Shown here piece after piece: positions 1 through 64,000 of a stretch of DNA of 64,000 bases. Every line of letters starts with the position of its first letter. The first letter of the stretch is position 1. The stretch is taken from the NCBI GenBank assembly GCA_010093745.1, contig MU005969.1:246334-310333 (forward strand), written 5' to 3'. The DNA is from Piedraia hortae CBS 480.64. Taxonomy: Eukaryota. The notes under the pieces are model-generated. The model made no database searches and had not been told where the DNA came from. It saw only the letters and a program-made list of their open reading frames with translations. The position numbers and the translations under genes are program-made.

Positions 1-230
1 CGGAAAACTAGTTGACGCGTGAAGTCGAGAGCCGAGCGACGGTTACTAATAATGCGCGTAATATACCGCATATTCACAACAATATGATATGTGACTTTGT
101 GACACATGTAAAACAGCAGCAAAAACGAGTGGCGGAGAACAGAGGATGAAGTGCAGACGTGAAACAACGATAGCAGCGATATATTTACATCCGCCATGCC
201 AGCCCCGCTTTATAATGCCAACCCCTCAAA

Positions 231-404
231 AACTTGTCACAACATTTGTCAGTTGCCACAAATTGTGGCGAAACTGTTTTCAGAGTATCGAGACTTGCTA
301 CAAGTCGTCAGGCATTTTGTGGCAAGTTGCGCTCACATCACTGACAAGTTGCAGCAAGTCGTGATACATCTTGCCGCAAGTCGTTCAGACAGTCGCAGCA
401 AGTT
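231..404. repeat. Array of about 7 imperfect, semi-palindromic 13-mers (consensus roughly ACTTGCNRCAAGT)
   Basis: Units include aacttgtcacaac (231), agttgccacaaat (251), acttgctacaagtc (293), tttgtggcaagtt (317), gttgcagcaagtc (348), cttgccgcaagtc (370) and gtcgcagcaagtt (392). The last three are exactly 22 bp apart. Confidence 0.6.
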
Positions 405-591
405 TCTACGATTGATGGCAATGGTGATGGCGAGATACCGTAGTCTACCTCGTTGTCATGTACCTATTTAAGTTAAAGGGGACGAAGTGATAGCGTGAGT
501 ACACTGAAACGTTAATATTTGTATAGTTCTCTATACTGCATACATGAGGGGACGTTGTTCATGGTCATCACGTGACATATTCTTCAATTAT

Positions 592-1200
592 TTATCTGCT
601 CACGGTGTATGACGATGCATAACTGCGTCTCAATGGCGCGCCTGGTGTAACCGCTCTGGCAATCACGTCGGCGTCTTTGTCCGTGGCAGAAACCCAGCTG
701 TTCTGCTGCATGTCGTCTCGAAGAAGCGTACACCTGTACACATCATCAGTGAAATGGTCGATACAGACTGAGAACAATGCCGTTCTGCTTACGGCAGCTT
801 TGATTTACTGGTGTGCCTCGGGAAGATCGGCGAATTTCTTACCGGCACCCGTGAAGAATACACGGTCGGACAGGTCGCCTGAAACCGCCTTAAAGTGCTG
901 GGTATGATAGTTAGCGAGCAACTCCTCAACAGAAGCCTTTCCATATAACTACACCGCAGCAGCGTACAGCTGGGCTGGGGTGCTGTCCGTTGCAGATCCT
1001 GTCTCCGAAGGCTTGCCGTCAACGACCCGCACAATCTCCCACAGCGGCTCGGCGATGTTCACTTTGCTGAGCTGAAACTTTAGCTTGTTCATATAGTCCT
1101 TGGTTAGATACTGATCGGACAAAGGCTCAGGTGAGGTTGAAATCCAGCTCTTTGATCAGAACACTCGGAGCGCATGTTCGGTATATTTATATGGTATGAC
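592..1200 (-). pseudogene. Probable pseudogene of an unrecognised protein
   Basis: One minus-strand frame reads as protein-like for about 200 codons (...QYLTKDYMNKLKFQLSKVNIAEPLWEIVRVVDG...KASVEELLANYHTQHFKAVSGDLSDRVFFTGAGKKFADLPEAHQ*IKAAVSRTALFSVCIDHF...). It has only 3 internal stops: TGA 1158-1156, TAG 951-949 and TAA 807-805. Confidence 0.45.
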
Positions 1201-2215
1201 ATTTCGCCTGCAAAACAAACTTTTGATAGCGTATACATTGTAGACCTAAAACCGCTATGAACATTTTTCTTGCGCATATTAATCCTTCCTCGTTAAAGGC
1301 AAGTTCTGCGAAACAGATTGATATCGGCGCCTTTCTGCATTGCAGGTGATTGCAAAGTCTTTGGAATCAAGTTGATCGAAAATCAATTAGACTACTTGAC
1401 CGCATAATTGGCATGATTGGCATGATTTAAGATGAAGAATATTGAGATCAACTGACGCAGGTCTGGCCGCGTCTATTACGGTAAACTTTCATCTTCCTCT
1501 TCGAAACACCACTGCATGCCCCCCCGCAACCAGCCAGATTCCAGGGTAGCGTAGGGTCACGTTAGAGGATGTGGTCTCGGCGAATATGGTCAGGACGTAC
1601 GGGAATGTGGGTCGGCTTTGGCACACAAGTCTAAAGACTAGGGGAAGTGAGGGGTATATCCGTGGTTGCGGCTCCGCTTCCACCACGTCCTCCTCCTTCT
1701 TGGTGAACATCGTTCTCGAAAACGACCTTTGTGTGATTGTTATCATCATACTGATTTCAATCACACAAATTGTAGCTTAGCTTGCTCGAGCTACAATTTT
1801 CGTTCGAACCCTAATAAATTTCTTTCCTGTTGTGGGGGAGACTTCGGCAGCCCCCTTTGGGTGGATGCAGCTACTTTCGCGTCTCATGATTTCTCTTTTG
1901 AAAGGACCAATTAGAAGATGCCATTAATGTTCAAGTCGACCCGTAATTGGATATACAGTATCCGCGATTGCGGCTCCATGTCACGGAACGAACGTCGATC
2001 TCACGTGACGAGGCGAGCGACCTCATTTCTCTCTGACTTCTTCCCTAAGGAACAACTCAGCCATTAGTTAGGTGTTGTGTTCCATATCACGACCGTAACA
2101 ATCCGCCTATAAATTGAACTCGGCAAGCTGAGCCAATTACCCCGCACTCCCAATCCGTCCTAGAGCCCACATATCATCTTACCCATGTCCCGAAACCACT
2201 TACCGCGAGCGAACG

Positions 2216-3274
2216 ATGGTAGCGCGCACATTCTCTCTAGGGGCGCGATCTTCTCTCCAACGAATGGCTCCTTCTTTGGATCTCACTAAGACCATGCTGG
2301 AACGGATCATTCCTCCGGTATTTGGCTACATGAGCCCCGTCCCATCGTTCAATCTCCAAATGACACTCCAAGACCACATCCCACGGGGGCATCAAACGCT
2401 TCCGAGTTCCCCAACAACAATCTCCAGAACTCCCCTCCCACCAGCCCACCATATGGTTTACTTCGAGCCATGTCTCCCGTCAAACTCCCTCCTCCCAGAT
2501 GGAACGAACCCGGCCCAAAGCCCAGGACTACCCTGGAAAAGACGTATGTGGGCCGGCGGTAGGGTGGTCTATAACGACGGGGTACAGTCGCTTGAGCTGA
2601 CGGGACAGAGGGCCGTTTGTGCAGAGTTTATTCGGAATGTGACGTTTCGCGGGAGGGAGGGCGGGGAGCAGAAGGTCTTCGTGGATGTCGAGAGGCGGAT
2701 TGCCAATGCGGTTGAAGCAGAGGATGGGATTTTTCATGAAGAAGATGGCGAGGGTTACAGGTCCATCCTTCATAGGGTGAGACAGAGGTTGTGGAGGGAA
2801 AGTCCTGATGATTTGGGACCATGTGCACTTGTCGAGACGAGGACGTTGGTTTTCCTTACAGAGGAATCTTCCCAGGGATCCACGAAGGAAGAGAAGATTC
2901 TCAGACCACCCCGGCAAGATGCAATGTGGACATATACAATTACCCCTGACGCTACGTTGCTGTTCAGGTTCTCCGCCCTAACGAATAATGCGCACGCGAT
3001 ACATCTCGATAGAGAGTATTGTAGGACTGTGGAGGGACATAGAAATTTGTTGCTCCATGGGCCGCTGACTTATGTTCTTATGATGACCCTCTTGGAGCCG
3101 TATCTGCATGGGAAGAGGATCAGATTGGCAGAGTATAGGAACCTCGCGCCCTTGTATGCCAACGAGTCTGTTACTTTTTGCGGGGCACCGAGCGGGAGGG
3201 AGGGGAAATGGGATGTTTGGGCTTTGAACCCCAAGGGCGGGTTGGCTGTTAAGGGGTCTGTGATTGCTGAGTAA
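2216..3274 (+). CDS. HTD2: Hydroxyacyl-thioester dehydratase type 2-like (HTD2/MaoC double hot-dog) protein
   Basis: 352-aa ORF with LPPAHHMVYF, LLPDGT, RRMWAGG, LLFRFSALTNNAHAIHLDREYC, LLLHGPLT and YRNLAPLY motifs typical of fungal HTD2-like dehydratases. The N-terminus is Arg/Ser-rich like a mitochondrial presequence. Confidence 0.8.
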   Translation: MVARTFSLGARSSLQRMAPSLDLTKTMLERIIPPVFGYMSPVPSFNLQMTLQDHIPRGHQTLPSSPTTISRTPLPPAHHMVYFEPCLPSNSLLPDGTNPAQSPGLPWKRRMWAGGRVVYNDGVQSLELTGQRAVCAEFIRNVTFRGREGGEQKVFVDVERRIANAVEAEDGIFHEEDGEGYRSILHRVRQRLWRESPDDLGPCALVETRTLVFLTEESSQGSTKEEKILRPPRQDAMWTYTITPDATLLFRFSALTNNAHAIHLDREYCRTVEGHRNLLLHGPLTYVLMMTLLEPYLHGKRIRLAEYRNLAPLYANESVTFCGAPSGREGKWDVWALNPKGGLAVKGSVIAE

Positions 3275-3475
3275 CCACACGGAGGATTTTTGTTCGTTGA
3301 ATGTGTAAACAACATCAAGGAAGAGAGAGAACAGCGTGAACAGTGTCGTGAGTAAATGAATTAGTGATGATATCTACCAGGTGAACGACACAACACGTTC
3401 GACGCGACTTAGGACATCTCAACCGCAGCAACTCCACACAACTCTCAAGTATATATGTACTGTGTGGATTTTATT

Positions 3476-5317
3476 TCAATTGTGAGATACTAGAAAATTA
3501 GAAGCAGTGCCAACGACTGCTAGAACGGCGCTGATACCAATGAGTACAATGTCCATGATTCGATGCCAGGGGCTTAACGTGTTCCAGTAAAGCTTCAGGT
3601 GGAACGCGCACGGCAGGATGATGCAGACTGTGAAGCAGGCTATGGCGCCCATCAGACTCATGATGGTGTCAAACTGTGGGACGAGGATTGCAAGGAGGAC
3701 AAACACCACAGGACAGGCAACGCGGAGGACGAACCTGAGTATGCCGCGTGTATAGCCTGTCATCCCTGTTATTGGTTGTGCATTTGCCAAGGCGCGCTGG
3801 TCAAGGCCGAGGAGGACCTCCAGTGTGCTGACAATGGGATGGGCGTTGAGTGGGATCTTGGTGACGGGTATTATGGCCACACAGACGATGATGACCATGT
3901 TAAGAAAATGCGGGTAGCCTTGTGTGGTAAGAATGTTTCGTGTGATCTCATCGGCTACGCCATCACCAAACATGAGGTATCCGATGACGGCCATCGAAAT
4001 GTCGATGGTGAAGGCAAACATGTAGGTAATGTTTACGCCACGGCGGTATTTGTATGGTTTTCGCATATCACGATATATGTTGGGAAAGACGGCATGGCCG
4101 CCCCATGGCGACATCAAAATGCCAAAAGACACAGGCAGCGTCTTCCAGTCTTCTGGCCACATGTAGGTTCGTGCTGGCTCATGGATGCTGCCTGGATGAT
4201 GGGGTTTGACCAGACCGTCTATCCATACAGTCAGCACAATCAAACTGCAGCTGAAGATGCCGAGGATGCTCGTGAAGGAAAGGAAGCGCAAGGGAACAAA
4301 GCCAAAAGGTATCAGAATCAAACCGCACAGCAGTTTCCACTCGGTTACCCCCCATCCAGGAATTAGGGCATTCAGCGAGTCGGCAAAAAGGACGACAAAC
4401 GCAACGCAGGCTGCCACCAGTTCGAGACAGAACAAGAGCGATATAATTGCTCGAGCCCATTGTCCGAAAGAGACGAATGCCAAATCGGCAAAGGTGACGA
4501 GGCTAATGTCAACATCAGCGCATTTGGCCAGCAACTTTGCCGTGTAAGAGGTGGCGGCGGCAGCAAAGCAAAGGAAGATGAGCCCAGGGATCCAGCCGGC
4601 TAATCTCAATGCTAAAGGCAGCGCCAACAAGCCAATGCCAATGAGGACATTTGCGCTGTTGAAGATCATCTGCGGTAATGTCGACTGTCCAACAACCACA
4701 TTGACAACCGTTCCATCGTCCTCTTGTACCTGCCGCACCCGGAGCGGCTCACGCTCTTTGTTCCTCTCGACGCTTTGAATTTGCGGGCGTAGAGAACGTG
4801 GTGGATGACGATGAGATGGCTCCATGGTCGAAGCACCGGAACCCCAGCTGGTCCCATAACTGCCTCCTAAACCCGATCTAATCGAGGGCTCTACGACGAA
4901 ATCCCTCTCTCGCTCTATCAGCGGTTGTCTCTCGTCATCAACAACCCTGTTCCTTGAGCTTGCCCTGTTGCGCGAGCTGTCGCGCTCGATGGCGGCAGCC
5001 AGCAATGACTTTCCTCTCGGCGTGCTTTGGACGGTGCGCCGTCCATAGTCATCTTCTGATCCCTCTTCGTCGTCCTCGTAACGGAACGCGGGCCTTACGG
5101 GGGTAACCTCGAAGAACCCCGCCGCTCTCTGCCACGAACGAGCAAAATTGTCCAGGCTATTAGCACCGCCAGCTTGTCTGAGCTGTTGGACACGATGGGC
5201 CATGGCAGACTGATGGCGGCGGAGATGGAGGTCCTCACCATTATTGTCGCCCCGCTCCACCGAGCAATCATCGTCAGTGTGCTCAGTCGATGCTGAGGCT
5301 ATAGAGGAGCGCGCCAT
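3476..5317 (-). CDS. Vacuolar amino acid transporter (Aa_trans family, AVT1-like)
   Basis: 613-aa ORF with a hydrophilic N-terminus (NSLDNFARSWQRAAGF) followed by GQSTLPQMIFNSANVLIGIGLLALP, about 11 hydrophobic segments and MSPWGGHAVFPNIYRDM. Confidence 0.9.
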   Translation of the reverse strand: MARSSIASASTEHTDDDCSVERGDNNGEDLHLRRHQSAMAHRVQQLRQAGGANSLDNFARSWQRAAGFFEVTPVRPAFRYEDDEEGSEDDYGRRTVQSTPRGKSLLAAAIERDSSRNRASSRNRVVDDERQPLIERERDFVVEPSIRSGLGGSYGTSWGSGASTMEPSHRHPPRSLRPQIQSVERNKEREPLRVRQVQEDDGTVVNVVVGQSTLPQMIFNSANVLIGIGLLALPLALRLAGWIPGLIFLCFAAAATSYTAKLLAKCADVDISLVTFADLAFVSFGQWARAIISLLFCLELVAACVAFVVLFADSLNALIPGWGVTEWKLLCGLILIPFGFVPLRFLSFTSILGIFSCSLIVLTVWIDGLVKPHHPGSIHEPARTYMWPEDWKTLPVSFGILMSPWGGHAVFPNIYRDMRKPYKYRRGVNITYMFAFTIDISMAVIGYLMFGDGVADEITRNILTTQGYPHFLNMVIIVCVAIIPVTKIPLNAHPIVSTLEVLLGLDQRALANAQPITGMTGYTRGILRFVLRVACPVVFVLLAILVPQFDTIMSLMGAIACFTVCIILPCAFHLKLYWNTLSPWHRIMDIVLIGISAVLAVVGTASNFLVSHN

Positions 5318-5908
5318 TGTGTGTGTCGCACCATCCGTTCCTACTTAAGGAGAATCCGGGGCGGCGCTTGCATGGATTGGCAATGCAGCGGATCGATAGC
5401 GAACTCTATCTAGGGTTTGATGGCTGTGAACCGGCGTGCGAACCGCTCAAACGGGCATATGATAGTCAGCCGTCAGCCCGTCAGCCAGTCAGCCAGATAT
5501 CAGATGTCTTACCACAAGTTTGGGAAGAGGTGCTTGAGCGAGGAGCGGATTAAGGAGGCCATGGTGTTGAGTGGCAACCGCGAAATCTTGTATCGCACAT
5601 AGGCGCAGGCGGGGTTCGCCATATCTTATCTATACCTACCGACATACAACTATGTAGTTGGCCGGATCGTAGGAAAGAGCCCAGGAATAGATGTACATCC
5701 CTGCCTCATTAATTGACGTAGATGGACCAAGTGAGCTTGAAAATGTTAGCCACCACATCCAATCGCATTGAAACCTTCGGGCATCCCAGAACGGTTAAGT
5801 GCGTAACAATTCATTCCGAATTACCCACTACATAACATTATAGGTATAACAAAATATCCTAACACGCACACCGTAGCCGCAAAAGCACTACCCGGTGCGA
5901 GTACAGAT

Positions 5909-6775
5909 ATGCCGCCACCGGAAAGAATTAGCTATCTGGGCCCTGCGTACTCATACACCTGGGAAGCAGCACAATGCTTAATTCCGGATGGGGGGCAAAC
6001 CGTACCAAAGCCAACCATTGCACAGATTTTCAGCTCCGTGTGCCAAGGCGAAGCGGGACTGGGCATCGTTCCATTTGAAAACTCATCCAATGGGAGCGTA
6101 CACGTCACTCTGGACCTGCTCCGCGACTGTATCCAGGGGACCTACGACTCCATTCAAGTCAAAGGCGAGGTTCAGGTCCCCGTGCGACACTGTTTGGCGG
6201 TGAAAAAGTCTGAAACAACCACGACGGAGATTAAGAAGGTGTACACTCACCCGCAAGCGTGGGGCCAGTGCAAGACTTTTCTCGCAACACTACCACAAGA
6301 AACAGAGAGAATAGACACCTCGTCTACGTCTCGCGCCGCCGAATTGGTAGCAGCTTCTGCGGACGGAGACAGCGTGGCGGCAATCTGCTCCCGATCAGCG
6401 GCCAAAGGGTACGATCTGACCATCTCAAAGGAAGGTATCGAGGATCGACCTGGTAACGGCACGCGGTTCCTCGTTCTCGAGCATAGTGGGCGGGGATCTG
6501 CACCACCAGCACCCCCGGAAGATGGCCAGGTCAAGTCGCTAATTGCATTTACGGTGCGGGAGGATGCACCGGGCGCACTTGCAGCAGCCTTGGCCGTCTT
6601 CCACAACCACGGACTGAACCTGACGAGTATCAATTCGCGGCCAAGCGGAGAAAGCAACTGGAACTACTGCTTCTTCGTCGAGTGTGTTTCGCCCAATACA
6701 GTGCTGGATGTGACCATGCGAGACCTTGGAACATCGACAAGAGAATGCAAGTGGCTTGGCTCATGGAAGGTTTGA
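5909..6775 (+). CDS. PHA2: Prephenate dehydratase
   Basis: YLGPAYSYT, VPFENSSNGSV, YTHPQAWGQC, NGTRFLV (TRF motif) and a C-terminal ACT domain with NLTSINSRPS. Confidence 0.93.
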   Translation: MPPPERISYLGPAYSYTWEAAQCLIPDGGQTVPKPTIAQIFSSVCQGEAGLGIVPFENSSNGSVHVTLDLLRDCIQGTYDSIQVKGEVQVPVRHCLAVKKSETTTTEIKKVYTHPQAWGQCKTFLATLPQETERIDTSSTSRAAELVAASADGDSVAAICSRSAAKGYDLTISKEGIEDRPGNGTRFLVLEHSGRGSAPPAPPEDGQVKSLIAFTVREDAPGALAAALAVFHNHGLNLTSINSRPSGESNWNYCFFVECVSPNTVLDVTMRDLGTSTRECKWLGSWKV

Positions 6776-6852
6776 AGAAAGATTCTAGAAGAATTCTGCA
6801 ATCATTACAAGACCAAGGAGAAAAGGGTATCACTCTGCTTTGGGCTTGACAT

Positions 6853-7400
6853 CTACTCCTCGCTCTTCCTCTTCTTTTGCTCCACCTTGAGCAGCAGAGC
6901 TCTATTGATATGCGGCAGGACTCCTCCGAAGGCGATGGTGGCGCGAATCAACGTGTCCAGTTCTTCATCGCCGCGAATTGCAAGTTGCAGATGGCGCGGT
7001 GTGATGCGCTTCACCTTGAGGTCCTTAGCAGCATTTCCCGCCAGCTCCAACACCTCTGCTGTCAAATACTCGAGCACGGCCGTGACGTAAACTGCGGCTT
7101 TGACACCGACACGCATCTTGTTCTGCGTTTGCGATTTGAGGAAGCGCTTCACACGACCGCAGGGGAACTGGCCGCCTGTCAGCAACCGCATGGTTGGCGC
7201 ATTGGTCGCAAAACATACCTGAAGACCAGCCCTGGCAGAATGCGATTTCTGCGTTTTACCCACGACATCAACTCCAGCCTTTCCTCCCGTCTTGCCGCCA
7301 GTTTTGCCTACAGCCAGTCAACAACAGGTTCGTCGATAAATCAAAGGAGTTGGTGAAGTTGTTAGGGGGAAGAGAGGCACTGACCTTTTCCACCCGCCAT
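6853..7400 (-). CDS. HTZ1: Histone H2A.Z (3 exons)
   Basis: The spliced product is [17 protein letters not shown]...[21 protein letters not shown]...[59 protein letters not shown] is at 7400, followed by two short GT-AG introns with CTGAC branch sites. Confidence 0.96.
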
Positions 7401-7561
7401 TTGATTTTGTTGCTATGAGATAAGCACGGACTGTTGACGCGTTGTATTCTGCACGTTCAAAATATTGGGCGACGCGTTGTGTGGGGGTTGGTGTTTTGGG
7501 AATTGGGATTTGATTAGGGTTCAAGGCACCTGCACAGACCGCCTATGACGTAATTATTCCA

Positions 7562-8695
7562 TCACTGCGCCTTCTTGCCTTCATACGATCGGTCGTCTTC
7601 GCCTTCCACTTCCAGCACTACGCGTTCCATCTCCTTCTGCTGTCGCGCCCATTCGGCCGCGCTCATCTTGGTCTCTTTGTAAAAGAGTTCCATGTTGGGC
7701 TTGCGGTAGCTTCCGCCAAGACGGTCCCAGAGGGTCGTGAACTGGCCGTAGTTGTAGTTGAAGTATAGGTGGTGCATCGTGTGACAGGCGGCGCCGTTAA
7801 TAACGGGCGAGTTGGCAACATACTCGCCGTCGTGGATGATGACGGTCCAAATCTGGATAAAGGTGAAAAGCAGGATGTAGGCAAACTTGTGCAAGGGAAA
7901 CAGAAAGGGGAAGACGTGGTAGGGCAGGCTCTGAGCGTAGCCGTCAAGGGGATGGAAAGCAATGCTGGCGTAAGGCGTGGGCATGATCCACTTGTGGTGC
8001 GGTTTGTGGAGATGCTTGTACACGATCGGATGATGCAGCCCGCGGTGGATCCAGTAGATGCAAAAGTCAGTAAACAGGATAAACAGCGGGAACTGAATCC
8101 AGTTGTACGCCTTCCCGAACACTGTGAGGAACGGATGGGCAAAGCCAGCGTTTGCAACGTCGTTATACATAAACGACCATCCGCGACACTCGGCAATGAA
8201 CCAAGGCACCGTGAGCGCCGTCATCATCGGCATTGATGTTGTCGCCTGTTTGATCTCCAAGCGGATCTGATTTTTGAGGTATTTAGGGTGCTTGAAGGTG
8301 TCATGATCAAAGACAAAGAGGTAAGACAAGGTCGAGGCGGTAAAGTAGAGGATGTTGGCCATAATTCTGCACCAGTCAGTTCTGTCCACTGGATAACAAC
8401 GGACGACTTACATGGTCAAAATGTAAAGGCTGAGAAATTGGCGCACAATGTTGTCCCGATCCCACCGGCTCATCCATGCATATTCGCTCGGCGGGAAATA
8501 GAAGTAGTCTGTGGCTGGCTTGTACTGCCATGCTGATCGTCCCAGACTACCCAGCGCCACTTCTTGGGTGACTGTGGCGTTAATGTGTTCGCCCTTCGAC
8601 GCTGACAGGACCGGCGCAAAGGTAGTGGCCGGAAGGAGTCGAGCATAGAGCTTATCAAGGAAAAAGGTATCGCAAACCTCGAGGACAATGTCCAT
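7562..8695 (-). CDS. ERG3: C-5 sterol desaturase (2 exons; intron 8367-8411)
   Basis: Starts [14 protein letters not shown] and carries the His boxes HRGLH, HKPHHKW and HTMHH, plus [20 protein letters not shown] 45-nt GTAAGT...CTGAC...CAG intron joins the two ORFs in frame. Confidence 0.95.
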
Positions 8696-8908
8696 GACCA
8701 GGATGCAAGATGCGTGGGCTCGCTACCAAACAATTGCAATGAACAAAAACGGCTGTAAGTTGGTTTTAGGTGATGTCGAATTTGCGAACGTCAAATGTCG
8801 TCCCAAATACAGTACAGCCAGGCACCAGGGCTCAACATCAAGCTCGGCATTTGCGAACCCTAAGCAGGGACCAGGACCCACCTGCTGTCACAATGTCCAT
8901 GAAACAGG

Positions 8909-9796
8909 TCAATCTGGCTGTGAGAAGCCGACATCTCTGCCAGATCCCATGTCCACCAACCGTCTCTGCATTTCCTTAGCCAGACAAGCCATTTCGCCCA
9001 AGTCCCCAAAGTCACACTCTGCAGCCCAATCCCCGATTCCATGCTGAAGAATGTTTCTTGCGCGGGCACGATCGTCATGACTAGTTGTGCCCATACTTCC
9101 GTGCAGCGTCATGCGTTGCACTGAGCTGTCATAGACGCCCCGGTGCAAAATGTTATTGTTATACAGGACAATGTCCCCGGGGTCCATCAAAATTGTACTC
9201 GCACCAGGTAGGTCTACTGCATGAGGATCCGCATCCCTTTCTGCAGGAGTCCTAGGTCTCTTGTGGCTACCAGGAACGACAACAAGGGAACTATCTGGGT
9301 AAAGTGCTAGGTTCCATTGCGCATGTGTCATAGACCTTGCGAGTCGCTCCATCTCTTCCTCTGGCGACGCTCCCGGCGGGATGTCATCCCGATGCCAGCG
9401 GAGAGAGAAGCTCGTGGGTGGAGTTACAAGCATGTTGTAAAGCTCCATAATCAGATCATTTTGGGTGCACTGAAGCAATGTCGTGACGAAGGCAATGATT
9501 TTCTTGTTGAAATAGCTCTCCCCAAATACCTTCCGGTCTTCGGCGGGCATGGAAGGGTGCAAAAGGTGCTGAACGCCCCATATGCCCTTGTCAGATATGT
9601 CCTCAACTGGCCACGGTGGAAATTGTCTTGGTACCGTTCTGACGTACTTCCATTGTCCGTCACGACCTCTTCGAGTCGCACGTGCTGCGGCAACGCGAAG
9701 CTTTTCCACTTCGTCGTCTGTGAACGCGCGTGTAATTTGGACGAAACCGTCTCGAGCAAGTGCCGCGCAAAGTTCTTCTGCTGAAATCATATCCAT
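8909..9796 (-). CDS. Phytanoyl-CoA dioxygenase (PhyH) family 2OG-Fe(II) oxygenase
   Basis: LARDGFV, RTVPRQFPPW, IWGVQHLLHP, the WHRDD HxD motif, VVPGSHKRPRT and NILHRGVY. The probable ATG is 9796 because the upstream ORF extension overlaps VPS45. Confidence 0.85.
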   Translation of the reverse strand: MDMISAEELCAALARDGFVQITRAFTDDEVEKLRVAAARATRRGRDGQWKYVRTVPRQFPPWPVEDISDKGIWGVQHLLHPSMPAEDRKVFGESYFNKKIIAFVTTLLQCTQNDLIMELYNMLVTPPTSFSLRWHRDDIPPGASPEEEMERLARSMTHAQWNLALYPDSSLVVVPGSHKRPRTPAERDADPHAVDLPGASTILMDPGDIVLYNNNILHRGVYDSSVQRMTLHGSMGTTSHDDRARARNILQHGIGDWAAECDFGDLGEMACLAKEMQRRLVDMGSGRDVGFSQPD

Positions 9797-9877
9797 TGCG
9801 TTGGTGTGTGTCGAGCACGGCCCTGAAACGCGACATGTAAAATCCATGAGGCTGTAGGAAAATACACACAAATCGCA

Positions 9878-11765
9878 ATGGACGTCTTCCAAGCCGTCTC
9901 CGGCTACGTTACAAAGGTAGGTGGCGCGATCGAAGCGCACCAAAGAAGGCTAATGACATGGTCAGATGGTTTCAGCCGGAGACGGGACTACTGGAGCAGC
10001 AGCCAAGATGAAGGTGCTTCTTCTGGATCGAGATACGGTTCCTATTGTATCGGCCGCCATCACGCAATCTGCTCTCCTCAACCACTCCATCTACCTCACA
10101 GACCGCATAGATAGCCGTGAGCGAGAAAAGATGCGTCATCTCCGGTGCATCTGCTTTCTGAGACCAACTTCGGATAGCATACAACTCCTGATTGATGAAC
10201 TGAGAGAGCCAAAATACGGCGAGTATCATATCTGTATGCAACGCCATCAGAGACTACCTCAATAAGAATTGTTATTGACTTGGATCCTAGACTTTAGCAA
10301 CATTATCAAGAAATCCGCTCTCGAACGGTTAGCCGAAGCAGATGACTACGAAGTCGTGAAGAGCTTGGTTGAGTATTTTGCCGACTACGTGGTCATCAAC
10401 CCGGACCTGTGCAATGTGCCACTGTCTAGTCGTCTCTTTAGCTCTTCTCCCGACACTTGGAATCATGAAAGCCTCGCAAGAACCACCGAAGGTGTGATAG
10501 CACTGCTTCTGAGTCTGAAAAAGAAGCCGCTGATCCGGTTCGAAAGCGATAGCGAATTGTGTCGGAAGTTGGCATCAGAGGTAAGATATGCAATGACGCA
10601 GGAGGAGCAGTTGTTCGACTTTCGACGACCTGATACACCTCCAATTCTGCTCGTGGCCGATCGAAGGTCAGATCCTGTGACCCCACTCCTGACACAGTGG
10701 ACATATCAAGCCATGGTGCACGAGCTACTGGGAATCGAGAACGGAAGAGTCGATCTCAGCCATGTTCCAGACGTAAGACCAGAGTTCAGAGAGATTGTAC
10801 TTTCCCAGGATCAGGACCCTTTCTTTGCAAAGAACATATATCTCAATTTTGGCCATCTGGGTCAAAATGCCAAAGAGTATGTGGAACAGTTTGCTGCAAA
10901 ACAAGCGGGTGGACAGCAGCTGGAAAGCATAGAAGATATGAAACGGTTCGTCGAGGAGTATCCAGAATTCCGAAGGCTCTCAGGCAATGTTACAAAGCAT
11001 GTCACCCTGGTCACAGAGCTGAGCCGACAGGTGGGAACAGACAACCTATTGGATGTGTCTGAGCTGGAGCAGAGCTTGGCGTGCAACGAAAACCATGGTC
11101 AAGACGTAAAGACGCTGCAGCAGCTCATACGCAACCCCTCCATACCACCAAACAATAAGCTGAGACTGGTCGCAATATACGCCCTGCGATACTCTGGCCA
11201 CGTCAACAACAACACACCGGCTTTGCTTGACTTGCTAGCAGTTGCCGGGGGATTGAGCTTGCACCGGATCAGCCTTATTCCAAAGCTTCTGGCGTATGCG
11301 CATAGCATACAAACAGCCCAGCAAGCAACCGCTGGCGGCTTACCCGAACTGTTCCAGCCAGCACAGAACGTGTTTTCTGAAGCTCGGTCGCGTATAAATC
11401 GTGGCCTAAGAGGCGTTGACAACGTTTACACCCAGCATTCACCTCGTTTAGAAACAACGTTGCAGGACTTGATCAAAGGTCGACTTAGCTTGACTTCCTA
11501 TCCCTTCCTCCAGGGAAGCGGACAGACAAAAGACAAGCCACAAGACATCATTGTCTTCATAGTCGGTGGGGTTACATATGAAGAAGCCAAGATGGTGGCA
11601 CAGGTCAATGCAAGCTCCCCGAGCGTACGCGTAGTCCTGAGCGGAAATGGCGTGCTCAATAGTTTGAGGTTTCTCGACGAAGTGGAAGATTCAGTTGATT
11701 CCTGGCCCGACCCTCGCCCAGACACGGCTGCGGGCAGATTACGGCGGGAGGTGGGGAGGACATGA
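9878..11765 (+). CDS. VPS45: Sec1/Munc18 family vacuolar sorting protein (introns 9917-9965 and 10234-10290)
   Basis: MKVLLLDRDT, MRHLRCICFLRPT, LERLAEADDYEVV, DRRSDPVTPLLTQWTYQAMVHELLGI, NVYTQHSP and IIVFIVGGVTYEEA. The GT-AG introns restore the frame. Confidence 0.95.
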
Positions 11766-11932
11766 GATGTTGGAAAAACTATGGCATTGCAATTGCCCAT
11801 GCTAATGATAGAAGACTCCAAGGCTTTCTACTGTATCGATACCGTCATTCTGACGGATTCTCGGCTCCAATTTAAAAGGACGCTGGATCAAGTGACGTAG
11901 CAAAATTTGCCTTTAGTAGACGGTTACTCGTA

Positions 11933-12359
11933 TCATCGCCGGTTCTTTTTCGCAGCCCTGCCAGTTGGCTTAAATAGGATCTGATTTTTCGCTTTTCGAT
12001 GCTTCAGCGACTTTTTCATTCGGACCTCTTTTTTCCTCTTCTGCAACTCGTTGCGTTCCAATCGGAAACCGTTGGAAGTTGTGTTGGAAGTCTTCTTCTT
12101 TCCGTCCACATCCATTACTGCATGATCAGCCCTTAACCTTATCCTGCCGCCGCAAGAACCTACCATCAACTTTGTCCCCAGGCTCGGCCTGGAGCTCCAC
12201 GTCCATTTCCCCTTCTGGAACCGGTTTTGGCTGCTGGGCCAGCTGTAGTAACTTGGCGCTCAGGCGCTCGCTGCGAGCTTGCTCAACTGGACCAAACACT
12301 CTAGTCTTTAGAGCTGCTTTGTTCTTTTTTACCCGGCTCGCTCGCGCACTCTTGGCCAT
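11933..12359 (-). CDS. Small basic nucleolar-type protein, DUF2423 (YBL028C-like); intron 12118-12163
   Basis: N-terminus MAKSARASRVKKNKAALKTRVFGPVEQARSERLSAKL and a Lys/Arg-rich C-terminus. The intron reads GTAGGT...CTGAT...CAG. Confidence 0.75.
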
Positions 12360-12990
12360 GATGATCGTGTATGTAGTGAACCCCGCTTGGGGGCGACCAG
12401 AAAATTGACGCACTAAGGCGGGTCGCTGCGGGTCGGATAGATCCGTTAGACAGAACCGTTTCGCTGATAACTTTGAAAATAGGTTTTGAGGCTCCTGTCA
12501 TAAGGGTTTGTTGGGAAATGCCCGTCATGATCACAGATTATTTAGCGGAGGGTGTTCAACGGTGCTCGCTAGCTTCCCTCTTGGATTCAAGCTACATGTA
12601 CCCCGTGGTAGCCGATAGCCAAATGTGTATCACATGATATCATGGCATTACATGAGCGGAATGGTTCCGCTCTTAGAGCAGTCCAAGCGGGCGACTCTGT
12701 CAAGATAATTCTGCACGCGCCCACATTTGTCGACTGAAACGGCTGGACTCGTCTGTCCCATTCTTTTTACAACTCCAGTTTGCGTAGTAGTCTCTGTGTG
12801 CTCTCTGTGATCGGTGCAAAACGTCCACTGCACCTTCCCGAAGGGTGCCCGGTTTTACTCTCATTCGCCCTCTGATGAGCCTGGAGTGCACGAAACCTAT
12901 CACTTAACGCTCTGAAGACGACCGAAACCATTTTCTCCACCTACGATACCAGTACGCGCTGGCCAAGTTGCCTTGAGTAGCGCAGACACG

Positions 12991-15033
12991 ATGATGTCCC
13001 GAGAGGAGCTCGTGTCAAGGCTCTCGCCGCTTATCAACGCCGACCTTAAAGATATATGCAGAACATTTGGGTGGCCCGTATCGGGCAACAAGGCCCAGTT
13101 GAGAAAGCGATGTACCGAAAGTGAGTGAATTGTTGTTAAAAGGTGGTACGCAGAACAGGAAATCTAACATACTTGTTGCAGTAATCGAACGCGAATTTAG
13201 CCAAAACAGTCCAAACGGTGTTGAAAAACTACGCAACTTGATTGAGAAGAAGGAATTCAGCGGTTGGCGGCCTGCAGTGCTCACCCCAACCCGCTTGCCG
13301 CCTTCTGCCAACTCAGCTTTGCACCCCGTGGGGTCATCGATAGCACGGCCTAGGCAGATTGGCGGTGGCAGAAGTAAGTCAAGTCCGTCTAGTTGTCGGC
13401 TTACTAAAGAGAAGGAAGTTTCGTTCAAGGAGAGCCCGTTTTATGAGATTATAGAGCCTGTAGTGCAACCTAAAGACCTCCCAGGTGAGGTTCCCCGTGG
13501 CCAGACTTACAAGGCATCTACTGACGGGTTGCAGCAACGGGGACTCCCAATCGAGCAGTCGTCTCTATAGAAGTTGTACTTACTGCCGAGCAATGCCGGA
13601 AACTCAACGATGAGAATTACCGCATTTTGCTGTTTGGGGCAGCACTAGACCCTCTGGTAGGCTACTCTGCTCTGGACGTGACTTTCCCCGCCCAGATTGA
13701 GGTCAAGGTAAATGGCGACGAGATCAGAGCCAACTTCAAAGGCCTCAAGAACAAGGCCGGCACCACCAAGCCGGCGGACCTCACGCCCAACATGCGCACC
13801 AAGCCTCCCGGCTACAGAAACCAGATCACAATCAACTACGCACTCACCAATCGGACGTACTCTGTCGTTCCTTATATTGTGCGCTACTTTAGCCCGCTGC
13901 ATTTGCTGGAGAAGGTCAAAGCCAAGCACTTCTCTAAGGCGACGGTCCTTGACGATATGAATAAGGCCAATGCCGACCCAGACCTGGAGACTGTGGCTAC
14001 GCGCATGAGCCTCAAAGACCCAGTGTCTGCCACGCGTATCAACACACCTTTGCGGTCCACTGTGTGCTCGCATATACAGTGCTTTGACGGCTTCTACTTT
14101 CTGCAACTCATGGAGCAAGCACCACATTGGCTGTGTCCAGTGTGTGGAAGGATCATATCGTTTCAATCCTTGTGCGTTGATGACTACTTTCTCGACATAC
14201 TTTCCAACACGCCCACTGATGTGGAGCAAGTGGATGTTGAGCCAAACGGGGAATGGAACGTTATCAAAGAGGAAAGCAAAGGGGACCAGTCTGACGAAGA
14301 AGACTCTGACCTTATCGAGGTTTCTGATATCACAAAGCCTTCACTAGGAAGGAGCACAAGCATGCTCAGCCAGGCGTCCAACCAGACGTCGAGTGTGCAG
14401 CGTCAATCTGAAGCGAGGGCAGAGAAACGGAAGCATATGACGATTGATCTTACCCTGTCAGATGACGACGAGCCGCCTCGTTCCGCAAAGCGTCAAGCTG
14501 CAGCACCCGTTCGCACGCAGCAGCGAGTGTCCACGGAGGGGCCTTCAAGGCTCCAACAACTACGGCTACCGCAAGCCTGGCCAGCGTCATTATCAAGCAG
14601 TTCCGCGCGAGCGTCGCCTCACAATCCGACAGCGTCGGTGCCACAACCTAATCGAAGCGCCAACGCAGCACCGCAGACACCGAACGATGCAACTCCATTG
14701 CCCAACAGATACCCACCAACGGCGCAACCAACTAACAGCTACCCACACTCGCTTTCAAATGGGATGCTTTTGGCGCAACAAAGCTCAACACAAGGCTGCG
14801 TACGCTCCGGGGCTGGGCCGCCGCCACTGCCAAACGCATATCAGCGGGATCCACGGCTTGCGCCGATGAACTGTGCAGACAGCCCTTTTACCATCGGCGG
14901 AGACAGCCACTTTACCATCGGCGGGGACAGCCCCATGGGTCTCGATGCCAACCATGTGTACAGAGGTCGGCGCCCTTCGTTAACAAGGCCAATCACAGCT
15001 ACAACTTCGTCGTATGGGCCACAGAATCAGTGA
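12991..15033 (+). CDS. SUMO E3 ligase of the Siz/PIAS family (SAP-PINIT-SP-RING); introns 13121-13181 and 13485-13534
   Basis: SAP-like exon 1 (LINADLKDICRTFGWPVSGNKAQL), FKESPFY, PINIT (FPAQIEVKVN...KGLKNKAGTTKPADLT), SP-RING (SLKDPVS...CSHIQCFD...WLCPVC) and a SIM (TIDLTLSDDD). Confidence 0.9.
14878..14934 (+). repeat. In-frame 24-bp tandem duplication in the Siz/PIAS C-terminal tail
   Basis: gacagcccttttaccatcggcgga gacagccactttaccatcggcggg gacagcccc encodes DSPFTIGG-DSHFTIGG-DSP. Confidence 0.8.
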
Positions 15034-15692
15034 AAACCGGGACGGATGTTCAGATGTTTTTCATGAACGGGAGCGATTGCATTTTGCAGCGTGGCGCTAT
15101 TGTTGTTTCAGCAAGTTATGCGGACAGTCGGCTACCAATGATCGTAGGGAATGGCTGTTTGATACCGTGTATAATGTTAAGGCCTGTATGTATTCATGCA
15201 GGGGAAACGTAGCAACGAATGATGAAGAGTGTCGTTGGTGGTGTAGCTGACTCTGGCGGTGGTTCTGTCGTCTCCAAGTAACTACAGTATTCTGAGGTAG
15301 CTGCAAGTTGCAAGACTAATGCTGCTACTACGTCATGAAGTCGATAAGAATGGTGATTGGCCCGAAGGCAGGCTTCCGCACCTGGAGTCGTCTGGGGCCT
15401 GTCAGACATGCAGTAACACCCAGCGAAACCTCAGATAGAGTTCTGATAACAATTTAGCTGAGGCGAGGGGTGACAAAACGCAGGGCCGTGCGCGTAGGGA
15501 GGTTGAGCATTCGTCGCGGGGCTGCAGCCAATCAGCCACCGGCAAATCCCGGCGCAAGACCCTTATTCCCTCGACCGCACACCACAAGCATCGCCCACCG
15601 CGCACCGCCGTTGGCCGTCCGCCCACACTCTCTCCACCTCGACACATACACACGCAGCAGTCAGCTTTCAGCCACTGCGCGCTCTCTCTCCA

Positions 15693-18080
15693 ATGGCGCA
15701 CTCTCCGTATGTCAGCCCGCTGTCGTGGCTGACTCTACTGACAAACCCGTAGCTATGGCGCCGACCAGTTCCTCAACCCAGGCCCGGCTCCCAAGCCGCC
15801 CGTGGACCGACAGAAGAGCAACCTGACGCCGTCACCATTCCAGACGCCCGGTAATCCCAACCTTGTCTATCACCAGGGTAGCGGAACCCCGTCGGCCAGC
15901 AGCCTTGGACGCGCCAGCAGTAACACCAACGACCAAGACGTTGTCAAGGATGGCTGGGCCAAGGTCAAAGAGGAGGGCGGTGGATTCATGAAATCGTTTT
16001 GGAATGAGCGCTGGCTGGTGTTGCGTGAGAAGCAGCTGGACTTCATGAAGAACAACACAACGAGCAAGACAAGTTACTCGATGCCGCTGCGCGACGTGTC
16101 AAACGTCGCGCGCAGTGACAACTACCCGTACGCTCTTGAGCTGGCTAAGCATGATGGCAAGCCATGGATCCTCAAGTTCGAAACAGACAACGATGTTTAT
16201 GGTTGGATTGACGCCATCTACGACCGCTGCCCAAGCACCGGCGGAGTCTCGCATCCCACTGGCTTTGCTCATCGCGTCCATGTTGACTATGACCCCGTTA
16301 CTGGCGGCTTCGTCGGCCTTCCCGTCGAATGGGAGCGACTCCTCAAGGGCTCGGCCCTCACAAAGGATGACATGGCCAAAAATCCGCAGGCCGTTATGGA
16401 GGTGCTGCAGTTCTACACGGACAAGCTGGCTGTGCGTGCTGAAGATCCCAAGATGTTCCCCAGCTTGACCCCAACGCCGTCAGTTGAGCCCGGCAAAGAG
16501 AAGCAGTTGGGATATGTAACTCCCGGAAGTGGCAACGGCATCGCTCCGCCGCGTCCCCCGCCGCCGGGAGTCCAGGGTAGCTACTCCGGCGGTTTGAGTT
16601 CCTACGGCAAGTCGGCCGAGGACCGTCGCCGCGAAGACGAGGGCAGGCAGAGGGCCGACGAGAACCGCATCTACAATGAGTCTCTGCCGCAAACGCGCAC
16701 GCCGCTGGCTAAGCAGGAGCTTGGTGGTTATGGCGGTTACAGTGACCACACGACGCATAGGCCGGCCCCCGCGCCGCCGGGAGGCAAGAGCCAGACGTCG
16801 TTGCCTTTCAGACCACTTCAGGCGACGCGTCCCGCACCCTCACCTCCGGGGCAGAACGGCGGCAGTGCCAACGGCAGTCAGTACGGACAGAAAATGCTCC
16901 CCAACGGCCAGACCTACCAACAGCCGCCCACGCGCCAGCCTTCCGCTGGCAACAAGGTGTCTAATGCAAAAACGGCGGTGCAAACGAAACAGCCGACTGG
17001 CGCGCCCAGCGCGGCGGTCAAAAAGGCTGAGATGGCGCTGCAGAAAAAGGAGCCGCAGGAGAAGCCGGCCAAGGAGGCGCGCATGAGCAACATGACGGAC
17101 GCACAGGTCATGGATCGCCTGCGTGCTGTGGTGTCAACGTCAAATCCACTGGACAGTTACAGCAAGCAGAAGAAGGTTGGGCAGGGCGCTTCGGGCTCCG
17201 TCTATGTTGCTCGTGTGCGTGAAAGTGCGCCGAGCCCCTTGGCCCAGCAGCTGCTCAAGCAGTTTGGTTCGCGAGCGCAGGTGGCCATTAAACAGATGGA
17301 TCTACGCCAACAGCCGCGCAAGGAGCTGATCGTAAACGAAATCATCGTCATGAAAGACTCGAGACATGATAACATTGTTAATTTCGTGGATGCCTTTTTG
17401 CAAGAGGAGACGCTGGAGCTATGGGTCGTAATGGAGTACATGGAGGGCGGCTCTCTGACGGATGTTATTGACAATAACGACGGGATCTCAGAGGATCAAA
17501 TTGCCACAATCTGTGGGGAGGTCAGTCATGGCAATCATGTGCGGATGAAGCGTGCTGACGGGTATGACAGACGTGCAAAGGACTGGTGCATCTGCACTCG
17601 CAGAATATTATTCACCGGGACATCAAGTCGGACAATGTGCTCCTTTCGTCCCGTGGAGCTGTCAAGATCACTGATTTTGGCTTCTGTGCGAAGCTGACGG
17701 AGCAGCGCAGCAAGCGCGCCACCATGGTCGGGACGCCGTACTGGATGGCCCCCGAAGTAGTCAAGCAAAAGGAATACGGGCCCAAGGTCGACATTTGGTC
17801 CCTCGGTATCATGGCCATTGAAATGATTGAGTCCGAGCCGCCCTACCTGAACGAGGAACCCCTCAAAGCGCTATATCTCATCGCCACAAACGGCACACCC
17901 CGTCTGAAGCATCCAGAAAAATTGAGCAAAGAGCTCAAGGCTTTCCTTAGCGTCTGCCTTTGTGTAGAGGTTAAATCCCGCGCCGCCGCCGACGAACTCT
18001 GTCGTCACGAATTTCTCCAACGCGGCTGCTCCCTCGCGAATCTTTCAGACCTGCTCCGCTTTAGACGAAATGGTCATTGA
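15693..18080 (+). CDS. CLA4: PAK-family Ser/Thr kinase with PH and CRIB domains (introns 15707-15752 and 17521-17570)
   Basis: PH domain ([10 protein letters not shown]...WNERWLVLR...WIDAIY), CRIB ([13 protein letters not shown]) and kinase motifs [25 protein letters not shown] and [12 protein letters not shown]. The PH+CRIB layout is Cla4-type. Confidence 0.92.
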
Positions 18081-20986
18081 GACACATGGTGTGGTGGCAA
18101 TTATGATGAATGACAATCACCAGAATCACGAAGGAGAGGGAAAACAAAAATGACACATACCCACCGCCTTTCCTCCCTTTCTTTTCCGATTTTGTGAATT
18201 ATTCGTTTTGTGAGACTCTGGGGGGGTATGGCGCTTTGCCTTTTTGATGGGCGTGAATTGGGTTTGAATCATGTCGATGCGGTATGGGAAATGACTGGAG
18301 TATGGATTCTTTTTCTTTTTCATGGATGGAATGGAGAATTCTTCGGTTAGGGATAGATTCTGAAATGAACCTTTCTTCTTGCTGTATCAATTGGGGAATC
18401 TTCTGAGTGGGACATCTTTCGAGTCGTGAAACTTCTGTCTCCATTGATGGAAGTGGAATATCGTTCCAAGGGGCTATCTTAAGGATATTCATTTCTGAAT
18501 TTTGAATTGAAATCAGTTTTTATCAATGGATTGACGTGGTTTGGCATGCCTAGATGAGTAAAAAAACTGTCACGTGGATTAAGTAAACGTTATATAGAGG
18601 GGAGTCTGAGGACGTTGTCTTCAATGAGGGTGGGTTGCGGGTATACCAACGCCAATTCCTAGCCTGCATCAAGCCTGTTCACCCGATACTCAACATATCA
18701 TAAAGTGTTGAGTATAACCGACGTTCAGATATGGGAAAAATGGCTATCTGACAGACTGGTACGTTCGGCCGACTGTCCTCAACGCAAAGTTTCATACGAG
18801 ACAACACCTAGCTCGGGCATGTACTTATACTAATTCCAAGCTTCTCCCCTAACCAGCGGGTCAACACCCAACCCAATCGAGTGAAAAGACGAACTTAGGT
18901 GGACTTCTACATAAGCTCCCTTTATTACTTTTCCCAGGGCTTGAGAGAATAAATCTCCAAGCTTCCTGTGCATCATCTCGGGCCCCTTTGCAGAGACATC
19001 GGTTAGTCTTGGTGATTCTTCATATCATCTCACCGATATCCTGTCTCGCCGTCACCATGCCGAGGACCTTGCCGCTGGAAGAACTGCTAAATTGATCAAA
19101 AGATTAAACATTGCAGCCCTTTTGCAGTGGAAAGGAGGAGATATAGAGAGTGATAAACGCGGTACGCCCTTATAAGCCAATAGGAATGAGGTATATAGAT
19201 ACTCATAAGCTCGATGAAGCACCTGTGAAGGGCGAGCACTTGGTTGGACAACTGGAGTATACGGCGAAAATGGTCGTAGTAGGCCAAATGGAATGGTATT
19301 GAGGTACTGCTGGGATGTTTAAATGTAGACGCCCAGTAGACAATTCCTAGTATACCAAGGGTTCAAAAGTTCCACGGACTCGCCGTAAACATACTGCATC
19401 GCCCCTCAATCTACTGTCTTAGATAGGCCCTCGCGACCATGGCCACATTACGGACGAAAGCCCAGCTTTGAAATTGTGCACAAAGGTTGCCACTATCAGA
19501 GACCTTCGCCGCATAAGTGCAGATGTTGATTTCTGGCGCCAATTCGAAAAGATGGCTCGCCGTTTAGCGTTGGGCGGCCGTAAGAGGCCTCCTGTAGGAT
19601 AGGCAAGTTCGTAGCCTGCAGCACGTAAAGGTGGACCTCATCGCCGGCCCCAGTTCCACCAAGTATGTTTGTTTATTTTCCATTTGATGTCTATGGATGG
19701 GTCATAGCTCCTAATGAGCTTATGCACGAACGCCGATACCCCACGCGGGGCCGACTCCTTCACTCTCCGTCCTCTCCTTCGGTCCCCTCCGACCGCACCT
19801 CTTCCACGTCGATTTCTCGGCCACTCGGGTTATCTTGGTTTCTGGTCAACTGCCTGGGGCAGATGTCTTGTAGAACCTGGAGGCCCAGTCTCCCCCGTCC
19901 CAGTCCCACCAAGGATGAAAATTTACATTTACATTCTTACTCCCGATACGGAGACTAGCGGCCGAGGTTGTTTCGCCAATTCGCATTTTCCTAGATGAAC
20001 GGCCTCACCGCCATCCAAAATTTGCGTCAAGAATATTCAAACGTGGGACCATTCGATAGGTCTTTCCAAACGCTTCTCAATGGATGTTTCTTCTCGTGTG
20101 TGTAAATGCGATATGTAAGGACGACAAAATGCGATATTGAAGTTGTGCGATTCACGTGCCCTTTGGGACGGGGCGGCGCTAATACGTTTTCGGACGGCCG
20201 CACAATATCTGAGCTTGCTCTCAAAGAGTGGGATGTGACCCCTTTAGGGATGAACGTGGTTGCAAGTGTCAGTGAAAAGTAGTGCCAGTGGTGCTCCCAG
20301 ATGAACGACGTAAAGACACAAAACAATATGAGTAGAAACTTGTCCAGCATTGAATCACATATCGCATCAACGACTACAACCCGCCGATATGTACTCTACG
20401 GATTAGATTTCTAAACGCTGTAATGTAGAAGAGTTTGTCTTCCCTTTGAGGATTTTTTTCGGTGGGTGTCAGGCAAGCTGGTTTCAGGGAGTGATCATCT
20501 GGGAGTAGCCGATGAAACATGTGTGATGATCGCCCGCGCTTACGACGGGGTAGCATTTAATTTCGGAACTTGCCGTCTTCATCGATATTTCCGTCTGCTT
20601 AAGGACCCTGTTTCGGCATTACTTACCAAGGATATTGATTCTTTTGGCATTAGACTCCGTAATTTATGACACCGTGCCGAAAAATACTCATTTGTAAGCA
20701 GGCGGAAGTGATTTCGGGCGAGACGACAAACTTCGAAATTCAAAATGCTATCCTCTGCACGACAGTCGCCTTGATCGTCTGTGGGAATGATGGCGCACCA
20801 AACATATCTGCTGTAAGTAAAACCCCAAGGCTTTCCTGAGTTACCCTACAATTTCTAGAAAAAATGAGAAAATTGATACTATCTATACTTTACAAAACAC
20901 TGCTGTGCAGATGCATACATTCAACTTTTACATTCAAGAAACTTTCCCAAATCATCCCCTTTTCATATTACTTCTTCGAATTCAGC

Positions 20987-23900
20987 TTAACGGAAAGTGA
21001 TTGTAGGCAACTTAAAATAAGCAGATGTCGTTGACGTCGAAGTCGCCGTAGTGCTGGAAGACTTCGAGACCGTCGACGTAGTGAGCGTTGATACACCGCC
21101 GCCGAGCGTAAGAATGTTGCTTTGCGTTGTGCTTGCAGTCGTCGACCTTCCGAGGGTAACGCCGATAATGGCCACAGATGATAGGGGTGTGTAATTGATT
21201 GACGGGATGACGTTTGGCGCCAAGACATATGGGATCCCGACGTATGGCGTGCAAATGACCAGTGGCGTAAAGTCGATGCTCAGGCCACCAATGTTTACAC
21301 CTTGTTGATCCAGACGGAGGGTGACAGTGGTTCCCAAAACCGAGAGCGAGCCTCCAACGGGAATAACGCCGACCAAGGCACCGTTGACTGTCACTTCGAA
21401 CCGCTCTGTGGCCGTGTTGTAGTATGTCATCAATATGTTGCCTGCGATGTTGAGGGCCATGCCGTACGTAGCCTCTGTTGTCTGGCATGCTGATGTGTCG
21501 ACTGTGGCCGTTGACGTTTGCGTCGTGGTCGTTGGGCTTTGGGAACTGCTGCTCGACGAAGGCTTGCTCGTAAGCGTAACCGTTGATGTCACCGTTATGG
21601 TGCTGTTTGCGGGTGCCGTCGTCTGAGCAGTGGAAGTGATGGTAGTTATCGTAGTAGTGTTGGTCGACGGCGTAGACGAACTAGTCGTGTTGATGCTCGC
21701 CGCCGTGGTTGTAGAAGTAGCCAAAGTCGTTGTCACTGTCACCGTAGTATTGTTGGACACCAAGGACGTCGTCGGCTCTATAGTAGAGGTAGCCACAGTC
21801 GTCGTCACCGTCGTGGTTTCGGGTGCTGGCTCTGTCGGATATCCCGCTAGTTCAACAGTGGAGGTAGCTACAGTCGTCGTCACCGTTGCGGTAACAGGCA
21901 CGGGTTCTGTCGAAGACGCCGTCGACTCCATGGAGCTGGAAGAAGTGGTGCTGTTGGTCCACGGCGGGGTTGCGGTCGAGCTGCTCGCCGTCGACGTTGC
22001 ACTCTCTGCCGCGGAGCTAGAAGTCGGCTCAACTGGTGTAGAGCTCACGGGAGTCGTCGAGTTGCTTGCCGCGCTGGATGTGGTTGAGCTCTCCACCGAC
22101 GACGTGGTGCTCTCAGCGGTGCTGGCCGACTCTGTTGGAGATGTTGTGCTTTCGATGGTGGAGCTGGTTGTCGGCGCCTCTGTAGAGCTTTCCAAAGTGG
22201 TGCTGTTGGTCCACGGTGCACTTGCAGATGCTGACGCGCTTCCAGCAAACGACGTGGTGCTCTCGCTAGTGGTACTGTCACTTAAGCTCTCACTCGTTGA
22301 TTCACTCGTCATGGGTGCTTCAGTCGTGCTGTTGGTTAATGGCGCACCCAACGAACTCTCGGAGGTGTTCTCCGTCGATGTGGCAGGAGCAGTCGTCAAA
22401 GGGACAGCCGAAGAACTCTCCGTAGAGGACTCAGTAGAGCTAGCCAAAGTGCTGTTGGATGGGACAGTCGTCAACACTGTATTATCCGTCGTGGATGTCG
22501 CTGTGGTTGCAGAGCTGTTGGTGAAGCGCACGCTCGATGTGTCAGAGCTGATGGATGGCACACCGCTGGTGGGCGCACTGCTAGACGACACGGTGGGACT
22601 GTCTGTTGAGGAGTTGGTAAACGGTGCAGTCGAAATGTCGGAGCTTGATGACGGTGCGGCGCTTGTTAATGCACTGCTGGAGGACTCAATCGAACTAGAT
22701 GAAGTGCTGTTGGTGGGTGCACTGGATGACTCCGTTGAGCTCATAGAAGAGGAAGTCGTCTCGGGAGCAGTGGTAAGAGGTACAGTTGATGTGCTATCTG
22801 CGGTCGAGCTGGCTGTTGTGGAATTGGTGAATGGTGCGCTTGAGACCTCAGAGCTTGAGGCACTGCTAGTCGAAGCCGAAGACGTCGTGTTAACAGCTGA
22901 TGAGCTGCTAGCAGATCCCGTGGAGCTGGCAGCAGTTGGAGAATCAATTGTCGTACCAGCATCAGTGCTGGAAACCGTGGTACTATTGACCCATGGTGCA
23001 CTGGAGCCTGTCGAGCTGGACGAATCTACAAAGCCTGTCGACGCCAAAGTAGGGGTAGTAACACTGCTGGAACTTCCAACGATAGAGTCAGTAGCATTGG
23101 CAAGGACGCTGCTCTCAGCTGAGGTTGTGGCAGCAGTCTCCGTGGCATTGGTCGGAACATTGCTGGAGCTTGTAGCAGTCTCGGTTACATTTGCGGGAGT
23201 GCTACTGGAGATGGTTTCCGTGGAGCTGGCACTGCTAGAAGCCTCGGTCGTGGCAGACGAAGTGGTGTTGGTAGCTGGCGAGCTGCTGGTCGAACTGCTA
23301 GAGCTGGCAGCAGTTGGAAAGTCGGTTGTTGTTCCCGCGCCAGTGCTCAATGAGTTGGTCCCGTTCGCCCACGATGAACTGGAGCTGCTTGTGGTGGTAG
23401 GATAGTCAGAATAGCCGAGGAAGTCCGTCGTCGTTCCCGCGCCTGTGCTAAATGGACCTGTCTCGTTCGTCCATGACGCACTGGAGCTGGGTAAGCTTAT
23501 AGTGGCTGCACCGCCCGTTGATGCGCTCGGCCTGGCTACAGAAGAGCTCTCGGTCGTGACAGAGGCGGTTGTGTTGGAAGTGGTACTGCTAGAACTGCCA
23601 GTCGTCACAGACGACGTGGCGTTGGCAGGGACGCTACTTGAAGCAGTCTCAGTAGAGCTTGCGGTGGTCGGATCAGTCGCGTTGCCAGAGGAGCTGACGG
23701 AGCTTTCAACCGTTGCGGAAGCAGTGGTGTTTGCAAGAGCACCGCCAGAGCTAGTAGATGCAGGTTCAGTACCATTTCCGGGGGCACTGCTCGAGCTGAC
23801 TACAGCCGAGCTCGTACCTGTGGCCGATGCAGTGGTATTGGCAGTAGGGCTTCCAGCGGGCCGGGTGCTTGTATTGGACGAGGAATCGGTGGAACTGGCT

Positions 23901-26900
23901 GCAGTTGACCCTCCAGTAGTGTTAAGTAGGGTGGTGCTGTTGGCCCAGGGCTGGTTTGAAGACTCGGTCGATCCTACACTTGAGGTGGTTGAATCAGAAC
24001 TAGGAGCACCCGAAGATGTGCATGTTGGACACGGCGAGGAAGTGGTCGTATTAGCCATGACCGAGCTATTTGAAGATGCACCGGAAGTCGTAGTGACTGC
24101 GTTAGAACTGGAAGTGGAACATGTTGGGCACAAAGATGGACTGGTCGTATTGGTCATGACCGAGCTGCTTGAAGCCGTAGCCGCTGCATCAGAAGCCGAA
24201 GCGTTTGAAGATGGGAAATCCGTGCACGTGGGACAGAGCGAAGAAGTGGTGGCGTTAGTCCAAGCTGAGCTGCTTGCAGGCACAGTGGAGGAAAGCGTGG
24301 TGGAGCTGTCTGATGGGGTACCACTGGAGACTATAGTGGCATTAGAAGGTGCTGAAGTGCTTCCTTGAGAGCTGGACGTAGAGCCACTGGCTGGCACATC
24401 GACAGGAGTCGTCGTGTTGACCAGTACAGAGCTACTTGCAGTACCACTTGACGAAGAAGCAGCAGTATTTGTCGGAACTGAGCTGTTTGCTGAAGCACTC
24501 GTAGAGCTCATGGCAGAGCTATCTATTGGTGAACTGCTTGAAAAGGTAGAATTAACCGGGGTAGAACTGCTTGCTGAGCCACTGGATAAAGTCGTGACCG
24601 AGCTCTTTACTGGTGCACTGCTTGAGGATGTGGTGACATTGGACGGAGCCGAACCGCTTCCAGGCGTGCTGGATGAAGAGCCGCCAGTTGGCACAACACT
24701 CGTGGCAAAACTACCGGTCGGAACGCTAGAGGCCGTGGCAGTGCCACCTATGACGGAGTCGCTGCTAGAAGAAGTAGTCACTTTGCCAGCAAGGCCGCTG
24801 GGAGAGCAAACTCCCGAGGGACTGGGCGTATATGTGACACTAGTGACAGTGCCATTTTTGGTGATCGTAGTAGGCTTGCATTGGGCCGTGGCTGTGCAAT
24901 TGAATGGCGAGCAAGGCGATATAGGGCCAACGGGAATCTCGAGCAAAGCAGCCGAGTCAATATCCTTGGTGGTGGAAACACCATTGCCGGCGCTGTTCTT
25001 AAGGTAGCAAACGCCCTCGGTGTAAGTGAAGGCAACGCAACCAGGCTTGGCATCGCATGCGGCAAAGCAGTCGGAGAATGATGGCGCAGGAATGTTCGAG
25101 ATATCACTGCCAAAGTAATCAACATGGCACTGGATCTGATAAGTGTGGCCCAGTGCATCAGTGTAAGTAGCGTTCAAAGATGCGAGCTCATCACACGATC
25201 CAGTGGCAAGAGGTCCAGTTGTTGATGACGTGGACGAAGACATTGGGCTTCCGCTTGTCACACCTGAAGCAGATCCAGAGCTTGATGCAGTCGAGGAAGT
25301 GTTGAATAAAGAGCCTGACTGCGAAGATCCTGTAGAGCCACCAGATATTGATGCAGCAGATTGAGACTGTCCAGTTGCCGATACATTCCATGAAGACCCA
25401 ATGAGCGATGAGCCAGTAGGTGACACATGTGATGATGAGGCTCCAGATCCCGAAGCTCCCGTGGCAGAGACGTTCGAAACTTTTGGCCCACTGGACGAGG
25501 CACCCGAAGATGACGGTCCAGAAGCAGAAGGCTCACTGTTTGAAGGAGCACTATCTGTCCCTGCTGTTCCGATGCTTGAGGACCCTGTTGTAATAGTGCT
25601 CAATGTGGTAGGGCTAGAGGCTGACGGTGCATTGGTGCCAGAGGAAGAAGGCACCAGAACCGCAACGTCAACACCTTTGTCGCTGGCAGATCCATTACTG
25701 AGAGTATCTTTCAAGTAGCAGTAGCCCTCGTAGAAGGAGAACCCGATGCAGTTGGGTGTAGCATCACAGGCCTTGAAGCATCCGGCATACGACTGAGCCG
25801 GGACAACACTAATGTCACCCCCAAAATAGTCGTAGCTGCACTTGATCTGGTATGTACGGCCTTGGGCATCCGTGAACGTCCCACCACTTGCTGCAAGCGA
25901 AGAGCATGACCCAGCTGATGAGGAGCTAGATGGCATCGATGTGCTTGAGGTTTCGATCGCAGAAGACCCAGCAGACGACGTGCCAGATGTAGCAGGGCTT
26001 GTGGATCCTGAGGCTGAAGCACCAGAAGATAAAGAACCAGTGGCTGAAGCTTCGGACAAGAGTGATCCTGTTGAAGTGCTTGAAGGTTTAGTCGATGGAG
26101 TACCTAACGATGAAGATACAGATGAAGCATCCGAAGATCCGGTGGACGATGCATCTGCTGAAGAAGCACTCGAGGATGAAGACTCTGTGGACACAGCTTC
26201 TGAAGAGGGAGATTTAGCCGACGAGGAACCCAATGAAGCAGATATAGTCGATGAGGCTTCTGATGAAGCAGGTCCAGAGCTCAAAGATACGGTCGAAAAG
26301 GAGCCAACAGTCGCAGAATCTTTGCCAGATGTGTTCGAAGTGCTGGATGATGACGGCACCAGAACAGCGACGTCAACACCTTTGTCGCTGGGAGACCCGT
26401 CATTGAGGATATCTTTCAGGTAGCAGTAGCCCTCGTAGAAGGAGAACCCGATGCAGTTGGGTGTAGCATCACAGGCCTTGAAGCATCCAGCGTATGATTG
26501 AGCTGGAACAACGCTAATGTCGCCTCCAAAATAGTCGTAGCTGCACTTGATCTGGTATGTGCGACCTTGGGCATCCGTGAACGTCCCACCGCTCGCTGCA
26601 AGCGAGGAACATGACCCAGCTGATGAGGAGCTAGAGGGTGTTGGTGTGCTTGGCGAGCTATCTGTGCCTGAAGATTCGATGGAAGACCCTCCAGAGACCG
26701 TAGAGCCTGATGACGATGCGGATCCAGGTGTACCTGAAGACGGACCGAAACTTGAAGAGCCTGAGGTTGAAGTTTCTGTCAATGAGGCACTAGAAGTAGT
26801 CCCAGATGATTCATCACTAGCAGTTGCCGTTCCAGAACTTGACATTCCCGACAAGGAAGCTCCAGAAGGCGCTGTGCTTGAAGTAGAAGTATCAGATGGA

Positions 26901-29900
26901 GGTATACTTTGGGTAGATGAGGTGGAAGGCACCAAAACAGCAACATCCACGCCCTTGTCGTTGGCAGATCCATTATTGAGAGTATCTTTCAAGTAGCAGT
27001 AGCCCTCGTAGAAGGAGAACCCGATGCAGTTGGGTGTAGCATCACAGGCCTTGAAGCATCCAGCGTATGATTGAGCTGGAACAACGCTAATGTCACCCCC
27101 AAAATAGTCGTAGCTGCACTTGATCTGGTATGTACGACCTTGGGCATCCGTGAATGTCCCACCGCTTGCTGCAAGCGAAGAGCATGACCCAGCTGATGAG
27201 GAGCTGGATGGCGTTGGAGAGTTTGATGAGGTTCCGGTAGCTGAAGATCCCGCGGAGAGAGAGCCAGGTGTACCTGAAGCTGGTTGGCTTGTGGTAGAGG
27301 CACTAGACGACAATGACCCAGTGCTTAAGGCACCAGAGGAACCAGTGGAAGAAGTGCCAGAAGTAGACAACATGGAGGTGGAAGAGTCCAACGTCGAAGC
27401 TCCCCTTGATGATGGGGCACTTGAAGGAGCCAATGAGGATTCATCACTGGCAGTTGCCGTTCCAGAACTTGACCTTTCCGAGGAAGAAGCTCCAGAAGTG
27501 GCTGTGCTCGAAGTAGAAGTGCCGAATGAGGGCTGACCTGTTGTTGTCGAGGATGGTACCAAGACAGCAACATCGACACCATTGTTGTTGGGAGATCCAT
27601 TGTTGAGAGTGTCTTTAAGGTAGCAGTATCCCTCGTAGAAGGAAAATCCAATGCAGTTAGATGTAGCATCACAGGCCTTGAAGCAGCCGGCGAATGATTT
27701 CGCTGGAACAACACCAATATCACCTCCAAAGTAGTCGTAACTGCACTTGATTTGATACGTGCGGCCTTGAGCATCTGTGAAGGTGCCACCGTTTGCTGCA
27801 AGCGAGGAACATAACCCAGCTGATGAGGAACTAGATGGTTTTGGCGTGCTTGAGCTTTCGATCGTAGAAGATCCCGTGGACAAGGTGCCAGTTGATGGGG
27901 ATCCTGACGATGCGGTTGACTCTAATGAAGATGCTACTGAAGGTCCAGAGCTTGGAGCACCTGAGATTGAAGGGTCAGTGGCTGATGGTCCTGCTGTTGA
28001 ACCGGCAGATGAAGTTCCCGTAGTAGATGATTCAGTGCTCGGGAATGAAGCGCCAGTTGTTGAAGTTCCCGAGGGTGAAGGTCCGGTACCGGATGAATCC
28101 AAAGACGAAGCTCCAGTGGCTGAGACAATAGGCGAGGATCCTGAGGAAGAAGCGCTCGATGATGAAGCGCCACCGGAGGAGACATCAGAGGGCGACTTAT
28201 CCAAAGTAGGGGCTCCTGACGAAGCAGGTCCAGAAGATGCATCAGCAGTCGTTGCCGATTTAGAGCTTGAAGCTCCCGAGGTTGCAGTGCTCAGAGGAGA
28301 CACATCAGATGACGACGGATTCTGCATGCCCGAAGAAGGGACCAGAACAGCAACATCGACAGATTTGTCAGTGGGCGATCCATTGTTGAGGACATCCTTC
28401 AAATAGCAGATGCCTGCCGAGTAAGAGAAACCAGCACAGCGAGGCGTGGCGTCACACGCATCGAAGCAGCCGGCATAGGACGAAGATGGAACAGTGCTAA
28501 TGTCTCCCCCGAAATAATCGTAGCTGCACTTGATCTGGTAGGTATTGCCGTGAGAGTCAGTGAAGGTATCACCCTTTGCGGCAAGTGAGGAGCACGAGGA
28601 ACTTGATGCAGGCCCAGATGGCAACGATGTGACTGAAGAGGTGTCAGATGGTGTAGAGTCTGCTGACGATGATGTCTGCGTATTGTACGCTCCTGACGTG
28701 CCAGAGGTTGGATGGCCAGAAGATTGCACAGAATCAGAAGATGAGCCAGTGGATAGAGCGCTGAATGAGGGAGTTCCGGCATGCGAAAGACTCGAACCCC
28801 ATGAGGAAGCGTCTGAAGAGACCCCAGTAGACGAGGCACCAGAAGACGGTCCCTCGGGCGAAGCTCCAGAGTTATCCCCAGCGGTGGCGGATGCTGCTAC
28901 CGAAACATCTGACGGAAAGAATCGAGAAGTAACAGTTGCAAAGGTAGAAGCACCAGAGGGAGATTGTCCATTGGTGTTTGAGGACGTGGGAACCAGCACA
29001 GCGACATCAACGCCCTGCTTGTTTGGTGTTCCGTTCCTGAGGGTGTCCTTCAGATAGCAGTAGCCTGCAGAGTAGGAGAAACCGACACAGAGAGGTGTAG
29101 CATCACAGGCTTCAAAGCAGGCTGTGTAGTTTGGCGAAGGGACGACGCCGATGTCGCCTCCATAGTAGTCGTAGCCGCAAATGACCTGGTAAGTGCGACC
29201 CTGCTCATCGGTAAAAGTGTCACTCTGGTTTGCCAGCGAGGAGCATGTCGAAGAGTCAGGAGACTCTAGGAGCGGCGAAGTGCTCACCAAAACCGCAACA
29301 TCAACGCCATCCTCATTCGTCGATCCATTCTTGAGAATGTCCTTCAGGTAACAATAGCCGTCTGCATATGCAAAGCCAATGCATCGAGGCTTAGCATCAC
29401 AGGCTGCAAAACAGCTTGCATAAGAAGGTGCCGGGATGCGGGCAATGTCGCCTCCGTAGTAGTCATATTCGCACTTCAGTTGGTATGTATAGCCTTTCTC
29501 GTCCGTGAAATTTCCATTCTCGTTTGCGAGGATAGAGCAAGAGTGGGTTGATACAGTATCCGGTGGTGACACTCCAGTGGACGACTTTGATATGCTTGGC
29601 GCAGACGTCCCAGACAAAGATGTCTCTGAGATTGTCGAGCCAGTAGACATTGAAGCGGAACATCCAGAGGCTGAGCTGCCAGATGCAGAACTATTCGATT
29701 CACAATTCGACGATACGCCGGAAGTACCGGATTCGGAGCCACTGGGGATGCTCTGCGAAGCGCTGGCCACCGAGGTATTCGATGATCCAGCTGATGGAGA
29801 GTCTGAGAAACCAGTAGTTGAACGATCGGAAGATCTAGACGAAGATCCAGACGCAGACCTATCTGAAGGACTTTGCGAGGCATATCCGGATACTGAACCA

Positions 29901-30695
29901 GAAGATCCAATATAGGAGGCATTGGACATGGACGTGCCCGATGAGGAGCCAGTTGCGGAAATAGTAGTGATTGATGCTGAGCTGCCGGAGGTGCCTGTGG
30001 TGACAGAGTCAGGTGCTGAAGTGCCAGACGCGGAAGAGCCTGTAAAACCACTGGCCCCAGACGTGGTAGAAGAGACGGAGCTGTCCGTCGAAGAGGCACT
30101 TGATGAGCCAGAAGAGACCCCAGCAGATGATTTCGAAGCGGAAGGAGATCCAGGTGGGCTAGCCGAAATCACACTTTGCAAGGCCGCAGCGTCGACGCCT
30201 TTGGTGGTTGGTGCGCCTCCCACTGCAGCATTCTTCAGATAGCAAATGCCCTCGGAGAATCTGCATCTGGGTTAGATTCAACGCCGGATCAAAACTGCTC
30301 CCTACTTACGCGAATGCAACACATCCAGGGGTGGCATCACAAGCATCAAAACACCCTTCCATCCTATGAGACCGAGCTGTCCCGATGTCCTCTCCATAGT
30401 AGTCGTAACCACAGTCGACGACATAAGTTTGTCCTTGTGCATCAGTGTAAGGAAGGTGTGATGGCGAGCTGGGATCGCAGCAAAGGCCGGACTGAGCTTG
30501 AGCGACTGGAGATGGTGGTGAGGCGGAGGAGGGCGATGAGGACGAAGAAACTTGGGCCTGGCGCTGCAACTTTGTTTCAGTCTCGATTCACGCCCATGGA
30601 AGACTACTTACTCTCACATTGCGGTACCAGGGCGAGGCATCTGCAACAGTACACAGTGCTGCCAGGCTCACGAGAGCCTTCAATGATCGGGACAT
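20987..30695 (-). CDS. Giant (~3,200 aa) secreted Ser/Thr-rich protein with nine Cys-rich PAN/Apple-like modules (introns ~30570-30611 and 30261-30309)
   Basis: ATG 30695 gives the signal peptide MSRSLKALVSLAALCTVADA. Two short GTAAGT introns join it to the 3078-aa ORF, and the second splice rebuilds a complete module (CVAFA-FSEGICYLK). The module consensus is C..(F/Y)TD.qG.TYqi.C.yDY(f/y)GgDI......sy..CF.ACDA.p.C.gF.y..G.CYLK....G....gvDvAvL. Confidence 0.85.
25650..27840 (-). repeat. Four near-identical ~280-bp coding repeats (Cys modules 5-8 of the giant protein)
   Basis: The string gtagcagtagccctcgtagaaggagaacccgatgcagttgggtgtagcatcacaggccttgaagcatc recurs at about 25714, 26420 and 26993, with a close variant at about 27620. 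Confidence 0.9.
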
Positions 30696-31297
30696 TATGG
30701 CACTGCGACCATAAAACCCCAACACTTGGGCAAGTAGAGAAAGAGAAGTGAAGGTGAGAGGGAGAGAGTGAGGAAAAGACTCTTATTTCCACTCAGAATC
30801 ATCCAAGCTCGAGCTTAAGCTCAGCTAGTTTGGTCTATCGGAGAATAAATCGCAGATGTTCTCAAGGAACGAAGGGAATCCTGGAGAGTTTGGCATACCG
30901 ATTCGAGGCATCCGCACGGCAGTACTGTGGCGTCGATCAAGTGGCTAGTCCTGTCGAAAACGTCCAAGAGTCAGGAGCTACAGGCAGGTTTGGAGACACG
31001 TGTTAAGGGACCACGATTGAGCAGAGAACAATGGCGTAAATGCCATGATTACCTGCGGTTCTCCAAAGCTTGATTGATTTGATGTAGGTTGGCATACCGC
31101 TGCGTTACTGAGTAAGAACGTTGAGTGGGCTCCTAAGAGGTCCAGAACTTGGGTTTACTGGGAGGGTTGCTGGCGATGTTTAATCCCCTTTTCCGCGGCC
31201 GATAACGGTTTGAATTGGTTAGCTTTGCCCCACAAGTTTGCAAGTAGGTTGGATCCGTCTTTATACAAGCATGTGATACGTTTTCGTAAGACGTCTT

Positions 31298-31873
31298 TCA
31301 TTCTCCTTGAAGCTCTACAAGTTTCTGAGCGAGTTCGTCGACACAAGCCTCTATTTTTTCCTTTTCAACGTAAGTCATCTTCCTCAACACGTACTGGGCA
31401 ACTACGCCACTGTTCCTGCTGTCGGGTCTTCCGATGCCGATACCGATGCGGGTAAAGGGAGTGTTCCCCAACGAGTTCTGCACGCTTTTGATACCATTGT
31501 GACCCCTAGCACTCAGGCCTGGAGCTGTCCTCACTGCCACGGTACCCAGTGGCTTCTCCAGCTCGTCATATACAATGACCAAACGTCCTTGCTCCCCTTC
31601 GTTTGACCAGGCGCGGAATGCGTCTCTTATGTCCGGCCCGCTAGTGTTCATGTAGCTTGTACTTTGCCAGAGCGTCCAATTCTTGTCATTGGCTGGCCGT
31701 GCCACCAGTCCTTTGCCAAGCATACGCTCCTTTTTGAACTCGCCATAGCCCAGCTGGCTGGCGAGCTTTTGCAAAACAGTGTGGCCTGCACTGTGTAACG
31801 TGTTGGCATAAGTTGGACCAGGGTTGCCGAGACTGCAGATGAGGAGCCGCAGCGGCGAGGCTATATGGCTCAT
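31298..31873 (-). CDS. PTH1: Peptidyl-tRNA hydrolase (mitochondrial/bacterial-type Pth)
   Basis: LICSLGNPG...TLHSAGH, SYMNTSG, IVYDELE, SARGHNGIKS, RIGIGIGRP and YVL. The start is 31873 or 31927. Confidence 0.9.
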   Translation of the reverse strand: MSHIASPLRLLICSLGNPGPTYANTLHSAGHTVLQKLASQLGYGEFKKERMLGKGLVARPANDKNWTLWQSTSYMNTSGPDIRDAFRAWSNEGEQGRLVIVYDELEKPLGTVAVRTAPGLSARGHNGIKSVQNSLGNTPFTRIGIGIGRPDSRNSGVVAQYVLRKMTYVEKEKIEACVDELAQKLVELQGE

Positions 31874-32060
31874 AGAGATCTCTGCCTTAAGCAGTACGTC
31901 TTCTAAACTCGACGTTGTAATGCCCATTTTGAGGCTGGAAATAATGTGGATGTAGTCAAGATCCCATTCGGGTTAGCTCCGGAAGCGGCCGCTGCCGCAT
32001 GCCAAGACATCACGCTCTGCGGAATTTCAAAAGTGCGATCTCCACCAACACAGCGTTAAC

Positions 32061-32927
32061 ATGGCCGTCGGTAAGAATAAGCGTCTTTCCAAGGGCAAGA
32101 AGGGCCTGAAGAAGCGCACCGATCCATTTGCCCGCAAGGACTGGTACTCGATCAAAGCGCCGTCCACGTTTACCGTTCGCGAGTATGTCTTGCCTGTGGT
32201 ACGCAGCCAGCACAGCTAACCGCGACAGTGTGGGCAAAACGTTGGTCAACCGCACGACTGGTCTCAAGAATGCCAACGATGCGTTGAAGGGGCGCATCGT
32301 CGAGGTGTCGCTCGCGGACTTGCAAAAGGACGAAGATCACGCCTTTCGCAAGGTGAAGTTGCGAATCGACGAGGTGCAGGGCAAGAACTGCCTGACCAAT
32401 TTCCACGGCCTTGATTTTACGTCGGACAAGCTGCGCTCGCTCGTGCGCAAGTGGCAGACTGTCATCGAGGCCAACGTTGTTGTCAAGACGACGGATGATT
32501 ACCTTCTGCGTCTCTTTTGCATTGCCTTTACCAAGAGGCAGCCTAACCAGATCAAGAAGACCACGTACGCACGCAGCAGTCACATTAGGCAAATTCGCAA
32601 GAAGATGGTGGACATTATGCAGAAGGAGGCCCAGTCGTGCACTTTGAGCCAGCTCACATCGAAGCTGATTCCTGAGGTTATGGGCCGCGAAATCGAAAAG
32701 AGTACTCAGGGAATATACCCTCTGCAGAATGTGAGTCTCTGGGCACTTTTCGTCATCCCATTGCAGAGCTGACGAGACAGGTGCACATACGCAAGGTCAA
32801 GCTCCTCAAGCAGCCCAAGTTTGACCTCGGCAACTTGCTGTCTTTGCACGGTGAGTCTACCACGGACGATTCCGGCCAGAAGGTCGAGAACCGCGAGTTC
32901 CGGGAGCAGGTGCTGGAGAGTGTGTAA
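32061..32927 (+). CDS. RPS1: 40S ribosomal protein eS1 (S3a); introns ~32183-32229 and 32731-32780
   Basis: [19 protein letters not shown]...[55 protein letters not shown] and the C-terminus ...[10 protein letters not shown]. Confidence 0.97.
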
Positions 32928-33088
32928 ATGCCTGGGGTCTGGACGGTTAGTGTGCTTTGCGTGGTAGAATAGCGCCGTCGTTCTCGGTTCGTTGGCCAGT
33001 AATCGTCATGACCCATGTGCGAAGTTATGAGTTATCACTTTGACAAAACTGTATCCATGCGTGGGCGCCGTAGACTTAAGCACCAACA

Positions 33089-33834
33089 ATGATGAAAGAA
33101 ATCAACTTCATTACAGGCAACAAAAACAAGCTGTCAGAGGTTCAGGCCATTCTCACGGCCTCGACCGCTACGGAGCTACGTTCGCAGAGCCTCGATCTAG
33201 TTGAGATTCAAGGCACTATTGAAGAAATATCCCGCGATAAAGCGAAACGAGCTGCGGAAGCTGTAGGACACAAGACGACGCCTCACCCCTTAGCACTGAC
33301 AGGATCAGATCCAAGGTTCCGTTCTGGTGGAAGACACATGTCTCTGCTTCAAAGCCTTTGACGAACTGCCGGGTCCATACGTGTACAGCTTTCCCACGTA
33401 TAGTTACATGTCAATGCTTACTGTGATAGGAAATGGTTCCTGCAGGTGCTCGGAGTAGAACAGTTCTATAAGCTCCTTGAGGGCTTCGACGACAAGTCGG
33501 CCCAGGCAGTGTGTACATTCGCATACTGTGCAGCGCCGGGGGACGAGCCGATTGTCTTCCAGGGAAGGACGGATGTAGGTTTTTTGGGACAAGGAGATGC
33601 ATCTGCTAATTCTTTTCAGGGCAAGATTGTGCCTGCCAGAGGGCCAAGAGACTTCGGTTTGTTCCTTTTCCTACTCTGTTCACCGAGACTGACGAGACTG
33701 AGACAGGCTGGGACGCGTGCTTCGAATACGAAGGTAAAACATATGCAGAGATGGACAAGGCGGAAAAGAATCAGATATCTCACCGCAGCAAAGCACTGGG
33801 AAAGCTGGTTGAGTGGTTGAAAGAGCAGCAATAA
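33089..33834 (+). CDS. HAM1: Inosine triphosphate pyrophosphatase (ITPase), 5 exons
   Basis: [30 protein letters not shown]...[39 protein letters not shown] and [11 protein letters not shown] are assembled across four short introns. Confidence 0.92.
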
Positions 33835-33839
33835 GGATA

Positions 33840-34424
33840 CTAGCCGTGCAAAAACATGGGATCATCTTCGTCTTTCTGCTCCGTTGTCCTTACCTCTGCA
33901 TTATCCTTCTTCCAATTCCTGATCCATGTCTCTATCCTGTCAACATTGCTGTCGAGATCTTCGGTCTTGTTGCTCTGCAGTTCGACAACCATGTCCTTGT
34001 CGTAGGCATCATGTGCCTCCTGCAGCAGGACCTGCATAATTTCGCAGTCGAGGTTCTCTTGCAACTTCTTCTCCGAGTAGCCCCGTGCTTTTAACCGGTC
34101 GTAAAGGATCTTGTTATCGCAGCGCACCACGCAAACAAGGTCTACCTGGGACGGCGGGAAAAGGTCGCAGGCGTGCCAGTCGATAATCTGCCCGCCCTCT
34201 TCCAAATCGTTCTCAATGCAGTCCATGAGACGGTCATCGTCGACAATCTTGAGATTCGGGTCCTCCGGATCATCGGATTTCTCGCCAATGTTGTGCTTCT
34301 TGACGACTTCGTTGATGTCGAGGTGGTGCATATCAGTGCGGCTAGCCAGCTCTTGACACAGGGTTGTCTTGCCCACACCAGGGGTGCCGGTTACGACAAT
34401 GTTTGGACTTGTGCGCATCGGCAT
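33840..34424 (-). CDS. FAP7: Adenylate kinase 6 / Fap7 (hCINAP) ribosome biogenesis NTPase
   Basis: PNIVVTGTPGVGKTT P-loop, GGQIIDWHACDLFP and LYDRLKARGYSEKKLQENLDCEIM. The start is 34424 or 34418. Confidence 0.93.
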   Translation of the reverse strand: MPMRTSPNIVVTGTPGVGKTTLCQELASRTDMHHLDINEVVKKHNIGEKSDDPEDPNLKIVDDDRLMDCIENDLEEGGQIIDWHACDLFPPSQVDLVCVVRCDNKILYDRLKARGYSEKKLQENLDCEIMQVLLQEAHDAYDKDMVVELQSNKTEDLDSNVDRIETWIRNWKKDNAEVRTTEQKDEDDPMFLHG

Positions 34425-34568
34425 CCTGAATGTGCTGACTGTTCTGATCACGCGGCGGAACATTTTGTGGTCGCTCGCCAGACTGACGGCTGTTGCCGCC
34501 TGGGACGGTCCGAGCCAGGACGCTAAGCCTGTTTGGGCTGCCCTCTGTCAGGAGCTTCGACGACGACA

Positions 34569-35550
34569 ATGTTGCGCAGAGCCATCTGGAGCAGTCAGTG
34601 GAAGAATATACGGTTGTTTACGACTTCATCAACGAAGCTCCCGAACGGCATTACGCTCAGCTATGACCTTCATCCTCCGGCCGCAGCGAGTCCCCAGAAA
34701 CCCGCCATAGTCATACTTCACGGCCTATTTGGAAGCAAGGCAAACAATAAGACGATTAGTCGGTGGGTTTTCTGAGACATGAGAAACCACCACTTTGCTT
34801 ACATTTGATCAGGGTTCTTGCACGCGACCTTGGCCAAGAAGTCTACGCCTTAGATTTGCGGAATCACGGCGCGAGTTCACACTCCCCGGAACACGACTAT
34901 AGCCATCTCGCTATGGATGTCGAACTATTTCTGCAAGAGCATGGCTTATCTGACATTGTCCTGATCGGCCACTCCATGGGCGCCAAAACCGCCATGACGG
35001 TTGCCTTGCGCCATAAAGTCCCTATTGGGGCATTGATACCCGTTGACAACGCGCCTGTAGACGCTGCGTTGAAGGGCAATTTCGGACAATACGTCCAGGC
35101 CATGCGCCGGATCGCAGATGCAAACCTACTTTCCCGATCCGACGCCGATGCCATTCTCAAGGAATACGAGGGCTCGCTGGGCATACGACAATTCCTACTA
35201 ACAAATCTCATTCGCGATGAGGACAATAACCAAACCTTGCACTGGCGGATCCCCGTGAGCGTTCTAGGCAAGAGCCTGAACAATATGGCAGACTTTCCCT
35301 TCAAGAACCCTGAAGCGGTGCAGTACAACGGGCCTACGCTCATAGTTAGGGGCACCCAGAGCCCGTATGTGGCTGACGAGATGCTTCCTGTAGTGGGGAG
35401 ATTTTTCCCAAAATTCGAACTCGCCGACATTGACTGTGGACACTGGGTCATCAGCGAGAAGCCACAGGACTTTCGACGAGGTATGATCGCAGCCCTTATT
35501 GGATGCAGTGCTAACTGGGTATAGTCGTAGTCGATTGGCTGCGTCGGTAG
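34569..35550 (+). CDS. Mitochondrial alpha/beta hydrolase (ABHD11-like); introns 34763-34812 and 35481-35524
   Basis: Presequence-like MLRRAIWSSQWKNIRLF, ILHGLFGSKAN, DLRNHG, GHSMG nucleophile elbow, VDNAP, RQFLLTNL and GHWVISEKP. Confidence 0.88.
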
Positions 35551-35680
35551 ATGCGCACAGCCACACCAAAGTCTATGATACTCAAGGAAATGGCCTTCAT
35601 TTCCTGCATAGTTTCAATGACATCACCTTCTACTTCCCTCATCCCTTCCCATCTTGTTCTTTTTTCAAAAAAACGGTACC

Positions 35681-36088
35681 ATGCCAGGCATCATCAGACC
35701 CCGTCAGACGACCATTATCTACTCCCCAATAGCCACAACTGTGTCCACGCAGACGGCTCAGCAACCGCAGCAGCCCGTCTACCCGGCTCGCCATGTGTCT
35801 ACCGGAATCGGACTTTGGTGGATTGCCATTCCAATCATTCTCCTTACTCTGCTTGGATTGTTTCTATGTTGCTGTCTTTCAGCAATGAGCAGGCGTGGCA
35901 GGGGACGGCGTGGCCGAGGGAGAAGGGGCAGGAAGACTTACCATCAAAATGGATGGTACGGTCGCAGAAGACGTCCGTCATCATACACAACGACCACAAC
36001 TTCGACATCTCGAGCCAGCAGATCGCGATCCAGGGGCCACGTAGGAGCCCGAAGCCGGTCTCGGAGAAGCCATGTTGTCGTCGTCTAG
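35681..36088 (+). CDS. Putative 135-aa single-pass membrane protein with a CCC motif and an Arg/Ser-rich tail
   Basis: The ATG is in accATG context. One strong hydrophobic segment (IGLWWIAIPIILLTLLGLFL) is followed by CCC and a basic tail. The ORF fits exactly in the gap between the flanking genes. Confidence 0.6.
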   Translation: MPGIIRPRQTTIIYSPIATTVSTQTAQQPQQPVYPARHVSTGIGLWWIAIPIILLTLLGLFLCCCLSAMSRRGRGRRGRGRRGRKTYHQNGWYGRRRRPSSYTTTTTSTSRASRSRSRGHVGARSRSRRSHVVVV

Positions 36089-36209
36089 CCACACACAGGT
36101 CAACAAGGCCCGAATCATCATATCTACGTCTAAAAAAACTGGGAGATTTCCTTTGGTCCCTATATCTATCACCCTTATATCTACCACAAGAGATGTACTC
36201 TCACTTGGT

Positions 36210-37112
36210 CTACCACCCCCTCTTAGCCAGCTTGTCCCTATCCTGCATCGTTGTCACGCTGATGCCGACCATAGCCTCACCTAACCCCTTGGAAACCTCC
36301 ACCAACACCTTTGGATCCTTAAAATGCGTCGTGGCCTGCACAATAGCTTTAGCCCTCTTCTCGGCATCACCGGATTTGAAGATTCCTGATCCGACGAAAA
36401 CCCCATCACACCCCATCTGCATCATAAGCGCCGCATCCGCCGGCGTCGCAATGCCACCCGCCGCAAAATTCACGACTGGCAGCCTCCCCAATCTGGCCGT
36501 CTCCTTCAATAACTCAAGATCAACTTCCCAGTCCCTTGCAACGCGTCCCAACTCTTTCTCCCCCAATCCCTTCAGAGACATGATCTGCTCATTCACGGTT
36601 CGCATATGCTTGACCGCTTCACTTACATCTCCTGTTCCCGCCTCTCCTTTTGTCCTAATCATAGCCGCCCCCTCCTTGATCCTTCGCAGAGCCTCGCCTA
36701 GATCGCGACAACCACACACAAACGGCACCTTGAACTGCGTCTTCTCGACATGATACTTGTCATCCGCGGGGGTTAGGACCTCGGACTCGTCGATATAGTC
36801 CACGCCGAGCTCCTCGAGGATCTGACATTCGACCGTGTGGCCGATGCGCGCTTTCGCCATTACCGGGATGGTGACTGCTGCCTGGATCGAGGCTATCATG
36901 GAAGGGTCAGACATTCGTGCGACTCCGCCGTCAGCCCGGATGTCGGCCGGAACGCGCTCAAGTGCCATCACGGCGCACGCTCCCGCCCGCTCCGCGATCG
37001 CGGCTTGAGAGGGTGTCACAACGTCCATTATTACCCCGCCTTTGAGCATCTGTGCCAGGCCCGTTTTTAGACGGTCAGGTTGGGACCCATTGGGAGCGGT
37101 GGTGGTTGCCAT
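36210..37112 (-). CDS. PDX1: Pyridoxal 5'-phosphate synthase subunit Pdx1/Snz1
   Basis: [45 protein letters not shown] and [31 protein letters not shown]. Confidence 0.97.
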
Positions 37113-37415
37113 GCTGCTAAGAGTGTGTTCTGGCGGTGGCTCTTTAGTTTTTCTGAGGTGCGGGATTTTTTTTTTTTTTTTTTGGTGGAAGGAGCTACCC
37201 CCGCCGTGGGGCGGGGTATGATAGCTTCGGGGGTGGGGAGCTGCTTTTTCGAGCTTCCTTTTCCAATTGCATCGCGAACAGCTTTCGTGCCTAGGAGAGT
37301 AGGCCGTCAAATATATAGATGGTACCAGTAATAGCAACTGCCTATTCAACCCTCTATCCTCTATCCTTTGTACTGAAAAATATGCCGCTTAAACGCTCCA
37401 AACAAGAAATGCAGT

Positions 37416-40184
37416 TTAACACTCCCTCCCTTGCCCCGTCACAGGATAAATCAGTCCCCTCACTTCCTGTGGCCGAAGCGGCCAGGCTGCCTCTTTCCAT
37501 CGTTCCGTTTTAGTGCTAGCTTGATTCCATACAACCTTTGTCAGTTCCTTGCCAAGGAACTCCATCGTTGGCGTTACGATGGGAAGGAGTGCGAAGAGCG
37601 TGACATATGACACCAAGGCTGTGACTCCAGTTACAGCGGTGAAGCTCCATTTCAAGGTTGCCAAACGCAGGAAGACGGAACTGCCAACCGTCCAGAAAAC
37701 CCCGCCGTGAATGAGGTAGATTGTAAAGACGTGCGGGAAGAACCAGAGCAGCAGCCTTGAGCCAAGAACATATTGCGTCCACGTAGAGTTCTCTGCAAGG
37801 AACTGTGCCGCAATGGCGAAAGTAAGGCCGTTTAGCTTCGGCTCCGTGTAGTCTGGGTACCTTGCGCCCGAAGGCTTGGCGAATTGATAGTCGGGATGCA
37901 CGCCACGCTCGACAGAGGAGAAGTTGTAGCCCGTGTGAATAGATATCAGGTCATTAGCGAGCGAGAGAAACGTGACCACCAATGCGACTGTGATGAGTGG
38001 GTAGTGCAGCCACCAGCGCGACTGCGTGTACGATCGATAGTGGTACGTAATGTCAAGGTCTGCGAGCAGGAGGCCTGCCCAGAAGTAGGATGTCCATGAA
38101 AGTGCGTACCACCCATTTGCGATGCAGAACATGTAGTAGCTCATCCGCTTCCACGGTGTCCGTATCTCTCCAACCACAATGGCGCCAAGGAGAACTGTCC
38201 ACGTATTTTGCAACTGCACCGGTATGGTCCAAAGAACACCCGTGCAAAAGTGCTTGGTGACTTGTGGCGCACCGTTTGGGATGAGAAAGAGAAGTTGCAG
38301 TGTCTCGTTGAGGAACCAGCCGAAGTTGGGAAACACACTGACATTCGGCCACGGCGACCAGGTCAGAGAAGGGAGGTACTCAAGTGCGTTTGCAGCGCCC
38401 ACATCTAGTAGGAAATATTCAAATAGGATCACAACCGCGATTGGGATGATAAGCCTTGGGGCGCGACAGACGGTTTTCTCGGCAATGACTTGCAAGTCTG
38501 CACTGCGGAGGTAAGAGCTGGTTAGAAATCTTGTAGAGGTTGTGAAGAACAGGCCTACGAATATAGGGTTGAAGACAAATGGTTCGATGGTCTTTCGTGC
38601 AGCCATCTCGGATGAATAATGGTGAGGCAAATATTCCATAATAACCCCAGGGACAAAGGTGAGCATGAAGTGTTCGCAGGAGACTAGGAGGGAACAAATG
38701 GCCACCAGACCAGCGAGGTAGTCGATTCTCGTTCGTGCTACAGCCTCTGTTGCAGGTGGAGCTTTTGCGCCGGGATTCGCAGCCGCGATCGACCCTTCGG
38801 TCAACTTGGCTTCTGAACTGGAAGCCTCTGGCCCGCCGACGGATAGGTTCATCTCAACTTTGTCCGGCTGAGAAATTGAATCCACGCTGGAGCTCATTCC
38901 GTGGTGGACAGTCGATGTCATGGTCAGAGTGTTGCTCATGGTCGAGTTCCTATTGTCAAGCAGAGGCTGGTAGCTCGTTCCCGAACTGCGCTTGTCTCGA
39001 CCAACCGTCGATGCGGATGCGGCCGGATTGCTGACCGAAAGATCGTCCATTTCCAAGTTGCTGCGAGGACCAACAGGTGCTGGTTGACTCTCTGTGGATT
39101 TCCGACGCACTTTGTGTAAGAGCGTATACGCGATGAGTGCTGCTGCTATCGCCGACGTTGCAACCATAGCAATAATGGCCGGAAGTTTAGACCTATGGTC
39201 GACCGACTGTGGTGGCGTCCATGGCAATGTGGCCGAAGCAGTGTAGTCCGTCGACTGCCTTAGAGTCATGTCCGAAGTGAGACAGAACTGGCTTGCATTA
39301 CAGGAGTTCGAATTGATTTGTGAGAGACTGTGCCCAGAAGAATTGAAAAACAGTCTCACCCAGCCGATGGAAGCAGCGCTTGCATTTTGCGGTGGGCCTT
39401 GCATGAAGTTGGCATCACCATTGGACCAATGCTTGAGGTAAAAAGCTGAAGGCACATGGACCAGCGATGCATTAGTCGTCGGAACCTTGCGAGTAGTCAT
39501 GTTGCCAATGGCCCAAGTAATGCTCTCCCTATCCCACTGCATACTATACTCCCAAAAGTCCCATGGCGAAGAGTTGTACGGTCTCTCAAAGAGTTCCGTG
39601 TAGTTCTTTCCCCAAGCCGGGACAGGGGTTTGTCTCTTGGTAGAGGTCTGCATACAGGCATTGTTGGTGGAATCGTCCATGTTCAGCAGATCCAACTCGG
39701 CTGATGCGGATTCGTTGTATTCCAAGCGCATCGTCAAAGCACTTCCACCCGCATATGGCGCCGGGCTGCGCATGAAGACCTTGAAATGGTCATACTGAAT
39801 GTCTTGCCTCACGCTTCTAAGCTGGGCTCCAGTAACCACCTGCTGCGGTGTAACGCCAGAGACGTTGAGGTTCAGCCACTGCGGCTTCAGGTTCCAGACT
39901 TCACTCTCGTTAAAGTAGACGTTCTTCTGGGACGCAGCTTCTCGATGGTAAACCGTCCATCCCTTCTCGTACACGTGTTCAAACTCGTCTACGGTGAAAA
40001 CATCGGGGGGAACCCTCGATGTCTCGTTGAAGTAGACGAGGATTGAGTCTGTGAACACGGCCCGTGTCTCCGGATCGAAATAACCGCATCTACAGTCCTC
40101 CGTTTGTCCGTCTCCCATCCCACTTTGCGCGAGGACTTTGCAACCAAGAAGGGAAAGCAGTGCCCTGCGCCAGTAAAAGCCCAT
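37416..40184 (-). CDS. Fusion protein: signal peptide + GH16-like beta-jelly-roll domain + TM helix + acyltransferase-3 (AT3) multi-TM domain
   Basis: 922 aa. GH16-like hallmarks are DCRCGY, GAQLRSVRQDIQY, ELDLL, FWEYSMQW and LKHWSNGD..MQGPP...WVRLFFNSS. These are followed by a TM (LPAIIAMVATSAIAAALIAYTLL) and an AT3-like region (RIDYLAGLVAI...EHF, CRAPRLIIP, GVLWTIPVQ, FTIYLIHG). Confidence 0.75.
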   Translation of the reverse strand: MGFYWRRALLSLLGCKVLAQSGMGDGQTEDCRCGYFDPETRAVFTDSILVYFNETSRVPPDVFTVDEFEHVYEKGWTVYHREAASQKNVYFNESEVWNLKPQWLNLNVSGVTPQQVVTGAQLRSVRQDIQYDHFKVFMRSPAPYAGGSALTMRLEYNESASAELDLLNMDDSTNNACMQTSTKRQTPVPAWGKNYTELFERPYNSSPWDFWEYSMQWDRESITWAIGNMTTRKVPTTNASLVHVPSAFYLKHWSNGDANFMQGPPQNASAASIGWVRLFFNSSGHSLSQINSNSCNASQFCLTSDMTLRQSTDYTASATLPWTPPQSVDHRSKLPAIIAMVATSAIAAALIAYTLLHKVRRKSTESQPAPVGPRSNLEMDDLSVSNPAASASTVGRDKRSSGTSYQPLLDNRNSTMSNTLTMTSTVHHGMSSSVDSISQPDKVEMNLSVGGPEASSSEAKLTEGSIAAANPGAKAPPATEAVARTRIDYLAGLVAICSLLVSCEHFMLTFVPGVIMEYLPHHYSSEMAARKTIEPFVFNPIFVGLFFTTSTRFLTSSYLRSADLQVIAEKTVCRAPRLIIPIAVVILFEYFLLDVGAANALEYLPSLTWSPWPNVSVFPNFGWFLNETLQLLFLIPNGAPQVTKHFCTGVLWTIPVQLQNTWTVLLGAIVVGEIRTPWKRMSYYMFCIANGWYALSWTSYFWAGLLLADLDITYHYRSYTQSRWWLHYPLITVALVVTFLSLANDLISIHTGYNFSSVERGVHPDYQFAKPSGARYPDYTEPKLNGLTFAIAAQFLAENSTWTQYVLGSRLLLWFFPHVFTIYLIHGGVFWTVGSSVFLRLATLKWSFTAVTGVTALVSYVTLFALLPIVTPTMEFLGKELTKVVWNQASTKTERWKEAAWPLRPQEVRGLIYPVTGQGREC

Positions 40185-40498
40185 GTTGCCTTATGGAATG
40201 CTACGTAAGGAGACCCAAGCAACGCCTCTGGAATGCATTGCGTAATAGGAGAAACTGCGACACGTGCTGAACTTGGATCGCCATGGAAAGGCTGGATCTG
40301 AATTTATCGGGTCGACGCCACGAGAAGGGCAACCGTCAAGTTCCCCCGCATGTCTAAACCGCCACACCTATTGCCCCGCACTAATGCGAGGAGGTGCGTG
40401 ATTGACAGAACGAGCCTAATCTATGCACGACACGCGGCATTATGCATGACACGCCCTATTGATAGATGCAACTACTGCATCTAGTCTATGTCATAAGC

Positions 40499-41856
40499 CT
40501 AGCTGACCAAGGCAAGCTGCGCAAACACATCTGCCGCAGCCTGCAGCAGCATTAGCCATGGTAAGGCTATCAAAAACAACACTCCAGCCCAGAGTGGAAC
40601 GGCTTCGGATCGCACGCGGTACGTCATTACGGCTGTGCAGATCATGGAAACAAGTCTGTTACTGTAAGCCCGTATCCAACTCGACAGCAGATCCCAACTC
40701 ACCCTATCACAATGAACCATTTTGTGGCTGCAGCAGGCCAGTGAATCATGTGTGTGAAACTCGCTAACGAAGTTGGTGCATGCACAATCAGCATGCAGAG
40801 AGCCATGCAGAAGAATTGCAAGACTGCGTGCGCCGTAATCTGGAGAAGCATAAGCATGTAGAGGATTCCGATGCGTGATTTAATTGGCCGTCTTTTGGAG
40901 AATACCAATTTCGTATATCTCAGCGAGGCGAGAGTTGCTTGTTGAGCGTCGTAAATCATAGCAGATCCAAGGGAGCCCCATGACAAGGCGCAGCGGCTGA
41001 AAGATATTATACTCAAGTCCCAGATCGCGTTAATGTGCTCAGAAACAGGAGTCCAGCTTAGGTCCTTCCCGATAGCCGCTTTACGAAGTGCCTCCGTCTT
41101 CCAGTACGCATTCGTCCCGTAGGGTACCTTTACGTTCCAAGTCAGAGTTCTGCCAGGAAGCAAGAGGGCGTGCATCATGTCCTGCCGTAGTATAGATAGC
41201 AGACTGACGACCGACGTCCGCCCTGGTGACGTGAGCAAGCTTCTGCCCTGTATCATGTCCAGGTTCTCGTTTTGTAGCATTCTCTGACCTGCGAGACGTG
41301 GAGCATATGGATGCGGTAGCTGATCGCCTGCAAAAACAGCTGTTATTTGGCAATCTGACGCAGGCACATTCTGGTTTAAACAAAAGGCCACTCGTTCGGG
41401 CACTTCTTGCGCTGTACACGTCAAGTATGTTGTGCGTCCACCAGCGGTAAAGTCGCCGGACTGGCACAGAGATGTGATGAACAACCTGTCAAAGGGGTAA
41501 TCGATGCTCTTAGCAACGTTCTGAGCAAAGCTTGCATTATTTGTGTCAAATATCAGATGCATCGAGGGCAAACAATTGTCCTTTGCAGCCTCACGCGCTG
41601 ATTCGGCGACGTTATTCAATGATTTTCGAGCGTCGTTTATCAAAGTATTGCCATCGTAGGCTTCGAACGCCATGCACGCGGTAACCAGAGTGGATATTGT
41701 TAGGTAGACGAACCAGACCACTCTCAGCGCTTGTTGATTGCATATCGAGTAGAGTGTTATGGAAAAAACAAGATATAGTAGAAGCAAAATTGCTGGTACC
41801 CAGTGGTGTCTCCTCTCGCCTGAAGAGACCGTTGACGGCATTGCAGAAGTTGACAT
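40499..41856 (-). CDS. GT2-like multi-pass membrane protein with degenerate catalytic motifs (intron 40656-40702; ~436 aa)
   Basis: Two N-terminal TMs, then LPSMHLIF, SIDYP, ITAVFAGDQLPHPY, DMIQGR and GTNAYWKTEAL, which follow the order of processive GT2 motifs. Several C-terminal TMs follow, and a GTGAGT...CTTAC...CAG intron joins the last exon. Confidence 0.6.
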
Positions 41857-42032
41857 GCCGAACTTCAGGAATTAACGAGATGCGCCAGGGATCTCGAAAT
41901 TAGTAACATATTTGCGCTCTGATTACGCCACGATGGTTGTTGCAGGGAAGCGCTCTACGGTTCAGCTTGCATAAACGGCCTAACCGCTTTTGGCTTTCGT
42001 GATATCTCGCTGCCAAACTGTGGGCTCGGTAG

Positions 42033-43388
42033 ATGGGTACCGAGAAGCAGTTACCGCGATTGCTCGCTCCGATTGTTCCCTCAGCTGCCACGAAATTAAG
42101 TCCCCATGATGCGTCCCAAGATTACCTCCTCGGTGTGCGAGGATGCCTTGCCATCATGGGCTGGTTGTGGATGTTCTTGCAAACATTCGCACCTGCCGCC
42201 GTGGCACATTCATACAACACCACTGGTCCCGAACATCAGCTGGTCTTGCGCAAGTCTCTTTCAGTCTTATTCTGGAACGATTCGTTGATCTACTCGTCCA
42301 TCATCTTCTTGTCGGCCCGAACGATCAGTCTGCCTTTTCTGCTCAATTCGACCAGACTCAGGCTGGCAAGCTCCGTCCTTCGACGTGGAATCAGACTATG
42401 GATCCCAACCGCCATGGCCCTCATCATTTGTTACGCCATTTTTTCCAAAACTTTGGGGACGGAATATATGAACGCGTTTTCGGCCCAGACGCAGAACGAA
42501 TCCATGACAAAGGACCTTTATATGCTGCCAAACTCGCTCGCCAATTTTAACAGCATATTTGACATATTCTGGGTTCCACATGATTTTCGTATCAAGCCGG
42601 CAGCTGGGCTTTTCCAACACAGACGCTGTGGGTTGTCAGCGTCATCTTCCAGCAGTCTTACACCGTGTTCATGGCCGTGGCTATCATCCCGTATACGCGG
42701 AACAGCTGGCGTCTTAAAGGGGCACTCGTGTTCATCCTCGCTGCCTGGTGGGTTTACTCCTGGGCCTGGTTTTCCGTGACTGGGTTGCTATTTGCGGATC
42801 TGGTGGTTAATTACAACTTCAAAGCTATTGCGCAAATGCATCGGTTAGAAACGTACGCAGCAGGTGCCACATGTTTGATAGCGGGCTTCACAATGCAGTT
42901 TCTCTGGGTTGCTGCCTGGCCTGAACTGTACACGGCCGAGATCAAATACCACACGGGGGTGTACCAAACGGGTGGCTTATGGCTTTGGAACGATGCAACT
43001 GCGCCACTTTTGCGTGCAGATGACTACCTGGTCATTGTTGGGTTTAATCTGCTGCTAGAATCAACAGATGTGCTGCAACGTATCTTCAGAAGCCGGGCGC
43101 TCGTGTTCATCGGAAAGCGGTCTTTCAGTAAGTTTTTCCGGAGTCTGTGGCCGGTAAGCTTACAGCACAGGCTACTTCCTTTTGCAATCCATTATCGCCT
43201 ACGCGCTTGGCATCAAGCTTGTCATGAACATAATCGGCGGCTCGATGGATACATACGCAAAAGCAAGTGCTGTGGCGTTTATCGTCTGTTTACTGGTCAC
43301 GATTGGGGCAGGGGAGGTGTTTTACTGGGTAATCGATTGGCCTACGCAACGGTTTGCTTGTGTGGTATTTGACTGGATCCGGGAGTAG
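42033..43388 (+). CDS. Acyltransferase-3-like multi-pass membrane protein with a 1-nt frameshift at 42584-42587 (intron 43128-43170)
   Basis: DYLLGVRG, FLSARTI, LRRGIRLWIP, TLWVVSVIFQQSYTV, GLLFADL and FIGKRSFSYFLLQ. Adding one T to the run in gattttcg joins the two ORFs into ~437 aa. Confidence 0.7.
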
Positions 43389-43506
43389 AAGGTGCTTTTA
43401 AGAATTGGGAATCACGAGCACGAGTGTGATGATATGTAGTATGTCAGTTACCTTTTGTGCGCTTGGCGGGGCCACGCCCCCGCTGTCACGTCAAACCACC
43501 ATCACC

Positions 43507-45018
43507 ATGTTGGACATCAACGATTTCCTGGCTGAGCGCGGCGGCGACGTGGAAGCGATCAAAGATTCGCAGAAACGGCGCGGCGCTCCGGTGGAAGCCG
43601 TCGACGACGTCATCGCCTCGTTCCGCGACTGGATGAGTGACAACCACAATGCGACGACGCTGCTGAAGGAGAAGATCAACAAGGTACAGGTGGATCTCAA
43701 GGCAAATAAGAAGAACAAGGGATCCCCCGAGGATTTCCAGAAGCTTCTCACCCAGAAACAGGAGCTCGAAAAGGAGCAAAAAGAAGCAGCCGAACAGGCC
43801 AGGGCTAAGCTTCCCGTCTACCTGCGTAAGCTCAAGGCGATTGGAAACTATGTGCATCCGTCTGTTCCTGTTTCAAATGACGAGGCTAACAACGCACTCA
43901 TTCGCTCCTGGTCTCCCGAGGGTGTCACTCCCTCCAAGAAAGATTGTCTCTCTCACCACGAAGTTCTCACCCGCCTCGACGGCTATGATCCCGTTCGAGG
44001 CACCAAAATTGTCGGCCACCGCGGCTATTTTCTCACAGGAAATGGCGTATGGCTGAACCAAGCCTTGATCATGTACGGGCTGGATTTCTTAGCCTCCAAA
44101 GGCTACACCGCCGTGCAAACTCCATATTTTATGTTGCGCGAGGCCATGGCCAAAACCGCCCAACTGGAACAATTTGATGAAGAGCTGTACAAAGTCACCG
44201 AGCGCGAAAATGATCCTGTGTCTGATAAGTACCTAATCGCGACCTCGGAACAGCCAATCTCCGCCATGCACGAGGGCGAGTGGCTGCATAAAAAGGATCT
44301 GCCTCTGAAATACGCAGGCTATTCTACCAACTTCCGCAAAGAAGCCGGCTCGCACGGTAAAGATGCCTGGGGCATCTTTCGGGTGCACCAGTTTGAGAAG
44401 ATCGAACAGTTCCGCTTCTGCGCACCAGACGAAAGCTGGAAACACTTCGACGAAATGATTGCGACGTCTGAGGAGTTTTATCAGTCTCTCGGACTGCCTT
44501 ACAGGGTGGTGGCTATAGTCTCTGGTGCCCTGAACAACGCTGCGGCGAAGAAATTCGATCTCGAGGCCTGGTTCCCGTTTCAGGGCGAATACAAGGAGCT
44601 AGTGTCCTGTTCCAACTGCACCGACTACCAAACACGGGAGCTCGAAGTACGGTATGGCCAGAAAGAGGGCGGTAAACCGACCGCCACGGGCGAGGACGGC
44701 CAGCAGCAGAAGACCAATCGAAAGGAATATGTCCATGCGCTGAACTCAACGCTGTGTGCGACCGAAAGGGCGCTGTGCTGCATCATGGAGAATTATCAGA
44801 CGGAAAACGGACTCAAGGTCCCAGAGGTGCTGAGGAAGTGGATCCCGGGTCAACCAGATATCTTGAAGTATAAGAAGGAGTTACCAAAGGACTCGACCTC
44901 ATTGAAAGCAAAAGGAAAGGTAGATGGTGCAAAAGGGCCAAAGCTGCCGAAAGAGGGTGACATGGTAGAGAGACCTAAACATCCAAAGGGGGTCTTAGGT
45001 AATGCCTCTTGGGCCTAG
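43507..45018 (+). CDS. SES1: Cytoplasmic seryl-tRNA synthetase
   Basis: MLDINDF, IGNYVHPSVPVSNDE, YLIATSEQPI, FRKEAGSHGKDAWGIFRVHQFEKIEQF, ELVSCSNCTDYQ and HALNSTLCATERALC. Confidence 0.97.
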   Translation: MLDINDFLAERGGDVEAIKDSQKRRGAPVEAVDDVIASFRDWMSDNHNATTLLKEKINKVQVDLKANKKNKGSPEDFQKLLTQKQELEKEQKEAAEQARAKLPVYLRKLKAIGNYVHPSVPVSNDEANNALIRSWSPEGVTPSKKDCLSHHEVLTRLDGYDPVRGTKIVGHRGYFLTGNGVWLNQALIMYGLDFLASKGYTAVQTPYFMLREAMAKTAQLEQFDEELYKVTERENDPVSDKYLIATSEQPISAMHEGEWLHKKDLPLKYAGYSTNFRKEAGSHGKDAWGIFRVHQFEKIEQFRFCAPDESWKHFDEMIATSEEFYQSLGLPYRVVAIVSGALNNAAAKKFDLEAWFPFQGEYKELVSCSNCTDYQTRELEVRYGQKEGGKPTATGEDGQQQKTNRKEYVHALNSTLCATERALCCIMENYQTENGLKVPEVLRKWIPGQPDILKYKKELPKDSTSLKAKGKVDGAKGPKLPKEGDMVERPKHPKGVLGNASWA

Positions 45019-46194
45019 AAAGCCACAGTTCTGTTAAAATTTGCACTCTCCAATTTTCGATCCTTGAAGGTTTTGTGGTCACCATTCTAAACTACCCAGG
45101 AGTCAGTAACAGCGAGGTCGTTGATGGCCATCAACACATAATCCCTTGATCACTTCCCCAATGATGTCAAGGTGCAGCTGCCATGGGCTTAGTGGCCATT
45201 GGGACTGACTAGCTATGGTGAGTAAGAACTCATTGTACGACTCCGTTGATTTTGGTGCTTTGCGGACAGACGGATCTGTCTGTCCAGCGTGACGCATTTT
45301 CATCTGTGTAAAGGTACAGAAAAAATAGTTGCTTTAGTCGTCTGGAGCGACGTCCGCGATGCTACTTTGCCCGATGATTGCTGCTATGTTAGGGAAAGAG
45401 AGGACATCTTGTTGAAGCCAACATCGCCACGCATACTGACCTTCGGAATCACTACGCCTTTCTCAAATGGAAACATCGGCCAGTACGAGATACTGTGGAT
45501 GTCTGTTCGAGATTTTCACAGGTATCACTAATTTCTCCTTAAAAGATTTTGGTAATCCTGGGAGAGTTTTTAGCGTGTGGGCATGGTGTACTGCTGCCAA
45601 ACCAATACAAGGGGCCATAAATGATTGCTAGCACAGTGGCAATTTGACAATGCCATCAACCGATATGCTATGGCTTGACAATTGGAATGCGGATTTTCAG
45701 AGTTTGCCAGCCAGCAGCATCATTGATGCTCTCTGGCACAAGTGGCAGTCGAACCTGATTTAAGCGGGTCGATCAGGCGCAACCATGCTATCCGCTATAC
45801 CAAAGATCTACTGTACTCGGATACCTAGAGGTGAGTGGAGAGCAAATTGGGCGTGTTGAAAATACACCATAAAGTAGCATCCGCTGCAGCCAGTGTATGC
45901 CATCCAGGTTCAACTGTACATGATGGCCGGCGGATCACCATGCGCGAATTTCTGAGGATATGGTATACATGATAGTTATTTGACAGATGAAAGCCTCAGT
46001 TGGGCTTAGGCGAGGGAAATAGGTACCTTATGGTGTGATAAAGGACAAATGAGTTGTTATCCTAACTCAGCTCTAAAGTATCGTAAATTAGCAGTCCAAT
46101 GAAACACGTGATATCAAAACGAAAGCCAAAAAGTGTTTCGATGTGCACGTGTTCCGGATTCGAAGTAGTTCCGCTCCAGGGGTAGCAAAAAAAA

Positions 46195-46277
46195 TGCGCT
46201 CGCCGAGACTCGAACTCGGTCCTCGAGCATATCCAACGGGGTGGGAAGCTCGAATTCTACCCTTAAACTACGAACGC
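46195..46277 (-). tRNA. tRNA-Gly(CCC) with a 12-nt intron
   Basis: The minus strand reads GCGTTCG TA GTTTAAGGGTAGAAT T CGAGC TT-CCC-A [CCCCGTTGGATA] T GCTCG AGGA CCGAG TTCGAGT CTCGG CGAGCGC A. The acceptor, anticodon and T stems pair, the intron sits at the canonical 37/38 position, and a T8 Pol III terminator follows immediately (46187-46194). Confidence 0.93.
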
Positions 46278-46428
46278 CTAATAATTGAGTTGGGTCAAGT
46301 TGTTTATACCTGCTTGCTGACAGTGTCCCGAATTTGGCCGATGCTCACCTTCGCAGCATATTTGAGCTGTGACGTACATATATGCATAGCAGACGTTGCG
46401 GGGCTCTTCTATCCCACCACACTACACT

Positions 46429-47450
46429 ATGTCGGCCAAGATCCAAAAAGTGATTGAGCGTCAAAAGGCCAAGTGCGTACCCAGATCGACGAGGCGCCTT
46501 CAGCTTACGATGACAGGATCGAAGAGGGCGACTACTACGAAGCGCATCAGCAACTCCGCACCGTGGCCAATCGCAAAGTCAAGTCTGGCGACTTCACGTC
46601 AGCCATCGACTTGCTCTCCGAAGGCGCCCTGCTGCTTCTGCAAGCTGGACAGGGCGGATCGGGGGCCGATCTTTGCACATACCTCATCGACGTCTATCAA
46701 AAGGCGGAAATCAAAGCCGATGTCGCGGCCAAGGCGCGCATCCTGGGGCTCCTACGCGCCTTCCCGCCAAACGAGCCCGTAAAAAAGAAATTCGTCGCGG
46801 GCATTATCGAGTGGTCGGCTAAACAGAGTGAGTTTCCGGCCGGTGACCCGGAGCTGCATCACGTCATCGGTAAGCTGTACGCCGACGAGGGCGACGTTTA
46901 CGATGCCGAGCGACACTTGACGCTCGGCACATCAGACTCGGCGGAGATATTCAGCAATATGGAGTATGAGTGGTATGAGTCAGATGAGCCGCCGACAGCG
47001 CCTAGCTACGCCGCGCGCGTTGTCTTTCCCTACCTCCTTGTTGGCAACATACGCGCGGCGAACAAAGCGCTGTTGCTGTTCAACAACCGTCTCAGCAGCA
47101 ATCACCCCGGCTTAGGCGTGCAGTCCATCTCCTCGCCGTCCTCGGACATAAGAATCTACCCATCCCTGCCACTGCTCAATTTTTTGGGCCTACTCCTTCT
47201 CGCCATTCAACGCGGGACAAGCGATTTGTTCAAAACCCTCAAATCTCATTACAGTTCAAATCTGAAGGATGCCGGCTGGGACGAGCCGCTCGCGCACATC
47301 GGCGAACAATATTTTGGCATCAAGATCCCGAGACAGAGCAATCCAATGTTTGACATGATGAGCAGCATGCTCATGGGCGGGAACAACCCGTTTTCACCTA
47401 AGAAAAAAGACAAGACCGTGGCTGCTCCACCGGCGCCCGCCGTTGACTAG
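46429..47450 (+). CDS. GET4: Golgi-to-ER traffic protein 4 (intron 46473-46516)
   Basis: [72 protein letters not shown] and IGEQYFGI. Confidence 0.93.
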
Positions 47451-48270
47451 ATTATGAATACCTATAGAAACTGGCCCTTGAACACTATATAGGCCTCGCA
47501 GCCTTTGCAGCAAGATCGACTAACTCTGTACTGTCCATCTTATTCCCCATTAACCGTGAGGGGAGCATAAGATCAAAAGCTTCCCGAAACTCTAGCTATC
47601 GAGTTTGAGTCGTTCATGCAGCTTATACATTATTTTCCCCGGGAGAACTATCAACACTCAACTACCTTTCCAGTGGTAGTTGTCGTCAGTTTCACCAGCA
47701 ATGCTAGGTACCTATCTACATTCCCAATCAACCACGACGCTCGAGATCTCGAAGGCGTGGGCATTGACTGTTCCATAATAACTCATCATAGTAATTTTAC
47801 GCACTATAAAGTCTAACTTTGACCTTACCCCCTCTACCTGCACCTGGGTATAGCGAATCCTGGATGTAGTGGACAAAACCTGTTTATGGATCTATTGGCT
47901 TCTTCAGTTTTGTCTGTGATCAAGCGTCATTCGAACCTCATGTAGTTAGGCATGTTCCAAACTTGTAACGAAAAGGCCGCGGCATAACTACAGTCTTCTT
48001 GGCCGCTCTCAGCCTCTTCGACCAACCACATAGCTACGATCCAGACATGGTATAAAGGTTTCCTGCTTTCCTGGTCTGCCGATGTCCGAGAAGTATCATT
48101 ACTGGAACCGATTTCTGTAAATTTTCCACTGCCCACCCAACCTGTGCGTCATTCACCCTGCTTACGTAATTAGACAGGCTTGGCACCTGTCACTGTCGAA
48201 CCGGATAACCTCGAACAAAGCCCCAATCAACTAGAGAAGCTGCTTAACACACGTCTCGGCTCCAATTATC

Positions 48271-49752
48271 ATGGGAAACCCCTCCCCCAAGGAAGCCCAA
48301 ACTCCAAGAATGCCCCCAAAGAATGAGGAGAGATATACCTTCCCCCTTCCGCCACTCTCAACCCTCTCAACCCCCAGCTCGATTCGACGTCCGCAGGAAA
48401 TTGCGACTTTTTCTTACGATTCTTCGCGAAAACTGCATCCCCTCTCGAACCGATCGCTAAAGTACTACCACCCGCCCTTCTTCGAGGTCCCCGGCATCCC
48501 TGTCGAACCAATGGATCTCTCGTTGGTGAGTTTAAAACGAAAGGACCAGATGGGATATATAACCACTCCAACCCCGCCACCGCCTCCTTCCCCACTGATC
48601 CTCTAATACAGGGTTACGACACCTTCCACGCACGGGAAGAAGTTGACGAGCACTTGGACGGGTTGCTGGATACTCTCCAAGCGTTGGATACATCCAAAGG
48701 CGACGGAGGGAAAATAACACGGGCGGACATAATCACGTGGCGAGGAATGATGACCAAAATCCTCATTACGCCGTACGATTTTTTCAACGAATTCGAGATG
48801 AATGCTGTTTCTTACAAGGTAATATCTCTCAATACTTTTTGGACAATGTTGTTGGAAAGCGGGATGAGGAATAGCTAACGGTGGATATAGGGGACGATGT
48901 AATTACATCCATTGTTCAGATGTGTGAAGGTACTGATGATGAGACAGATTCATTGAAGAAAATTTCGAGTTTAGGCGACGGAGAATGTCTGCCCCCACTC
49001 AACCTTCCCAGGGAAACCAGCAAGACCAGCAGGATCAAATTAAGATGCCACCTCCGATGAGGGTACCTGCTCGGCGTCCCCAACAGGTGCACAACGATCC
49101 GCCCTCACAGAATCTAATGATGTACTGGGGGTATAAATTTGAGTCCCTCTTGCTCCATCCGTTCCCGTGGTCAATATGCACTCGCGAAGCCATTGAAACA
49201 CGCCATCCCGCCCCCGTGGAGAATACTTCCCAATTCTGCTCCATCATCAGCACCGCCCTCGGCAATGTGACCGCCATCCTGGGCGGGGAGGTTGATGGGG
49301 TCAGAGAGGATGGCACGCGAGGACGGGAGTATATTGAGCTCAAAACTTCTGTGGAGCCTGGACATAATCAAGGCAGCACCCTAGTGAGAGATGTGCTGAA
49401 ATTCGAGCACAAGTTACTACGGATCTGGGCGCAGTCCTACCTCCTCGGGATCCCAACTATTGTTGTCGGGTTTCGGTCGGAGAGGGGTTTGTTGTACAAG
49501 TTAGATGAGTTGGAAACCAGGCGGATCCCAGATCTGGTTGCGGCGAGTACGGCCGCGTGGAATGGCGTCGTGTGTGTTAACTATGCAAAGGCGTTTTGTG
49601 CGTGGTTGAAGGAGACGATTGGAGGAAAAGGCGGCACCTGGAGGATAAGACTCGTTAAAGGACCGAATAAAACTGTTGAGGTGTTTAAGGTGGATGAAGA
49701 GACAGAGGTGGTTAAAGACAGCTTTAGGAGGTTTTGGGAAGGGGAGGGATGA
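48271..49752 (+). CDS. RAI1: Rai1/DXO decapping nuclease (introns 48526-48611, 48819-48890 and 48899-48947)
   Basis: RRPQEIATFSYD, SLKYYHPP, IITWRGMMTKIL, YKGTIFIEE, MYWGYKFE, GGEVDG, IELKT and WAQSYLLGIPTIVVGFR. The start is 48271 or 48310. Confidence 0.9.
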
Positions 49753-50175
49753 CTGGACAAGCAATAGCTATAATGCTGACAGGGGTAGTTGGGAAAGGGA
49801 AGTGATGTGGTGGGAAAATTTGGAAGCTGGAAGTGATCAAGTTGCCTTGTAAAAAGGCTTAACACCTTTGCGATCTGAATGAAGTGAAGCGAGAGATGGG
49901 TGCTGAAACGCCATGTCCTGCTTTATTCTTAATTTCTCAACAGAGCCTTTTGCAACACGTTCGACCAGACATTGAAATCTAGAATGAGAACCTATGGCAC
50001 AACTGCTGTATTCGGGTAGGTACCGTATATGATTTACGCATCAAGCTTGTGACTTGGTTGAAAAAGGCGATGCATACCCTGCACCTCCTTAGGCGCAAAA
50101 GGTCATAGGAGCTCTGCCGTTTGCTTGTCAAACATAGTGGTATCATCATCTCGACGCAGTTGCTGGCCACATGTC

Positions 50176-51831
50176 CTAATAATCATCCACCGCCGGCCTC
50201 CTCACTTTCCTCTTCTTCTTGCTTCCCCCCTTAAAATGTTTCTTTCCATTCTGCTGCTGCTGCAGCAAATGAAACGGGGCTTTGGCCGTCCCTTTGCTTC
50301 CAGCCTCATCGAAGAATGCTCTATCAATGGCGTTGCTCTCCTTACTTTGTGACATTTTCTCTGGTCTATCCACTTCCACCTCCACTCTTGGATTAAACAG
50401 CTCTTCTTCTACACCTGGAGGGGAATGACAATACAATAAGCGGCCCTTTACGTAATCTTTCAAGATGAGTCTCGCGGCACGGGACTCATCAGGCCTGCCC
50501 TGGCCCTGGGTCATGAAACCTCTCGCCTGGGCGTAAGCACGGAGCAACTGCGTGCCAGTTGACTGCCCTTCTGGGATTTTGAGGCCATAAGTTCGCTCGA
50601 GCGCGGGCTTCGGGATCCTCTTCGCAACGAGGGCCGCAGGCGCGGTGTGCTCCCTTAGCTGGTCGATGGGTAGAATCCCGTTAACAACGAGCTCAGCTTT
50701 TGTGGTTGCAAAGTTTGGAAATACCAACCCTGGACAGTCACACAGGATGACGGCGTCGGAGAGGTGAATGGTCTGGAAGTGCTTCGTCTTCCCCGGTGTT
50801 GCCGACACAGAGACCTTTTTGGCGCCTAGGAGGGCATTGATTGTGGACGATTTGCCCACGTTGGGGTAGCCCACGAGGCCAATTTGAGTCTTTGCGCTGG
50901 ATGAGGCCCCCTCCACTGCCGGTGCGTGTGCTAAGAAGAGATCTTCGAGGTCTGCTGTTGTAAGGATATCCGATTTCGTGAGTGGACCATGGCTGCGATT
51001 ATCAGGTTCGTTGTCGCCAACCCTCTCGTTCGTCTCCCGCGCGAGTTCGGCCGAGAAGAAGCGAAATTCAATCTGCTCCTTCTCAAACCACTGCACCCAT
51101 GCCTCTCTCTGTTCAAGTGTCATAAGATCCGCCTTGTTGACGAGTAGAAGGTTATTCTTGTTTGTATCGACCTCTTTGACGTACTTCTCCAAGTCTTCGC
51201 ATCTGAACAGCAGGGGATTCCGCGCATCGACAATTTGCACAATCAAATCGCAGCGTTCGACCACGCGCCACAGCTGCCGCCACACTTCCAGATTGCGCTC
51301 AAACGGCGTTATGAGAAGATCCTGCTGAGTATCTTCCAGCTGAGCGAGACCCCGCCTCCACTTCAGCAGTGCCTGTTTCTCGCGTTCATCCAGTTGCGCA
51401 GCAGTTGTGTGCTTGTCCCATGGCGGGCGACGAGGAACTGTTAGGCGGCCGCGCTGGGCATGGTGTTTTCGCACAAGATCCCTTTCTTCCGATTCTGTCA
51501 AGAGGAACGGATTCGTGACGCCATCGGTGTGGAGGATCCGGAGATTGTTGCCCTTCTCAGCTGTGAAATCGGTGCCGGCGAGAGCGGCGGTGGATAAGAA
51601 TTCATCGAGCGGCGCCTGTTCGGTGACAGAGCGGAACTTCACCCACTCTGCCTCTTGCCGACCGGGCGTTATATATGCGTTGCCACTTTGATCTCGCCGC
51701 ATTATGGATCCTGCCGAGTTGGCGGCGCTGGCGGCGCTGGCTCGGTGCATGTTGGATTTTCCCTTGCCGAACCGGTCGTTCATTAGGCTATTGCCCAGCC
51801 CGACCTTGTTTTTGCTCTTTGCAAGAACCAT
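50176..51831 (-). CDS. LSG1: Large-subunit circularly permuted GTPase
   Basis: MVLAKSKNKVGLG, TPFERNLEVWRQLWRVVERCD, NKADL, GYPNVGKSSTIN, TPGKTKHFQT and DCPGLVFP. Confidence 0.95.
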   Translation of the reverse strand: MVLAKSKNKVGLGNSLMNDRFGKGKSNMHRASAASAANSAGSIMRRDQSGNAYITPGRQEAEWVKFRSVTEQAPLDEFLSTAALAGTDFTAEKGNNLRILHTDGVTNPFLLTESEERDLVRKHHAQRGRLTVPRRPPWDKHTTAAQLDEREKQALLKWRRGLAQLEDTQQDLLITPFERNLEVWRQLWRVVERCDLIVQIVDARNPLLFRCEDLEKYVKEVDTNKNNLLLVNKADLMTLEQREAWVQWFEKEQIEFRFFSAELARETNERVGDNEPDNRSHGPLTKSDILTTADLEDLFLAHAPAVEGASSSAKTQIGLVGYPNVGKSSTINALLGAKKVSVSATPGKTKHFQTIHLSDAVILCDCPGLVFPNFATTKAELVVNGILPIDQLREHTAPAALVAKRIPKPALERTYGLKIPEGQSTGTQLLRAYAQARGFMTQGQGRPDESRAARLILKDYVKGRLLYCHSPPGVEEELFNPRVEVEVDRPEKMSQSKESNAIDRAFFDEAGSKGTAKAPFHLLQQQQNGKKHFKGGSKKKRKVRRPAVDDY

Positions 51832-53770
51832 TCTCAATCCGAGTACTCTTAGGTAATTAGGTGTCAGAGGCGGAGGTCTCGTCTTTGTCCAGGAACAATT
51901 TCCAGCTGCGGGGCATCAGCGAGGTATGTTGTCGTCATACAGGATTACTAATCAGTACCACATTTGTCATTGTGGATCCCTCGGAACGAAACGATATATG
52001 TGACCCACAGACATCGTTTTTAGCTTGAAATCTCTTGAGACTAAACTTGGCGGTCAGCCAAGTCCGAAGGCAGCAGACATTGAACACAGCGGAATCATGC
52101 AAACGATGGTAGGTAAGCATGTGCCGCATGGAATCGCACTGGTAGGTGCCCAAAGTATTGCCTGGCGGGTGATGCTCAGCACATTCTCCAGACTGTGTAT
52201 TATGTCCCAATGACCCAAGAAAGACGTCACTTCGCCGCTAACCTATCAACCCAATGTCAGGGCGTTTATGCGCACCCAACACGCACCGCCGGCTTCGATC
52301 CCCAAGCTTTATAATGATGTATCGCAACCACATGGACAAGCCCAGAAGATCAACATAATCATGACATGATGCAGTTCATCTAGAAACGACCCAATCCCTT
52401 TGAACACCCATAACTCGACCAAAATTGACTATATCAGATATGGCATCCTACAAACTATTTTCCTTGTTGTGCCAAAGAACATGGAGTTATTCGTTACAGC
52501 ATATTCATGGCGGACGGCTGAAGCGGGACATGGTGCATGCACCGCCACCTTGCGCCATGATTGGCTGATAGCCGAGCCTCTAGCTGCCTTGTTTTGTGAT
52601 TGGCCAAAAATGCATGCGGCAAAATAACCGCTGGCGTAATGTATCATATGGAGAAAAACCTGATGTGTGGACTCCAATGACCGTACAAACTCATGTCAGC
52701 TTTTTGAAGAGCTTAAAGTATACCTGATCTCAAGTCCTCCCCATGAAGTCGATGAGTTACCAACCCGACATGTACCTCTTTTGCCATTGGTCCATTATCT
52801 TCATCGTTTCTGCCATCATTCCTGTCTTGCGTAGCTTTTTTTCGATGGTTGTTGAACATCGAGCTTGGGCAATATAATCGTTCCTGTTATCATTTCTGAA
52901 TCACGTCGCTTTTTCTTCCAAATCCAGGGCAAGCTCTTCCTCATCATTCCTCCAGATCACAATGGAGTACATGATACCGAGCTCTGCAGTTCCTGATCCG
53001 CATTCTGTGTTCCTGTCAGGTGTTCCTCATGACGTGTCTGCGACATGGGCCGCTCCAACAAAGACGCCGACTCCAACCCTATTACACAACGCTGTCCATT
53101 ATAGCTATGTTGATTATGGTGTTCATTATTGGGGTTCTGAGATGGAGAACCATCATTTGAGGTATGAAAGGCTTTGACAGCTGTCGAGTGGGACACTGAT
53201 AATGTCAGCAACATCATCAAGATTGTTTTACAAGCACGACAGTCACAAGGGGGTACAAATAGTCATTGCAGGCTAAATATGCCTCAGACGGCGACTCTAC
53301 CGAGCACGTTCTGAACCGACCTGCCGCTTCGACCGGTTCTTCTCCTGCTGGCCAAAACACGCACCGCCACATGCATGTTACTATTAAGGAGCGTATCCGG
53401 ACATGGCTATCTTCATTGGAGGCCATTGAAGCTCATATTGATCAAACCACGGTTGCCGTCCACGAGATTCATCACAATGTTGGCCAGCTTCACGCTCCAA
53501 CATGGCGTGCAGGAGTTTTAGGTGTCCGATTCCATGGCCTTTTCTATCATCATCAAGGCAGTTATATGGGAGTTTCAAAATGTAGTATAATTCCATGGTA
53601 ATGTATGATAGCTTAAATAGTATGATTGCCTGATGAATTTGGTGTCCTCAACCTGTGCGCATTAACCGTTCAGCGCCATGACGTCAGTGCCTCGCGTTAT
53701 AGTGCGGAACATTCCGTACTGACACACTGTGACTGCGCACGCAGAGCAAAATTTACCACAAAAGTTAACT

Positions 53771-54964
53771 ATGCCGCGAAAGTGCATTGACAAGAAGACA
53801 GCAACAACATACCAGGTGGTGCATCGTTCGCAGCAGGATCCTCTGATCCATGATGACGATGTTTCACAAATGGTGTTCGCCGAAAAGGCAACCAAAAGAG
53901 TTCGTCAGAGAAGGGACCTGGAAGAAGAATTTGGGCCTAGTATCCGCTCTAATGAGGGGGAAGCAGCACAGCATGGAGTGTTCTTTGATGATTCGAGTTA
54001 CGATTACATGCAGCATATGAGGGACCTTGGGAACGGAGGCGGGTCCGTCACTTGGGTCGAGGCTCCTGCCACGAAACAGAAAAAGATCGCACTGGATGAT
54101 GCGCTGAGCAATTTATCTCTGACAGAATCAACAACCTCTGAGAGGATATACCAAAGTCAGCAAAACGTTCCGGACGATATTAAGGGTTTTCAACTGGATA
54201 TGGATCCCAGGCTGAGAGAAGTGCTCGAAGCGCTTGAGGATGAGGAATATGTTGATGATGGCGAAGAGGACCTCTTCAAAGAGCTGACCATGGACCGCAC
54301 AGAGGTGAGCAAGGATGAATGGGAGAGACTCGGCGAGCAGCAATTGTTTCAAGATGAGGATGACCGAGGATGGGAAAGTGATGATACTATCCGAGGGGAA
54401 CCTCAACCGCCAATCACAGGTAATGCGCCAGAAAATGTTCAAGCACCGACACCAGCAGATCCGACAAACGGCGCATGGTTGAAAGAATTCAGACAGTTCA
54501 AAGCTGCCGGGGCCGCTGCACCACCCTCGGAAGGACCGTCCATGGTGACCAGTTATAGACATAAAAAGCGCAAAGGAGCAAAGACTAATCCTAGTACATT
54601 TTCTATGAGCAGTGCTAGTGTTCCGAGAACGGAACAGCACAAGCTCCTGGATGAAAGGTTTGACAGAATGCTTGAAAAAGACGAACTGGACTGGGAGGGA
54701 AGCGAAGTTGGGTCAATGGTCTCAGGCATGTCCTCTGTATCGCAACTAAGCAGATACAGCGCGGCACCGTCATACTGCTCTTCAACAGATCCCGGTGCTG
54801 CAAAGACTTGGCGGCCAGATCTAGACGACATCCTAGATGGTTACCTCTCAAAGCACTCCAGAGCAGGTAAGGGAGGGAGGAGGATCAAGAGATTTGGTCC
54901 ACAGGAAGGAATGGAGCAACTAGATGAGATCAGAAAGGGGCTAGGGCCGGCAAAAGTCAAATAG
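53771..54964 (+). CDS. LTV1: Low temperature viability protein Ltv1 (40S biogenesis)
   Basis: IDKKTATTYQVVHRSQQDPLIHD, NEGEAAQHGVFFDDSSYDYMQHMRDL, DMDPRLREVLEALEDEEY and FSMSSASVPRTE. Confidence 0.92.
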   Translation: MPRKCIDKKTATTYQVVHRSQQDPLIHDDDVSQMVFAEKATKRVRQRRDLEEEFGPSIRSNEGEAAQHGVFFDDSSYDYMQHMRDLGNGGGSVTWVEAPATKQKKIALDDALSNLSLTESTTSERIYQSQQNVPDDIKGFQLDMDPRLREVLEALEDEEYVDDGEEDLFKELTMDRTEVSKDEWERLGEQQLFQDEDDRGWESDDTIRGEPQPPITGNAPENVQAPTPADPTNGAWLKEFRQFKAAGAAAPPSEGPSMVTSYRHKKRKGAKTNPSTFSMSSASVPRTEQHKLLDERFDRMLEKDELDWEGSEVGSMVSGMSSVSQLSRYSAAPSYCSSTDPGAAKTWRPDLDDILDGYLSKHSRAGKGGRRIKRFGPQEGMEQLDEIRKGLGPAKVK

Positions 54965-55122
54965 TCGGCAGTGTGATGTCTGCAAGCTTGTGTGGTGCAG
55001 CGATTTGTGCCTTTCCCAATGCGTACTAGCGCCCAATACATCGGCCCGAGGGCTCAACCACCAGCCACCAGAAAACAGTGAGTAGTCAGTAGTGAGTAGT
55101 CAACATCAAGCCGGTCAATCCA

Positions 55123-56524
55123 ATGGAGACTGCACGCCGTTGGTTCCGTCGCAATCGCAACTATGTCTTTGTTGGTGCGGGGGTCATTGGTGCGGGCTAT
55201 CTGGTGGGACAATATGTCCTGTCCAAGCTCCAAGAAGCGCGTCAACGCATGACCGAGGATCGTGTGGCAAAGGAAAAGTGAGTAGCTGCTGTAGTGCAGG
55301 AACTATTGTTAACTGTCCAGTCTCCAGCGCCGCTTCAGGCAAAATCAAGAAGACTGCACCTACACCGTGCTAGCGCTTCTTCCAACAGTCCGAGAGGAAG
55401 TCTTTAGCGCATTACCAGTGGAACAAATCAGTGAGCAATTGCAGCAGGAGAGACAGGAGAGATTACAAAGAGGAGGAGTGCGATCAGATGCATCTTCCGT
55501 TCCCGATGAAGACAAAAGCGTTACATCCAGCGGCTATGTTGATGCAGCAGCAGAACATTCACCGCCACGACGGAAAAGGGCGGAGCTGTGGGAAGAAATG
55601 AAAATCAATTCCATTGTCAGAGCTTTGACTTTGCTCTATACCTTGTCCCTGCTAACGCTTTTGACGAGAATCCAGCTGAATCTGCTTGGGCGAAGGACAT
55701 ACCTGTCCTCTGTTGTCGCTCTGGCTGCTCCGCCAGATATTCAGGGTTCAACAAAGATATCTCTGGAGAACCGCGATGATGATGGCTACGAAGTCTATGG
55801 AAATGATTTTGAGACCAATCGCAAATACCTTACATTTAGCTGGTGGTTGCTCCACCGGGGCAGTCTGCAGATCATGAATCGCGTTCGAGAAGCCGTGGAA
55901 GAGGTATTTGGGTGGGTCAACATTCGAGAGGAGGTGACAATGGAACGGCTGTCCGAGCTCATCATGGATGTCCGTCGAAAAGTCGAGGGCGCTACTGAAG
56001 ACGAAAGGCTGGAGACCCAGTGGCTGCCATACCTACTTCCTTCTAAAAGCGAAGAGGCTGATGTCATTCGACAGGCCGGGTCAACAGATGATTCAACTGA
56101 CATTAACCCTTCGCTAAGACGCCTACTTGAAGAGACTTCGGACCTCATTGAATCTCCACCGTTCACCCAAGTATTGACTCATACTTTGGACTTTACATAT
56201 TCGCATCTCGTCGACCACTACGTCGCGATTGAGGCATTCAAGCAAGTTAAGATAAAGAAGCTGGCCCACATTCTGCCCGTGTTCTGTCGACAAGCGCATT
56301 TCATCTCAACAGGCAGCGGAGACGTGGCCAACGAAGAAAACGAATACCTCTGTGCAATCGACAAGACACGCGAGCTGGAGGCATTCGCCGCAATTATCTA
56401 CTCTAGCAATTTTGAGTACGAGATTGAGACCAAGGCTGACGTTGGCAACGGCGTAGCGCTGGAACATGCGTGGAAACGGGCGCTAGCGGAAGAGGATGGA
56501 ACACTGGTGGACTCCGGCCAATAG
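55123..56524 (+). CDS. PEX3: Peroxin 3 (intron 55278-55320)
   Basis: RRWFRRNRNYVFVGAGVIGAGYLVGQY, AKENLQRRFRQNQEDCTYTVLALLPT, LTRIQLNLLGRRTYL, YLTFSWWLLHRG and LEAFAAIIYSSNF. Confidence 0.93.
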
Positions 56525-56541
56525 CATCCTGGTACGGGCAG

Positions 56542-56633
56542 CCCCGCCTTGGTCCTGACGCTCCAACCTCGGCTCATGATGGCGTCGGCAGCCGTTTCGA
56601 GTAATTCGACTAATCACCCCCGCCCCGCCCCGC
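56542..56633 (+). promoter_or_regulatory. Cluster of CCCCGC (SYGGRG, CreA/Mig1-type) sites upstream of the sugar porter
   Basis: ccccgc at 56542 and tandem ccccgccccgccccgc at about 56618-56633, roughly 90-180 bp before the ATG at 56725. Confidence 0.45.
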
Positions 56634-56724
56634 GCCGCCACTTGGGCCAAGCTTTTTCCGCACTTCATCAAAAACAGCGATACCCCACGTTTGGATCGTC
56701 ACCTTCTCTTCTTTTATCTGCAGC

Positions 56725-58302
56725 ATGCTCACTGCAAAGTCCCGGGATGATGCCAATGGGGTTCCCCATTTTATGGGCCTCACAGGCAAAAAGCTCAACC
56801 TCATGGTGTCTACCGTCGCGACTTGCGGATTCTTACTATTTGGTTACGATCAGGGAATCATGTCTGGCATAATTGGCGCGCCAGTGTTCAACAACTACTT
56901 TCCTAAAACCAAAAACAATCCAACCTGGCAAGGCTTTGTTACGGCCATCTATGAAATCGGATGCCTTGCCGGCGCAATCTTTCAACTTCTGATGGGCGAC
57001 CGATTTGGTCGTCGTCGGTCTATAATCTTGGGCGCATTTATCATGGCTCTTGGCGTCATCATTCAGGTTACCAGCTTCAAAGGCCATGCGGCAACTGCGC
57101 AGTTCATCATTGGACGGGTTGTCACTGGGGTAGGCAATGGAATCAACACTTCGACCATTCCCACATACCAAGCCGAGTGTTCCCGCTCCACCAATCGCGG
57201 TCTTCTTATTTGCATCGAAGGCGGCGTGATTGCGTTTGGCACGTTGATCGCCTACTGGCTCGACTACGGTGCCAGCTACGGGCCTGATGAAATGACATGG
57301 CGATTGCCAATTGCATTCCAGCTCGTCTTTGCCATGATTATCGTGACGGGCATGTTGAATCTGCCCGAATCACCTCGTTGGCTCCTGACCAGGGGGCGTC
57401 GTGAGGAAGCGAACGCGGTTCTTGCCGCCCTTCGCGGAACTACGCGCGATGCTGAAGAAGTCCAGACGCAAATGACGGTCATCACAGACAGCATTGAAGC
57501 TTCTGGTCACGTCGGGGGCAACACACCCATGCGTGCTCTCTTTACCGGCGGCAAAACCCAGCATTTCCGGCGCATGATGCTTGGAGTGTCGAGTCAATTC
57601 TTCCAGCAAATTGGCGGCTGCAATGCAGTCATCTACTACTTTCCCGTGCTCTTCCGCACCAGCATCCATGCCAGCGCCAATCTGTCTCTCCTACTTGGCG
57701 GCGTCAACATGATTGTCTACTCCATCTTCGCAACAACATCTTGGTTTGTCATTGAGCGCATCGGGCGGCGGAAGCTGTTCCTAATCGGCAGCATTGGACA
57801 AGGGCTGTCCATGGTCCTCGTTTTCGGCGCGCTGATCCCGAAGACGGCCGTAGCCGCGAAGGCTGCAGCCGCAGGCTTCTTCACTTATATCGCCTTTTTC
57901 GGCGCGACCTGGCTGCCTCTACCGTGGCTTTACCCGGCCGAGATCAACCCAATCAAGACACGCGCCAAGGCAAATGCAGTCAGCACAATCAGCAATTGGC
58001 TCTTTAACTTCACGGTAGTCATGTTCACGCCTCCCTTTGTCGCCGGCAGCCCTTGGGGATGTTATGTCTTCTTCGCGGCTGTCAATGCAATGTTTGTACC
58101 CATCATCTACTTCTTCTACCCCGAGACGGCAGGGCGGAGTCTTGAAGAGATCGATCTCATATTTGCCAAGGGCTATGTCGAGAATATGAGCTATGTGCGG
58201 GCCGCCAAGGAGCTGCCCAAGCTCTCAGATGAGGAGATTGATATTAAGGCAAGGGAGTATGGCATGGTCGAGGAGATTGGCAAGGACAAGGCCGAGGCAT
58301 AA
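56725..58302 (+). CDS. MFS sugar porter (STL1-like glycerol/sugar symporter family)
   Basis: LLFGYDQG, GDRFGRR, IGRVVTGVGNGINTSTIPTYQAE, PESPRWL, QQIGGCNAVIYY, PWLYPAEI and PETAGRSLEEID. Confidence 0.92.
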   Translation: MLTAKSRDDANGVPHFMGLTGKKLNLMVSTVATCGFLLFGYDQGIMSGIIGAPVFNNYFPKTKNNPTWQGFVTAIYEIGCLAGAIFQLLMGDRFGRRRSIILGAFIMALGVIIQVTSFKGHAATAQFIIGRVVTGVGNGINTSTIPTYQAECSRSTNRGLLICIEGGVIAFGTLIAYWLDYGASYGPDEMTWRLPIAFQLVFAMIIVTGMLNLPESPRWLLTRGRREEANAVLAALRGTTRDAEEVQTQMTVITDSIEASGHVGGNTPMRALFTGGKTQHFRRMMLGVSSQFFQQIGGCNAVIYYFPVLFRTSIHASANLSLLLGGVNMIVYSIFATTSWFVIERIGRRKLFLIGSIGQGLSMVLVFGALIPKTAVAAKAAAAGFFTYIAFFGATWLPLPWLYPAEINPIKTRAKANAVSTISNWLFNFTVVMFTPPFVAGSPWGCYVFFAAVNAMFVPIIYFFYPETAGRSLEEIDLIFAKGYVENMSYVRAAKELPKLSDEEIDIKAREYGMVEEIGKDKAEA

Positions 58303-58393
58303 TGCATATTGTATCATGTAGGGCTGGCTCACCTACTGAGTCTGATTGGCGTCTGAATATTGGAGGAAGAGAGGCAGTTTAGAATGGATAAAG

Positions 58394-60001
58394 TCAACCC
58401 AACTTCCTTTTTTTATTCTTAACCCCCTCATCCTCATTCCACGCCTTTGTAAAAACTTTCTCCTTGCCCTCAAATTTGAGTAGCGCCTCCCTTGGATCCT
58501 CATCCCTCAGTCCTGCAAGTGGGACATTCTTCCTCACATAGTCCTCATCGGGATTGAATCTTCCGAACGGCGTTTGGACCGGAATGTCGGGCCTCCTGGG
58601 ATCTTTGACACTCATCCTTTTCTTCTTGGGCGCCTCAACCTCGTCGCCCTGCGCGGCAGCCGTCAGATCTAGGTTGACCGTATCGAGGGATTCGTCGACA
58701 TGGACCTTTTTCGGAGCACGTGAGAGGACACCTAGGGCGCCATTTGAAGAAAGCTTGGGATCAAAGAGGACGGAAATTCTGCCATCCCCGCCGCCAACAA
58801 GAATCTGGTTCGTTTTCCCGTCCCATAGCACGGACGTCATGGCTGAGTCGTACACTTTGGTGCGCAACTCCTCGGTCAAGGTGGCGGATTGAAGGATAAC
58901 CAGTTCCCCCGTGGGAGACCCGTGCAGGAGATACATAGCATCGGGGGAAAATGAGAGGGCGGACGCTACTCCGCCAGGGGAGGAGATTGTCTTGAGCGGC
59001 TGGGCCATTTGGCGTGTATCGAACAGCAGGATGCGCTCTGCAGATTGAGAGGCCAGGAGACGCGCATTGGCGCCGACACAAAGCGACATGCTCTTGCCTG
59101 ATCCCTCGACCCAGTCCGGAGCAATTTTTGTCTTGGTCTGCGTTCGATTCGGGACGCGAATGTCCCAATGTCCCAGTTCCCCATCGCGTGACAGCGCATA
59201 TATGGCCGTCGCATCGCCCCAACCAACGGCTTCAAATGCAATGCGCCCTGGCCGTAGCATGATGGCGCTCTGCTTGCGCAGTGATGCCATTAGATCCCAT
59301 ACCCGCAACGTTCCATCTGTCCCCGCTGTGATGAATTCGGATGCCCTGCGCGCCGACCATGCTCCTCCGGTTATACCTGAGATGTGGCCCTTTGTGTTCC
59401 GCAGATCAGACAAATAGACGTCGCCCTTGACCGTTTCGGCCAGAGCGACACCGTCGCGTGAGAGAACTTTTGCGTTGGAAGTAGGTGTGATTACCAGTAG
59501 TTTCTGCGACGAGGAGTCGAATGAGGCGGACAGCACGGGCTGTAGCTCCACTCGCGCCGTCTCTGCCTCACGCGTAGCCACTTTGCTGCCTATGGCCCCG
59601 GGCTCAAGAATCGACGGCGTCACGCTTTTGAACGCCTTTAGCGTGCTTAAAGTCATGGATGAGAAGTCATTGAACCCCAGCGTGCTATCCAACGATGCTG
59701 TTACGAGTCTGTTCCCTGAACCATCGACCGCAAGGCTTGTGATGCTCCGCGAGTGGCTGCTAGAGAGCGCCAGGCAGTGACTGGTCGGAAAAACCGGGTC
59801 CTGGTCTCCATCTTCTGAGGACTCATCTGACGAGTCTGCTGTCTTTCTCGTAATGTCCTTGCATTTCGCGGTCAGTGGTTGCCGTCTGGCGGATTCGATT
59901 TGCGCTCCAATATCAACGGCACAGTGGCGCGCACCGAAGCCTTTCGTGCCGAGAAACGACTGTAGCGCTTCTTCTTCTTCAATCTCGGGAGACGAGGACA
60001 T
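58394..60001 (-). CDS. WD40-repeat protein (WDR70-like)
   Basis: FPTSHCL, KGDVYLSDLRNTKGHISGIT, TAGTDGTLRVWD and the C-terminal LRDEDPREALLKF are characteristic of the WDR70 family. The probable ATG is 60001. Confidence 0.8.
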   Translation of the reverse strand: MSSSPEIEEEEALQSFLGTKGFGARHCAVDIGAQIESARRQPLTAKCKDITRKTADSSDESSEDGDQDPVFPTSHCLALSSSHSRSITSLAVDGSGNRLVTASLDSTLGFNDFSSMTLSTLKAFKSVTPSILEPGAIGSKVATREAETARVELQPVLSASFDSSSQKLLVITPTSNAKVLSRDGVALAETVKGDVYLSDLRNTKGHISGITGGAWSARRASEFITAGTDGTLRVWDLMASLRKQSAIMLRPGRIAFEAVGWGDATAIYALSRDGELGHWDIRVPNRTQTKTKIAPDWVEGSGKSMSLCVGANARLLASQSAERILLFDTRQMAQPLKTISSPGGVASALSFSPDAMYLLHGSPTGELVILQSATLTEELRTKVYDSAMTSVLWDGKTNQILVGGGDGRISVLFDPKLSSNGALGVLSRAPKKVHVDESLDTVNLDLTAAAQGDEVEAPKKKRMSVKDPRRPDIPVQTPFGRFNPDEDYVRKNVPLAGLRDEDPREALLKFEGKEKVFTKAWNEDEGVKNKKRKLG

Positions 60002-60564
60002 TAGAGTTAGCATCCATAGTCGTCCTGATGCTGCTATACAATAGGCGATGTTGGAAACGATTACGTAATTCAATGCATGAAGGAGATTGGTCTAACCGTT
60101 TTTGGTCTTTACACAGAGAATGTGAACCTGGTCCACTGAACCACCAGTGCACCTCACTCACCCAGAATAGCGGTGAAGAATATTGCTTTTCCGATAGTTG
60201 CTGGCTACTTATGCAAAAGAAATCGTCTTCAAGCATCGTCTCTGGTCTATGATGAGAATCACTGCAACACCCTGTATGCAGCCCGCAGAAAGTTGATCTC
60301 GCGATGCTCATGTTCGACTGCTTGCAGCGACCCATTCTCTGCACTACGGTTTCTCCTTCCCCCCAACCCACCCCGGAGCTATTCATCTAGAGACTCAGTG
60401 CCCATATACGAAGCTCAAAAAGATAAGTTTACCTTCACACGACACCTCATATCCTTCCATGAAATGATCCCCATGTGTTGTGAGGCTGGCAAGATGTCTT
60501 GGAAACAGAGTCTACATAACACTGAAAGTTACGTAGGGCAGTTTTCTCTCCAAGTTGTATCTCG

Positions 60565-61110
60565 TCACTCATTGGGATCTGATTTTATCCATCCTTGCGG
60601 TGTAGATATCTTCCAATCCCATGGATCCCCCACTTGATTTAGATACTTGCTCCATCGGTCGGCTGCTCCAAGTAACTCTGCCTTGGCCTCGGGACAATTT
60701 TCAAACTTCCTGCCTTTGTTCTTGCAAAGTTCTACCGCGTACTTTGCGTGTTTCAACCTTTGAATAATGCCATCGTACGCCTGGGTCGCATTTGGTTCTC
60801 CGAAGTTGGCAAGCGGCTCATTGAACCATTTCCAATGGTGTCGCATCAAGCGTGCGTCGTCAAAACTTTTCGGATTCGGTGGCTCGCCGGCAGTGATTAA
60901 ATGCGTGTATGACCTGCCCAAGTCCTCATCTGATGGCAAAGCATAAGTGGGGGATTTGAGAACCCTCTCTCTAGGCAAGGGATTTGCCCTGGGTAGAAAG
61001 CATATCGAGACTGTTTGCAAATGTTAAATTTACGCCAATAACAAGGCAAAGGGATGCATGCATAAGAGGAGAGTCACTAAAACGCTCTGGAGGACTGTGA
61101 ATGGATTCAT
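60565..61110 (-). CDS. Small secreted protein A (~164 aa), with a predicted GC-AG intron at 61011-61061
   Basis: Exon 1 MNPFTVLQSVLVTLLL joins in phase 1 to F-SICFLPRANPLP... to give a signal peptide. The C-terminal half is similar to the neighbouring gene. Confidence 0.6.
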
Positions 61111-61488
61111 GTTGGTGACGTATTTGGGCAAGGGGGCCAGCTCTTTCTCTTATCCACAGGCGTCATCTTACGTATGATACTCACAGTTCCTTGTTGCAAA
61201 ACCTATGATATGACTGTACGCGCACGCTATTCCAGAATCTTCTACATAAGCGAATTCCTCTTTATAGCCAATTTTCAGTGCCCTTACTTTTGTCCCCAAG
61301 CACCCGTAGGTACCTGGACACAGCGGATTCCTGACATAGCGGACAGAAGTTTTCTGCTAGATCGATCCGCTACATCCAGGATCGACTGTAGATGATTCCA
61401 TAACTAACCTGAATGGGCTGAACGTGCCCCTGATCGTATAATGGAAACTCACTGCTAGACAACCTCTCTATCGAACTCCCGAGGTTTT

Positions 61489-61969
61489 CTAGTGACTTTG
61501 AATATTTTCCAAAAACAAGCCCAGATACGGGTACGTGTATCGGTGGCCATCTTTGAACGTGATATCTTGTACCCACGGATTGCTGACAGCATTTGTGTAG
61601 TCTTTATACGCGTTGCTCACAACGTGCAGCAGGTGTCTTGCCTCCCAGCATTCTTCCAAGTTTTTCCCTTTCACTTTACAATTGTGTGCAGTCATCTTTG
61701 CTCGCATTAAGTACGCCATCGTGAGATTATAACTTTCCCTCGGAGGTCGATCATGTAGAGGGTTCAAAGTTGAGCCAGCAGTGGGAGGCTTGGTGGGAAT
61801 GGGGCGGCGGAATGGACGCGGAGATCCTCCGTCCGAGATGGGAACAGCAATTGCTATCGGGACTAATTTCGAAGGTCAGAAGCTTTGGTTGCGATCCAGG
61901 AATGGAAATGAGAGGCTGCATACCTAGGAGGAACAACATGAGGCCTCGGAGGATGGCGAGCAAGTCCAT
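61489..61969 (-). CDS. Small secreted protein B (~139 aa), intron 61863-61923
   Basis: MDLLAILRGLMLFLL|VPIAIAVPISDGG... is a signal peptide. The canonical GTATGC...CTGAC...TAG phase-1 intron puts it in frame with ORF 61489-61767. Confidence 0.7.
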
Positions 61970-63492
61970 CTTTTGCTGATCGGGGCGTGAAAATTGTGTT
62001 GTGGTTTCGCACCACGAGTCAGGAAGTTGACTGCCAGAACCTCTGGCGGTATGAGGCGACAACCCTTCTGGGCCAGAGGGATTGAGTCAGACTCCTCGTT
62101 CATTCAGCAAACAAGAACAGAGCCCAGCACTTCGGATTGCGGAACATGAACTTACTCATCCGTGGTTCTGCTTCACCTTCTACACCCTCAGAGATGCCAG
62201 CTAATCAAGCCAATTAACTGTGAGTGCTCTCCAGTCTGTCTCAGTGGGGCTTGTCTCGTCACATTCCCGGACCAATATTCAAGGGCTTGGAACCCAAGGG
62301 CCTAGGTGTGTAACGATAGTGCCACCACTCTCCGGTTTGTTCGCTCAATTTAGACCACATTTCCTCGATATAGCCCTTCCAGATACCATACGTCTTGCTC
62401 TGGCGAGTTCAAGTGGTATACGAGGCTAGAGAAATGAGCGCAAGCAACACGACGAGTTGTGAGTTCAAGATAGATTCGTTGAATTACTTGGATAATGATG
62501 TGATTCCATCTATTCTATTATGCTTTCAAGCAGATATCATATGCGCCGCATTTGGGTTAATAGCTGTCGCCGGGAGTGCAGTCCCATCGCCTCAATTTCT
62601 GCTTGGTCTCAGGTGGACGAACTTGCTTCGCGGATCCCTGCGATGACATCGATTTGATATACTCTTGATACATAGAGGTCAAGGTCACGAAACTGGTCTG
62701 CAAGCATTTATGCATGGTTGGAACTGGTATCCTTTTTCGATTGACAAACTTGTCGTTGCCATGACTTTGGACGGAAAAATTACTAGTGGGCAACTAGTCT
62801 GTCTACTTGTCGAGTAGAATAATAGCCCAGCATGCTAACAGGCCCAGTTTTAGATATGTATCAGTCACCTCCTTTTACCAGATTGTATCTTTTGCGTCTA
62901 TGAGGCAACACACAAAACTGGGCTGATCAGATCACATTAGGCATTAATGTGTACACACGTCGGAGTTGCTTGCCTCCAAGAGCATGCAGCATCAAAAAAT
63001 ACTACTATGACCCTCAAAAGCTGGGGACCGAGTACTCCATGTGTGGTATTTGAGGTACGATTTCAATCAAGGCCGGGCGTTGGGATACTTTGGTATCTAC
63101 ACGACAATGTGGCAGTGTCGACTTTTACTCCGACTTACAGGTAAATTTATCGCCTAAATGGTTCGTCAAGCCACACGCAATAGACGCAAGCTGAAAAAGG
63201 GCACAGTAGGCACTAAGCCTTGCTCTCTGTACAAGAAGCTCAAAGGCTTACAGAAGGACAAGGCTGAAACCGCCAATCCCAAAGATAGAACATAATCGAT
63301 GGAAACAACTCCTTGTCAACCACAGCAAGTTTCGCAAAAAGGTACTTATCGCTTCCAACGGCATGAATAATTCCTTCAAGTGTGGCAGTACAGCAAAATG
63401 AGCAGATCCGCCAACACCAGGATCCATTATCACCTCAGCCTCGGGCCCTGGGTATAAGTACGTGGTGACGGCCTTCTCACCACACCCCCAAG

Positions 63493-64000
63493 ATGTATCC
63501 CAAATCACTTCTTCTAGCAGCCTGTACTTTTGCTCAGATATATGAGTGAGTTTCGTTCGCACCAAGGACCATGCACTGCCAACTTACACAGCCAGTCCAA
63601 TCCAGACATCATCAACCACAGATGCCAGCAGTTTATCCAGCGACGGCCCTTCTTCCCTCACATCTGCACCGGTGTCGATCCCTACAGCTAGTCTTGTTCC
63701 CTCGTCAGTCCTCTCTGCAGACGCATCGTACTTTGAGACCTTTACTTCCAAGCCTCGTGTTCCTCAGCCAACCATGACGTTAGCCAACACCAGTACAGCA
63801 ACGCCCTACCCCCCACCAAACACCACAGAGCCTCTCCCGACATCCGCGCTGCCGCACTTTGTCTCAACCGTATTGGAGGCTGTATCGTCGGGAAAACATT
63901 TCTTGGGCAACCTTCCGAGTCCTTTACAGACGCAGCTCTCCAGCGCATGGGAGGCAGCCACGTCAGTCTACTCGAACCTCCCAACAGGTATCCGGAACGA
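63493..64000 (+). CDS. 5' part of a secreted Ser/Thr/Pro-rich protein running off the window (intron 63546-63595)
   Basis: TATAAG lies at about 63453. The signal-like MYPKSLLLAACTFAQIY is followed by a GTGAGT...CTTAC...CAG intron and then a frame open to the window end (DPIQTSSTTDASSLSSDGPSS...SAWEAATSVYSNLPTGIRN). It is absent from the ORF track because it has no stop. Confidence 0.65.

Follow-up and report, generated by a model that had tools for sequence, protein, structure and literature searches.

What is made, held or modified by three adjoining genes, here called A, B and C, that lie between PDX1/SNZ (36210-37112) and SES1 (43429-45018) in a 64,000-nucleotide stretch of Piedraia hortae DNA (the window)? 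The initial annotation had placed three contiguous genes between these housekeeping genes, and both the coordinates and the Pfam matches at the two flanks (PF01680 and PF00587, respectively) bear this out. Gene A (37416..40184, minus strand) encodes a 922-aa fusion of a GH16-fold domain with an AT3/TmAT domain, for which an intron is unnecessary. Gene B (40499..41856, minus strand) encodes a GT2-fold polytopic pseudo-glycosyltransferase of 436 aa and has one GT..AG intron of 47 nt (40656..40702, minus strand), which is spliced in a contig of run X2. Gene C (42033..43388, plus strand) is a frameshifted, stand-alone AT3-like paralogue of the membrane domain of A. The starts of B and C diverge across a strandless gap (41857..42032), a putative shared promoter, and the 176 bp originally given between the two ATGs is exact. 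Splicing and the frameshift were checked in contigs of two runs, X1 and X2, which may both represent one strain and of which X1 may be the source; the library of X2 is presumed to be RNA, with which its spliced joints fit, and the locus was absent from the runs recorded as RNA. The domain names proposed at the outset are borne out by homologues and by structure, but Pfam recovers, on the window's own proteins, the GH16 assignment alone.

Gene A starts with a hydrophobic leader, followed by the GH16-fold domain (~30-310), a single TM helix (334-365), a linker of ~120 residues that is disordered and of low model confidence (367-485) and the AT3/TmAT domain (486-890). The GH16 domain matches PF00722 with an E-value of 3.3e-5 (23.9 bits vs a cut-off of 22), the sole Pfam pass among A, B and C, and residues 44-281 align with the GH16 lichenase 3I4I at a VIA Z of 19.8 (rmsd 2.6, 201 aligned). 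The acid/base Glu is lost, with ELDLLN instead of ExDxE/ExDxxE, in a catalytic register set from the sequence and not from a displayed structural alignment. Among 120 homologues it is found in one as ExDxE and in none as ExDxxE, so that 119 of 120 are without it. This domain is unlikely to act as a hydrolase.

The AT3 part of the window protein has no PF01757 match, a model matched by 9 of 14 A-type AT3 domains of homologues (best E 6e-6). Residues 485-875 align with HGSNAT 8JKV (Z 14.9, rmsd 4.7, 290 aligned); because a chance Z of ~13-14 is possible for helical proteins, the TmAT fold call rests also on motifs and on the PF01757 matches in homologues. With helices numbered by motif, R574 and R577 of the RxxR (574-577) are conserved in 120/120 homologues, G704 in 116 and Y823 in 116, and His826 is retained too. 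In the TMH1 motif DxxR-x10-H, His505 is kept in 118/120, and the Arg position is Val, Thr or Leu in 120/120. This Arg is reported to be essential in OafB and HGSNAT, and its loss counts against the reading of the trio as an O-acylating module. The AT3 domain is nevertheless the most conserved part of A, with a dN/dS of 0.013 for the stretch compared between loci L032 and L037. The window's own gene A has non-consensus residues at 13 near-invariant positions, and its branch (0.65) is the longest of its clade; the row L044 in the same tree is a long-branch artefact, probably intron-derived.

Gene C is homologous to the AT3 domain of A (hhalign probability 99.1), and neither of its two pieces has a Pfam match. 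Of the 16 rows, 15 have its TMH1 Arg and one, L044, has a Lys; the TMH1 His is absent, the RxxR is kept and the TMH9 His is replaced by Gln in all 12 last exons read; the invariant TMH2 Arg is carried by both A and C. With the His of R-x10-H in A and the Arg in C, neither is a textbook AT3. A frameshift near 42587 (site 42585..42590, plus strand), where the two pieces abut when aligned with uninterrupted homologues, leaves a 248-aa product ending at 42779. Both runs have it in their contigs, and it is unique among the 17 loci compared, the frame being intact in 16/16 others. Sequencing error was rejected as its cause, with no indel in either run (X1 possibly the source, and both maybe one strain), as was a rescuing intron, for which there is no space and of which X2 has none. 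The predicted 43-nt intron of gene C (43128..43170, plus strand) lies at a position common to homologues, and its splicing was not seen in X2. The pieces retain 53-60% identity to L032/L037, a level similar to that of the A domains, so the break is recent.

Gene B, which has no Pfam match, adopts a GT2 fold (Atlas TM 0.84; AF2 pLDDT 90.8) in which TM helices at the N- and C-terminal ends flank a GT-A domain; only 4-5 helices pass in a simple hydropathy scan. Its top VIA match is the mannosyltransferase PcManGT (Z 22.4), on a par with hyaluronan synthase 8SNC (Z 21.5, rmsd 3.8, 354 aligned), and its top Foldseek matches are BcsA (E 2.9e-12). A HMMER search found 68 matches, and a word-index search found gene B alone. 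The protein has lost YLPNE, the first Asp of DxD, TED and QxxRW. It has AGDQ in place of DCDH, and that first Asp occurs in at most 1 of 42 members of its clade vs 14 of 15 intact-type proteins; at TED and QxxRW, where the alignment is loose, the clade has the Glu in 4/42, the Asp in 19/42 and the Trp in at most 2/42. Gene B in this window cannot be the synthase. Given the lost GT2 motifs together with the missing GH16 acid/base, the half-motif AT3s and the frameshift in C, the window copy cannot polymerise sugar itself. Neither the motif-less B nor the frameshifted C appears in the initial annotation.

This pseudo-GT2 clade, of Capnodiales type, has a support of 100 in a quick tree and is nested among fungal intact GT2s; the related genus Zasmidium carries an intact GT2 of a second cluster type. 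The clade is under purifying selection (dN/dS 0.11 in one pair), and the window gene has its longest branch (1.19). The divergent arrangement of B and C is specific to the lineage, intact main-type clusters having C and the GT2 on the same strand. Proteins of 1420-1570 aa that join B and A in public databases are treated as merged gene models, because the genes are separate in the window, in L017 and in six genera. A complex prediction for B with the TM helix and AT3 domain of A scored 0.00, in a setting where alignments were unused and the controls did not fold; this score speaks neither for nor against a contact between them.

The survey of other fungi shows the trio to be a conserved unit. 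Among 27 informative fungal loci (at least 5 kb of upstream flank), it is complete in 24, which fall into 14 sequence groups (<97% identity) with unrelated flanks and no fourth conserved gene in them; in the other 3, the GH16-AT3 gene is broken and the partners are missing. That a catalytically intact GT2 might travel with the trio proved right for most lineages, 12 of the 14 groups, but not for this window; by pattern search, the 12 keep QRxRW (12/12), YLPNE (12/12), TED (11/12) and DxD (10/12). The GH16 and AT3 departures are common to the clusters with an intact GT2. In 6 named genera, the accessions or locus tags of A and B follow directly on one another; against the linkage, the A and GT2 records found in Paecilomyces do not adjoin.

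On balance, the trio is probably a synthase-dependent module, ancestral in Pezizomycotina, for an O-acylated extracellular beta-glycan produced within a single membrane compartment. The intact GT2, which is built like hyaluronan and PNAG synthases in fold and motifs, would polymerise a cytosolic UDP-sugar and thread the chain through the membrane. The GH16-fold domain of A, outside the cytosol and missing its acid/base, would hold the chain uncut, and the AT3 domain of A, with help from C, would transfer acyl groups from cytosolic acyl-CoA to it, a chemistry taken from the AT3 family. In the Capnodiales-type lineage, including the window, the GT2 would have been inverted and have lost catalysis, with selection keeping it, probably as a membrane partner. 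As the pseudo-GT2 is kept although not catalytic, the module there would acylate a glycan made elsewhere. The window module itself appears to be eroding further, given the frameshift in C and the branches of A and B, each longer than any other in its clade.

How far this erosion has gone is the question raised by the strongest rival, which has a real if minor chance of being correct: the window copy may be a decaying relic of a module that works in relatives, selection being relaxed here and A and B following C. The uniqueness of the C frameshift and its presence in both runs, the long branches of A and B, the off-consensus positions of A and the C intron unspliced in X2 fit a relic. However, the frames of A and B are open throughout and B is spliced, A keeps His505, RxxR, Gly704, Tyr823 and His826, and the identity of the C pieces points to a recent break, seen in two runs that may equal one strain.

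For the nature of the product, the bacterial relatives of the GT2 are informative. An AT3 gene lies in 59 of 80 bacterial loci, and a beta-1,6-glucanase-like GH30 in 8 of 80, from two actinobacterial lineages; two cyanobacterial loci carry a GH42-like gene instead. The GH30s are best matched by 5NGK (E 1e-59 and 1e-84). The BT3312 features Glu238, Glu339, Asn244 and the Cys393/Cys396 loop are all kept in the L084 GH30; the CxxC loop is found in 7 of the 8 loci, and Asn244 in the L084 group but not in the L100 group, whose L100 member reaches 265 where the NCBIfam cut-off is 700. Linked GH30s make up 7 of 9 such genes in 4 genomes that were chosen for having the link, and neither the fungal loci nor the window contain a GH30. 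Among curated GT2 models, the nearest is PgaC/IcaA (TIGR03937), a beta-1,6 synthase, which is the best NCBIfam model for 7 intact GT2s, fungal and bacterial, at 71-100 bits vs a cut-off of 422, and which gives no match for gene B. A shared origin of the fungal and bacterial AT3 neighbours was considered and found unsupported, with hhalign probabilities of 0.2-2.3% and no detectable closeness, so the GT2-AT3 pairing may have arisen twice. The original proposal that this locus makes, binds or O-acylates a glucan holds in part: the conserved trio, the intact GT2 of most lineages and the bacterial GT2-AT3 link favour it, but this copy has a B that cannot be the synthase, a frameshift in C and a GH16 that is probably no hydrolase.

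Taken with this neighbourhood, the product is tentatively read as a beta-1,6-linked glucan, the likeliest single candidate; the bacterial neighbours are the sole reason for naming a glucan. The GH16 fold of A, which is closest to beta-1,3/1,4-glucanases, counts against this linkage. Gene A is present in Lasallia pustulata and Lasiodiplodia theobromae, of genera that make beta-1,6-glucan, a weak support since gene A is widespread. A further and more speculative proposal, with a minor chance of being right as a whole, is that the intact GT2 is a processive beta-1,6-glucan synthase common to fungi and actinobacteria, that the half-motif A and C jointly O-acylate its product, and that the synthase became a selected pseudoenzyme in black-yeast and rock-fungus lineages.

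It is unlikely that the product is a glycolipid, or an oligosaccharide of short length, bearing acyl groups. Here a non-processive GT2 would glycosylate a lipid, the AT3 acylate it and the GH16 hold the head group, as might suit the PcManGT match of gene B, the few helices in its hydropathy scan and the weak Glyco_transf_21 matches of some GT2 family members. Several fungal AT3s, moreover, sit in natural-product clusters (PMC12423673, in the part accessible). Yet intact members keep the processive-synthase QRxRW and TED, the best PDB sequence matches are cellulose synthases (E 1.5e-19), a polymer would suit the secreted endo-type GH30s that neighbour the bacterial GT2s, and the cluster has no conserved lipid, PKS or transporter gene. 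Quite improbable is a non-enzymatic role for the pseudo-GT2-lineage trio, as a wall-glycan sensor or scaffold with a lectin-like GH16 outside, a long linker lying disordered in the cytosol and a pair of degenerate partners in the membrane. Each of the three proteins is indeed without a canonical catalytic residue and A has its low-confidence linker, but the AT3 domain of A is the most conserved part and keeps its pore-lining residues, and the GH16 and AT3 departures recur beside intact GT2s. Very improbable, too, is an amino-sugar polymer resembling PNAG and acylated in the manner of staphylococcal ica. PgaC/IcaA is the best model and the ica locus likewise pairs a GT2 with an AT3, but the scores stay well short of the cut-off, the bacterial neighbours are glucanase-like, and a scan of 72 bacterial neighbours and 41 fungal flank ORFs yielded no deacetylase.

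The O-acylated beta-glycan module resembles several known systems and differs from each. Like the ica/pga loci for PNAG, of which the staphylococcal ica comprises the GT2 IcaA with the AT3 IcaC, it sets a processive GT2 beside an AT3, but it is eukaryotic, lacks deacetylase and export genes and has a pair of AT3-like proteins, of which one is joined to a GH16 fold. In E. coli BcsA-BcsB-BcsG, a cellulose synthase works with a pEtN transferase and a TM-anchored carbohydrate-binding partner, a combination of synthase, co-located chain-modifying membrane enzyme and binding partner that the trio may parallel; B, however, is about half the length, without a PilZ-sized extension, and the modifier is a TmAT protein. 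Fungal examples of a clustered synthase with a modifier, or of stand-alone GT2s, are the Aspergillus galactosaminogalactan cluster, CelA/Tft1 and Cps1. The galactosaminogalactan cluster uses other enzyme families (GT4, deacetylase), with no described acyltransferase partner (partly from the accessible sections of PMC5872309). OafB, OatA and HGSNAT share with A the fold, the RxxR, the TMH6 Gly and the TMH9 Tyr, but here R-x10-H is split between A and C and an N-terminal GH16 is fused in place of a C-terminal SGNH. Kre6/Skn1 likewise tie a membrane-anchored luminal GH16 to glucan synthesis; in Kre6, a type II protein, the GH16 domain is C-terminal (PMC11620752, in the part accessible), whereas the GH16 of gene A is N-terminal, without the acid/base, and followed by one TM helix and the AT3.

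In line with the initial annotation, which knew of no characterised fungal pathway with this gene set, no description of the trio was found in the literature searched, whose reach left out most subscription journals and the supplements, in which cluster tables may lie. In the accessible part of a 2017 review, a fungal beta-1,6-glucan synthase was yet to be described (PMC5872309); the accessible part of a genome paper from 2023 remarks that functional genes for lasiodiplodan are lacking (PMC10219381), and a title cited in PMC7164778 records O-acetylated pustulan in Umbilicaria. If true, a beta-1,6 synthase with a split-motif AT3 pair would explain the O-acetylated pustulan of lichens and exopolysaccharides like lasiodiplodan. 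A GT2 pseudoenzyme kept across a lineage and a split-motif AT3 pair are unusual in themselves, and whatever the linkage, the trio would be a fungal synthase-plus-O-acyltransferase pathway. It provides three genes to examine in lichens, in plant pathogens and in black fungi, along with simple bacterial versions suited to biochemistry.

A gene search of the window placed three membrane-protein genes between PDX1/SNZ and SES1, as the initial annotation had proposed. Gene A (40184-37416, minus strand, 922 aa) encodes a GH16 domain fused to an acyltransferase-3 (AT3) domain, gene B (41856-40499, minus strand) a GT2-like polytopic protein with one intron that is spliced in X2, one of two sequencing runs compared with the window, and gene C (42033-43388, plus strand) a stand-alone AT3 protein. 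B and C start divergently, with the reported 176 bp between their ATGs. One database entry, labelled Piedraia hortae, has the same sequence as B. The proposed GH16, AT3 and GT2 assignments were upheld, mostly through structure and homologues rather than through Pfam searches of the window's own trio proteins, which returned only a marginal GH16 match. Structure comparison related the N-terminal domain of A to GH16 lichenases (Z 19.8), its membrane domain to 8JKV (Z 14.9) and the fold of B to hyaluronan and cellulose synthases, and profile comparison identified C as a paralogue of the A membrane domain (probability 99.1). According to PMC12423673, 8JKV is HGSNAT, which belongs to the TmAT superfamily that includes AT3. 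Elsewhere in the window, a 2980-aa Ser/Thr-rich ORF (20987-29929, minus strand, with further coding to about 30600) has seven PAN_4 stretches above threshold and resembles a large adhesin or mucin of the cell surface. A short ORF convergent with PDX1 (35681-36088, plus strand) encodes a single hydrophobic segment and a tail rich in Arg and Gly, gave no match in a Pfam search, and lies directly downstream of an intron spliced in X2.

Homologues of gene A numbered 286 among 8000 candidates scored, and among the 120 matches listed are Dothideomycetes, Lecanoromycetes, Leotiomycetes and Eurotiomycetes. The synteny survey found at least 50 fungal metagenome loci with gene A; 19 of the 50 taken were too short to show its partners, and 27 with at least 5 kb upstream were informative. 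The suggested trio proved conserved, GT2 and a C homologue both being present in 24 of these 27 loci (14 groups at <97% identity); in two of the 24 loci the contig ends within C. Each of the remaining three loci (L024, L025 and L050) carries a broken, partnerless copy of A, and GT2 adjoins A in four further shorter loci. Flanking genes vary, and no fourth conserved gene was found in the flanks of the fungal loci. The identifiers of A and B are consecutive in Teratosphaeria, Polychaeton, Oleoguttula, Meristemomyces, Acrodontium and Elasticomyces; as a counter-case, the Paecilomyces A and GT2 records found are non-adjacent. The tree of A, broadly in line with the fungal groupings, contains a second paralogous A type. 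A description of the trio did not appear among the papers listed in literature searches, and the trio does not qualify as a member of any named family tested.

Several side observations were made in this survey. A second cluster type has the order GT2(-) C(+) A(+) (loci L041, L042, L044 and L045; protein records P0070 and P0313); both A types occur in Coniosporium, and a GT2 of this second cluster type in Zasmidium. An MFS transporter lies just outside the cluster in three groups (L004:804-1790, L008:2736-3359 and L044:2733-3578), those of L008 and L044 being related. The GT2 family extends to Ustilaginomycotina (Parajaminaea, with degenerate motifs, and Ceraceosorus) and the chytrid Rhizophlyctis (P0143, P0163 and P0170). 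Six public models of 1420-1570 aa fuse the pseudo-GT2 with the GH16-AT3 gene (P0013, P0028, P0130, P0193, P0305 and P0306) and are probably annotation merges rather than read-through; one, filed under Quercus suber, is probably from a fungal contaminant.

An intact GT2 accompanies the trio in most groups, YLPNE and QRxRW being kept in 12 of 14; a pattern search of these 12 found TED in 11 and DxD in 10. In the other two groups and in the window, GT2 is degenerate, and its orientation is opposite to that in the main intact type. Loss of YLPNE, of the first Asp in DxD and of QxxRW is common to 42 degenerate sequences. Those placed in a quick tree (18 sequences) form a single clade with support of 100 within the fungal intact GT2s; its named members are Capnodiales in the broad sense. 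The one pair measured gave a dN/dS of 0.11, with near values for A and C from the same loci. B is therefore a pseudoenzyme that has been retained rather than debris. Gene C of the window has a single frameshift near 42587, where neither sequencing run has an indel; its frame is intact in 16 of 16 homologous loci. The C pieces match relatives as closely as A does, so the frameshift is recent. The branches of A and B are the longest in their clades. The window therefore holds a copy of the derived, degenerate-GT2 version that has partly eroded.

AT3 proteins require an R-x10-H motif in the first transmembrane helix (TMH1), according to PMC9833829 and PMC12423673. In A the His is present in 118 of 120 homologues and the Arg in none, while C has the Arg and lacks the His; the two may complement each other's motif. 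Gln replaces the TMH9 His of C in 12 of 12 exons read, and RxxR and an additional invariant TMH2 Arg are kept in both proteins. The GH16 motif of A is ELDLLN, and depending on the register its acid/base Glu occurs in 1 or in none of 120 homologues; hydrolysis is therefore unlikely, and glycan binding would be the simplest role. A also has 11 N-glycosylation sequons, which fit a non-cytosolic location.

For the intact GT2 family, the best 80 of 558 confirmed bacterial loci are mostly from Actinomycetota and Cyanobacteria; 59 of the 80 have an AT3 gene, nearly always adjoining GT2, and eight, from two lineages, have GH30 genes. These GH30s best match 5NGK; they also match the BT3312 endo-1,6-beta-glucanase model, but under its cut-off, and the one in L084 retains the residues that PMC5481569 describes for BT3312. 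Seven of nine such genes lie inside the GT2 locus in four genomes selected for showing the link; in a fifth genome, one such gene lies outside the locus. The closest curated GT2 model is that of the beta-1,6 synthase PgaC/IcaA, with a score far under cut-off. The GH30 neighbours and this nearest model point to a beta-1,6 linkage, indirectly, because no GH30 was found near the trio in the fungal loci examined and profile comparison detected no close relation between fungal and bacterial AT3s. As separate observations, the GT2-AT3 pair in L084 and L103 is flanked by GH2 and a sugar-binding protein and by a ROK regulator and GH30, a layout like that of a make-and-reuse glucan locus, and in two cyanobacteria a GH42-like gene lies behind the AT3-GT2 pair (L077:5858-6976; L123:9923-11086). 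Many bacterial members of the GT2 family have receiver and weak GGDEF-like domains at the N-terminus (L053, L054, L082, L085, L093, L095, L096, L100 and L108), suggesting a signal-gated synthase, and the curated models scanned include no family for them.

On balance, we lean slightly towards a module, presumably co-expressed, that in its ancestral form would polymerise a beta-glycan, export it and O-acylate it, with the GH16 fold of A binding the chain and handing it to A's own AT3 domain. The catalytically dead GT2 of the derived lineage would be retained as a partner, and the glycan supplied from elsewhere. In its working the module would resemble bacterial synthase-plus-modifier loci. [quoted passage not shown]
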